Part shown: positions 1 to 6,310 of the stretch, one piece after another
How the letters are laid out: each line of letters begins with the position of its first letter
How positions within the stretch are numbered: the stretch's first letter is position 1
Origin: a virus
Taxonomy: Duplodnaviria > Heunggongvirae > Uroviricota > Caudoviricetes
DNA length: 6,310 nucleotides
Strand: one strand, 5' to 3'
Virus record (IMG/VR): IMGVR_UViG_2660238309_000007
Coordinates: 1 to 6,310 of that record
Program-made: the position numbers and the translations under genes
Notes under the pieces: generated by a model
Database searches by the model: none
What the model saw: the letters and a program-made list of their open reading frames with translations, nothing else
What the model was told of the DNA's origin: nothing

Positions 1-61
1 TGTTGTTCTGAGGTGAGCATATCACCTCTGTTCAGGTGGCCAAATTCAGTGTGCCACTTCA
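1..61. repeat. Left terminal inverted repeat, 61 bp, perfect reverse complement of 6249-6309
   Basis: Direct comparison: the reverse complement of 6249-6309 equals 1-61 base for base; the match breaks at 62 vs 6248. Internal hairpins: gaggtga (10-16) pairs with tcacctc (22-28) around a 5-nt loop, and gtggc (36-40) pairs with gccac (53-57). Confidence 0.9.
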
Positions 62-81
62 GACATTCTGAGGTGACAGCG

Positions 82-960
82 ATGATGACGTTTAACCTGC
101 GTGAACAACAAAAAAGACTACAGGCGCGAATGGATGAGTTACGGGCAGAGATTGCATTTGCTCAGAAGGGCGAAAAGCCATGGCCTTATCGTTCCTGCCT
201 GATGCGTGAAGGTCGCGGATATTGCGAAAAACATGGCGAATATCACACGCATATACTGGTGTGGAGCGATCGTAATGGCGAGGACAGAGAAGAAATTTCA
301 TGCTGCCCTGACTGCTTAATCGCTGAGGCCAACGATTTGACCATGGAGCTGTCGTCCATCAAGGCGGAAGAGCTGACTGATAACGCCGGAATTGCCCTGC
401 GTTTTCGGGACTGCGAGTTTGATAATTATCTGGAGGTTAATCCTGGCGCAGCCAGAAATCTTGCGGCCTGTCGCCGCTATGCGGAGAACTGGCCAGATAT
501 GCTGGAGAACGGTACCAGTCTTGTTATGACCGGCAGTTGTGGTACCGGAAAAAATCATCTGGCTGTGGCTATGGCAAAACACATCATCCGTAACTATCTG
601 GCCAGTGTGGAGATCACCGACGTGATGCGCCTTACCCGTGCTGTGAAAAATTGCTGGCGGAATGACAGCGAAAAAACAGCGGATGAAGTTATTGAGCGTT
701 ATGCGTCAATGGATTTGCTGATCATCGACGAAGTTGGCGTTCAGTTTGGCAGCGCGGCTGAAATGGCTATTTTGCAGGAAATTATCAACGCCAGGTACGA
801 AAGTATCTTGCCCACCATTCTGATCAGTAACCTCTCACCGGAAGAGTTGTGGGCGTTCATCAGTCCCCGAATTGCCGACAGGATCACAGACGGGGGACGC
901 AACTGGTTGTCGTTTAACTGGCCCAGTTACCGTTCTCGTATCAGAGGTGTGGCTGCATGA
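82..960 (+). CDS. DnaC/IstB-like AAA+ helicase loader (phage replication protein)
   Basis: Walker A GSCGTGKNHLAVAMA and Walker B LLIIDEVG in the translation; N-terminal Cys/His cluster (C-x7-C ... CCPDC). Start placed at ATG 82 (GAGGTG Shine-Dalgarno at 70-75) rather than the GTG at 13 of the ORF track. Stop overlaps the next start (ATGA at 957-960). Confidence 0.8.
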   Translation: MMTFNLREQQKRLQARMDELRAEIAFAQKGEKPWPYRSCLMREGRGYCEKHGEYHTHILVWSDRNGEDREEISCCPDCLIAEANDLTMELSSIKAEELTDNAGIALRFRDCEFDNYLEVNPGAARNLAACRRYAENWPDMLENGTSLVMTGSCGTGKNHLAVAMAKHIIRNYLASVEITDVMRLTRAVKNCWRNDSEKTADEVIERYASMDLLIIDEVGVQFGSAAEMAILQEIINARYESILPTILISNLSPEELWAFISPRIADRITDGGRNWLSFNWPSYRSRIRGVAA

Positions 961-2348
961 CAACTCCAGTATGGCGTAACGATGACCTTGAAGGCGCTGT
1001 CATCGGCGCGTTCTTTCTGCGCGGAGCAGATCCTGAAGTGATGGATATTCTGGCCACACTGCCAGCGGACGTTTTTTCTGTACGAGCGTATCAGGATATC
1101 TATACAGGCATCTGCAGACAGGCCCGTGTTTCAGGAGTGATTGACCCCGTGCTGTTGTGTAATGAGATGCCGGAACTTGCCCCGGTGATTACTGATACCG
1201 GGCGTAAAACCTGGGTGAAGTCTTCACTGGAGCACTATGTTGCAGCGTTGCGGCGCAATGCCGCACTGCGCGATGCAGAAAAAACACTGAATGAGGCGCT
1301 GCAGAAATTACGTGATGCGCATACCTGTGAAGCAGCTGAAGATGCCCTGAAGGATGCGCAGAACATGATGGTCACACTGTCGACAGGAAAGGGCGTCATT
1401 CAGCCGGTACATATTGATGATGTGCTTCCGGAAGTGGTTGAGCGTGTTGAATGCCGGAATCAGGGGCTGGAGAAATCCAGGACGTTGATGACCGGTATTG
1501 ATGAACTGGACGCAAAAACAGGCGGTATGGAGCCCGGAGACCTGGTATTCATTGCCGCCCGTCCTTCGATGGGGAAAACCGAACTTGCGCTGGACATCAT
1601 CGACAAGGTGACTGAGCAGGGGCATGGTGTGCTTCTGTTCACCATGGAGATGGCGAACATCCAGATTGGTGAACGTATGGTGTCTGCGGCTGGAGGGATG
1701 CCAGTATCACGCCTGAAATCTGTGGCTCACTTTGAAGATGAAGACTGGACGCGTTTCTCACAAGGGGTGGGGCGGATGACCGGGCGCAATATCTGGATGG
1801 TGGACCAGGCGAACCTGGCCATTGATGAGATATGCGCAACAACGAAACACCACCTGATTAAATATCCGGAAACGGCGCTGGTGGTGGTTGATTATCTCGG
1901 GCTGATAAAAACCCGAACCACGGGGCGTCATGACCTTGCCGTGGGTGAAATCTCAAAGGGGCTTAAAGGCCTGGCAAAATCCGGTGGTTTTCCGTTGATT
2001 GCGCTGAGCCAGCTCTCCCGCGGTGTGGAGTCCAGACCCAATAAACGTCCCATGAACTCAGACCTGAAAAATTCCGGAGAAATAGAGGCGGATGCAGACA
2101 TCATTCTGATGCTTTACAGGGATGAAGTGTACAACCCGGATACGCAGGCCAGGGGCATCGCAGAAATCAATATCACGAAACAACGTAACGGTTCTCTGGG
2201 AACGATTTACCGGCGTTTTTATAACGGACATTTTCTGCCTGTGGACCAGGAAAGTGCACGGGTGCTTTCCACTCCCATGAAGCCCGGCAATCCGCGCAGA
2301 TACAGTAATAAACGAACTGACAGCAGTAAGATGGAGCGTTTCTTTTGA
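957..2348 (+). CDS. DnaB-family replicative helicase
   Basis: N-terminal DnaB-like domain pattern (LEGAVIGAFFL ... YQDIYTGI), Walker A ARPSMGKTELALDI, Walker B LVVVDYLGLI, motif IALSQLSR and late RecA-fold motifs. GAGGTG Shine-Dalgarno at 944-949. ATGA overlap with the upstream loader implies translational coupling. Confidence 0.88.
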   Translation: MTTPVWRNDDLEGAVIGAFFLRGADPEVMDILATLPADVFSVRAYQDIYTGICRQARVSGVIDPVLLCNEMPELAPVITDTGRKTWVKSSLEHYVAALRRNAALRDAEKTLNEALQKLRDAHTCEAAEDALKDAQNMMVTLSTGKGVIQPVHIDDVLPEVVERVECRNQGLEKSRTLMTGIDELDAKTGGMEPGDLVFIAARPSMGKTELALDIIDKVTEQGHGVLLFTMEMANIQIGERMVSAAGGMPVSRLKSVAHFEDEDWTRFSQGVGRMTGRNIWMVDQANLAIDEICATTKHHLIKYPETALVVVDYLGLIKTRTTGRHDLAVGEISKGLKGLAKSGGFPLIALSQLSRGVESRPNKRPMNSDLKNSGEIEADADIILMLYRDEVYNPDTQARGIAEINITKQRNGSLGTIYRRFYNGHFLPVDQESARVLSTPMKPGNPRRYSNKRTDSSKMERFF

Positions 2349-2602
2349 ACAACCAGACAATGACTTTTACCCCTGAACAATTGCGTAAACACGCGCAGGA
2401 AATGCTGCGTCATGCTGAACAACTCGAAAAAACGGGCATAACAAAAGATGCTATCCGTAAAGATATGGTACCCGCGCTTCGGGAACTGATGCAGGCGAAG
2501 CATCGCGCACAGAAAGCAGTAGATGAGCTGGTGGACTGTGTGGCAGAGCTGGAAACCAGAGTCGGAAAGTTTGAAAAACTGGTGCAGGAGGCGCTGCGCT
2601 GA
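2345..2602 (+). CDS. Small hypothetical protein, predicted coiled-coil (about 80-85 aa)
   Basis: ORF in the track; start ambiguous between TTG 2345 (GGAG about 10 nt upstream, overlaps helicase stop) and ATG 2360. No recognisable catalytic motif. Position matches the small-gene nin/ren zone of lambdoid phages. Confidence 0.5.
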   Translation: MNNQTMTFTPEQLRKHAQEMLRHAEQLEKTGITKDAIRKDMVPALRELMQAKHRAQKAVDELVDCVAELETRVGKFEKLVQEALR

Positions 2603-2697
2603 TGCGCCATGAGTTTGTTTTGCCCTGGCTTGTGCGCGATCATTATGTCCCTGGTGGAAAGCCCGGGATAAAAATCACCGAACCGGAGAGTATTTGA
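2602..2697 (+). CDS. 31-aa micro-ORF, translationally coupled on both sides (hypothetical)
   Basis: ATG at 2602 overlaps the stop of the upstream ORF (TGATG) and its own TGA at 2695-2697 overlaps the ATG of the NinH-like gene (TGATG). Translation MRHEFVLPWLVRDHYVPGGKPGIKITEPESI. Not in the ORF track (too short). Confidence 0.3.
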   Translation: MRHEFVLPWLVRDHYVPGGKPGIKITEPESI

Positions 2698-2897
2698 TGA
2701 GCGTCAAAATTCAAACGATACCGGAACTGCTTATCCAGACACGAGGTAATATGACCGAAGTTTCACGAATGCTGAACTGTAATCGCGCCACGGTAAGAAA
2801 ATATGCTGAAGATAAAGAGGGCAAAGGGCACGCCATTGTTGATGGTGTTCTGATTGTTCATCGTGGATGGGACAGGGGTAAAGACAGTGATGCGTGA
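2697..2897 (+). CDS. ninH: NinH-like small DNA-binding protein with Fis-type helix-turn-helix
   Basis: 66 aa; [22 protein letters not shown] matches the Fis/NtrC-type HTH signature (TRGN-x-T ... R-x-T-hydrophobic-RK); size and position immediately upstream of Q match lambdoid NinH. GGAG at 2684-2687 upstream of ATG 2697. Recalled family resemblance, not searched. Confidence 0.75.
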
Positions 2898-3270
2898 TAT
2901 TCAGCAGGTTCTTGAGCGCTGGGGCGCGTGGGTGGCTAATAATCATGAGGATGTGACCTGGTCGTCCATTGCTGCCGGTTTTAAGGGATTAATCCCTTCA
3001 AAAGTAAAATCCCGCCCGCAATGCTGTGACGATGACGCGATGGTTATATGTGGGTGTATGGCCCGCCTTAACCGGAACAACAACGATCTACATGACTTGC
3101 TGGTTGACTACTACGTGTTTGGGATGACATTCATGACGCTGGCGCGGAAGCATGGATGCTCAGATGGTTATATAGGAAAGAAGCTACAAAAAGCCGAGGG
3201 GGTGGTGGAAGGAATGTTGATGATGTTGGGTGTCCGGTTAGAAATGGACAAATATATTGAACATCCCTGA
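2890..3270 (+). CDS. Q-type late antiterminator (phage 82 / QuuD-like family)
   Basis: 126 aa from ATG 2890 (8-nt overlap with the NinH-like stop). Sequence [33 protein letters not shown] ... [16 protein letters not shown] resembles, from memory, the small Q antiterminators of cryptic lambdoid prophages. Followed by a short intergenic region and an intrinsic terminator as expected for a pR'/tR' cassette. Confidence 0.75.
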
Positions 3271-3356
3271 TGGTAAGGGGCGACTTTCTAGAAAATATTT
3301 TACGTACGTAAAAAACGGGATATTCTGTTAAGAGTGGTTGCTTCGCCACACAGCTT
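3271..3356 (+). promoter_or_regulatory. Expected location of late promoter (pR'-like) and Q-utilisation site
   Basis: Inferred from position between the Q stop and the terminator; AT-rich stretch with weak hexamers (ttttac 3298-3303, 17-bp spacer, tattct 3321-3326). No strong consensus match. Confidence 0.3.
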
Positions 3357-3382
3357 AAACCCGCCTCCGGGCGGGTTTTTTA
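3357..3382 (+). terminator. Rho-independent terminator (tR'-like)
   Basis: Stem cccgcc (3360-3365), loop tccg, stem ggcggg (3370-3375), then T-tract tttttt (3376-3381); an upstream aaa can pair with the T-tract. Confidence 0.75.
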
Positions 3383-3431
3383 TGCCTGAAAAACGGTACA
3401 GGACGTTAAACACGCTGGTGGTCAGATGAGT

Positions 3432-3460
3432 TTGCAGATGTGATGACATATGGTTATTAT
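3432..3460 (+). promoter_or_regulatory. Candidate sigma70 promoter for the tRNA array
   Basis: ttgcag (3432-3437), 17-bp spacer, tattat (3455-3460), about 10 nt upstream of the first tRNA. Moderate hexamer quality only. Confidence 0.35.
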
Positions 3461-3469
3461 TCTGCCTCC

Positions 3470-3546
3470 GGCCCTTTAGCTCAGTTGGTCAGAGCGAGCG
3501 ACTCATAATCGCCAGGTCGCTGGTTCAAGTCCAGCAAGGGCCACCA
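3470..3546 (+). tRNA. tRNA-Ile2 (anticodon CAU, presumably lysidine-modified, reads AUA)
   Basis: Cloverleaf read by hand: acceptor ggccctt/aagggcc, D-arm gctc...gagc, anticodon loop ctCATaa (CAT at 3504-3506), T-loop ttcaagt, discriminator a, encoded CCA. C4 and C5 in the acceptor stem and close similarity to enterobacterial ileX-type tRNA favour Ile2 over Met. Confidence 0.8.
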
Positions 3547-3547
3547 A

Positions 3548-3624
3548 CCACCACTAGCTCATCCGGATAGAGCATCAACCTTCTAAGTTGACGGTGCGAG
3601 GTTCGAGTCCTCGGTGGTGGGCCA
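3548..3624 (+). tRNA. tRNA-Arg (anticodon UCU, reads AGA/AGG)
   Basis: Acceptor ccaccac/gtggtgg (7 perfect pairs), D-arm gctc/gagc, anticodon stem tcaac/gttga with loop ctTCTaa (TCT at 3582-3584), T-arm cgagg-ttcgagt-cctcg, encoded CCA. Confidence 0.85.
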
Positions 3625-3626
3625 GC

Positions 3627-3702
<76 letters not shown>

Positions 3703-3705
3703 TAT

Positions 3706-3780
<75 letters not shown>

Positions 3781-3894
3781 TGACCTTTCTTAAAGTACTC
3801 CAACCTACTGAATCCTAAGGGATACGGCTTTAAGCCTCCTTGCAGAGTTACTTACTGTAACCCACTGTGTAACCCTCTCAGGGCATGCAGACAT

Positions 3895-5499
3895 ATGATT
3901 CAGCTATCCAGTAGTCACAAACTTCCAGCAGTCTACTATCTCTACCAGCGTAACGGCGTCTACTACTTCCGTCTTAGGGTCAGACAATCAAACAATGATA
4001 GAATGACCTCAATATCATTACGGACCAAGGATAGACGCACCGCTATGGCTTACTCAAGGCACATAAAGGCAGCACTCAAGGCAATACACGCAGACAGACC
4101 CAACGCTACCTATGAGGAAATGAGGGAACACCTTAAGGACATCGCTGAGTGTGAACTGTCTATGGGCCGTTCAGATCTCTTTGAGCCTGACATGAGGGAT
4201 ATCTACCGGGACCAATACGGAGAACTTGGTGAGAGCCTTACCGATGCTCTGGCTAGTGAGCCGCTAAGCATTGACCAGCATCGTTACATCAATGAGGCCC
4301 TGAAGGTGCTAAAAGCCTGTATGAGGCGTATCGAAGCGGGAGACAGTCAGCCTCTGATAGATTACGTCGATCTTTTTAATGATATTGATAGGCAAGATAA
4401 CCAAGCAGACTCTGTGTCCCTATCTGTTAATGCTCCAGAAGTAAAACCAGAAGTTACGCCTAGCATTACCATAGCGAGCCTCTTTGAACAATACGAAGCG
4501 GAGAACTATCAGAACTGGAAGCCTGCAACCTTAAGGGAAAACAAGGCGTCACACGCTGCGTTAATCGAAATATTCGACCATCTGGGTCTCAATGCAGACG
4601 CTAACAGGGCTGACATGCTTAGGGTCCGTGATGTGCTCCAGCAGTTACCTAGGAACCGTAAGCAGCGCTTCAAGGATGTCCCACTTGCTGACCTGTTGAG
4701 CCGTGAAGATAAGACAGATTGTCTGGATGTCGTTACCATCAACAACAAGTATCTTATTAAGATGGCTGCTGTCTTTAGGTGGGCTGTGCGCAATGACTTG
4801 ATTAAAAAGAACATGACTGAGGGTCTGGAGCTTAAAGTCCCTCAGCGTAAAGCCTCAGGGGCCCGTAACGCCTTCTCTACGGAGCAGGTGGGGCAACTAC
4901 TGGTCGCAGCTAAGGCATACTCTCAGAAGACCTCTGGTAAGCCGTATCATTATTATGTTACCGCCTTGGCTGCTATCACTGGGGCGAGACTCAATGAAAT
5001 AGCCCAACTACAGGTCAAAGACGTCAGGACCACTGAGGCGGGAACCGTTTATATTCATATCAATGAAGACGATAGTAGTCTACCCGGTAAGAGCATCAAG
5101 AACGCTCATAGTGACCGCTGTGTGCCTCTGGTCGATGGGGCCTATGGTTTTATATTGGCTGACTTTATGGCGCTTGTAGAGACCCGTAGAGGCGCTGACG
5201 GTGATGACGCTATGGTGTTCGATGGTCTGCGTCTCATGAAGAACGGTTACGGTGAGCAGGTGAGTAAATGGTTTAATCGGACGTTGTTGCCTAAAGTCCT
5301 CGTAGACCGTAGCGGCTTAGCGTTTCACTCGTTTAGACATACAGTTGCGGCCCAGTTAAAACAACATGGGGTCGAGTTGGCGTATGCACAGGCGATCATG
5401 GGGCATAGTTCAGGGTCTATTACGTACGACCGTTATGCTAAAGAGGTCGAGGTTGATAGGCTGGTCAATGTGATGGCTGATGTTTATAAGGAGACCTAG
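3895..5499 (+). CDS. Tyrosine recombinase / phage-type integrase (534 aa)
   Basis: C-terminal catalytic signature in the translation: ITGARLNEI (Arg), LAFHSFRHTVA (H-x-x-R), AIMGHSSG (His), SITYDRY (catalytic Tyr). N-terminal YYLYQRNGVYYFRLRV resembles an integrase N-terminal DNA-binding motif. Lies immediately 3' of the tRNA array. No strong Shine-Dalgarno upstream of ATG 3895. Confidence 0.88.
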   Translation: MIQLSSSHKLPAVYYLYQRNGVYYFRLRVRQSNNDRMTSISLRTKDRRTAMAYSRHIKAALKAIHADRPNATYEEMREHLKDIAECELSMGRSDLFEPDMRDIYRDQYGELGESLTDALASEPLSIDQHRYINEALKVLKACMRRIEAGDSQPLIDYVDLFNDIDRQDNQADSVSLSVNAPEVKPEVTPSITIASLFEQYEAENYQNWKPATLRENKASHAALIEIFDHLGLNADANRADMLRVRDVLQQLPRNRKQRFKDVPLADLLSREDKTDCLDVVTINNKYLIKMAAVFRWAVRNDLIKKNMTEGLELKVPQRKASGARNAFSTEQVGQLLVAAKAYSQKTSGKPYHYYVTALAAITGARLNEIAQLQVKDVRTTEAGTVYIHINEDDSSLPGKSIKNAHSDRCVPLVDGAYGFILADFMALVETRRGADGDDAMVFDGLRLMKNGYGEQVSKWFNRTLLPKVLVDRSGLAFHSFRHTVAAQLKQHGVELAYAQAIMGHSSGSITYDRYAKEVEVDRLVNVMADVYKET

Positions 5500-5587
5500 A
5501 GGAGACCATAGTCTAGGATGACACTTACTACAGACCTGTGTGGTCATGTTTTTGACTCATAGTTTTCTCTACTTGTCAAGGGATAAT

Positions 5588-5610
5588 TAATACGACTCAC
5601 TATAGGGAGA
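5588..5610 (+). promoter_or_regulatory. T7 RNA polymerase promoter, perfect 23-bp class III consensus (copy 1)
   Basis: taatacgactcactatagggaga at 5588-5610, exact match to the T7 consensus -17 to +6; predicted +1 G at 5605; transcription rightward on the + strand. Confidence 0.85.
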
Positions 5611-5708
5611 AGGGACACAAAAAGTTTTCTCTTCTAGGATGACACTTACTACAGACCTGTGCGGTCATGTTTTTGACTCATAGTTTTCTCTGCTTGTCAA
5701 GGGGTAAT

Positions 5709-5731
5709 TAATACGACTCACTATAGGGAGA
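5709..5731 (+). promoter_or_regulatory. T7 RNA polymerase promoter, perfect 23-bp consensus (copy 2)
   Basis: taatacgactcactatagggaga at 5709-5731; same orientation as copy 1. Confidence 0.85.
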
Positions 5732-5828
5732 AGGGACACAAAAAGTTTTCTCTTCTAGGATGACACTTACTACAGACCTGTGTGGTCATGTTTTTGACTC
5801 ATGGTTTTCTCTACTTGTCAAGGATAAT

Positions 5829-5851
5829 TAATACGACTCACTATAGGGAGA
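5829..5851 (+). promoter_or_regulatory. T7 RNA polymerase promoter, perfect 23-bp consensus (copy 3)
   Basis: taatacgactcactatagggaga at 5829-5851; same orientation. Confidence 0.85.
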
Positions 5852-6048
5852 AGGGACACAAAAAGTTTTCTCTTCTAGGACAACTAACCGTAACTTATCG
5901 CATCCTTTCAGGGGCGGGATGACCAATTACAGACACCAAGCGTTCTACTTAAAGTGAATGCTTCCTGTGTGCTCTGGGTCAGTCGATAAGTGAATAGCAA
6001 TAAGACACAATCATCTTAATTATGGTCTCTAGTCCCTACAGGGGCTTA

Positions 6049-6192
6049 ACTTAAAGTTAACTTAAAGACACAATTAAAGATTAACTTATAGTATTACTTA
6101 AAGTTAACTTAAAGACACAATTAGAGATTAACTTTAAGTATTAAATAAAAGATTTAATTAAAGACCAATTAAAGATTAACTCTAAGGGAATA
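6049..6192. repeat. AT-rich short tandem repeat array (TTAAAG / ACTTAAAG motifs; two 47-bp units plus degenerate copies)
   Basis: 6049-6095 (acttaaagttaacttaaagacacaattaaagattaacttatagtatt) and 6096-6142 differ at only 3 positions; 6143-6192 continues with degenerate aattaaag units. No ORF. Lies about 200 bp downstream of the third T7 promoter. Confidence 0.85.
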
Positions 6193-6248
6193 CCTTAAGG
6201 GGTGATGATATTTATAATAATCAATCACCAAACCTATAGGTCTTCTCT

Positions 6249-6309
6249 TGAAGTGGCACACTGAATTTGGCCACCTGAACAGAGGTGATATGCTCACCTC
6301 AGAACAACA
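6249..6309. repeat. Right terminal inverted repeat, 61 bp, perfect reverse complement of 1-61
   Basis: See left copy; perfect over 61 bp, with the same internal hairpins on the opposite strand. Confidence 0.9.
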
Positions 6310-6310
6310 C

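Follow-up and report, generated by a model that had tools for sequence, protein, structure and literature searches.

Insertions of IS911, a member of the IS3 family, produce a 3-bp duplication of their target site. This element is one of the five IS that have expanded in all Shigella species, whose reference chromosomes contain 229-348 IS insertions each and in which rearrangements mediated by IS are common (PMC7373316). Composite transposons such as Tn10 and Tn5 consist of two inverted copies of one IS around a few kb of cargo, while the Hin, Gin and fim switches have inverted repeats around a segment coding for a recombinase. Among small integrative elements, cf-PICIs carry their own HK97-fold capsid gene, PICMI mini-satellites are minimal and uniform in size, and P4 and others are found at tRNA genes. 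Furthermore, plasmids that contain a T7 origin and a concatemer junction can be transduced by T7; Chung and Hinkle reportedly described in 1990 the cis signals that allow plasmid packaging by this phage.

The window, i.e. the whole stretch of 6,310 nucleotides analyzed here (Table 1), carries the same sequence in inverted orientation at both ends. As reported in the initial annotation, positions 1-61 are the exact reverse complement of positions 6249-6309: the repeat search found 61 nt that are 100% complementary, in two arms 6187 nt apart, and a perfect match of this length cannot have arisen by chance. The repeat appears to be 61 nt long because the window begins at base 61 of the left arm; base 6310 (C) adds one further IS911 base, and the right arm thus has 62 nt of IS911 and the left one 61. 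The two hairpins described in each arm are real, DNA folding placing stem-loops at nt 5-26 and 34-52 of the arm (the second with a perfect 7-bp stem) and giving a dG of -10.6 kcal/mol for the arm folded as DNA (z = -2.75 versus shuffles). The 11-mer TTCTGAGGTGA is indeed located at 6-16 and 66-76, and also on the minus strand at 6294-6304, with zero chance occurrences expected from shuffles. However, the proposal that the repeat was born by duplication of the leader of the first gene is refuted, since this 11-mer occurs in every IS911 copy and in an uninterrupted prophage (L022). It is native to IS911 and to the prophage alike, hence no duplication took place.

Table 1. Coordinates of the features found in the window
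Feature	Position	Strand	Evidence or remark
IS911 left end (IRL + 5' leader, nt 61..1), body left of window	1..61	-	100% identical to annotated copies in L001, L002
Replication and antitermination module of phiP27-like lambdoid prophage (S. flexneri locus A)	62..3370	+	99.9% identical to E. coli prophages; 100% to S. flexneri L015, L016, L024
DnaC-like	82-960		Within the module; annotation and Pfam matches on called genes
DnaB	957-2348		Within the module; annotation and Pfam matches on called genes
Hypothetical	2345-2602		Within the module
NinH	2697-2897		Within the module; annotation and Pfam matches on called genes
Q	2890-3270		Within the module; annotation and Pfam matches on called genes
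Terminator	about 3355-3382		
Exact 368-bp repeat common to S. flexneri loci A and B, four tRNA genes	3413..3780	+	ARAGORN, Rfam
tRNA CAT	3470-3546	+	ARAGORN, Rfam
tRNA Arg-TCT	3548-3624	+	ARAGORN, Rfam
tRNA Thr-TGT	3627-3702	+	ARAGORN, Rfam
tRNA Gly-TCC	3706-3780	+	ARAGORN, Rfam; 3' end is the island attL
Truncated tRNA-Gly-integrating island (S. flexneri locus B)	3781..6248	+	100% identical to L005, L007, L014
Tyrosine integrase of the island, 534 aa	3895..5499	+	Pfam Phage_integrase 2e-17; PHROG 1 integrase 2e-44
20-mer CTCTGTGTCCCTATCTGTTA inside the integrase linker	4410..4429	+	Identical to T7 nt 149-168 (terminal-repeat end and concatemer-junction signal)
Three tandem 121-bp units, each with exact T7 consensus promoter TAATACGACTCACTATAGGGAGA	5512..5874 (promoters 5588-5610, 5709-5731, 5829-5851)	+	Repeat and promoter search
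Noncoding block downstream of promoters, conserved across genera, predicted long-range stem	5885..6002	+	88-97% identical in Rouxiella, Morganella, Edaphovirga and Klebsiella islands
AT-rich TTAACTTAAAG-type repeats (GC down to 15%), then small inverted repeat GGTGAT...ATCACC	6040..6232	+	Repeat search
TCT target triplet	6246..6248	+	Duplicated across right IS911 in complete genomes
Second IS911 left end (IRL + 5' leader, nt 1..62), body right of window	6249..6310	+	100% identical to annotated IS911 ends

Both arms share their terminal sequence (TGAAGTGGCACACTGAATTTGGCCACC...) with IS911, with 100% identity over 61-62 nt. The terminal inverted repeat starts with TGAAGTGG, in agreement with the IRL of IS911, and the annotated copies matched by the arms are described in RefSeq as 'IS3-like element IS911 family transposase'. 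The left junction is present with a full IS911 in three S. flexneri loci (L015, L016 and L024) and the right one in ten loci (L005-L011, L013, L014 and L032). Where complete S. flexneri genomes have these junctions, the adjacent element measures about 1250 bp and has HTH_Tnp_1 and rve genes of 389 aa, in agreement with the organization of IS911 (1.25 kb, OrfA/OrfAB with HTH and rve, programmed frameshift); this body lies outside the window, which holds only 61-62 nt per IS, and the bodies are deduced from these other genomes. Moreover, the right copy has the 3-bp duplication of IS911: the empty site in L029 reads ...GGTCTTCTCTAGGGTC... with a single TCT, and the occupied site in L005 and L007 has a TCT on each side of IS911. 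There is no duplication at the left IS911 because its other flank is rearranged DNA. IS911 ends occur at many unrelated places. Compared with IS911 insertions of Shigella and E. coli, the window thus shows the same ends, a target duplication (right copy), multiple copies in Shigella and the breaking of short-read assemblies, the only difference being that the tips alone are in the window.

The arms are almost certainly the first 61 and 62 nt of two IS911 copies that point apart at the ends of a short-read contig, and the block between them is a prophage part plus an island remnant, not one element. As such, the inverted repeats are ordinary. The window would be a contig, most likely from Shigella flexneri, that stopped where the assembler met the multicopy IS911, and the repeat length, about k-1, is consistent with such a stop. 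The longest contig with this exact integrase is shorter than 5 kb in 2125 of the 2232 collection blocks and therefore assemblies fragment at this place. The right IS911 entered the island remnant by ordinary transposition, giving the TCT duplication. Three explanations had been offered for the repeats, and that of an artefact comes closest, in that assembly halted in a multicopy IS and may also have fused the two halves into a chimera; however, the repeat itself is real DNA and results neither from amplification nor from a hairpin artefact.

The position of the repeats exactly at both window ends could also suggest that they are the ITRs of a linear phage or plasmid, or that a fold-back arose as an artefact of amplification or assembly. 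This is extremely improbable, since both junctions lie inside circular chromosomes, where they run on into complete IS911 copies, and each of them was found base for base in independent assemblies. No protein-primed polymerase or telomere resolvase was found among the ORFs of the window. A reading of equally negligible probability is that the repeats are recombination sites of an invertible segment flipped by the tyrosine recombinase encoded between them, as in the Hin, Gin and fim switches. Unlike in these switches, the repeats are transposon ends and not crossover sites of the recombinase, which is a tRNA-targeting integrase: it and its homologues are always beside tRNA-Gly, a direct repeat of 17 bp (att) follows 5.5-6.5 kb downstream, and none of the intact island copies inspected contains IS911. 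Hence, the link that had been drawn between recombinase and repeats does not hold.

The two IS911 copies bracket DNA from two loci. The last base specific to locus A is 3412, and sequence specific to locus B starts at 3781. Positions 1-3780, including the left IS junction, are 100.000% identical to S. flexneri CP182555, CP055138 and CP033510, in which locus A has a full 1.25-kb IS911 with its transposase on the left and holin and lysozyme genes after the tRNAs. Positions 3413-6310, including the right IS junction, are 100% identical to CP058589, CP102209 and CP024981, in which a full IS911 lies to the right in locus B and the tRNAs are preceded by an ORF6N gene and a further IS. In LR213455, CP012735 and CP044155, the two loci are 0.55-0.76 Mb apart and are separate prophage loci (according to published papers, these three sequences and CP033510, CP055138 and CP058589 are S. 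flexneri chromosomes). A search of the window with Rfam detected nothing beyond the four tRNAs. Positions 62-3780 are a piece of a phiP27-like prophage, and 3781-6248 the remnant of a small island at the prophage tRNA-Gly.

The contig, which the window probably covers in full, would be either a misjoin over the 368-bp tRNA cluster or derived from a strain whose two prophages recombined there. The 6.2-kb block may thus be physically real in the source strain, a possibility that we consider rather doubtful; its inverted IS911 copies would then allow inversion by homologous recombination or movement as a composite transposon. Most assemblies cross the tRNA repeat correctly (3168 blocks with Q-gene contigs of 5-10 kb), and loci A and B are oppositely oriented in CP012735, where an inversion would yield exactly this joint. 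In addition, an independent contig (L033) has an A-type prophage, then the tRNAs and then an integrase variant (96.6%), which shows that the island family does use the prophage tRNA-Gly as an att site; the physical arrangement of the window is therefore not implausible, and IS-mediated rearrangements are frequent in Shigella (PMC7373316). However, the hybrid was found in none of the 20 complete-genome S. flexneri loci inspected, no contig of IMG/VR matches a pattern spanning A-specific and B-specific bases, and the block does not recur in 5426 E. coli genomes. Positions 62-6248 were found neither in a second context nor in the opposite orientation. In LR213455 and CP044155, the loci are directly oriented and the joint would require a deletion of 0.69-0.76 Mb. 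Moreover, a duplication proper to the right IS911 and none at the left one argue against insertion as one composite unit. Unlike Tn10 and Tn5, the block has no common target duplication visible in the window and gives no evidence of movement as a unit, the two IS911 copies being in separate loci of complete genomes. What stands of the mobile or invertible segment first envisaged is thus trivial: two inverted IS copies could recombine, but the block does not form a discrete unit that moves or inverts. For the repeats, the sole non-trivial reading left is that the IS911 copies bracket a recombinant segment that really exists, a reading of minor interest.

The block that encodes the integrase is a remnant of a family of islands of about 6 kb integrated at tRNA-Gly. 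Homologues (81-93% identity) are beside glyU in 386 of the 5426 E. coli genomes; about 7% of the complete genomes of E. coli contain the family, as do many other Enterobacterales. Intact copies are found, for example, in E. coli LR-64-1 (NZ_AP027588) and 21AR0133 (NZ_CM132251). At 13 loci, islands of 4.3-7.3 kb are delimited by a repeated 17-bp segment of the tRNA-Gly 3' end; ten of them measure 5.45-6.45 kb, and an IS is present in two of the other three. An integrase and att sites thus bound a small element, as expected for a satellite. Searches with the island proteins (Pfam, PHROGs, PADLOC, NCBIfam, PDB sequence profiles and tblastn against phages) retrieved only integrase, Rha/KilA-N/Ant, DUF6971 and DUF4145. 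No free or circular copy of the island was detected in the contigs examined: those of small size (6.0-6.6 kb) that carry the putative capsid gene are chromosomal fragments with no terminal overlap.

This putative capsid gene is the last gene of intact islands and is absent from the window copy. Modelling of its product gives an HK97-fold protein of the capsid or encapsulin type (pLDDT 68; best Foldseek E-value 4e-9), all top matches being capsids. The 373-aa island protein had no match in sequence searches until its fold was modelled, and T7 gp10A has no profile similarity to it. Genes for a terminase, a portal or size redirection were not recognised in the island family.

The islands also carry signals of T7-group phages. 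The best phage match of the promoter in the window is T7 phiOR (26/26 bases), and the 121-bp unit is present in 1-3 copies in related strains. Across the family, islands carry consensus T7, K11 or other T7-group promoters, the type varying with the host genus: E. coli and Shigella have the T7 type, other hosts K11 and further types. The 20-mer of the integrase linker was found in 616 T7-group phage records, is annotated in K11 as 'terminal repeat / concatemeric junction' and is kept in diverged islands. Apart from the promoter and the junction 20-mer, a comparison of the T7 replication and packaging regions with the island gave only isolated 11-17-mers with non-significant E-values. In the conserved noncoding block, RNAalifold predicts the stem ACTTATC/GATAAGT, with one compensatory change in Klebsiella, and positions 5880-5960 have no match in phage genomes. 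Similarity between the AT-rich repeats and the AT-rich region of the T7 origin and leaders is limited to short motifs.

Judging from sequence, these promoters and the junction 20-mer would tie the element to a specific helper, and the island family is a candidate satellite of T7-like phages. The phage RNA polymerase would fire the promoter array, which would drive the island-encoded HK97-fold capsid protein and may double as an RNA-polymerase-primed origin, while the junction signal in the integrase gene would let the phage maturation machinery process island concatemers. Positions 3781-6248 may thus be a degenerate member of an island family, apparently new to the literature, whose copies of about 6 kb lie at tRNA-Gly in Enterobacterales and parasitise T7-like virulent phages via promoters, capsid and junction signal, a tentative reading to which we give somewhat less than an even chance. 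The island resembles cf-PICIs by its small size, its integration and, in intact copies, its modelled capsid gene, PICMI by its minimal, uniform size, P4 by its location at a tRNA gene, and T7-transduced plasmids by its helper-type cis signals. However, unlike that of PICIs, PICMI and P4, its helper would be a virulent T7-like podovirus; moreover, the window copy is a truncated remnant. The literature searched on T7-linked satellites and chromosomal T7 promoters contained nothing relevant and no description of this island family, and none of the satellite families known there has T7-group RNA polymerase promoters or a T7-group junction signal.

Hence, when perfect inverted repeats end a short contig from an IS-rich genome, known IS should be checked before any mobility or inversion is postulated, and two loci with a few hundred bases in common can end up joined in a single contig. 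What makes this block interesting is the island within it, not the repeats. If the satellite model is true, this would be the first satellite-like element linked to T7-group phages by their own promoters and junction signal, which would bear on the exploitation of strictly virulent phages and on phage therapy with T7-like phages.

The perfect inverted repeats that close the window are real, fully explained and ordinary: each arm is the tip of an IS911 copy at which a contig from an IS-rich Shigella genome breaks off. As the initial annotation had stated, a repeat search of the window finds positions 1-61 to be the exact reverse complement of 6249-6309. Each arm also forms two small hairpins when folded as single-stranded DNA, and the 11-mer TTCTGAGGTGA occurs at 6-16 and 66-76, as well as at 6294-6304, inside the other arm. 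The repeated element spans 62 bases in the right arm, where base 6310 continues the sequence, and 61 in the left one. When 5426 complete E. coli genomes were searched with the window by megablast, both arms matched elements annotated as 'IS3-like element IS911 family transposase', and positions 62-3780 were 99.9% identical to lambdoid prophages. The E. coli loci read identify the arm as the left IS911 end, TGAAGTGGCACACTGAATTTGGCCACCTGAACAGAGGTGATATGCTCACCTCAGAACAACAC, which in the full element is followed by AGGTGCTCCAATG and orfA. The left arm is this tip reversed, placing the IS body to the left of base 1, and the right arm is the tip in forward orientation, with the IS body to the right of base 6310. 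Of the two IS911 copies, which face apart, the window therefore contains no more than the tips. The proposal that the repeats mark the borders of a mobile or invertible segment or the ends of a linear element does not hold.

Five insertion sequences, IS911 among them, are expanded across all Shigella species, and each Shigella reference chromosome carries 229-348 IS insertions, which are known to hamper work with short-read data (PMC7373316). A public assembly collection records the exact integrase protein encoded at 3895-5499 in 2232 blocks. Its longest carrier contig measures 2-5 kb in 1604 of these blocks and less than 2 kb in 521; only 55 blocks have one of 5-10 kb. The integrase-carrying chromosomes (ten among the matches listed) are 4.6-4.7 Mb long and rich in IS elements. 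According to published papers, carriers LR213455, CP012735, CP044155, CP026788 and CP058589 are S. flexneri, as are CP033510 and CP055138 from a second protein look-up. We infer that ends about 61-62 bases into IS911 on both sides are the output of a de Bruijn-graph assembler at a collapsed repeat.

The two IS911 copies have different histories. IS911 duplicates 3 bp of its target. The empty site of the right copy (locus L029) reads GGTCTTCTCTAGGGTC and the occupied site ...tct|IS911|tct..., i.e. a 3-bp duplication; the right copy is a simple transposition into the island. The left copy adjoins GACATTCTGAGG, 20 bp upstream of the start codon of the DnaC-like gene. In complete genomes, its other flank is a gene encoding a Toprim domain, which is not the usual neighbour preceding the DnaC-like gene, and it has no target duplication; therefore, a rearrangement occurred there. 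A composite transposon inserted as one unit is disfavoured, since the right IS has its own duplication and the left one has none and a rearranged flank.

The suggestion that the repeat arose by duplication of the first gene's leader also fails, since the 11-mer is present in every IS911 copy and is native to an uninterrupted prophage (L022). The coincidence is still unlikely: the chance of an 11-mer of the IS tip recurring within 60 bp of the junction is about 0.003 (rough estimate). This IS-tip sequence is repeated 4 bp from the 61/62 junction. Upstream of the DnaC-like gene, some S. flexneri genomes have IS911 at this base with IRL inward, others have it at the same base with IRR inward, and a third variant has it 2 bp away (L015 7172, L019 7172 and L020 7174, against junction 61/62 of the window). 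These opposite orientations and the shifted copy hint that this region may be an insertion hot spot. Two E. coli strains, whose prophages are closely related to window 62-3780, also carry IS911 in opposite orientations at an identical site downstream of the holin gene (L001 7290, L002 7289), with different DNA beyond IS911 in one of them.

The window's two halves belong to different prophages in complete S. flexneri genomes. Positions 1-3780, left IS911 junction included, match locus A (L015, L016, L024) at 100.000% identity; this locus continues beyond the tRNA genes with holin and lysozyme genes. Positions 3413-6310, right IS911 junction included, are 100% identical to locus B (L005, L007, L014), which has an ORF6N gene and another IS in front of it. 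Bases specific to locus A extend through 3412 and those specific to locus B start at 3781. Since the halves lie in separate loci sharing a 368-bp repeat, the window is either a mis-join or a real recombinant. We consider it rather probable that it is a chimeric mis-join across this tRNA repeat, and the bracketed block may not be contiguous in the cell. A genuine recombination between loci A and B at the repeat is somewhat less likely. In CP012735, where an inversion could give the joint, loci A and B have opposite orientations and are separated by 0.55 Mb; moreover, most assemblies cross the tRNA repeat correctly (3168 blocks, with contigs of 5-10 kb carrying the antitermination gene Q). An independent contig, L033, also runs from an A-type prophage through the tRNAs into a 96.6% integrase variant. 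However, the loci are in the same orientation 0.76 Mb apart in LR213455 and 0.69 Mb apart in CP044155, architectures that would need a deletion of about 0.7 Mb, and the hybrid was found in none of the 20 complete-genome loci inspected and in no IMG/VR contig. In L033 (6168-10610, with L034 1-712; IMG genome 2529293240), the island variant lies in the prophage tRNA-Gly(TCC), whose 3' end now has the glyU form (an att-type change); this prophage lacks IS911 and its integrase is interrupted at codon 204 by another IS.

The integrase is unrelated to the terminal repeats. Its homologues adjoin tRNA-Gly (glyU or prophage-borne) in most loci examined, a 17-bp copy of the tRNA 3' end lies 4.3-7.3 kb downstream in loci with both island ends, and no IS911 was found in the intact island copies inspected. 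The island portion, 3781-6248, is far more unusual than the terminal repeats.

Features of the island and of the tRNA stretch that precedes it (window coordinates)
Feature	Position	Description
Stretch common to loci A and B	3413-3780	368 bp, four tRNA genes, identical in both loci
Exact copy of T7 nt 149-168	4410-4429	20-mer inside the integrase linker
Three tandem 121-bp units	5512-5874	After the integrase; a perfect 23-bp T7 consensus promoter, TAATACGACTCACTATAGGGAGA, in each
T7 consensus promoters	5588-5610, 5709-5731, 5829-5851	
Noncoding block	5885-6002	About 120 nt, just 3' of the promoters; 88-97% identical across genera
AT-rich region	6040-6232	GC down to 15%; TTAACTTAAAG-type repeats, then GGTGAT...ATCACC inverted repeat

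The copy number of the 121-bp unit varies from 1 to 3 between near-identical strains. The 23-mer is perfect or almost so even in related E. coli islands that share only about 81-85% identity over the 2.5-kb integrase-plus-noncoding block. Promoter arrays also lie downstream of integrase homologues in L035, L042-L046, L049-L052 and other loci: in other genera of Enterobacterales, other T7-group promoters occupy the same place and strand, and their type varies with the host genus. For instance, a Klebsiella pneumoniae island (L035 12263-12840) carries the K11 consensus twice, the T7 consensus and another type; further variants occur in Citrobacter, Enterobacter, Buttiauxella, Proteus and Kluyvera, the last two sharing AATTAACCCACACTATAGGGAGA.

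In T7, the 20-mer covers the terminal-repeat end plus the concatemer-junction signal. It occurs at the right-hand edge of the terminal repeat in 616 genomes of T7-group phages, and the K11 annotation names it 'concatemeric junction'. It is conserved among diverged islands though the protein linker is variable, and its core CCCTATCTGT is kept in a second integrase clade despite differing neighbouring codons. Furthermore, conservation of the noncoding block exceeds that of the integrase DNA. A long-range stem (ACTTATC/GATAAGT) is predicted in it, with one compensatory change in Klebsiella, and it has no match in phage genomes or Rfam. The AT-rich region resembles in style and short motifs the AT-rich part of the T7 primary origin and T7 leaders, with no significant alignment to these regions.

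Thirteen islands (L003, L004, L025, L026, L035, L038, L041-L045, L051, L052) are delimited by the 17-bp repeat and measure 4.3-7.3 kb, ten of them 5.45-6.45 kb; two of the three outliers contain an IS. This is about 1/6 to 1/7 of a T7-like genome, which suggests that island size is under constraint. The genes, all on one strand, encode the integrase, a variable Rha/KilA-N/Ant-like protein, a protein of about 70 aa, a DUF6971 protein and a protein of 326-402 aa. The last (L003 24545-25666, L035 14629-15837 and homologues), which is not in the window, has no sequence-family match and no detectable sequence relation to T7 gp10A. All matches of its AlphaFold model (pLDDT 68) are to HK97-fold capsid proteins or encapsulins (113 PDB matches at E <= 1e-3), and the protein is thus predicted to be an HK97-fold capsid or encapsulin protein. 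In S. flexneri, only a remnant of the island is left, in which the integrase and promoters are followed by IS911, a 41-codon piece of the Rha gene and finally IS1. Many islands also carry, between the integrase and the promoter array, a DUF4145 protein of about 215 aa with an N-terminal Cys-rich segment (L035 11624-12256, L041-L045; absent from E. coli and Shigella islands), which could be a toxin or defence module.

The literature searched on T7-linked satellites and chromosomal T7 promoters contains no description of this tRNA-Gly island family. Judging from sequence and predicted fold, we see in it a candidate mini-satellite of T7-like phages that encodes a capsid, and the main alternative is a defence island triggered by RNA polymerase. 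The terminal repeats themselves are of low interest; the island inside the block deserves separate follow-up.

Follow-up and report, generated by a model that had tools for sequence, protein, structure and literature searches.

T7 promoters inside a lambdoid prophage mark a tRNA-Gly island family that is a putative satellite of T7-group virulent phages

The question raised by this locus is how lambdoid genes, a tRNA array, an integrase and exact T7 promoters came to share 6,310 nucleotides of DNA (the whole stretch analysed, referred to below as the window). Our analysis showed that the window is a stretch of E. coli/Shigella flexneri-type chromosome between two inverted copies of an IS911-family element and that, within these IS ends, it has two biological parts: a piece of a lambdoid prophage (62-3780) and the left 2.47 kb (3781-6248) of a small mobile island inserted in one of the prophage tRNA genes. 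The mosaic recognised by the sequence-only reading does exist, though it did not arise by fusing two phage lineages. We consider it likely that the second part belongs to a family of tRNA-Gly islands that are satellites of T7-group virulent phages.

The ends of the window form a perfect 61-nt inverted repeat (1-61 and 6249-6309), which the sequence-only reading had overlooked. Positions 1-61 (minus strand) belong to an IS911-family (IS3 family) element, whose left end, TGAAGTGGCACACTG..., contributes its outermost 61 nt, read from inward to outward; the IS body lies to the left of the window, and E. coli matches to these positions annotate an IS3-like IS911-family transposase there. The left end of a second, oppositely oriented copy occupies 6249-6310 (plus strand), the window stopping 62 nt into it. 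A perfect repeat placed exactly at both ends could also be expected of a complete small linear element, such as a mini-phage or linear plasmid, with true 61-bp inverted terminal repeats. We find this scarcely credible, since longer contigs contradict it: two of them (L066 and L067) extend to the left of position 1, and a third (L032), 100% identical, runs through a complete IS, with orfA (HTH_Tnp_1) and orfB (rve), after which the island resumes. The IS lies in an array of TAGGGTCTCTC units, with a 3-bp target duplication, TCT. Both window ends are the same IS911-family end, and the terminal inverted repeat reflects IS copies rather than the end of a genome.

The segment from 62 to 3780 is 99.9-100% identical to E. 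coli/Shigella prophages. On its plus strand it encodes a DnaC/IstB-like helicase loader (ATP-binding replication protein; 82-960; Pfam IstB_IS21, 1.5e-15, and Bac_DnaA), 99.9% identical to a RefSeq prophage gene annotated 'ATP-binding protein', a replicative DNA helicase of the DnaB family (957-2348; Pfam DnaB_C, 3e-72, with the same annotation in the matches), a small ORF of 85 aa taken from the ORF list (2345-2602; 'hypothetical protein' at the equivalent place in L007), NinH (2694-2897; Pfam Phage_NinH, 3.6e-26) and the late-gene antiterminator Q (2890-3270; Pfam Phage_antitermQ, 4.2e-54). These domains, together with the 99.9% identity to E. coli prophages, bear out the lambdoid character ascribed earlier to this block. 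It ends with an array of four tRNA genes, Met/Ile(CAT), Arg(TCT), Thr(TGT) and Gly(TCC) (3470-3780, plus strand; ARAGORN and Rfam tRNA).

The junction between the two blocks, previously put at about 3400, could be placed exactly at 3780/3781: prophage identity ends at 3780, which is both the 3' end of tRNA-Gly and the attachment point of the island (attL). The tRNA array had been taken for the junction and for a general recombination hotspot, but the array is itself prophage DNA, unchanged in prophages with an empty site, where the holin gene comes next, and tRNA-Gly is the attachment site of the integrase. In the IMG/VR contigs L066 and L067, which match 1-3780 at 100% identity across the left IS junction as well, native prophage DNA and holin come next; their tRNA-Gly site is therefore empty. 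Conversely, the identical tRNA-Gly/island junction occurs in independent assemblies (L008, L030 and L031/L032), and in a distant relative at the same kind of prophage tRNA-Gly the attR was recovered, giving an insert of 6356 bp. The insertion is real because both empty-site prophages and independent assemblies attest it. Its own tyrosine integrase placed the island at the 3' end of the prophage tRNA-Gly, with Q on one side and the lysis genes on the other. The earlier suggestion of an insertion into a prophage late region was thus correct: the otherwise identical prophages pass from an unoccupied tRNA-Gly site to the holin and lysozyme genes.

The island begins with an arm beside attL and the integrase leader (3781-3894, plus strand), conserved in chromosomal glyU islands and near-identical to the L004 sequence directly 3' of glyU. 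Next comes a tRNA-Gly-specific tyrosine integrase of 534 aa (3895-5499, plus strand; Pfam Phage_integrase, 2.1e-17; PHROG integrase, 1.9e-44; and a DUF6538 match below Pfam's curated cut-off), for which a 100%-identical protein is recorded as 'site-specific integrase [Shigella flexneri]', and whose homologues adjoin tRNA-Gly in 14 of 20 species loci. The AT bias attributed to the right block as a whole is limited to 5500-6248, where GC falls from 0.39 to 0.18; the integrase coding sequence has a GC content of 0.485 and a GC3 of 0.52, close to the 0.505 and ~0.55 of the left block. Composition does separate the two at the level of oligonucleotides and codons: AGG and AGA make up 49% of the integrase Arg codons and ATA 31% of its Ile codons, and by tetranucleotide distance the integrase lies 0.51-0.53 away from the left block, whose internal distance is 0.36. 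The distance to T7 is 0.31 for the integrase and 0.43-0.47 for the left block.

Downstream of the integrase lie 3.1 tandem copies of a 121-bp unit (5512-5880, plus strand), and each unit contains a single exact T7 class III promoter. The perfect T7 promoter array reported before is confirmed: all three 23-nt promoters (5588-5610, 5709-5731 and 5829-5851, plus strand; +1 G at 5605, 5726 and 5846) are exact matches directed away from the integrase, and their 23-mer is that of six T7 promoters, with up to 27 nt of identity to phi13. The same 23-mer occurs twice in the relative L004 (0.00 expected by chance), and copy number among relatives ranges from 1 to 3. Of 12 complete islands scanned, 10 have promoter cores, on the plus strand only and downstream of the integrase; a pattern scan found no CACTATAGG-type core in the other two, from Pectobacterium and Morganella. 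A Klebsiella island matches the phi9/phi10/phi13 promoters of phage K11 at 23/23 positions, and other promoter variants from the islands are present in ~39-40-kb T7-like phage genomes. These correspondences suggest that the island promoters track the T7-group phages met locally. Immediately beyond the promoter units, a comparison of ten islands revealed a conserved non-coding motif, CTAACCGTAACTTATCGCATCCTTTCAGGGGCGGGATGACCA... (5884-5942, plus strand), near-invariant in E. coli, Klebsiella, Morganella, Rouxiella and Edaphovirga, although the same ten islands differ in their promoters and integrases.

Cloning vectors often carry the T7 promoter 23-mer, and the window ends in repeats (the IS ends), as short-read contigs typically do; the mosaic might accordingly be an artefact, either an assembly chimera at the tRNA repeat or contamination with a T7-promoter vector. 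The chances of this appear minimal: at least three independent assemblies share the junction, complete genomes carry the family at tRNA-Gly with natural flanks, the promoter unit is found in 63 complete E. coli chromosomes and no plasmid, the flanks do not resemble vector DNA, and the promoters of relatives include K11 and other non-laboratory types. Independent assemblies and complete genomes both contradict the artefact.

The AT-rich repeat array noticed earlier was likewise recovered, by TRF, at 6046-6181 (plus strand; TTAACTTAAAG..., units of 11, 23 and 47 nt, GC 0.18). It shares eleven 9-mers with T7 positions 5925-6010, compared with 0.96 in shuffles (0/1000 reach eleven), and the best-matching 86-nt segment across the whole T7 genome starts at 5931, in the AT-rich region of the primary origin (coordinates from NC_001604); this likeness is one of k-mers within AT-rich DNA of low complexity. 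YTAAAG occurs in the array at 30.7 per kb, confined to the top strand, and primase-motif and YTAAAG densities are elevated, the primase-motif counts being inflated by the repeats. The T7 primase motif GGGTC is part of the TAGGGTCTCTC array, whose first unit follows at 6234-6248 (plus strand) and is cut there by the IS; comparison with other copies shows the array uninterrupted in L030, IS-interrupted in L032 and full, with ~14 units, in L004. The T7 primary origin, known from work of the Richardson laboratory, consists of the promoters phi1.1A/phi1.1B followed by an AT-rich region. The island resembles it in having tandem T7 promoters in the same orientation and then an AT-rich segment resembling the AT-rich part of that origin, but its promoters are of class III consensus, and the array, which comes ~200 nt after the last promoter with the conserved motif in between, is longer and internally repeated. 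An origin role here is putative.

Promoters, an origin-like AT region and T7-like tetranucleotide usage in the integrase might all be what is left of a temperate T7-like (Autographiviridae) prophage at tRNA-Gly that has lost most of its genes. This possibility is close to the chimera of two phage lineages proposed by the sequence-only reading. We judge it very unlikely. No T7 protein similarity was detected by tblastx (E <= 1e-3) in the window or in five related loci (L004, L006, L010, L027 and L030), and separate similarity searches, which led from the left block to E. coli prophages, gave for the right block no DNA homology in the phage database beyond promoter-sized matches. Moreover, a consistent size of 5.5-6.5 kb, both att sites and the same non-T7 genes in many genera are unlike random decay. 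What is T7-like in the right block appears to be confined to cis-elements, namely the promoters and the origin-like repeats.

The wider family supports the reading of the right block as an island. Relatives occur in 386 of 5426 complete E. coli genomes (~7%), the inspected copies being at chromosomal glyU, and intact ones are found across Enterobacterales; of 20 species loci, 14 have an ARAGORN-called tRNA-Gly(CCC) just upstream. Complete islands measure 5.45-6.45 kb, are flanked by 17-21-nt repeats of the tRNA 3' end (att) and keep a conserved gene order on a single strand: integrase, an optional RAZR/PD-T7-4 gene, ~1 kb of non-coding DNA with promoters for the single-subunit RNA polymerase of local T7-group phages, a Rha/KilA-N-type regulator, a ~65-aa protein, a DUF6971 protein, an HK97-fold capsid-like protein and attR. 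For the DUF6971 protein the counterpart in the PDB is 5EUR, which was deposited as a hypothetical protein, and the capsid-like protein is modelled with an HK97 fold at moderate confidence (pLDDT 70). A terminase small subunit, a portal, an excisionase or a recognisable pac site were not identified. The literature searched contained no published description of these islands, which are widespread and apparently undescribed.

We infer that the family is a satellite of T7-group virulent phages. Upon infection by a T7-type phage, the phage RNA polymerase would fire the island promoters and transcribe the downstream genes, and this transcription would also prime island replication by the phage replisome, as at the T7 primary origin; the island's own capsid-like protein, together with helper parts, would then allow it to spread, and the island may interfere with the phage. 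Against this counts the degradation of host DNA by T7, from which an integrated element would need to escape quickly.

Less probable, in our view, though the most serious competitor, is a defence or decoy island that is triggered by the phage polymerase but is not a transmissible satellite and spreads by other routes. Infection would be sensed by its promoters, from which toxic or interfering genes would be driven; T7 RNA polymerase and replisome would be titrated by the promoter and origin array, and T7 head assembly would be poisoned by the capsid-like protein. In many relatives the validated anti-T7 gene RAZR/PD-T7-4 (PMC9519451 and PMC13017515) follows the integrase directly (PADLOC E = 8e-99 for L010), in agreement with the remark, in PMC9519451, that PD-T7-4 'often overlaps an integrase gene'. 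That no packaging genes were found points the same way, and integrase-only defence islands of unclear mobility are listed by Hochhauser et al. (PMC10121019). RAZR is nevertheless optional: many relatives lack it, and in the window the promoter repeats follow the integrase stop at 5499 directly. The conserved core, with the capsid-like and DUF6971 proteins, gave no PADLOC match to a known defence gene, and the uniform ~6-kb size, the att sites intact across genera and the phage-tracking promoters fit an element that moves with phages. Term searches of PMC9519451 and PMC13017515 gave no account of the RAZR carrier island as having promoters, an origin-like region or a capsid-like gene.

Among known satellites of virulent phages, the PLEs of Vibrio cholerae, which depend on the lytic phage ICP1, are also chromosomal islands activated only by a specific virulent phage, and published accounts describe them as replicating and interfering with this helper. 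At several times the size, PLEs bring a replication initiator of their own. Instead of encoding a coat protein, they remodel that of the helper (PMC10945586). In the present family, unlike in PLEs, activation would be direct, via helper-polymerase promoters. The capsid-forming PICIs (cf-PICIs), which exceed ~6 kb, exploit temperate phages and have genes for portal, connector and terminase-small-subunit functions as well. In the present family, by comparison with cf-PICIs and SaPIbov5 Ccm, ~6 kb hold only one capsid-like gene, and the presumed helpers are virulent phages of the T7 group. The nearest precedent for a ~6-kb lytic-phage satellite is PICMI (phage-inducible chromosomal minimalist islands) of Vibrionaceae, very small, few-gene integrative islands depending on virulent phages (PMC10803314); they integrate beside fis, have a core of AlpA, integrase and replication protein, and lack a capsid gene. 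The present family differs in its tRNA-Gly target, helper-polymerase promoters, origin mimic and HK97-fold protein, and no sequence relationship between the two was found. Helper-embedded PICIs are also small integrase-bearing islands nested in a prophage late region, but the late gene in which they sit, interrupting it, belongs to the prophage that is their own helper (PMC10111431), whereas the target here is a tRNA gene that has a chromosomal counterpart as well (glyU).

The lambdoid prophage probably does no more than carry the island and is not its helper. The copy in the window is defunct as a mobile element because an IS911 copy splits its putative origin region, and sister assemblies show further damage, with the Rha gene interrupted by IS1 and both the DUF6971 gene and the capsid gene lost. 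For the family as a whole, the satellite and defence roles are compatible rather than mutually exclusive: islands that would be mobilised by T7-group phages may also act against them.

Our analysis showed that the right-hand block of the window belongs to an island that was inserted into a prophage at a tRNA-Gly gene, a conclusion that leaves us very little doubt and that we regard as settled. The left block is a lambdoid prophage: nucleotides 62-3780 are co-linear with, and 99.9-100% identical to, lambdoid prophages of complete E. coli genomes, and the block is 88-93% identical to phiP27 and Stx-converting phages. Together with the Pfam assignments, the co-linear matches bear out the lambdoid content that the sequence-only reading had seen in this portion. 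On the + strand, the ORF list and Pfam give a DnaC/IstB-like ATPase (82-960) and DnaB (957-2348), the six-frame ORF list an 85-aa ORF (2345-2602), Pfam NinH (2694-2897) and antiterminator Q (2890-3270), and the tRNA scan four tRNAs (Met/Ile-CAT, Arg-TCT, Thr-TGT and Gly-TCC; 3470-3780). As judged from Pfam and the co-linear prophages, the order is the lambdoid one of a DnaC/DnaB-type replication module, NinH, the Q antiterminator and the late (lysis) region, and in an intact relative of the prophage (L007) holin, lysozyme and other late genes come after the tRNA array. Between Q and the tRNAs, at 3360-3381, a GC-rich hairpin precedes a run of T (CCCGCC TCCG GGCGGG TTTTTT); this is probably the late-operon terminator of the prophage (tR'), the target of Q; it is missing from the list of a simple terminator scan. 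Scanning 3200-6310 for sigma-70 promoters and terminators gave no excess over chance, and Rfam found only the tRNAs in the window.

All prophage matches stop at 3780, the last base of tRNA-Gly. Two IMG/VR contigs, L066 and L067, show 100% identity to window 1-3780, with the same junction to an insertion sequence at 61/62, and then continue into the native post-tRNA sequence; in both, and in L007, the same prophage has this native sequence right after tRNA-Gly. Compared with L066 and L067, which serve as empty-site controls, the window carries an insertion placed precisely at the 3' end of tRNA-Gly. The tRNA-Gly/island junction is shared by three independent sources: a draft assembly of Shigella flexneri (L008; 99.75% identity over 2.8 kb, with a different prophage gene upstream), a 7.3-kb IMG/VR contig (L030) and a 44.5-kb IMG/VR prophage contig (L031/L032; 100% identity to window 3665-6310). 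An assembly or vector artefact is contradicted by this recurrence in independent assemblies and by the presence of the promoter units described below in complete E. coli chromosomes. The sequence-only reading had proposed either a chimera of two unrelated phage lineages or an insertion into a prophage late region. The empty sites argue for the insertion, and the idea of a T7-phage segment fell away, since a tblastx comparison of T7 with the window and with five related loci returned nothing at E <= 1e-3. Nor did a separate search of the right block point to a different phage group: megablast and blastn searches of phages and plasmids with the whole window or the right block found no co-linear phage, and a blastn search for distant matches to 3781-6248 in 50,697 phage records gave two promoter-sized matches only. 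With blastn-short against T7, the promoters alone were significant, the remaining matches being 11-12-mers. By these comparisons, the T7 likeness of the window and the islands is purely cis-regulatory.

The compositional mosaic described in the sequence-only reading was right in substance by GC content, tetranucleotide usage and codon usage, with the boundary at 3780/3781 and not at about 3400. GC content is 0.505 in the prophage part (62-3469), 0.563 in the tRNA array, 0.485 in the integrase CDS (GC3 0.52), 0.394 in the promoter repeats and 0.184 in the AT-rich array; the sharp change is therefore limited to the last ~750 bases. These integrase values do not show the overall AT bias that had been ascribed to its codons; it is their usage that differs, with AGG and AGA together accounting for 49% of Arg codons, and ATA for 31% of Ile codons. 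The tetranucleotide L1 distance from the integrase to either half of the left block is 0.51-0.53, compared with 0.36 between the two halves; the distance to T7 is 0.31 for the integrase, which has no sequence homology to T7, and 0.43-0.47 for the left block. As a separate observation, the prophage tRNAs decode the rare codons AGA, ATA, ACA and GGA (ATA if the CAT tRNA is a lysidine tRNA-Ile, as annotated in RefSeq), and the island integrase beside this array is unusually rich in AGA/AGG and ATA codons.

The island begins with a 534-aa tyrosine integrase (3895-5499, + strand; Phage_integrase domain in Pfam) whose start lies 115 nt past tRNA-Gly, so that a tyrosine recombinase adjoins the 3' end of a tRNA, as is characteristic of integrative islands. 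The protein is 100% identical to "site-specific integrase [Shigella flexneri]", from a 769-member cluster that is mostly S. flexneri. At near-identity, megablast matched 3781-6248 in no complete E. coli genome; at lower stringency a relative was found in 386 of 5426, with at least 80% of 3781-6248 covered at 80-93% identity in 65 of them. In the genomes inspected, the relative lies directly after the chromosomal tRNA-Gly gene glyU, beside actS and xdhA. An integrase-profile scan of one genome per species yielded 20 loci, in Klebsiella, Citrobacter, Enterobacter, Pectobacterium, Proteus, Morganella, Buttiauxella, Kluyvera, Rouxiella, Lonsdalea and others, 14 of them with tRNA-Gly(CCC) just upstream. 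When a contig includes both ends, the element measures 5.45-6.45 kb and is flanked by 17-21-nt direct repeats of the tRNA 3' end. Since the relatives target tRNA-Gly and carry these att repeats, the right block is the left 2.47 kb of a tRNA-Gly-specific integrative island. The corresponding attR, a repeat of the tRNA-Gly 3' end, is absent from the window because the island is cut by an insertion sequence at 6248. A distant relative forms a 6356-bp insert after the tRNA-Gly of another lambdoid prophage, with an attR that carries the native tRNA 3' end, and is an independent case of the arrangement in the window. The only plasmid match to the island part is an 81% integrase stretch without an annotated feature in NZ_CP126871.1 (24,917-25,906), a 58.7-kb Enterobacter hormaechei plasmid, which may represent an island copy on a plasmid. 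Intact islands are carried by strains such as E. coli LR-64-1 (NZ_AP027588.1, 909,566-915,656) and 21AR0133. At glyU of LR-64-1 (L004), the first island is followed in tandem (6258-12700) by another small one that is unrelated to it, has a short tyrosine recombinase and DUF6945, and may use a regenerated att site.

The two ends of the window form a perfect inverted repeat (1-61 and 6249-6309) on which the sequence-only reading had not remarked. L032 runs beyond window position 6310 through a complete insertion sequence with an HTH_Tnp_1 orfA and an rve orfB, bounded by TGAAGTGG and CCACTTCA, and island sequence picks up again after CCACTTCA. Comparison with L030, which lacks the insertion sequence, shows a 3-bp target duplication (TCT) and hence a simple insertion. 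RefSeq annotates the element as IS3-like, IS911-family, and it has the features that define this group, namely terminal inverted repeats starting TGA, an orfA (HTH) and orfB (DDE rve), and a target duplication of 3-4 bp. The same IS end is present in opposite orientation at the left edge of the window, and the 61-nt "terminal inverted repeat" therefore reflects a contig flanked by two IS copies in inverted orientation. The end of a linear genome, or a linear element bounded by ITRs, is contradicted by L032, where the IS is complete and the island resumes, and by L066 and L067. Two listed ORFs beginning MSISPLFRWPNSVCHF (13-960, + strand, and 6169-6297, - strand) are by-products of the IS ends. 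Such ends can pass for the ITRs of a "complete" viral genome in contig-classification and annotation pipelines. In the glyU islands of E. coli ECMA0423 and S. flexneri SFBU1023 (L022 and L023, ~12,090-12,125), an IS911-type end AATTCAGTGTGCCACTTCA abuts the phage-promoter core CACTATAGGG; on this sequence evidence it is a second, independent IS insertion in the island promoter/origin region, in a different island subfamily.

The perfect T7 promoter array noted in the right portion was confirmed. Repeat scans delimit a 121-bp repeat in 3.1 copies (5512-5880, + strand), each unit of which contains an exact 23-nt T7 class III promoter, TAATACGACTCACTATAGGGAGA, at 5588, 5709 and 5829; the same sequence constitutes six promoters of T7 itself. 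All three are directed away from the integrase. Of 12 complete islands, 10 have the promoter core CACTATAGG, in one to several copies that lie 250-1300 nt past the integrase, always on the + strand and never on the - strand. The specificity region 5' of the core varies with the host. The E. coli/Shigella subfamily has exact T7 promoters, and a Klebsiella pneumoniae island combines one exact T7 promoter with AATTAGGGCACACTATAGGGAGA, identical at 23/23 positions to the annotated phi9, phi10 and phi13 promoters of Klebsiella phage K11. The Proteus/Kluyvera variant, TTAACCCACACTATAGGGAGA, is found 6-8 times in each of two ~39-kb IMG/VR genomes that encode a T7-like RNA polymerase, DNA polymerase, portal, capsid and terminase. 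The Citrobacter/Enterobacter variant, AACTATCACTATAGGGAGA, is found in 22 IMG/VR contigs, 20 of which (39-41 kb each) have T7-like portal and/or capsid genes in the stretches retrieved. Because the promoters are exact, oriented and matched to the host, we consider it quite probable that the island family responds to RNA polymerases of the T7 group. Islands that are otherwise near-identical carry one promoter unit (L030, 3588-3714), two (L001/L002) or three (the window, L008 and L032), and a relative in L004 has its units at 1990-2230; the 121-bp units differ by just 3 substitutions or a 1-nt deletion, and differences this small suggest that copies were gained and lost recently.

In the T7 primary origin, characterised by the Richardson laboratory, an AT-rich region comes after the tandem promoters phi1.1A and phi1.1B, and transcripts made by T7 RNA polymerase serve there as primers for DNA synthesis. 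The window has this layout in the same orientation, with tandem T7 promoters (5588-5851) followed by the AT-rich repeat array (6046-6181, + strand; repeat scans), which was also recognised correctly in the sequence-only reading, and most relatives likewise have the promoters followed by an AT minimum. For the array we used a k-mer and shuffle test in place of blastn-short: 6040-6200 shares eleven 9-mers with T7 5925-6010, compared with 0.96 in dinucleotide shuffles, none of which (0/1000) had as many, and a scan of all of T7 with an 86-nt window placed the start of the top match at 5931, within the AT-rich region of the origin. Words common to both include AATTAGAGATT and TTAACTTTAAG. T7 primase-type motifs (GGGTC, TGGTC, GTGTC) number 13 on one strand of 5500-6248 against 1.7 ± 1.2 expected, a count that the repeats inflate. 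In intact relatives the array is followed by ~14 copies of TAGGGTCTCTC. YTAAAG, the core of the T7 left-end short repeats, reaches 30.7 per kb on the top strand only, similar to the 28.6 per kb of T7 1-420 and far above the 1.0 per kb of the T7 interior; it stands at 0-3.4 per kb in four relatives (Klebsiella, Proteus, Buttiauxella and Citrobacter braakii) in which most or all of the promoters belong to other types. This density is a motif-level resemblance only. We found no homology to the T7 terminal repeat or concatemer junction, and the SRL region and the array have zero 10- or 11-mers in common. From these sequence features we infer that the region could act as an origin or a packaging signal. 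Between the promoters and the array lies a non-coding motif of ~59 nt (CTAACCGTAACTTATCGCATCCTTTCAGGGGCGGGATGACCA...; 5884-5942, + strand) that hardly varies among ten islands of five genera with differing promoters and integrases (80-86% aa identity), and is more conserved than the coding DNA. RNAalifold yields a structure for it from nearly invariant columns, and covariation is uninformative on the RNA structure because nothing varies. The motif may be recognised by a factor that the island or the host encodes.

All genes of the family lie on one strand. The integrase and an optional ~215-aa gene are followed by ~1 kb of non-coding DNA and then by genes for a Rha/Ant- or KilA-N-type protein, a ~65-aa protein, a DUF6971 protein (136-165 aa) and a 330-400-aa protein, before attR. 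Pfam, PHROG and PADLOC recognised only the integrase, the Rha/Ant-like protein, DUF6971 and RAZR; they were uninformative for the 71-aa and 373-aa core proteins, and a profile search of PDB sequences with the core proteins found no match. A fold search identified the 373-aa protein as capsid-like, with an HK97 fold. The DUF6971 protein encoded directly 5' of it has a small beta/alpha domain and, after it, long charged helices, a position and predicted shape that would suit a scaffold. Its only real structural match is the uncharacterised PDB entry 5EUR, 'hypothetical protein SF216' of Shigella flexneri 5a M90T, to which the DUF6971 protein of L004 (4210-4620) is 96% identical; the genomic context of 5EUR, 5' of a capsid-like gene in a T7-wired island, seems to have gone unremarked before. 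A decayed temperate T7-like prophage is contradicted by the tblastx and phage searches, and by the uniformity of islands that have both att sites and non-T7 genes.

The copy in the window is cut at 6248, at the start of the TAGGGTCTCTC array, by the IS911-family insertion. Past this IS, sister assemblies contain the start of a Rha-type gene broken by IS1 and lack the DUF6971 and capsid-like genes. The copy is therefore a decaying remnant, and the window is an ordinary IS-bounded chromosomal fragment with a degraded island. Its integrase is intact, and its promoters, by their sequence, would be able to fire on T7 infection.

The optional ~215-aa gene overlaps the integrase stop codon and corresponds to PD-T7-4/RAZR (PADLOC E = 8e-99; DUF4145), and many relatives carry it (among them L010 9624-10256, L063 2170-2811 and L006 14035-14688); no such ORF (zinc finger plus DUF4145) is present between 5499 and 6248 of the window. 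Two papers describe PD-T7-4, now named RAZR, as an experimentally validated anti-T7 defence gene (PMC9519451, PMC13017515), and its discoverers state that it "often overlaps an integrase gene" (PMC9519451). This cargo agrees with the main rival to a satellite, namely a non-transmissible defence or decoy island whose promoters serve as an infection sensor, and the two readings are not mutually exclusive. With an integrase, helper-type promoters, an origin-like region and a single HK97-fold gene, these ~6-kb islands fit the general description of a phage satellite as an integrative element that has few virion and replication genes and bears features linked to a particular helper phage. A satellite would be amplified from the origin mimic and transferred in particles. 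We put the chance that the family is a true satellite at about even, in view of the fold of the capsid-like protein, a small size that is uniform and goes with intact att sites, the mimicry of the origin and the analogy to PICMI, PLE and cf-PICI. Pfam and PHROG scans found none of the markers of named satellite families in the island proteins, that is AlpA or Stl with a primase-rep and terS (PICI), portal, connectors and terS (cf-PICI) or Sid/Psu/Delta/alpha (P4), and the islands differ from PICMI, which carries AlpA and integrates beside fis, in their tRNA-Gly site. No free ~6-kb form was found in an IMG/VR scan with the capsid-like profile, which returned only distant relatives in larger prophage contigs; ~6-kb contigs with the capsid-like gene, considered as free circles, proved to be ordinary short contigs with flanks.

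T7 serves as the textbook example of a virulent phage and has supplied the expression system in widest use, yet standard knowledge includes neither a satellite nor a natural chromosomal element tied to its RNA polymerase. A search of the literature, which was not exhaustive, found no description of chromosomal islands with T7-group promoters or of satellites of T7-like phages; the remark on the overlap of PD-T7-4 with an integrase gene (PMC9519451) is among the closest statements. Our tentative proposal, which as a whole we rate slightly below an even chance, is that the islands form an undescribed class of T7-group satellites. In this class, promoters for the single-subunit RNA polymerase of the helper would act as the induction switch, and a copy of the T7 primary origin would allow the helper replisome to amplify the island. 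Small capsids would be built or remodelled with the island's own HK97-fold protein, some islands would carry anti-T7 cargo (RAZR), and the promoter sets would follow the T7-like phages of each host genus. If this is true, it would explain the "integrase-only" islands bearing RAZR/PD-T7-4, and catalogues of natural phage-polymerase promoters would predict the T7-like predators of a strain, a matter of relevance when Klebsiella and E. coli are treated with phages; caution would be due with T7-based tools, which may misbehave in strains with perfect T7 promoters and origin mimics. The islands would also offer a minimal system in which to study how satellites and lytic podophage helpers interact. 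Elements of ~6 kb that sense T7-group infection via the phage's own promoters would then be present in about 7% of complete E. coli genomes and likewise in many Klebsiella, Citrobacter, Serratia, Proteus and Pectobacterium genomes.

Follow-up and report, generated by a model that had tools for sequence, protein, structure and literature searches.

The gene for a long tyrosine integrase lies just downstream of four tRNA genes in the DNA analysed here, raising the question of what element this integrase served and where the far end of that element lies. The window, by which we mean the whole stretch of 6,310 nucleotides, had been given a first-pass annotation stating that the integrase gene starts 115 bp past tRNA-Gly and that no second copy of a tRNA 3′ end can be found between 3781 and 6310. 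Both statements held. The start codon lies 115 bp past the tRNA end because a 114-nt spacer separates the tRNA gene from the single long open reading frame downstream of the tRNAs (3895-5499 on the + strand), and GCCCGCTCCA, with up to one mismatch allowed, occurs in the window solely at 3771-3780. A repeat finder applied to 3300-6310 returned no tRNA-end repeat; its sole tRNA-related family reflected T-arm similarity between tRNA-Thr and tRNA-Gly. ARAGORN identified the four tRNAs as Met(CAT) at 3470-3546, Arg(TCT) at 3548-3624, Thr(TGT) at 3627-3702 and Gly(TCC) at 3706-3780, and an Rfam scan of the whole window revealed nothing beyond them.

The integrase and its missing attachment site

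Pfam placed Phage_integrase (PF00589) at residues 329-516 of the encoded protein (E 2e-17) and DUF6538 at residues 15-63. The PF00589 match, together with the R...HxxR...H/W...Y residues, identifies the protein as a tyrosine recombinase, and catalytic residues R365, H478, R481, H504 and Y514 were invariant across 23 homologues. The possibility that the gene might prove truncated was not borne out: the reading frame is intact and a 769-member protein cluster with the name ‘site-specific integrase [Shigella flexneri]’ matches its product at 100% identity. The length of 534 aa had been considered unusual; it is long for a phage integrase but normal in its own clade, where 25 relatives range from 516 to 587 aa. 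Three parts ahead of the catalytic domain account for the length: DUF6538 at the N terminus, an inserted helical segment and a linker that varies among relatives; the secondary structure of this layout was taken from a low-confidence model. The linker apparently spans residues 164-192, approximately, and is probably unstructured, as suggested by the same model and by alignment indels. The AlphaFold model of the integrase was too poor (pLDDT 39.6), and it was therefore left out of the fold search, while a profile search against solved structures gave no match at E <= 0.001. Among phage proteins, the closest homologues came from integrase-bearing temperate phages of the T7 type, Pseudomonas phage vB_PsyP_3MF5 (Warsawvirus) being one example; identity was 30-32% across 97% of the protein (E 4e-63). 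In phages of this type int adjoins the right terminal repeat.

Comparison with other genomes placed the integrase gene in the left part of an integrative island (Table 1). Relatives of this island were found in 30 complete E. coli genomes, with 86-94% identity and at glyU beside actS, as well as in 20 species-representative genomes across Enterobacterales. Island-bearing strains include E. coli FT130, 21AR0133, E110019 and AW1.7 and K. pneumoniae ATCC 13883. Twelve complete relatives contain an exact repeat of 17-23 bp of the tRNA-Gly 3′ end, located 4.0-7.3 kb from attL; the family integrates by means of its tyrosine integrase into the 3′ end of tRNA-Gly and leaves this direct repeat behind. 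Nearly all complete islands have one pair of TGTAACC motifs +76/+88 from their left end and a second pair -98/-86 from their right end; these are candidate arm sites for the integrase. The integrase gene adjoins a tRNA gene and arm-type repeats are present in both arms, the window containing the left pair only. The family is a tRNA-targeting integrative genomic island, of which the window contains a truncated copy.

The usual target of the family across Enterobacterales is the chromosomal tRNA-Gly(CCC). The tRNA-Gly(UCC) of the window is a secondary target that resembles the usual glyU tRNA-Gly(CCC) end, TTCGATTCCCTTCGCCCGCTCCA. In many E. coli genomes lambdoid prophage homology (99.9%) terminates exactly at 3780, and island homology begins at 3781; in this lineage the island went into a site similar to the usual one, namely the tRNA-Gly(UCC) that a lambdoid prophage carries between Q and its lysis genes. 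The prophage location of the island appears to be incidental, by way of a phage-borne tRNA-Gly.

The first-pass annotation offered three explanations for the missing repeat. The proposal that the far attachment site lies outside the window is correct in principle: an intact copy would have attR beyond 6310, because the repeats of the 12 complete relatives lie at the distances given above. It does not apply to the present copy, which is cut by an insertion sequence (IS) at 6249. The two nearest relatives, L030 and L027, have a 100% identical int, and in each of them IS1 truncates the rest of the island, beyond which lie tail-fibre genes of the prophage; no attR was found in either of them. L027 lacks the IS911-family insertion of the window, and island sequence runs on there. 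Past 6310, the IS911 element of the present copy is expected to give way, as in L030, to island repeats and an rha-like gene cut by IS1, with no attR. Because IS insertions broke the island of this lineage, its attR is gone and the far-end repeat cannot be seen. The description of the gene as a relic is apt for the window copy of the element, which is decayed and itself non-functional as a mobile element, but not for the int reading frame. Finally, the suggestion that the integrase acts on the terminal inverted repeats of the window must be abandoned: positions 1-62 and 6249-6310 are identical, inverted ends of an IS3/IS911-family element that has its own DDE transposase.

Table 1. Coordinates of the features discussed in the text, numbered from the first nucleotide of the window.
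Feature	Position	Strand	Basis
tRNA-Gly(UCC), prophage-borne	3706-3780	+	ARAGORN; prophage homology stops at 3780
attL core, 3′ end of tRNA-Gly(UCC), TTCGATTCCCGCTGCCCGCTCCA	3758-3780	+	adjoins island start at 3781
Left ~2.5 kb of integrative island (family 4.0-6.4 kb), right side cut by IS	3781-6248	+	homology to relatives
Two TGTAACC motifs 12 bp apart, candidate left-arm integrase sites	3856-3862, 3868-3874	+	pair conserved in relatives
Tyrosine integrase, 534 aa, intact	3895-5499	+	Pfam, protein cluster, conserved catalytic residues
CTCTGTGTCCCTATCTGTTA, 20/20 match to T7 concatemer junction	4410-4429	+	T7 positions 149-168
3.1 tandem copies of a 121-bp unit (96% matches), one phage promoter each	5512-5880	+	repeat analysis
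Exact 23-bp T7 RNA polymerase promoter TAATACGACTCACTATAGGGAGA, copy 1	5588-5610	+	none expected, from 200 shuffles
Exact T7 promoter, copy 2	5709-5731	+	sequence match
Exact T7 promoter, copy 3	5829-5851	+	sequence match
Highly conserved non-coding block, promoter-proximal transcript	5885-6000	+	comparison of islands
AT-rich (about 31-35% GC) TTAAAG-type repeat array, candidate T7-type origin region	6046-6181	+	alignment to T7
Imperfect palindrome GGTGATGATATTTATAATAATCAATCACC, conserved	6201-6229		comparison with relatives
Left end of IS3/IS911-family insertion sequence interrupting the island	6249-6310	+	same end inverted at 1-62

Phage-like signals in and downstream of int

Downstream of int, tandem copies of a 121-bp unit, which number 1 to 3 among the relatives, each contain a predicted promoter for phage RNA polymerase. 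All three promoters in the window match the T7-group (class III-type) consensus from -17 to +6, TAATACGACTCACTATAGGGAGA, exactly, and the identity extends to 27/27 positions of T7 phi13 and to 26/26 of phi6.5, phi10 and phiOR. When 36 kb of sequence downstream of int from 23 loci was searched, the promoter core CACTATAGGGAGA was found 21 times on the + strand and never on the - strand; 436 kb of flanking sequence contained no copy. All family members carry exact or nearly exact promoters for single-subunit phage RNA polymerases, on the int strand and 3′ of int. Klebsiella islands combine an exact K11 promoter with an exact T7 promoter, Citrobacter and Enterobacter islands have a Kayfunavirus-type promoter (23/23 to phiOR of EcoDS1), and some relatives have promoters of the ICP3/N4 vibriophage type. 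Island copies from metagenomes showed the same promoter pattern. Of 5,426 complete E. coli genomes, 63 had the promoter unit, always at one chromosomal locus and in no case on a plasmid. Scans of the island for sigma-70 promoters and terminators gave results that were not above those for shuffled sequences.

The promoters are followed by a non-coding block (5885-6000) that is nearly identical in the E. coli, Rouxiella, RIT691 and Morganella islands and whose core motifs are kept in Klebsiella. This block could form a candidate stem-loop structure of ~100 nt, in which four pairs show compensatory changes; none of 500 shuffles reached the observed value, and slid controls gave at most one. Farther downstream, an AT-rich block aligns to the region downstream of T7 phiOL and to the AT-rich segment within the phage's primary origin, with modest scores (38 and 39, versus shuffle maxima of 33 and 32) that none of 200 block shuffles equalled. 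Every T7 origin requires a T7 promoter (PMC8373140), and the order found in the window, promoters and then an AT-rich region, is that of a T7 origin, the alignment scores of the AT-rich part being modest. The palindrome at 6201-6229 shows 0-1 changes in E. coli relatives and 4/29 mismatches in Klebsiella.

A third phage-like signal lies inside int itself. The motif CTCTGTGTCCCTATCTGTTA consists of the last 12 nt of the T7 terminal repeat, which is the mature right end of the genome, followed by ATCTGTT, the core of a class II signal for pausing or termination (see 10.1101/2021.01.11.426313); this core and the 13 nucleotides that flank it are identical to the phage junction, in the right orientation. 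It occupies codons S173-N179 in the linker and has the same orientation as the promoters. The junction motif likewise matches K11 170-188 at 19/19 positions, and the records of phages K11 and EcoDS1 label the homologous site ‘concatemeric junction’. Within an otherwise variable linker TCC CTA TCT GT is kept, synonymous sites included. Islands with T7- or K11-type promoters contain ATCTGTT, as do T7 and K11, and those with Kayfunavirus-type promoters contain ATCTGTA, as does EcoDS1, a co-variation behind which stand about two integrase lineages. The same bases code for a conserved peptide, SVSLSV, and the conservation of the motif's codons, though high, is not extreme (between the 77th and 95th percentiles among comparable codons; 162nd of 530 windows of five codons). 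Neither the phage left end TCTCACAGT nor the terminal repeat was found when sought in the islands, the mimicry being confined to 20 bp of the junction.

Cargo and probable nature of the island

In full-length relatives the promoters face a module that encodes a KilA-N/Rha-type DNA-binding protein, a small protein, DUF6971 and a capsid-like protein with an HK97 fold; the 4.0-4.3 kb E. coli variants are without the capsid-like gene. The AlphaFold model of the capsid-like protein was of moderate quality (pLDDT 67). A Foldseek search of BFVD with this model gave 145 matches at E <= 0.001 with low TM-scores (0.3-0.4), and among the best 50 of the 145 the named matches were almost all capsid or head proteins. 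Its sequence does not resemble T7 gp10 (hhalign probability 0.2%) and gave no tblastn match in 50,697 phage records. Replication initiator, terminase and portal genes are absent from the islands, and scans of the family with Pfam, PHROGs and NCBIfam detected no primase, replicase or terminase.

Some members, for example L007, carry the anti-T7 defence gene PD-T7-4/RAZR (match E 8e-99), which overlaps the integrase stop codon in L007, L013-L016 and L034. The window lacks this gene (zinc-finger plus DUF4145, HEPN-like), and the promoter repeats follow the int stop codon directly. According to published work, PD-T7-4 ‘often overlaps an integrase gene’ (PMC9519451) and the portal of T7 is what RAZR senses (PMC13017515). 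As an abortive-infection gene, RAZR would fit a purely defensive role equally well.

Taken together, the promoters, the origin-like block, the junction motif, the capsid-like gene and RAZR therefore make a satellite that also defends its host the most likely identity of the island. We lean towards the view that 3781-6248 is what remains, on the integrase side, of a small integrative island parasitic on T7-like (Studiervirinae) phages. In an intact island, the RNA polymerase of an infecting T7-like phage would fire the promoters and turn on the KilA-N/Rha-type protein, the small protein, DUF6971 and the capsid-like protein. The same transcription would prime the phage replisome to replicate from the neighbouring AT-rich region, in the manner of a T7 origin. 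Once the island had excised, transcription around the circle or along a concatemer would reach the junction-like motif in int, where the phage polymerase would pause as it does at the T7 concatemer junction and so mark the DNA for the helper terminase; use of this junction would leave DNA ends at ...CTCTGTGTCCCT within int. Island DNA would then be packaged, perhaps in small capsids made with the island’s own shell protein, and the members that carry PD-T7-4/RAZR would abort T7 infection. The attP-junction pattern of excised circles had no match in viral/IMG/VR or metagenome contigs, and a search for virome-only copies with a conserved island motif found that all 23 metagenome copies and the IMG/VR copies were integrated. 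Contigs of ~6 kb containing the capsid-like gene were considered as free elements and rejected, as host flanks were present.

The promoters could instead be infection sensors of a defence island that is triggered by the phage polymerase and is no satellite, a possibility that we regard as real but unlikely. They would over-express genes that block the phage (those for the KilA-N/Rha regulator, a head-poisoning capsid-like protein and, in other members, RAZR). Phage polymerase, replisome or terminase would be drawn off by decoys in the form of the tandem promoters, the mimic of an origin and the junction motif, and the island would have spread by ordinary horizontal transfer and integrase action only. 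However, RAZR lies upstream of the phage promoters and is missing from many members, including the window, and a sensor alone explains neither the AT-rich origin-like block nor a junction motif that tracks the cognate phage type. The integrase, arm sites and intact att repeats have been kept in many genera, which shows sustained mobility, and elements that form particles typically encode an HK97 shell protein of their own.

The kinship of the integrase to those of T7-like phages such as vB_PsyP_3MF5, in which int lies beside the right terminal repeat, would fit a decayed temperate T7-like prophage, with the integrase, promoters, origin and junction as functionless leftovers of a full-length Studiervirinae phage. 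This is improbable, as intact att repeats recur at a consistent 4.0-6.4 kb in many genera, T7-like genes were found in none of the islands, the capsid-like protein resembles neither T7 gp10 nor anything in the phage records searched, and random decay would not keep exact promoters of several specificities in one island. Such a prophage may be the origin of the family, not its present nature. Laboratory vectors commonly carry T7 promoters and the window copy is riddled with IS elements, features that suit an ordinary tRNA-targeting integrase remnant whose T7-like sequences arose by chance or by vector contamination. We give this account almost no credence. The 23-mer occurs three times where none is expected, the promoter unit has a fixed chromosomal locus, other genera have promoters of natural non-T7 phages that are not used in vectors, and the flanks are island sequence rather than vector; these comparative data refute both chance and contamination.

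More tentatively, and with doubt slightly outweighing belief, we propose for the satellite reading a general form: that the family comprises widespread minimalist satellites of strictly virulent T7-like phages in Enterobacterales, with induction by the RNA polymerase of the helper at sets of cognate promoters, a T7-origin mimic, a junction signal hidden in int, HK97-fold capsids of their own and an origin from an integrase-bearing T7-like phage. Chromosomes with exact T7, K11 and Kayfunavirus promoters show that bacteria or mobile elements exploit the orthogonality of phage RNA polymerases, and cognate promoters could directly sense infection and commandeer the phage's transcription, its replication and possibly its packaging. 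Were the island a satellite, genes would move by a new route, driven by virulent phages, in E. coli, Klebsiella, Citrobacter and plant pathogens; the defence gene PD-T7-4/RAZR would have its genomic setting explained; and a cis-acting DNA signal would be overprinted on the integrase reading frame. T7 is the textbook example of a strictly lytic phage, and phages like it find wide use in both therapy and biotechnology. Should the satellite reading hold, therapeutic lysates could mobilise the islands and the islands could cut phage yield. The promoter content of an island might also predict which T7-like phages a strain has met in the past.

Comparison with known elements

Our best reading is that the window contains a decayed copy of an island so far undescribed, either a satellite of virulent phages of the T7 type or a defence against them. 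A search of the open literature returned no satellite of T7-like phages and no chromosomal T7 promoters, and only papers on PD-T7-4 were relevant. [quoted passage not shown] The capsid-forming or cf-PICIs (EcCI2 major head protein, 9gyi; compare SaPI capsid-size redirection, SaPIbov5 Ccm, 7rwz) are 10-15 kb, also encode portal, protease, connectors and terminase, and take only tails from temperate helpers. The island family has a single HK97-fold, capsid-like gene, which is missing from the 4-kb variants, plus DUF6971. Of the P4-like functions psu, delta, sid, alpha primase and epsilon, none was detected in the family scans.

A parallel may be found in the T7 transducing plasmids that Chung and Hinkle reportedly engineered in 1990 with a T7 origin plus the concatemer junction (cited in PMC13172314). 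Both the plasmids and the island place a T7-promoter-dependent origin, candidate in the island, and junction sequence on a small replicon; the plasmids reportedly contain the whole cloned junction with the terminal repeat, whereas the island has the last 12 nt of the repeat and the pause core, within a coding region. The temperate T7-like phages related to vB_PsyP_3MF5 share the long integrase architecture of the island but are 40-kb phages with the full T7 gene set, which the island does not have.

The overlap of RAZR with an integrase gene is the arrangement reported in 2022 for the PD-T7-4/RAZR locus (PMC9519451; PMC13017515); text searches of these two papers returned no mention of the island or its att sites, nor of the phage promoters, the junction motif or the capsid-like gene. 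Helper-embedded PICIs (PMC10111431) resemble the island of the window in being satellite-like islands that lie inside a lambdoid prophage, where its late region begins. They differ in having integrases of another clade, late protein genes as targets and the surrounding prophage as helper, whereas the signals of the island point to T7-like phages. PICMI, the phage-inducible chromosomal minimalist island of Vibrionaceae (PMC10803314), is likewise a very small island with an integrase and very few genes. It combines a virulent helper with defence cargo, as the present island does by hypothesis, its helper dependence being predicted from sequence. PICMI lies next to fis, encodes AlpA and its own replication functions, has no capsid gene and is packaged as a concatemer, with no helper-polymerase promoters reported; in contrast, the island family targets tRNA-Gly, has no replication protein, often encodes a capsid-like protein and carries promoters for the single-subunit RNA polymerases of phages.

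Boundaries and decay of an integrative island

Positions 62-3780 are a lambdoid prophage segment encoding a DnaC-like loader, DnaB helicase, NinH, antiterminator Q and a tRNA array. This segment is 99.9% identical to prophages of many E. coli genomes, and the identity ends exactly at 3780, the final base of tRNA-Gly. In the uninterrupted relative VL7S7, a holin gene follows this tRNA. ARAGORN called the first tRNA of the array Met(CAT), and the identical VL7S7 gene is labeled tRNA-Ile in RefSeq, which probably denotes lysidine-modified Ile2. The island beginning at 3781 sits in the prophage late region, preceded by Q and the tRNAs and followed by the holin gene, and has the same reading direction. 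Were the copy intact, late transcription antiterminated by Q would enter the island, and phage-polymerase transcription from the island would exit toward the prophage lysis genes.

Features of the tRNA array, integrase gene (int) and downstream DNA
Feature	Position	Remarks
tRNA-Met/Ile2(CAT)	3470-3546	+ strand
tRNA-Arg(TCT)	3548-3624	+ strand
tRNA-Thr(TGT)	3627-3702	+ strand
tRNA-Gly(TCC)	3706-3780	+ strand
int ORF	3895-5499	534 aa; sole long ORF after the tRNA array
121-bp unit, 3.1 tandem copies	5512-5880	directly 3′ of int
Exact 23-bp T7 RNA-polymerase promoter TAATACGACTCACTATAGGGAGA, three copies	starts 5588, 5709, 5829	int strand; one per 121-bp unit
AT-rich array of TTAAAG-type repeats	6046-6181	GC ~31-35%; ~195 bp past last promoter

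The integrase contains a Phage_integrase catalytic domain (PF00589, aa 329-516, E 2e-17 in Pfam) and an N-terminal DUF6538, and its catalytic residues R365, H478, R481, H504 and Y514 are unchanged in 23 of 23 homologues. It is 100% identical to a 769-member protein cluster named Shigella flexneri site-specific integrase. Relatives of 3781-6248 were found in 30 complete E. coli genomes (86-94% identity), almost all at chromosomal glyU, the tRNA-Gly(CCC) gene adjoining actS, and in 20 species-representative genomes; the genera include Klebsiella, Citrobacter, Enterobacter, Pectobacterium, Serratia, Morganella, Proteus, Buttiauxella and Kluyvera. The window copy occupies a secondary target site. 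At glyU of strain 21AR0133, an unrelated second integrase island lies in tandem (L002 27432-37506) and the att repeat occurs a third time, at 37489; a similar tandem junction is present in L057, and the tRNA-Gly site is a hotspot common to several islands.

In 12 complete relatives an exact repeat of the final 17-23 nt of the tRNA, TTCGATTCCCTTCGCCCGCTCCA, lies 4.0-6.4 kb farther downstream, a distance that grows to 7.3 kb in one relative carrying an IS5 insert. Nearly all complete islands also contain pairs of TGTAACC with 12 bp spacing, ~76/88 bp inside the left end and ~86/98 bp inside the right end, that look like arm-type integrase sites; only the left pair falls within the window (3856 and 3868). 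The first-pass annotation had reported that neither the tRNA-Gly 3′ end nor any other tRNA end is repeated in 3781-6310, and this observation is correct. The repeat is missing because attR of an intact island would lie beyond the window and because attR was deleted in the window lineage. A far site outside the window, as had been suggested, is therefore right for the intact island but not for this copy. Similarly, the term relic applies to the element, which is cut by an IS at 6249 and has lost attR, but not to int, which is intact.

The nearest relative, L030, is 99.8% identical to 3371-6310 and carries the same IS. There the island continues past the IS to a rha-like gene that is cut by IS1, followed by another IS and prophage tail-fibre genes. 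A second near relative, L027, is without the IS911 insertion, yet has the same IS1 truncation; attR was found in neither L030 nor L027. The window begins (1-62) and ends (6249-6310) with the left end of an IS3/IS911-family element, identical in sequence but in opposite orientations. The prophage-plus-island segment 63-6248 is therefore enclosed by inverted IS copies and could invert or move as a composite unit.

Both GGGTTCGATTCCC and GCCCGCTCCA are common to the prophage tRNA-Gly(UCC) and glyU. A second island subtype, whose integrase is 73% identical, independently inserted into a prophage tRNA of this kind in L029. At L029 9807-9881 the 3′ end of tRNA-Gly(UCC) is replaced by glyU-type sequence; in the window the native prophage sequence persists, a difference that hints at the place of strand exchange.

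Phage RNA-polymerase promoters and adjoining non-coding DNA

No exact T7 promoter match is expected by chance in the window. With their flanks, the window promoters match T7 phi13 at 27/27 positions and phi6.5, phi10 and phiOR at 26/26. Across 23 loci the promoter core CACTATAGGGAGA occurred 21 times on the + strand, always within 1.5 kb after int, and never on the − strand, and it was absent from the 436 kb of DNA flanking these loci. Phage-polymerase promoters are a trait of the island family. Of 5,426 complete E. coli genomes, 63 carry the T7-promoter unit, in every case on the chromosome, which rules out vector contamination as its source. The 121-bp unit is present three times in the window and L030, twice in L002 and L003, and once in L027, L005 and L006. 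Because the number differs even between copies with 100% identical int, the array grows and shrinks quickly.

The specificity-determining upstream promoter bases vary with the host and match real phages. In the island of K. pneumoniae ATCC 13883, one promoter is exactly that of K11, one is a copy with a single mismatch, one is a variant and one is an exact T7 promoter. Kayfunavirus-type promoters (23/23 to EcoDS1 phiOR), a type found at six places in each phage genome, occur in islands of Citrobacter, Enterobacter and Buttiauxella, and the promoter type of Proteus and Kluyvera islands is identical to annotated promoters of ICP3/N4-like vibriophages. No phage matching the AATTAGGTAGCACTATAGGGAGA-type promoter was found. 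Many islands combine two to four specificities. Promoter batteries within single islands (L007 12265-12841, from K. pneumoniae ATCC 13883; L039-L061) comprised K11-type, GGTAG-variant, exact T7 and T3-like CACTAAAGGGAGA promoters, suggesting a response to several phage genera.

Work from the Richardson laboratory reportedly assigned the adjacent AT-rich region a role in T7 origins. When compared with 200 composition-preserving block shuffles, the island's AT-rich array aligned with T7 DNA just downstream of phiOL (~nt 413-472; score 38, shuffle maximum 33) and with the AT-rich part of the primary origin after phi1.1A/B (~nt 5951-6026; score 39, shuffle maximum 32). Each T7 origin consists of a T7 promoter, and the RNA made from it serves as primer for DNA synthesis (PMC8373140). 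Together, the promoters and the AT-rich block give the island a T7-type origin architecture, with a putative origin function.

Within the T7/K11-type island subfamily no non-coding block is better conserved than 5885-6000, which lies in the promoter-proximal transcript and is near-identical in most genera, whereas int is only 81-87% identical. It contains a candidate ~100-nt stem-loop in which four pairs have compensatory changes (0/500 shuffles; slid controls ≤1), for a structure taken from the same alignment of only 8 distinct sequences. Past the AT-rich block are dense short tandem-repeat arrays of GGGTCTCTCTCTA (~9 copies), CTCAGTTTTGAGC and CACCACCAG (L002 22485-22850; L030 13604-13830; window 6236-6248), which may be iterons or binding sites for a KilA-N/Rha protein. 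The window IS inserted into the first of these arrays.

A T7 concatemer-junction motif within int

The sequence at 4410-4429, CTCTGTGTCCCTATCTGTTA, is identical (20/20) to T7 nt 149-168, the last 12 nt of the 160-bp terminal repeat followed by ATCTGTT; those 12 nt are also the mature right end of the T7 genome (39926-39937). The same 19-mer occurs at the annotated concatemeric junction of K11 and in the Klebsiella island. The motif sits in the integrase linker (codons S173-N179), and its orientation fits polymerases travelling from the island promoters round a circle or concatemer. It also codes for a conserved peptide. Among 25 integrases, TCC CTA TCT GT is kept, synonymous sites included, amid a hypervariable, indel-bearing linker, and the third base of Leu176 is A in 100%; codon identity at S175, L176 and S177 ranks at the 77th, 88th and 95th percentiles among 93 conserved Leu/Ser/Arg columns. 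ATCTGTT is found in islands with T7/K11-type promoters and ATCTGTA in those with Kayfunavirus-type promoters, a co-variation drawn from roughly two integrase lineages. The annotated EcoDS1 junction also reads ATCTGTA (GAGTCTCT followed by ATCTGTAT). Neither a phage terminal repeat nor a left-end mimic was found in the islands.

Cargo, ancestry and reading of the element

Complete relatives carry four genes past the promoters, encoding a KilA-N/Rha/Bro-Ant type DNA-binding protein, a 62-76 aa protein, DUF6971 and a 326-402 aa protein. The last gave no family match, and its gene is absent from the 4.0-4.3 kb E. coli variants. This protein, the capsid-like protein of full-length islands, is predicted, with moderate confidence, to have an HK97 fold. 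A serine recombinase/invertase gene replaces the capsid-like gene in Morganella (L013 14592-15224) and Citrobacter braakii (L023 14623-15210). In several members, PD-T7-4 (E 8e-99) overlaps the stop codon of int; it is absent from the window copy. PD-T7-4 is RAZR, an RNase whose detection of the T7 portal leads to abortive infection (PMC13017515), and Vassallo et al. noted only its frequent overlap with integrase genes (PMC9519451).

The closest phage homologues of the integrase are those of T7-like temperate phages (30-32% identity over 97% of the length, E 4e-63); one example, Pseudomonas phage vB_PsyP_3MF5 (Studiervirinae, Warsawvirus), has its int flanked by the terminase gene on one side and by the right terminal repeat on the other. 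Judged from this homology, the island family may descend from an integrase-bearing T7-like temperate phage.

We lean toward the island being a satellite of T7-like phages that also defends its host. In this mechanism, phage polymerase would induce the island, the AT-rich block would work as an origin, the junction motif would pause polymerase and recruit packaging, and particles would be made. Chung and Hinkle (1990) reportedly found that a T7 origin plus the junction sequence rendered plasmids packageable by T7. Weighing against a satellite are the only partial junction mimic, the lack of replication or terminase genes in the island, and our failure to find an excised or packaged form among IMG/VR and metagenome contigs. 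A purely defensive island, using phage promoters as infection sensors, is possible but distinctly less probable than a defending satellite, and all remaining readings taken together are improbable.

Full-text searches of the literature, covering few subscription journals, turned up no account of a satellite of T7-like phages, nor of any chromosomal island that bears T7-type promoters. The gene content of the island differs from the defining gene set of each of PICI, cf-PICI, P4 and PICMI, and we class the element among phage satellites or defence islands, outside these four defined classes.

Follow-up and report, generated by a model that had tools for sequence, protein, structure and literature searches.

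T7 is the standard example of a strictly lytic phage, and many T7-like phages serve in phage therapy and biocontrol; as far as the searchable literature shows, no satellite of T7 is known. The nearest engineered counterparts of such an element are the T7 phagemids: according to PMC13236587, which cites Chung and Hinkle 1990, T7 replicates, packages and transduces plasmids that carry a T7 origin, a pac site and the terminal repeat. Among natural satellites, P4 and the cos-type PICIs are integrated elements of 10-15 kb whose packaging depends on a copy, in cis, of the signal used by the helper and not on a terminase of their own; their helpers are temperate P2-like or lambdoid phages, and they encode their own primase/helicase together with regulatory modules such as AlpA, Stl and delta. 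The cf-PICIs (~15 kb) carry a full head module (portal, protease, terminase, connectors). In Vibrio, the PICMIs (~6 kb) and PLEs are small chromosomal elements exploiting strictly lytic helpers, with a primase or replication initiators and regulators, and with no promoters for a helper RNA polymerase. A further lead comes from phage defence, as the DUF4145 gene of RAZR/PD-T7-4 is reported to be one that "often overlaps an integrase gene" (Vassallo 2022, PMC9519451; Nature 2026, PMC13017515).

Here, we analysed a stretch of 6,310 nucleotides of viral DNA (the window), in which a tandem array of T7 promoters lies in the left part of a mobile island. We put at roughly two in three the probability that this array is the control region, for both transcription and replication, of a small integrative parasite of virulent T7-like phages, in effect a natural "T7 phagemid". 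Such islands share with the engineered phagemids a small circular DNA and the same cis elements in the same orientation (promoter, repeat start, repeat end with pause signal); packaging is known for the phagemids and we infer it for the islands. Unlike the phagemids, the islands occur naturally and integrate, using a tRNA-Gly att site and a tyrosine or serine recombinase; their repeat-equivalent (~0.35-1.0 kb) spans attP and would be assembled only after excision, they have genes of their own, and their promoter type varies by host genus. They resemble P4 and the cos-type PICIs in being integrated and in relying on a copied packaging signal, whereas a virulent phage of T7 type would be their helper, and in these islands of 4.2-6.5 kb none of the listed replication and regulatory genes was found; in place of such genes, phage-polymerase promoters would stand. 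In contrast to the cf-PICIs, they hold at most a capsid gene and a DUF6971 gene. With the PICMIs and PLEs they share small size, chromosomal location and a presumed strictly lytic helper, but the host clade and helpers differ and the sequences are unrelated. The DUF4145 gene of the published RAZR/PD-T7-4 locus appears as cargo of this island family. Term searches of PMC9519451 and PMC13017515 returned "T7 promoter" in methodological use only, and neither junction mimics nor a satellite lifestyle.

Structure of the window and distribution of the island

The window contains a phiP27-like prophage whose tRNA-Gly(UCC) gene occupies positions 3706-3780 on the plus strand (ARAGORN, Rfam; Rfam returned four tRNAs in the window and nothing else). 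The prophage segment 2600-3780 is identical in nine E. coli genomes, which diverge right after 3780, and the prophage sequence stops there, at the final base of the tRNA gene. From 3781 onward the sequence is that of an island found at chromosomal glyU in other E. coli, and the stretch 3781-6248 is 86-94% identical to glyU islands in 30 complete E. coli genomes. The sequence-only reading had placed the integrase in a lambdoid-like context; since the prophage ends at 3780 and the island starts at 3781, the integrase is the island's and not part of the lambdoid prophage. Judged by these alignments, the prophage is the integration target only and the lambdoid context is incidental.

The 3' end of the tRNA gene (3758-3780, plus strand; TTCGATTCCCGCTGCCCGCTCCA) is the attL core of the island and differs by three mismatches from the 23-nt att core of the glyU islands. 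Further 3', repeated CTGTAACC motifs can be read at 3850-3876 (plus strand), and the same motif pair, GTGTAACCATAACTGTAACC, adjoins attR in every intact island; the CTGTAACC repeats are likely to be arm-type binding sites of the integrase. The tyrosine integrase itself (3895-5499, plus strand, 534 aa; Pfam Phage_integrase, 2e-17; phrog_1, 2e-44) is 100% identical to an NCBI integrase cluster labelled "Shigella flexneri" with 769 members, and relatives of 65-90% identity are spread across Enterobacterales. The left part of the island present in the window (3781-6248, plus strand) thus comprises the left arm, int, the promoter array and AT-rich repeats, and is cut at 6248 by an IS911-type end. 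This end (6249-6309, minus strand) has a mirror copy at 1-61, the two forming a perfect 61-nt inverted repeat of IS911-type ends, 100% identical to IS911 in phage Sf6. Comparison of the window and locus L012 with the uninterrupted locus L013 reveals a 3-bp duplication, TCT, at the insertion; L012 is 100% identical to window positions 4961-6310 and runs on through the IS into island remnants. The copy in the window has lost everything right of 6248 to IS activity; it is most likely an immobile remnant that still carries three putatively functional promoters.

Of 5,426 complete E. coli genomes, 91 have the array, always on the chromosome and with the same flanks; these independent assemblies come from many countries and hosts. 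Two IMG/VR records likewise contain it with these flanks, and one of the two is 100% identical to the window. As a check for vector sequence, 5500-6248 was compared by Megablast with 72,556 plasmid records; there was no match, and the array can be regarded as natural. Among 50,697 phage genomes, none resembles the islands in DNA sequence beyond matches the size of a promoter or a junction.

Complete islands measure 4.2-6.5 kb and sit at the 3' end of tRNA-Gly; those intact at glyU have perfect 23-nt repeats at both boundaries, and for the second insertion site, the prophage tRNA-Gly, a matching empty site was also seen. E. coli FT130 and 14EC001, for instance, have intact islands of 4.2 kb, and K. 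pneumoniae ATCC 13883 has an intact one as well. The sequence data establish integration by the island's own tyrosine integrase into this tRNA 3' end. Intact relatives in several genera of Enterobacterales have one common architecture, in which the integrase is followed by 1-4 rightward promoters, an AT-rich TAAAG repeat and Rha/KilA-N-type genes; the first gene 3' of the promoters is always of KilA-N, Rha, Bro-N or Ant type. In the island loci whose genes were examined there was no RNA polymerase, DNA polymerase, terminase, portal or tail gene. Pfam and PHROGs recognised no excisionase, primase or terminase among the island proteins, among which we also found no AlpA/Stl-type regulator, primase or other replication protein, terS or capsid-size redirection function. 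General traits of satellites are present: a recombinase of their own, att sites, and a gene content without the genes for autonomous virion production.

Promoter array and putative downstream control region

A T7 class III promoter is read by T7 RNA polymerase and not by the host polymerase. Its exact 23-nt sequence, TAATACGACTCACTATAGGGAGA, spanning -17 to +6, occurs three times in the window, each time on the plus strand: at 5588-5610 (+1 at 5605), 5709-5731 (+1 at 5726) and 5829-5851 (+1 at 5846). The T7 genome itself has six exact copies, and in 200 shuffled sequences not one match arose, even at a tolerance of 3 mismatches. Promoter 1 with its downstream sequence is best matched by T7 phiOR (36/42). 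The promoters belong to a tandem array at 5512-5880 (plus strand) of three units of 120-121 nt, one promoter each, found by Tandem Repeats Finder (period 121, 3.1 copies, 96% matches), a repeat finder and unit comparison; other strains have 1-3 copies. The earlier description of three perfect rightward promoters, one per 121-nt unit, is therefore exact, and so is the remark that the window has no polymerase gene, as none is found among its ORFs. A sigma-70 scan detected no host-type promoter over the array, and a scan of 3700-6310 for host promoters and terminators gave nothing beyond shuffle expectation.

It had also been argued that the promoter core looks selectively conserved among the repeats. 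Among the three units there are 4 substitutions and 1 single-base indel, every one upstream of -17; however, the chance that none of 5 differences over 121 positions hits a 23-nt core is ~0.35, so with so few differences the argument from the window is not significant. Core conservation is nevertheless real, as judged by comparison across genera. Matches to the core CACTATAGGGAGA, counted at no more than 1 mismatch, number 24 across 20 species, all on the plus strand and within 1.5 kb after int, against 0 in the remaining 463 kb of strand-positions. The specificity region, in turn, varies with the host. The E. coli islands have the T7 promoter type (6 exact copies in the T7 genome), those of Klebsiella the K11 type (3 exact copies in the K11 genome) and also the Przondovirus KN4-1/KP32 type and the T7 type, and the Pectobacterium promoter is identical at 28/28 positions to annotated promoters of phages PP81, PP47 and PPWS4. 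Where compared, then, the island promoters fit, by sequence, the T7-like phages of their own host genus, and an island may at times combine several promoter types. Promoter typing could in this way provide a genome-encoded record of the T7-like polymerase specificities met by a lineage.

Downstream of the promoters, a conserved leader element, CCGTAACTTATCGCATCCTTTCAGGGGCGGGATGACCA, with a small hairpin (5888-5925, plus strand) is found in the E. coli islands and also in the distant circular contig L041. For the transcript start and the leader, folding is not significant, at z-scores of -1.3 and -1.7. Further 3', Tandem Repeats Finder located an AT-rich array (76% A+T) of (A/T)CTTAAAG-type repeats at 6046-6186 (plus strand), which can be likened to the CCTAAAG repeats of the T7 left end. 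TAAAG density is 4.3 per 100 nt in this array versus 0.29 in the whole window, and 5.0 per 100 nt versus 0.22 for the T7 left-end repeats. Similarity of the array to T7 5912-6007, the AT-rich part of the primary origin, is weak (66% identity). The primary origin of T7 consists of tandem promoters followed by an AT-rich region, and we infer that 6046-6186 is a candidate replication-initiation region.

Copies of the T7 terminal-repeat junctions and a proposed life cycle

Inside the int frame, at 4410-4443 (plus strand), lies a mimic in which the T7 terminal repeat ends and the class II pause signal of the concatemer junction follows, CTCTGTGTCCCT|ATCTGTTA; positions 4410-4428 read CTCTGTGTCCCT|ATCTGTT. 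This segment matches T7 149-183 at 30/35 positions, including 20 consecutive identities, and the terminal repeats of T3 and K11 end with the same motif. A 20-mer of the mimic is identical in the integrases of Klebsiella, Pectobacterium and RIT691 islands; of 21 int sequences examined, 12 do not contain the ATCTGTT motif. Relative to the promoters, this repeat-end and pause motif lies downstream only in the circular form of the island. A weak reverse-strand match of window 4057-4103 to T7 160-115 (74%, E 0.015) may be due to chance.

The opposite junction, at which the repeat starts, has been lost from the window through the IS truncation; intact relatives have it as ...AAAAATCTGAG....TA|TCTCACAGT..., a copy lying ~255 nt ahead of attR. 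In locus L002, positions 18981-19049 match T7 39743-39810, the junction of the right unique region with the repeat start (E 1e-5), while a Klebsiella island matches T3 37944-37988 (86.7%, E 2e-5), where the T3 repeat starts at 37978. When the repeat-start region was compared with the 50,697 phage genomes, all phages among the top matches listed were T7-like, and in complete annotated records these matches fall at the right terminal-repeat junction. The motif ...ACAAAAATCTGAG....TA|TCTnAnAGT...CCCCC is common to T7, T3, K11 and the islands of E. coli, Klebsiella, Pectobacterium, the Enterobacteriaceae isolate RIT691 and Proteus. E. coli islands differ from T7 at 3-5 of 26 junction positions and keep the junction block even where the gene upstream of it has been replaced. 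The alignments establish that the island family bears copies of both junctions which bound the terminal repeat of T7, T3 and K11. We discounted occurrences of the junction 23-mer in IMG/VR loci L014 and L015 as chance, since these are AT-rich marine phage contigs otherwise unlike the island. A second weak resemblance, of L002 17531-17624 to T7 39365-39277 (67%), is possibly also a chance match.

On the parasite reading, the RNA polymerase of an infecting T7-like phage would fire the island promoters, which are expected to be silent to the host polymerase. The transcripts would allow expression of the Rha/KilA-N/Ant-type genes and, in larger variants, of a scaffold-like and an HK97-fold capsid protein, and they would in addition serve the phage DNA polymerase as replication primers, in the manner of the T7 primary origin. 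Excision would join the repeat-start junction, ~255 nt before attR, to the repeat end and ATCTGTT pause inside int, and a T7-type concatemer junction of ~0.9 kb would thereby arise across attP, a junction restricted to circles and concatemers. Polymerase that has started at the island promoters would pause at ATCTGTT, where the helper terminase would cut and package the element, either as multimers in helper heads or in small heads made by the island. The predicted packaged ends are ...TA|TCTAACAGT on the left and ...CTCTG(T/C)...CT| on the right, directly 5' of ATCTGTT. For a 4.2-kb element, packaging would require either a multimer of about nine units or a small head of an unfamiliar kind.

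We lean, with somewhat less assurance than for the array itself, toward regarding these islands as an unrecognised class: minimal satellites of virulent T7-like (Autographiviridae) phages across Enterobacterales, with promoters as the sole switch for induction and replication, a terminal repeat split across attP, and a capsid gene or RAZR in some members. The searchable literature yielded no description of the islands as T7 satellites. If the proposal is true, T7-like phages would be a driving force of horizontal transfer in E. coli, Shigella, Klebsiella, Pectobacterium and other genera; a natural parasite would owe its induction, replication and packaging almost wholly to mimicry in cis of its helper; the genomic setting of RAZR/PD-T7-4 would find its explanation; and host-matched phagemid backbones for transducing particles of the T7 family could be derived.

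Cargo, circular forms and competing explanations

Some islands, only the larger ones, contain a capsid gene. Its 402-aa product is assigned to the HK97 fold by structure prediction and fold search only; by sequence it has no match in Pfam, PHROGs or PDB sequences, and BLASTP found no similarity to T7 gp10. The larger islands have this gene together with that of a DUF6971 protein, and the 4.2-kb forms and the copy in the window have neither. Circular unit-length contigs occur in metagenomes: L041 has a 141-nt terminal overlap, and L066 and L067 have overlaps of 123 nt. In L042 and L043 the order is permuted to capsid - junction - int. The circular contigs represent related subfamilies and not the E. 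coli-type island, and their circular signature could in principle also arise from tandem integrated copies. For the E. coli type, the exact 49-mer of the attP junction was absent from IMG/VR and JGI metagenome contigs, and a degenerate junction pattern was absent from IMG/VR. The first suggestion of the sequence-only reading, a satellite or hitchhiker that uses an infecting T7-like phage, is favoured by the evidence because of the cognate promoters, the mimics of both repeat ends, the HK97-fold capsid gene in some islands and the circular contigs, the last being those of relatives.

Its second suggestion was a decoy or trigger, which can be developed into an infection-triggered defence cassette: the T7 promoters would be the sensor, the downstream KilA-N/Rha/Ant-type products would kill or arrest the cell, the array and junction mimics would titrate polymerase and terminase, and the integrase would just move the cassette. 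RAZR/PD-T7-4, an abortive-infection RNase triggered by T7/T3 portal rings, does lie directly 3' of int in L011 (PADLOC E 5e-102, overlapping the int end), L016, L020 and L022, and an abortive-infection system suits defence no less than hitchhiking. Most islands are without RAZR, and the window has no ZFD-DUF4145 (HEPN) ORF. The constant position of a KilA-N, Rha, Bro-N or Ant-type gene as the first one 3' of the promoters also fits such a cassette, as do the weak match of an island KilA-N ORF to PD-T4-2_B (E 4e-5) and the variation of promoter copy number from 1 to 4, as for a dosage-sensitive decoy. However, RAZR lies upstream of the promoters and is not driven by them when integrated; moreover, a pure defence cassette needs neither T7-type terminal-repeat ends that join across attP nor an HK97-fold capsid protein of its own, and it leaves the unit-length circles without a reason. 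We thus consider a pure defence role unlikely. As with PLE and PICIs, defence and hitchhiking are compatible, so that this is a partial more than an exclusive rival: a decoy or trigger function may coexist with the satellite lifestyle, given that the promoters aim at KilA-N/Rha-type genes and that some islands hold RAZR/PD-T7-4.

Much poorer is the fit of the third suggestion, that the locus is a decayed temperate T7-like phage of which an end region, promoters and an integrase were left after deletion. Promoters, TAAAG repeats and terminal-repeat junction motifs are indeed features of T7-like genome ends, decay is visible in the window copy, and temperate T7-like phages with integrases exist, LUZ100 being described as an example (PMC10134795). 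Against this stand the lack of RNA and DNA polymerase, terminase, portal and tail genes in the examined loci, the dissimilarity in sequence of the capsid protein to T7 gp10, and the merely promoter- or junction-sized DNA matches among the phage genomes compared. The fixed, compact 4.2-6.5 kb layout with perfect att repeats, repeated in many genera, implies a maintained unit and not random decay, and the remnant explanation appears very improbable. Cloning-vector contamination or an assembly chimera, suggested by the identity of the 23-nt consensus with expression-vector sequence and by the position of the window as a short contig between repeated IS ends, can practically be dismissed, as the flanks are those of the island and not of a vector, the array recurs with them in the 91 complete chromosomes and two IMG/VR records, and the 72,556 plasmid records hold no match.

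A related integrase, 73% identical, is found in loci L028 and L029 of E. coli and Shigella. In neither does a promoter core follow int within 1.5 kb, and both appear to belong to another type of island.

An island at a phage-borne tRNA-Gly gene

Positions 82-3270 of the window belong to a lambdoid prophage resembling phiP27 or Stx phages and contain its genes for replication and late control (DnaC-like, DnaB-like, two small ORFs, NinH-like HTH and Q antiterminator); four tRNA genes come next (Met, Arg, Thr and Gly, 3470-3780). The stretch 2600-3780 is present at 100% identity in nine complete E. coli genomes, all of which diverge from the window exactly past the last base of tRNA-Gly(UCC), position 3780. 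From 3781 onward the window is 86-94% identical to a chromosomal element found in 30 complete E. coli genomes at glyU (tRNA-Gly), between actS and ygeQ/ETT2. Since the prophage match stops at 3780 and the glyU element starts at 3781, we conclude that the integrase gene (3895-5499) and the promoter array constitute a separate island, attached at the phage-borne tRNA-Gly. The lambdoid context described in the sequence-only reading is present, but the integrase placed in it belongs to the island. The prophage tRNA-Gly gives the island an alternative attachment site, and the window integrase is identical at the protein level to a 769-member NCBI 'Shigella flexneri' cluster.

The 23-nt T7 class III consensus TAATACGACTCACTATAGGGAGA occurs in the window in exactly three exact copies, all on the + strand (5588-5610, 5709-5731 and 5829-5851), one in each unit of a tandem repeat at 5512-5880 (period 121, 3.1 copies, 96% matches), and no promoter match with up to 3 mismatches was obtained in any of 200 shuffled sequences. 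Thus, the three perfect rightward promoters noticed earlier, one per 121-nt unit, were confirmed. The accompanying argument, that the core is selectively conserved among the window copies, is not significant on its own: the units differ at only five places (four substitutions and a single-base indel), each upstream of -17, so few that the probability of the 23-nt core escaping all of them is about 0.35. The leader element CCGTAACTTATCGCATCCTTTCAGGGGCGGGATGACCA (5888-5925), which follows closely after the last promoter, is conserved between the islands of E. coli and L041 (1073-1112), a distant circular element; it has a small hairpin whose folding energy is not significant.

Vector or chimera origin of the array is rejected, as region 5500-6248 has no match among 72,556 plasmid records and recurs in 91 of 5,426 complete E. 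coli genomes, in the chromosome every time. Moreover, an IMG/VR record carrying the same prophage-borne insertion (L012) is 100% identical to window 4961-6310. The window ends (1-61 and 6249-6309) are a perfect 61-nt inverted repeat of IS911 type, i.e., the same end in opposite orientation, so the window is flanked by two oppositely oriented IS copies. Comparison of the window with L012 and with a second record of this insertion, L013, showed that the right-hand IS insertion duplicated 3 bp of its target (TCT). Beyond the IS, L012 contains only island remnants (a Rha-like gene cut by IS1, and an IS3 fragment), after which come prophage tail-fibre genes, and L013 has the same insertion with no IS911 copy and a single promoter unit. 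This comparison identifies the window island as a truncated remnant, probably immobile, and its three-unit array as a recent amplification. The verdict on the window itself is the more modest one of a truncated island copy with intact promoters.

Intact islands and promoters matched to the phages of the host

E. coli islands of 4.2-4.5 kb are flanked by perfect 23-nt direct repeats, TTCGATTCCCTTCGCCCGCTCCA. Their order from attL is int, a DUF4145 gene (in some), short tandem repeats, one to three T7 promoters, the conserved leader, an AT-rich TAAAG-type array, a degenerate T7-like promoter CAATACGACTTACTAATAGGAGA, a KilA-N or Rha-type gene, one or two small genes and, before attR, a conserved non-coding block of ~300 nt, which is kept even where the preceding gene has been replaced. 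The conserved CAATACGACTTACTAATAGGAGA (5 mismatches; 17727-17763 in the E. coli island L002, with counterparts at the equivalent position in L004-L010) is possibly a weak promoter or one resembling class II. Tandem TCAATACGAA repeats precede it, the KilA-N gene begins ~240 nt downstream, and the window copy has lost it. Directly past the int stop codon, L002 repeats a 13-nt unit, GATGACCATAGGC, about 13 times in tandem (16767-16925); in other islands the unit is present 2-4 times. Related GATGAC motifs open each 121-nt promoter unit of the window, and both may be protein-binding iterons.

Larger islands (6.2-6.4 kb; Klebsiella, Pectobacterium, Proteus and E. coli L001) have two extra genes just before the junction block, encoding a DUF6971 protein and a protein of 365-402 aa (10149-11837 in the Klebsiella island L016, 6194-7847 in L019, 9920-11590 in L033 and 20295-21917 in L001). 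The latter has a predicted HK97 capsid fold with no sequence-family assignment, and its family comprises ~40 protein-database clusters, mostly from Enterobacterales; the former, with its coiled-coil-like tail, is possibly a scaffold. In some members a serine recombinase/resolvase gene adjoins attR (L022, 10592-11224; L032, 10623-11210).

Promoters were compared among integrase relatives of 65-87% identity from 20 species representatives. The core CACTATAGGGAGA, with at most 1 mismatch, gave 24 matches in 14 of the 20 loci, all on the + strand and within 1.5 kb after int, and none in the other 463 kb of strand-positions. The sequence upstream of the core, i.e., the specificity region, varies with the host. 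Of the two K11-type promoters in the K. pneumoniae island, one is exact, a 23-mer with 3 copies in the K11 genome, and the other has one mismatch; this island also bears one exact T7 promoter and a fourth promoter matching the sets of Klebsiella Przondoviruses, e.g., KN4-1 and KP32. This fourth type occurs at 11-12 places per genome, and 248 of 256 matching records are Klebsiella phages. The promoter of the Pectobacterium island agrees at 28/28 positions with promoters annotated in PP81, PP47 and PPWS4, which are phages of Pectobacterium. This covariation of host and promoter is the real evidence, and it argues that the island promoters are functional and aimed at infecting T7-like phages. The presence of K11, T7 and KN4-1/KP32 types within 600 nt of L016 (8265-8841) suggests that this island can respond to several helper phages. 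The promoter module is not universal in this integrase clade, since two loci with 73% integrase identity (L028, E. coli ECMA0423, and L029, Shigella flexneri SFBU1023) lack a T7-type promoter in the 1.5 kb that follow int.

Mimicry of T7 genome ends and the satellite reading

Three informative matches to T7 (NC_001604), apart from the promoters themselves, came out of a sensitive comparison. The window promoter with its downstream sequence matches phiOR best (36/42). The start of the conserved pre-attR block (L002 18981-19049) matches T7 39743-39810 (E 1e-5). In T7 this is the junction of the unique right-end sequence with the beginning of the terminal repeat, at which the left end of T7 is cut. 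In unbiased searches of 50,697 phage genomes, the top matches listed for this block were all T7-like phages, at the right terminal-repeat junction in those records that are complete and annotated, and the Klebsiella island matches T3 37944-37988 (86.7%, E 2e-5; T3 repeat start at 37978). Alignment showed ...ACAAAAATCTGAG....TA|TCTnAnAGT...CCCCC to be common to phages T7, T3 and K11 and to the islands of E. coli, Klebsiella, Pectobacterium, Proteus and one further Enterobacteriaceae isolate. The third match lies inside int, where window 4410-4443 resembles T7 149-183 (30/35 positions, 20 consecutive identities). This T7 stretch comprises the final 12 bases of the terminal repeat (160 bp) and then ATCTGTT, which acts as the class II pause/termination signal at the concatemer junction. 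A preprint abstract names this junction a natural class II terminator (bioRxiv 10.64898/2026.02.12.705533). CTCTGTGTCCCT|ATCTGTT closes the terminal repeat in T7, T3 and K11 alike.

In the integrated island, ~3.3 kb separates the repeat-start and repeat-end motifs, and their order is wrong. Excision would bring them together across attP, creating in E. coli a repeat-like segment of ~925 nt (261 + 664), which would lie downstream of the island promoters in the same orientation as these. The excised island is thus predicted to have the layout of the T7 concatemer, i.e., phiOR, repeat, pause site. The attP junction of the E. coli-type island was not found in IMG/VR or JGI contigs. A related metagenome contig, L041 (6,628 nt), overlaps itself by 141 nt at its termini, as circular assemblies usually do, and has the order promoters, Rha, DUF6971, capsid, repeat-start box, ~350 nt and CCCTATCTGTT at the int start; L042 and L043, from other samples, have the same permuted order. 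Two JGI contigs (L066 and L067; 123-nt overlaps, unit of ~6.4 kb) contain island-type cis elements and a capsid homologue, with a serine recombinase (L066 728-1372) replacing the tyrosine integrase.

An earlier suggestion, that the region is the remnant of a temperate T7-like phage end, is rejected, since none of the islands examined showed a polymerase, primase, terminase, portal or tail gene. We prefer another of the roles first proposed, a satellite or hitchhiker using a T7-like phage, on the basis of the host-matched promoters and junction mimics, and because the cis elements of the island are the set that T7 needs for plasmid replication, packaging and transduction. T7 replicates, packages and transduces a plasmid with this set, as stated in PMC13236587, citing Chung and Hinkle 1990. 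The island family, with its tRNA-Gly integration, host-phage-matched promoters, junction mimics, capsid-fold gene and circular contigs, is read here as integrative satellites of virulent T7-like phages. The phage polymerase would induce the island, its transcripts would prime replication at the AT-rich region, and the island would excise; transcription would then pause at ATCTGTT, and the helper terminase would cut and package the island DNA. No excisionase was identified for the islands. Known phage satellites are of the same general kind, but we rate these as unusual in their near-total reliance on cis mimicry and in their virulent T7-like helper. Searches of open-access papers and bioRxiv found no account of these islands, the RAZR gene apart, nor of any T7 satellite.

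RAZR and a possible defence role

A defence role is compatible with hitchhiking and may coexist with it, by way of RAZR, of promoter-driven KilA-N/Rha genes, or of titration of polymerase and terminase. The DUF4145 gene of the island L011 (6247-6888), which overlaps the int end, is PD-T7-4 (PADLOC E 5e-102). PMC13017515 describes PD-T7-4, now RAZR, as an abortive-infection RNase activated by T7 and T3 portal rings. Homologues of this ZFD-DUF4145 gene occupy the same place as in L011 in the related islands L016 (7624-8256), L020 (7616-8245) and L022 (7559-8200). RAZR is a recurrent island cargo, placed in each case immediately behind int and upstream of the phage promoters. Vassallo et al. remarked that the PD-T7-4 gene 'often overlaps an integrase gene' (PMC9519451), and the island family would be the genomic context behind this remark.

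Follow-up and report, generated by a model that had tools for sequence, protein, structure and literature searches.

The non-coding interval 5881-6248 of the window (the whole 6,310-nt stretch of DNA that was analysed) may be the control module of an integrative element of about 6 kb that exploits T7-like phages, and the AT-rich array at 6046-6181 would be the melting part of a transcription-primed origin of the T7 type. The probability of this reading was put at about 0.48. The features of the window are collected in Table 1.

Table 1. Features of the element and its surroundings in the window
Feature	Position	Strand	Basis and remarks
IS911 end	1-61		Left contig boundary; exact inverted copy of 6249-6309
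tRNA-Gly(UCC)	3706-3780	+	ARAGORN; last of four prophage-borne tRNAs; attL, the element's integration site
Tyrosine integrase (int), 534 aa	3895-5499	+	Pfam Phage_integrase, E=2e-17
Junction-like 20-mer CTCTGTGTCCCTATCTGTTA	4410-4429	+	Inside int; identical to T7 nt 149-168; in the promoters' orientation
Three 121-bp tandem units	5512-5880	+	Tandem Repeats Finder (TRF) score 703; 3.1 copies, 96% matches
Promoter 23-mers	5588-5610, 5709-5731, 5829-5851	+	Transcription starts at 5605, 5726 and 5846
5' leader hairpin of the predicted phage-RNAP transcript	5846-5880	+	Folding of five relatives
Nearly invariant non-coding core CTAACCGTAACTTATCGCATCCTTTCAGGGGCGGGATGACCAA..ACAGACACCAAGCG	5884-5942	+	Invariant columns across seven genera
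Second conserved block GCTTCCTGTGTGCTCTGGGTCAGTCGATAAGTGAATAGCAA	5960-6000	+	Multi-genus alignment; 5984-5991 complementary to 5893-5900
AT-rich TTAAAG-type array	6046-6181	+	136 bp, 81% AT; TRF period 47, 2.9 copies, 86% matches, score 200; sub-periods 11 and 23
Conserved palindrome GGTGATGATATTTATAATAATCAATCACC	6201-6229		Closes the module; conserved in E. coli and Klebsiella copies
First unit of TAGGGTCTCTCTC array	6235-6248	+	One GGGTC primase site per unit; cut off by IS911
IS911 end	6249-6309		Truncates the element; right contig boundary

Extent and distribution of the element

Copies of the element were present across Enterobacterales, were 5.5-6.4 kb in size, and were integrated at tRNA-Gly(UCC), with direct repeats of 17-31 bp from the 3' end of the tRNA-Gly bounding the element in the relatives. 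The gene order was integrase, phage promoters, conserved leader, AT-rich tract, Rha/KilA-N protein, DUF6971, and a 373-aa capsid-fold protein, and the gene content also included a small ORF. The integrases of the relatives, also found across Enterobacterales, were 65-97% identical. The integrase lies upstream of the promoters, and the trigger for excision is not accounted for by the model set out below. Among 5,426 complete E. coli genomes, 381 matched the element at least partly and 39 matched over at least 80% of the query. E. coli 21AR0133 provides an example of an intact element (NZ_CM132251, 975043-982400). No description of such an element was found in the literature searched, and it is apparently undescribed. 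A remnant of a temperate T7-like prophage was considered and ruled out, because the size and the gene set were constant and the element was att-bounded across genera.

Two properties of a satellite were found in the element: an integrase and att sites bound a small unit that lacks most virion and lysis genes, and there is a component that would interface with helper morphogenesis. The 373-aa protein has the HK97 capsid fold. The profile of its family had no match among PDB sequences, none of the 31 family members gave a credible Pfam match, and hhalign detected no similarity of the family to T7 gp10A or of DUF6971 to T7 gp18; a fold search with DUF6971 also gave no match. No replication initiator, primase or helicase domain was recognised in any element protein using Pfam, PHROGs and PADLOC. 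An iteron-type origin served by its own initiator, as in PICI, P4 and plasmids, would call for an element-encoded initiator, and none was found.

Similarity to lambdoid prophages stops at position 3780, and at the other side an IS911 insertion cuts the element at 6248 and has removed everything beyond from this copy. The two IS911 arms (61 nt, 100% complementary in a repeat search of the window) matched sequence annotated as IS911 in the Sf6 and SfII phage records, and the S. flexneri copies of the element were riddled with IS elements. The window copy is a remnant, and because it is truncated by IS911 it is probably not mobile. When viral contigs were scanned with the invariant core, there were two matches, in prophage-type contexts only and with no sign of packaged DNA; at least one of them (L040) lay in a prophage/tRNA-cluster context like that of the window. 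Two contigs of about 6-7 kb with the capsid-fold gene were also considered as free elements and rejected, one having chromosomal flanks and the other being a fragment without integrase.

Promoters, conserved leader and AT-rich array

Each 121-bp unit contained one exact T7 consensus promoter (the 23-mer TAATACGACTCACTATAGGGAGA), and the matches to T7 promoters were exact over 23-27 nt. In an origin of the T7 type a promoter for a single-subunit phage RNA polymerase is oriented into the origin, and here there were three such promoters on the + strand. The promoter unit was present in 1-3 copies in other copies of the element, and variation was found even among Shigella-type copies, which had 1 vs 3 promoters and tracts of 115 vs 162 bp. 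The type of promoter changed with host genus: E. coli and Shigella copies had T7-type promoters, Klebsiella copies had K11-type promoters (Klebsiella phages made up 161 of the 173 phage hits), and Citrobacter and Buttiauxella copies had Kayfunavirus-type promoters. When the region was compared with 50,697 phage records by megablast and blastn, the promoter segments alone matched, and the array itself, with the BLAST low-complexity filter on, gave no match. A cluster of host promoters like T7 A1-A3 was rejected as a candidate, the sigma-70 scan of 5480-6260 having given one weak site vs 2.3 expected; a terminator scan of the same interval found none.

Among the non-coding parts of the element, conservation was highest not in the array but in the core at 5884-5942. 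An nhmmer search placed this core only in the subfamily with at least 80% integrase identity, and in 29 unique variants it was always 66-310 nt downstream of 1-3 phage promoters. Upstream of it, the leader sequences of five relatives differ, yet in each of them the predicted transcript begins with a stem-loop at its 5' end (z between -0.8 and -4.2). Downstream of it, the complementarity noted in Table 1 predicts a stem in which every Klebsiella-type copy has C-G in place of the T5896-A5988 pair; mixed states did not occur, and the change belongs to a single clade. A search of 5400-6310 against Rfam at a permissive threshold returned only a chance miRNA match (E=0.14).

The sequence-only reading had described an AT-rich TTAAAG-type array, with no ORF, downstream of three T7 promoters, and all of this proved to be real. 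The array is the most AT-rich DNA of the window, with a GC fraction of 0.19 at 6050-6149 vs 0.37-0.51 in the flanks, and 7 of the 18 plus-strand TAAAG pentamers of the window fall within 6052-6170. Its motif, (A/T)TTAAAG or ACTTAAAG, recurs at intervals of 11, 12, 13, 11, 11, 12, 13, 12, 12, and 11 bp. No credible ORF overlaps the array; the ORFs of at least 40 aa that touch the region, at 5782-5922 (+ strand, 46 aa, GTG start) and at 6169-6297 (- strand, 42 aa, running into IS911), had no Pfam match. Two 47-nt copies (6049-6095 and 6096-6142) are 94% identical, and there is a looser third copy. The 200 bp of sequence said to precede the array was correct as a distance, measured from the last transcription start at 5846, but it is no mere filler, since it holds the conserved core.

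The 47-bp units themselves are a recent amplification that varies in copy number. With the palindrome at 6201-6229 as the anchor, tract length was 115-222 bp across copies, and tracts homologous to the array were single-copy in other genera. TRF analysis of 20 relatives found strong tandem arrays solely in the E. coli/Shigella clade, and therefore the array is not the conserved feature. What most relatives shared was an AT-rich TAAAG tract 200-430 bp after a phage promoter, the tract being weak (AT 0.62-0.72) in the subgroup with Kayfunavirus promoters. Promoters and array alike were amplified in tandem recently and to a variable extent, which may tune the strength of the origin or may be neutral.

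Likeness to T7 origins and other readings of the array

Replication of T7 starts at phi1.1A/B, with phiOR and phi6.5 among the secondary origins, and a promoter for the T7 RNA polymerase is essential to every T7 origin (PMC8373140). Comparison of the array with the 39,937-nt T7 genome gave its best matches at 5912-6007 (after phi1.1B, the primary origin), 414-484 (after phiOL), and 18564-18634 (after phi6.5). The primary origin ranked first, through its AT-rich stretch at 5935-6005, followed by the phiOL and phi6.5 stretches, and these three sites are the only 100-bp intervals of T7 with an AT fraction of at least 0.72. The best score was 38.3 bits, compared with 24.0±2.8 for Markov sequences and 22.7±2.4 for shuffles (maximum 31.1 in both), and none of 200 composition controls reached it, though low-complexity, internally repeated sequences are being compared and such scores are inflated. 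Motifs were spaced 9-13 bp apart in the T7 origin tract vs 11-13 bp in the array. In addition, TTAACTTTAAG-like strings are common in T7 intergenic leaders generally.

The primase pentamers of T7 are 5'-(G/T)2GTC-3' (PMC12839067). At 5500-6248 of the window GGGTC, TGGTC, and GTGTC occurred 4 times on the + strand and 13 times on the - strand, which speaks to their presence alone. More of the primase array was found where IS911 had not intervened: an intact relative (L015) has 9.7 units of the TAGGGTCTCTCTC array at 8489-8608, and L040 carries an uninterrupted Shigella-type continuation of it. The non-coding region of the intact relative had 21 pentamers on the + strand (16.4 per kb), compared with 2.9±1.7 in shuffles and 4.0 per kb in T7 as a whole, most of these sites lying in tandem units so that the counts are not independent. 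Primase sites were not enriched in the Klebsiella copy (4.5 per kb).

Like the element, the primary origin of T7 (phi1.1A/phi1.1B and the AT-rich region, T7 nt ~5830-6010), which together with the secondary origins at phiOL, phi6.5, and phiOR is among the closest known systems, has tandem T7 promoters that lead into an AT-rich tract, and the two tracts share TTAAAG/TTTAAG/TTAGAG motifs about 11-12 bp apart with primase pentamers nearby. They differ in that a conserved leader in the element puts 200 nt between the last start site and the 81% AT tract, whereas the tract abuts the promoter in T7; the 59-nt invariant core has no counterpart in T7 origins. The tract of the element is also tandemly amplified (136 bp here and up to 222 bp elsewhere), and the module belongs to a bacterial chromosomal element whose relatives use the promoters of other phage genera. 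The origin-like half of the sequence-only reading thus gained computational support, with matches after three T7 promoters, scores above the controls, and similar spacing.

The same reading had allowed for a genome-end-like or concatemer-junction region, and this half fared poorly. In the alignment to T7 the origin tracts were matched, but the arrays at the genome ends were matched only at E=0.04, in a segment (T7 305-443) that joins the end of the left array to phiOL; the DNA of the array is much more AT-rich than the CCTAAAG-type heptamers. Neither the right edge of the terminal repeat nor the ATCTGTT pause signal was present in 5881-6248. A junction-like sequence was located instead inside int: outside the promoters, the 20-mer of Table 1 is the longest stretch shared exactly with the T7 genome (background maximum 13-15 nt). 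In T7 these 20 nt cover both the right-hand boundary of the terminal repeat and the concatemer junction's pause signal, ATCTGTT, and a matching junction was also found in T3 and in K11, whose record labels it 'concatemeric junction'. The motif was kept in most relatives, and synonymous-codon conservation at the 20-mer was 0.65-0.69 vs 0.59 overall (rank 67-125 of 528), which is no decisive difference. The window had no match to T7 nt 1-160 longer than 13-15 nt that would represent a terminal repeat with a TCTCAYAGT left terminus; the 9-nt string CTCATAGTT in each 121-bp unit matches the T3 terminus, a weak resemblance.

These results bear on the alternative that the array is part of a packaging signal, either mimicking the repeat arrays by the T7 terminal repeat or serving as a platform for the phage terminase. 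On this view a packaging signal must exist, given the junction-identical 20-mer and the capsid-fold gene; T7 has TAAAG-type arrays beside its terminal repeat, and both the E=0.04 alignment and the matched phiOL tract, which is within 500 nt of the T7 left end, could be taken in its favour. However, the best matches of the array were to the internal origin tract and to post-promoter tracts and not to the CCTAAAG arrays, and the T7 array at 165-345 gave a single hit under the motif definition of the array. The junction-like sequence is 1.4 kb from 5881-6248 and 1.6 kb from the array, and neither a terminal-repeat-like segment nor the TCTCACAG left-end motif was found near the array. This alternative appears unlikely, if the least so of those weighed here.

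The regular spacing of 11-13 bp would set the motifs on one face of the helix, as expected if the array were a phased, intrinsically bent platform for a protein (the Rha/KilA-N protein of the element itself, or a nucleoid protein of the host such as H-NS, IHF or Fis) that silences or regulates the element until infection. The next downstream gene does encode a DNA-binding protein of the Rha or KilA-N type, conserved palindromes flank the tract (6201-6229), and no DNA in the window is richer in AT. This is nevertheless an unlikely explanation too, ranking just behind the packaging signal: the sequence and copy number of the motifs drift freely (6-17 motifs), an uncommon behaviour for specific operators, the tract type is constant even though the DNA-binding gene is Rha in some copies and KilA-N in others, and the likeness to the T7 origin tract would have to be a coincidence.

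A third alternative is that the array has no function of its own and arose when replication slippage expanded an AT-rich spacer that came from an ancestor of the T7 type, the element being in decay in Shigella. The wide variation in copy number, even among the Shigella-type copies, the confinement of tandem arrays to one clade, the IS truncation of the window copy, and the many IS elements in S. flexneri copies would all be expected. Yet the single-copy TAAAG tract keeps its position and its flanking blocks across genera in which promoters and flanks have diverged, and several different neighbouring motifs, each with a primase pentamer, were amplified in parallel, which makes slippage alone improbable. 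Least probable of all is a function at the RNA level, with the phage polymerase producing a non-coding RNA or a long, structured leader (as a decoy, processing signal, or ribosome-binding mimic), for which sense-direction transcription from three strong promoters, the structurally conserved leader hairpins, the long-range stem with one compensatory double change, and the fold of the 205-nt leader (z=-1.86) can be cited, but which is opposed by the failure to match Rfam, by a covariation term of about zero in the consensus fold and only one covariation event, and by the variable copy number and little predicted structure of the array.

A possible satellite of T7-like phages and its relation to known systems

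If the array is the melting part of a T7-type origin, infection would lead the phage RNA polymerase to fire from its cognate promoters at 5588-5851. The transcript, with a stabilising 5' hairpin, would pass the conserved leader into the phased AT-rich tract, where the phage DNA polymerase would take over the RNA as its primer, as at T7 phi1.1A/B. Synthesis in the opposite direction would start on the displaced strand, at its primase pentamers (in intact copies, those of the GGGTC array), and the downstream genes for Rha/KilA-N, DUF6971, and the HK97-fold capsid-like protein would be expressed from the same transcripts. After replication, the phage terminase may be able to cut the DNA at the concatemer-junction mimic within int, with a predicted cut end of ...GTGTCCCT at window position 4423; packaging would follow.

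The fact that promoters track phage genera suggests that induction, replication, and transfer would all depend on a helper. The proposal of the sequence-only reading, replication or packaging by a T7-like helper, has strong indirect support, because the element is att-bounded at about 6 kb, its promoters follow the local T7-like phages, it encodes an HK97-fold protein and no replication gene, and it carries the junction 20-mer. More broadly, the window may hold the remnant of a satellite from a so far undescribed family that extends across Enterobacterales, is minimal in size (~6 kb), and has virulent T7-like phages (Studiervirinae) as helpers. Such satellites would be induced by the helper RNA polymerase through interchangeable, sometimes stacked cognate promoters, replicated by the helper from a T7-type origin with the TTAAAG array as an amplified melting element, cut at the junction mimic in int, and packaged with their own HK97-fold protein, and would carry anti-T7 defence cargo such as PD-T7-4/RAZR. 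This larger proposal is tentative and is considered somewhat short of an even chance.

T7 is the textbook virulent phage, and to our knowledge no natural satellite of it is known, nor was one found in the literature searched. A satellite that senses infection through the phage's own RNA polymerase would represent a new induction logic, because no repressor would be needed, and the origin design and junction sequence of the phage would have been borrowed as well. This would explain the exact T7, K11, and Kayfunavirus promoters in bacterial chromosomes and would give the PD-T7-4/RAZR defence gene a genomic home. Stacked orthogonal promoters and a compact origin module would be natural parts for T7-based replication and transduction tools. 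The element could also matter for therapy and typing with T7-like phages, because matches, at least partial, were found in 381 E. coli genomes.

Several known systems provide comparisons. PICMI (minimalist satellites of virulent vibriophages) and PLE (the satellite of virulent ICP1) are likewise small, integrative, and dependent on virulent helpers, and differ from the element in hosts, integration sites, and gene sets. PICMIs have minimal gene content and are not known to carry capsid-remodelling genes, and neither PICMI nor PLE is known to use helper-RNAP promoters or a helper-type origin. According to PMC13236587, which cites Chung & Hinkle 1990, T7 replicates, packages, and transduces plasmids with a T7 origin, pac site, and terminal repeat, and in laboratory T7 phagemids a T7 origin and concatemer-junction sequence suffice for this. 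The element resembles these phagemids in having an origin-like module and a junction-identical 20-mer; it differs in being natural, integrative, and bounded by tRNA-Gly repeats, in encoding its own capsid-fold protein, and in having neither the full 160-bp terminal repeat nor a recognisable pac region. The cf-PICIs (cf. SaPIbov5 Ccm) are larger and have a complete head and packaging module, while the element has one capsid-fold gene in about 6 kb and no portal, protease, terminase, or replication gene. The element also differs from these islands in that its presumed helpers are virulent T7-like phages, and its induction would come from the helper RNA polymerase rather than from derepression.

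The element and its truncated copy

An IS911 end closes the window on each side, the two being inverted copies of one another that match DNA annotated as IS911 in the Sf6 and SfII records. The contig is therefore a fragment between two IS copies in which the element is cut at 6248. The prophage segment shared 99.9% identity with many E. coli prophages, a likeness that ended at 3780. The element's target in the window (3470-3780) was a tRNA-Gly(UCC) gene that a lambdoid prophage carries in a tRNA cluster 3' of the Q antiterminator, unlike its integration site in E. coli, the chromosomal glyU. The element, putatively a satellite of virulent phages, therefore sits inside a temperate prophage. Since IS911 cuts the window copy and S. 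flexneri copies are generally ridden with IS elements, this copy is a remnant; it is probably still transcribable by T7 RNAP and unlikely to be mobile.

Features of the window
Feature	Position	Remarks
IS911 terminus, inverted copies	1-61; 6249-6309	61 nt, 100% complementary
Lambdoid prophage segment	62-3780	DnaC-like loader, DnaB helicase, Q antiterminator, four tRNAs
tRNA-Gly(UCC)	3706-3780	last of the four tRNAs
Non-prophage DNA	3781-6248	integrase, promoter units, module
Tyrosine integrase	3895-5499	534 aa
Junction mimic CTCTGTGTCCCTATCTGTTA	4410-4429	equals T7 149-168; within the integrase ORF, same orientation as the T7 promoters
Three 121-bp tandem units		between integrase and module; one exact T7 consensus promoter apiece
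TTGACTCATAGTTTTCTCTACTTGTCAA, palindrome TTGAC...GTCAA	5548-5580	in each 121-bp unit; repeated at 5669 and 5789
Last transcription start	5846	
Invariant core	5884-5942	59 nt, non-coding
Second conserved block	5960-6000	
AT-rich array	6046-6181	period 47, 2.9 copies, 86% matches, sub-periods 11 and 23 (TRF)
Palindrome GGTGATGATATTTAT...ATCACC	6201-6229	closes the module
GGGTC array, first unit only	6235-6248	followed by IS911

The exact integrase was common in Shigella flexneri, at a locus interrupted by IS elements, and relatives with 65-97% identity were found across Enterobacterales. The element part of the window had a partial or better match in 381 of 5,426 complete E. coli genomes, 39 of which covered ≥80% of the element query. 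Intact copies, 5.5-6.4 kb in size and present in at least six genera, lay between direct repeats (17-31 bp) of the 3' end of tRNA-Gly. Gene order was constant: integrase, optional cargo, ~1.1 kb of non-coding DNA, a Rha-/KilA-N-type DNA-binding protein, a 62-71 aa ORF, DUF6971, and a 373-402 aa protein with a capsid (HK97) fold. No replication gene was found in the element.

The cargo in Klebsiella and in one Logan contig was a homologue of PD-T7-4/RAZR (PADLOC E=8e-99). This anti-T7 defence gene (DUF4145) followed the integrase immediately and overlapped its stop codon (L018 9624-10256; L041 2170-2811), and this position seems to serve the element as a hotspot for defence cargo. One metagenomic copy (L043 1181-1900) had a KilA-N-domain gene where the Rha-domain gene stands elsewhere, and retained DUF6971 and the capsid-fold gene.

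Phage-type promoters

Promoters of the single-subunit-RNAP type were found downstream of the integrase in every subfamily, with a specificity region that differed by host. The E. coli and Shigella copies carried the T7 consensus promoter, with exact matches to T7 promoters. The Klebsiella promoter, AATTAGGGCACACTATAGGGAGA, matched 173 phage records, 161 of them from Klebsiella phages, K11 and KP32 among them; it occurs at ~10 sites per phage genome and is annotated as 'promoter' in K11. The promoter of the Citrobacter and Buttiauxella copies, TTAACTATCACTATAGGGAGA, was that of Kayfunavirus-type phages such as EcoDS1, where it is likewise annotated, and that of the Proteus copies, AATTAACCCACACTATAGGGAGA, had phage matches of 90-93% only. 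The element promoters track the local phages. There were one to three promoters per copy, a number that varied even within Shigella-type copies.

Predicted transcripts began with a 5' stem-loop in five relatives with differing leader sequences, and T7 late mRNAs likewise start with a 5' stem-loop. The retention of these stem-loops despite sequence change is comparative evidence that phage polymerases use the promoters.

In Klebsiella-type copies (L018 10264-10380; metagenome loci L047-L059), two to three promoters of different specificity (K11-type, T7-type and AATTAGGTAGCACTATAGGGAGA) were stacked within ~120 nt, as if to answer several phage lineages. In the window, CTCATAGTT within the palindromic TTGACTCATAGTTTTCTCTACTTGTCAA matched 9 nt of the T3 left terminus (TCTCATAGTT), a weak match with a chance level of roughly 0.02-0.05.

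The AT-rich tract and its conservation

The sequence-only reading had described an ORF-free array of near-identical, AT-rich 47-bp units built from TTAAAG-type motifs, and this description was borne out. Two 47-mers shared 94% identity, GC fell to 0.19, and there was one motif per 11-13 bp. Only ORFs of 46 aa and 42 aa touched the region, neither with a family match, and one of them enters IS911. The array lay 200 nt downstream of the last transcription start, which agrees with the spacer length claimed. However, this spacer, described as unique sequence, is not filler, as it holds the invariant core, which was near-invariant across seven genera (29 unique variants) and conserved above the surrounding coding sequence.

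The array was searched, unmasked and with a small word size, against the complete T7 genome. Its best matches, T7 5912-6007, 414-484 and 18564-18634, were the AT-rich stretches that directly follow three promoters: phi1.1B, at the primary origin; phiOL; and phi6.5. Only these three stretches contained T7 100-bp windows with AT ≥ 0.72. The top score was 38.3 bits (T7 5935-6005), compared with 24.0±2.8 for first-order Markov controls and 22.7±2.4 for shuffles (maximum 31.1 in both; 0/200 reached 38.3 bits), although scores are inflated by the low complexity and internal repetition of both the array and the T7 tracts, and similar strings are common in T7 intergenic leaders. T7 replication initiates at phi1.1A/B, with phiOR and phi6.5 as secondary origins, and every T7 origin requires a T7-RNAP promoter (PMC8373140). 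Of the likenesses proposed earlier, that to origin-type tracts was supported and that to the CCTAAAG arrays beside the T7 terminal repeat was weak: these arrays matched far more poorly (E=0.04, and then only jointly with the phiOL tract). A packaging role for the array is possible, ranking below an origin in support.

Module homologues were found in E. coli, Klebsiella, Rouxiella, Morganella, Edaphovirga and one further enterobacterium, in the order leader hairpin, invariant core, second conserved block, CAGGGGCTTAACTTAAAG, AT-rich TAAAG-type tract and palindrome. The core was downstream of phage promoters in all 29 unique variants. The AT-rich tract was single-copy (115-116 bp) outside E. coli and Shigella, and within them formed tandem expansions of 162-222 bp carrying 12-17 motifs. 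Most relatives had an AT-rich TAAAG/TTAAG tract 200-430 bp 3' of a phage promoter, including some without detectable homology to the module; the tract was weak in the Kayfunavirus-promoter subgroup. Because the tract is single-copy elsewhere and the layout is kept in most relatives, what is conserved is the pairing of a phage promoter with a downstream AT-rich TAAAG tract; the 47-bp array arose by recent amplification of this tract.

The helical spacing of the motifs would also suit a platform on which the element's DNA-binding protein, or nucleoid proteins, bind in phase, but motif and copy number drift freely. A role of the module at the RNA level is supported by one compensatory change in the long-range complementarity between 5893-5900 and 5984-5991, where T5896-A5988 became C-G in all Klebsiella-type copies; however, this change is a single clade-level event, and the module had no Rfam match. 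Neutral slippage may explain the amplification but leaves the conserved single-copy tract unaccounted for.

A candidate T7-type origin

According to laboratory work (PMC13236587, citing Chung & Hinkle 1990), T7 replicates, packages and transduces foreign DNA that carries a T7 origin together with junction and packaging sequence. The anatomy of the element fits these requirements, and on this basis the module (5881-6248) is read as the putative core of a T7-type, transcription-primed origin. Phage RNAP would initiate at the element promoters, the transcript would run into the phased AT-rich tract, and phage DNA polymerase would take over, while synthesis for the opposite fork would begin at primase sites on the displaced strand. 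The same transcripts would express the Rha/KilA-N, DUF6971 and capsid-fold genes. The integrase gene lies upstream of the phage promoters; in a circularised element, transcripts would read round into it, where the junction mimic is correctly oriented. The mechanism is an inference; the anatomy, the T7 similarity, the conservation, the promoter switching, the capsid fold and the lack of a replication gene are observed.

This 20-mer was the element's longest exact match to T7 outside the promoters, against a background maximum of 13-15 nt. Within T7 it takes in the terminal repeat's right edge together with ATCTGTT, the signal of the concatemer junction; K11, where the sequence is annotated as concatemer junction, and T3 share this junction sequence. 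The motif was kept in most relatives, from several genera, in a hypervariable integrase linker; a synonymous-codon test did not single out the 20-mer within the integrase.

In intact E. coli copies (L015 7749-8843) the non-coding region was built from at least six distinct tandem arrays, with TAGGGTCTCTCTC x10, CTCAGTTTTGAGC units and CACCACTAG 3' of the AT-rich tract and the repeats GATGACCATAGGC and CCTGTGTGGT 5' of it. The T7 primase pentamer, 5'-(G/T)2GTC-3' (PMC12839067), was present in most of these units. There were 21 pentamers on the + strand of the 1.28-kb region of an intact E. coli copy; shuffled sequences gave 2.9±1.7, and the T7 density is 4.0 per kb. The counts are not independent because the sites sit within repeats. 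The Klebsiella copy showed no pentamer enrichment.

A literature search of partial coverage returned no account of T7-like phages having a satellite, or of phage-RNAP promoters on chromosomal elements, which is absence of evidence only, and no paper containing 'DUF6971'. The element is of high interest because, to our knowledge, T7 has no natural satellite and the hypothesis is directly testable. The element differs from T7 origins in the 200-nt conserved leader between promoter and tract, and its invariant core has no T7 counterpart; the T7 origin tract itself is a degenerate array of the same motif as the element array, with spacings of 13, 9, 11, 13, 12 and 12.
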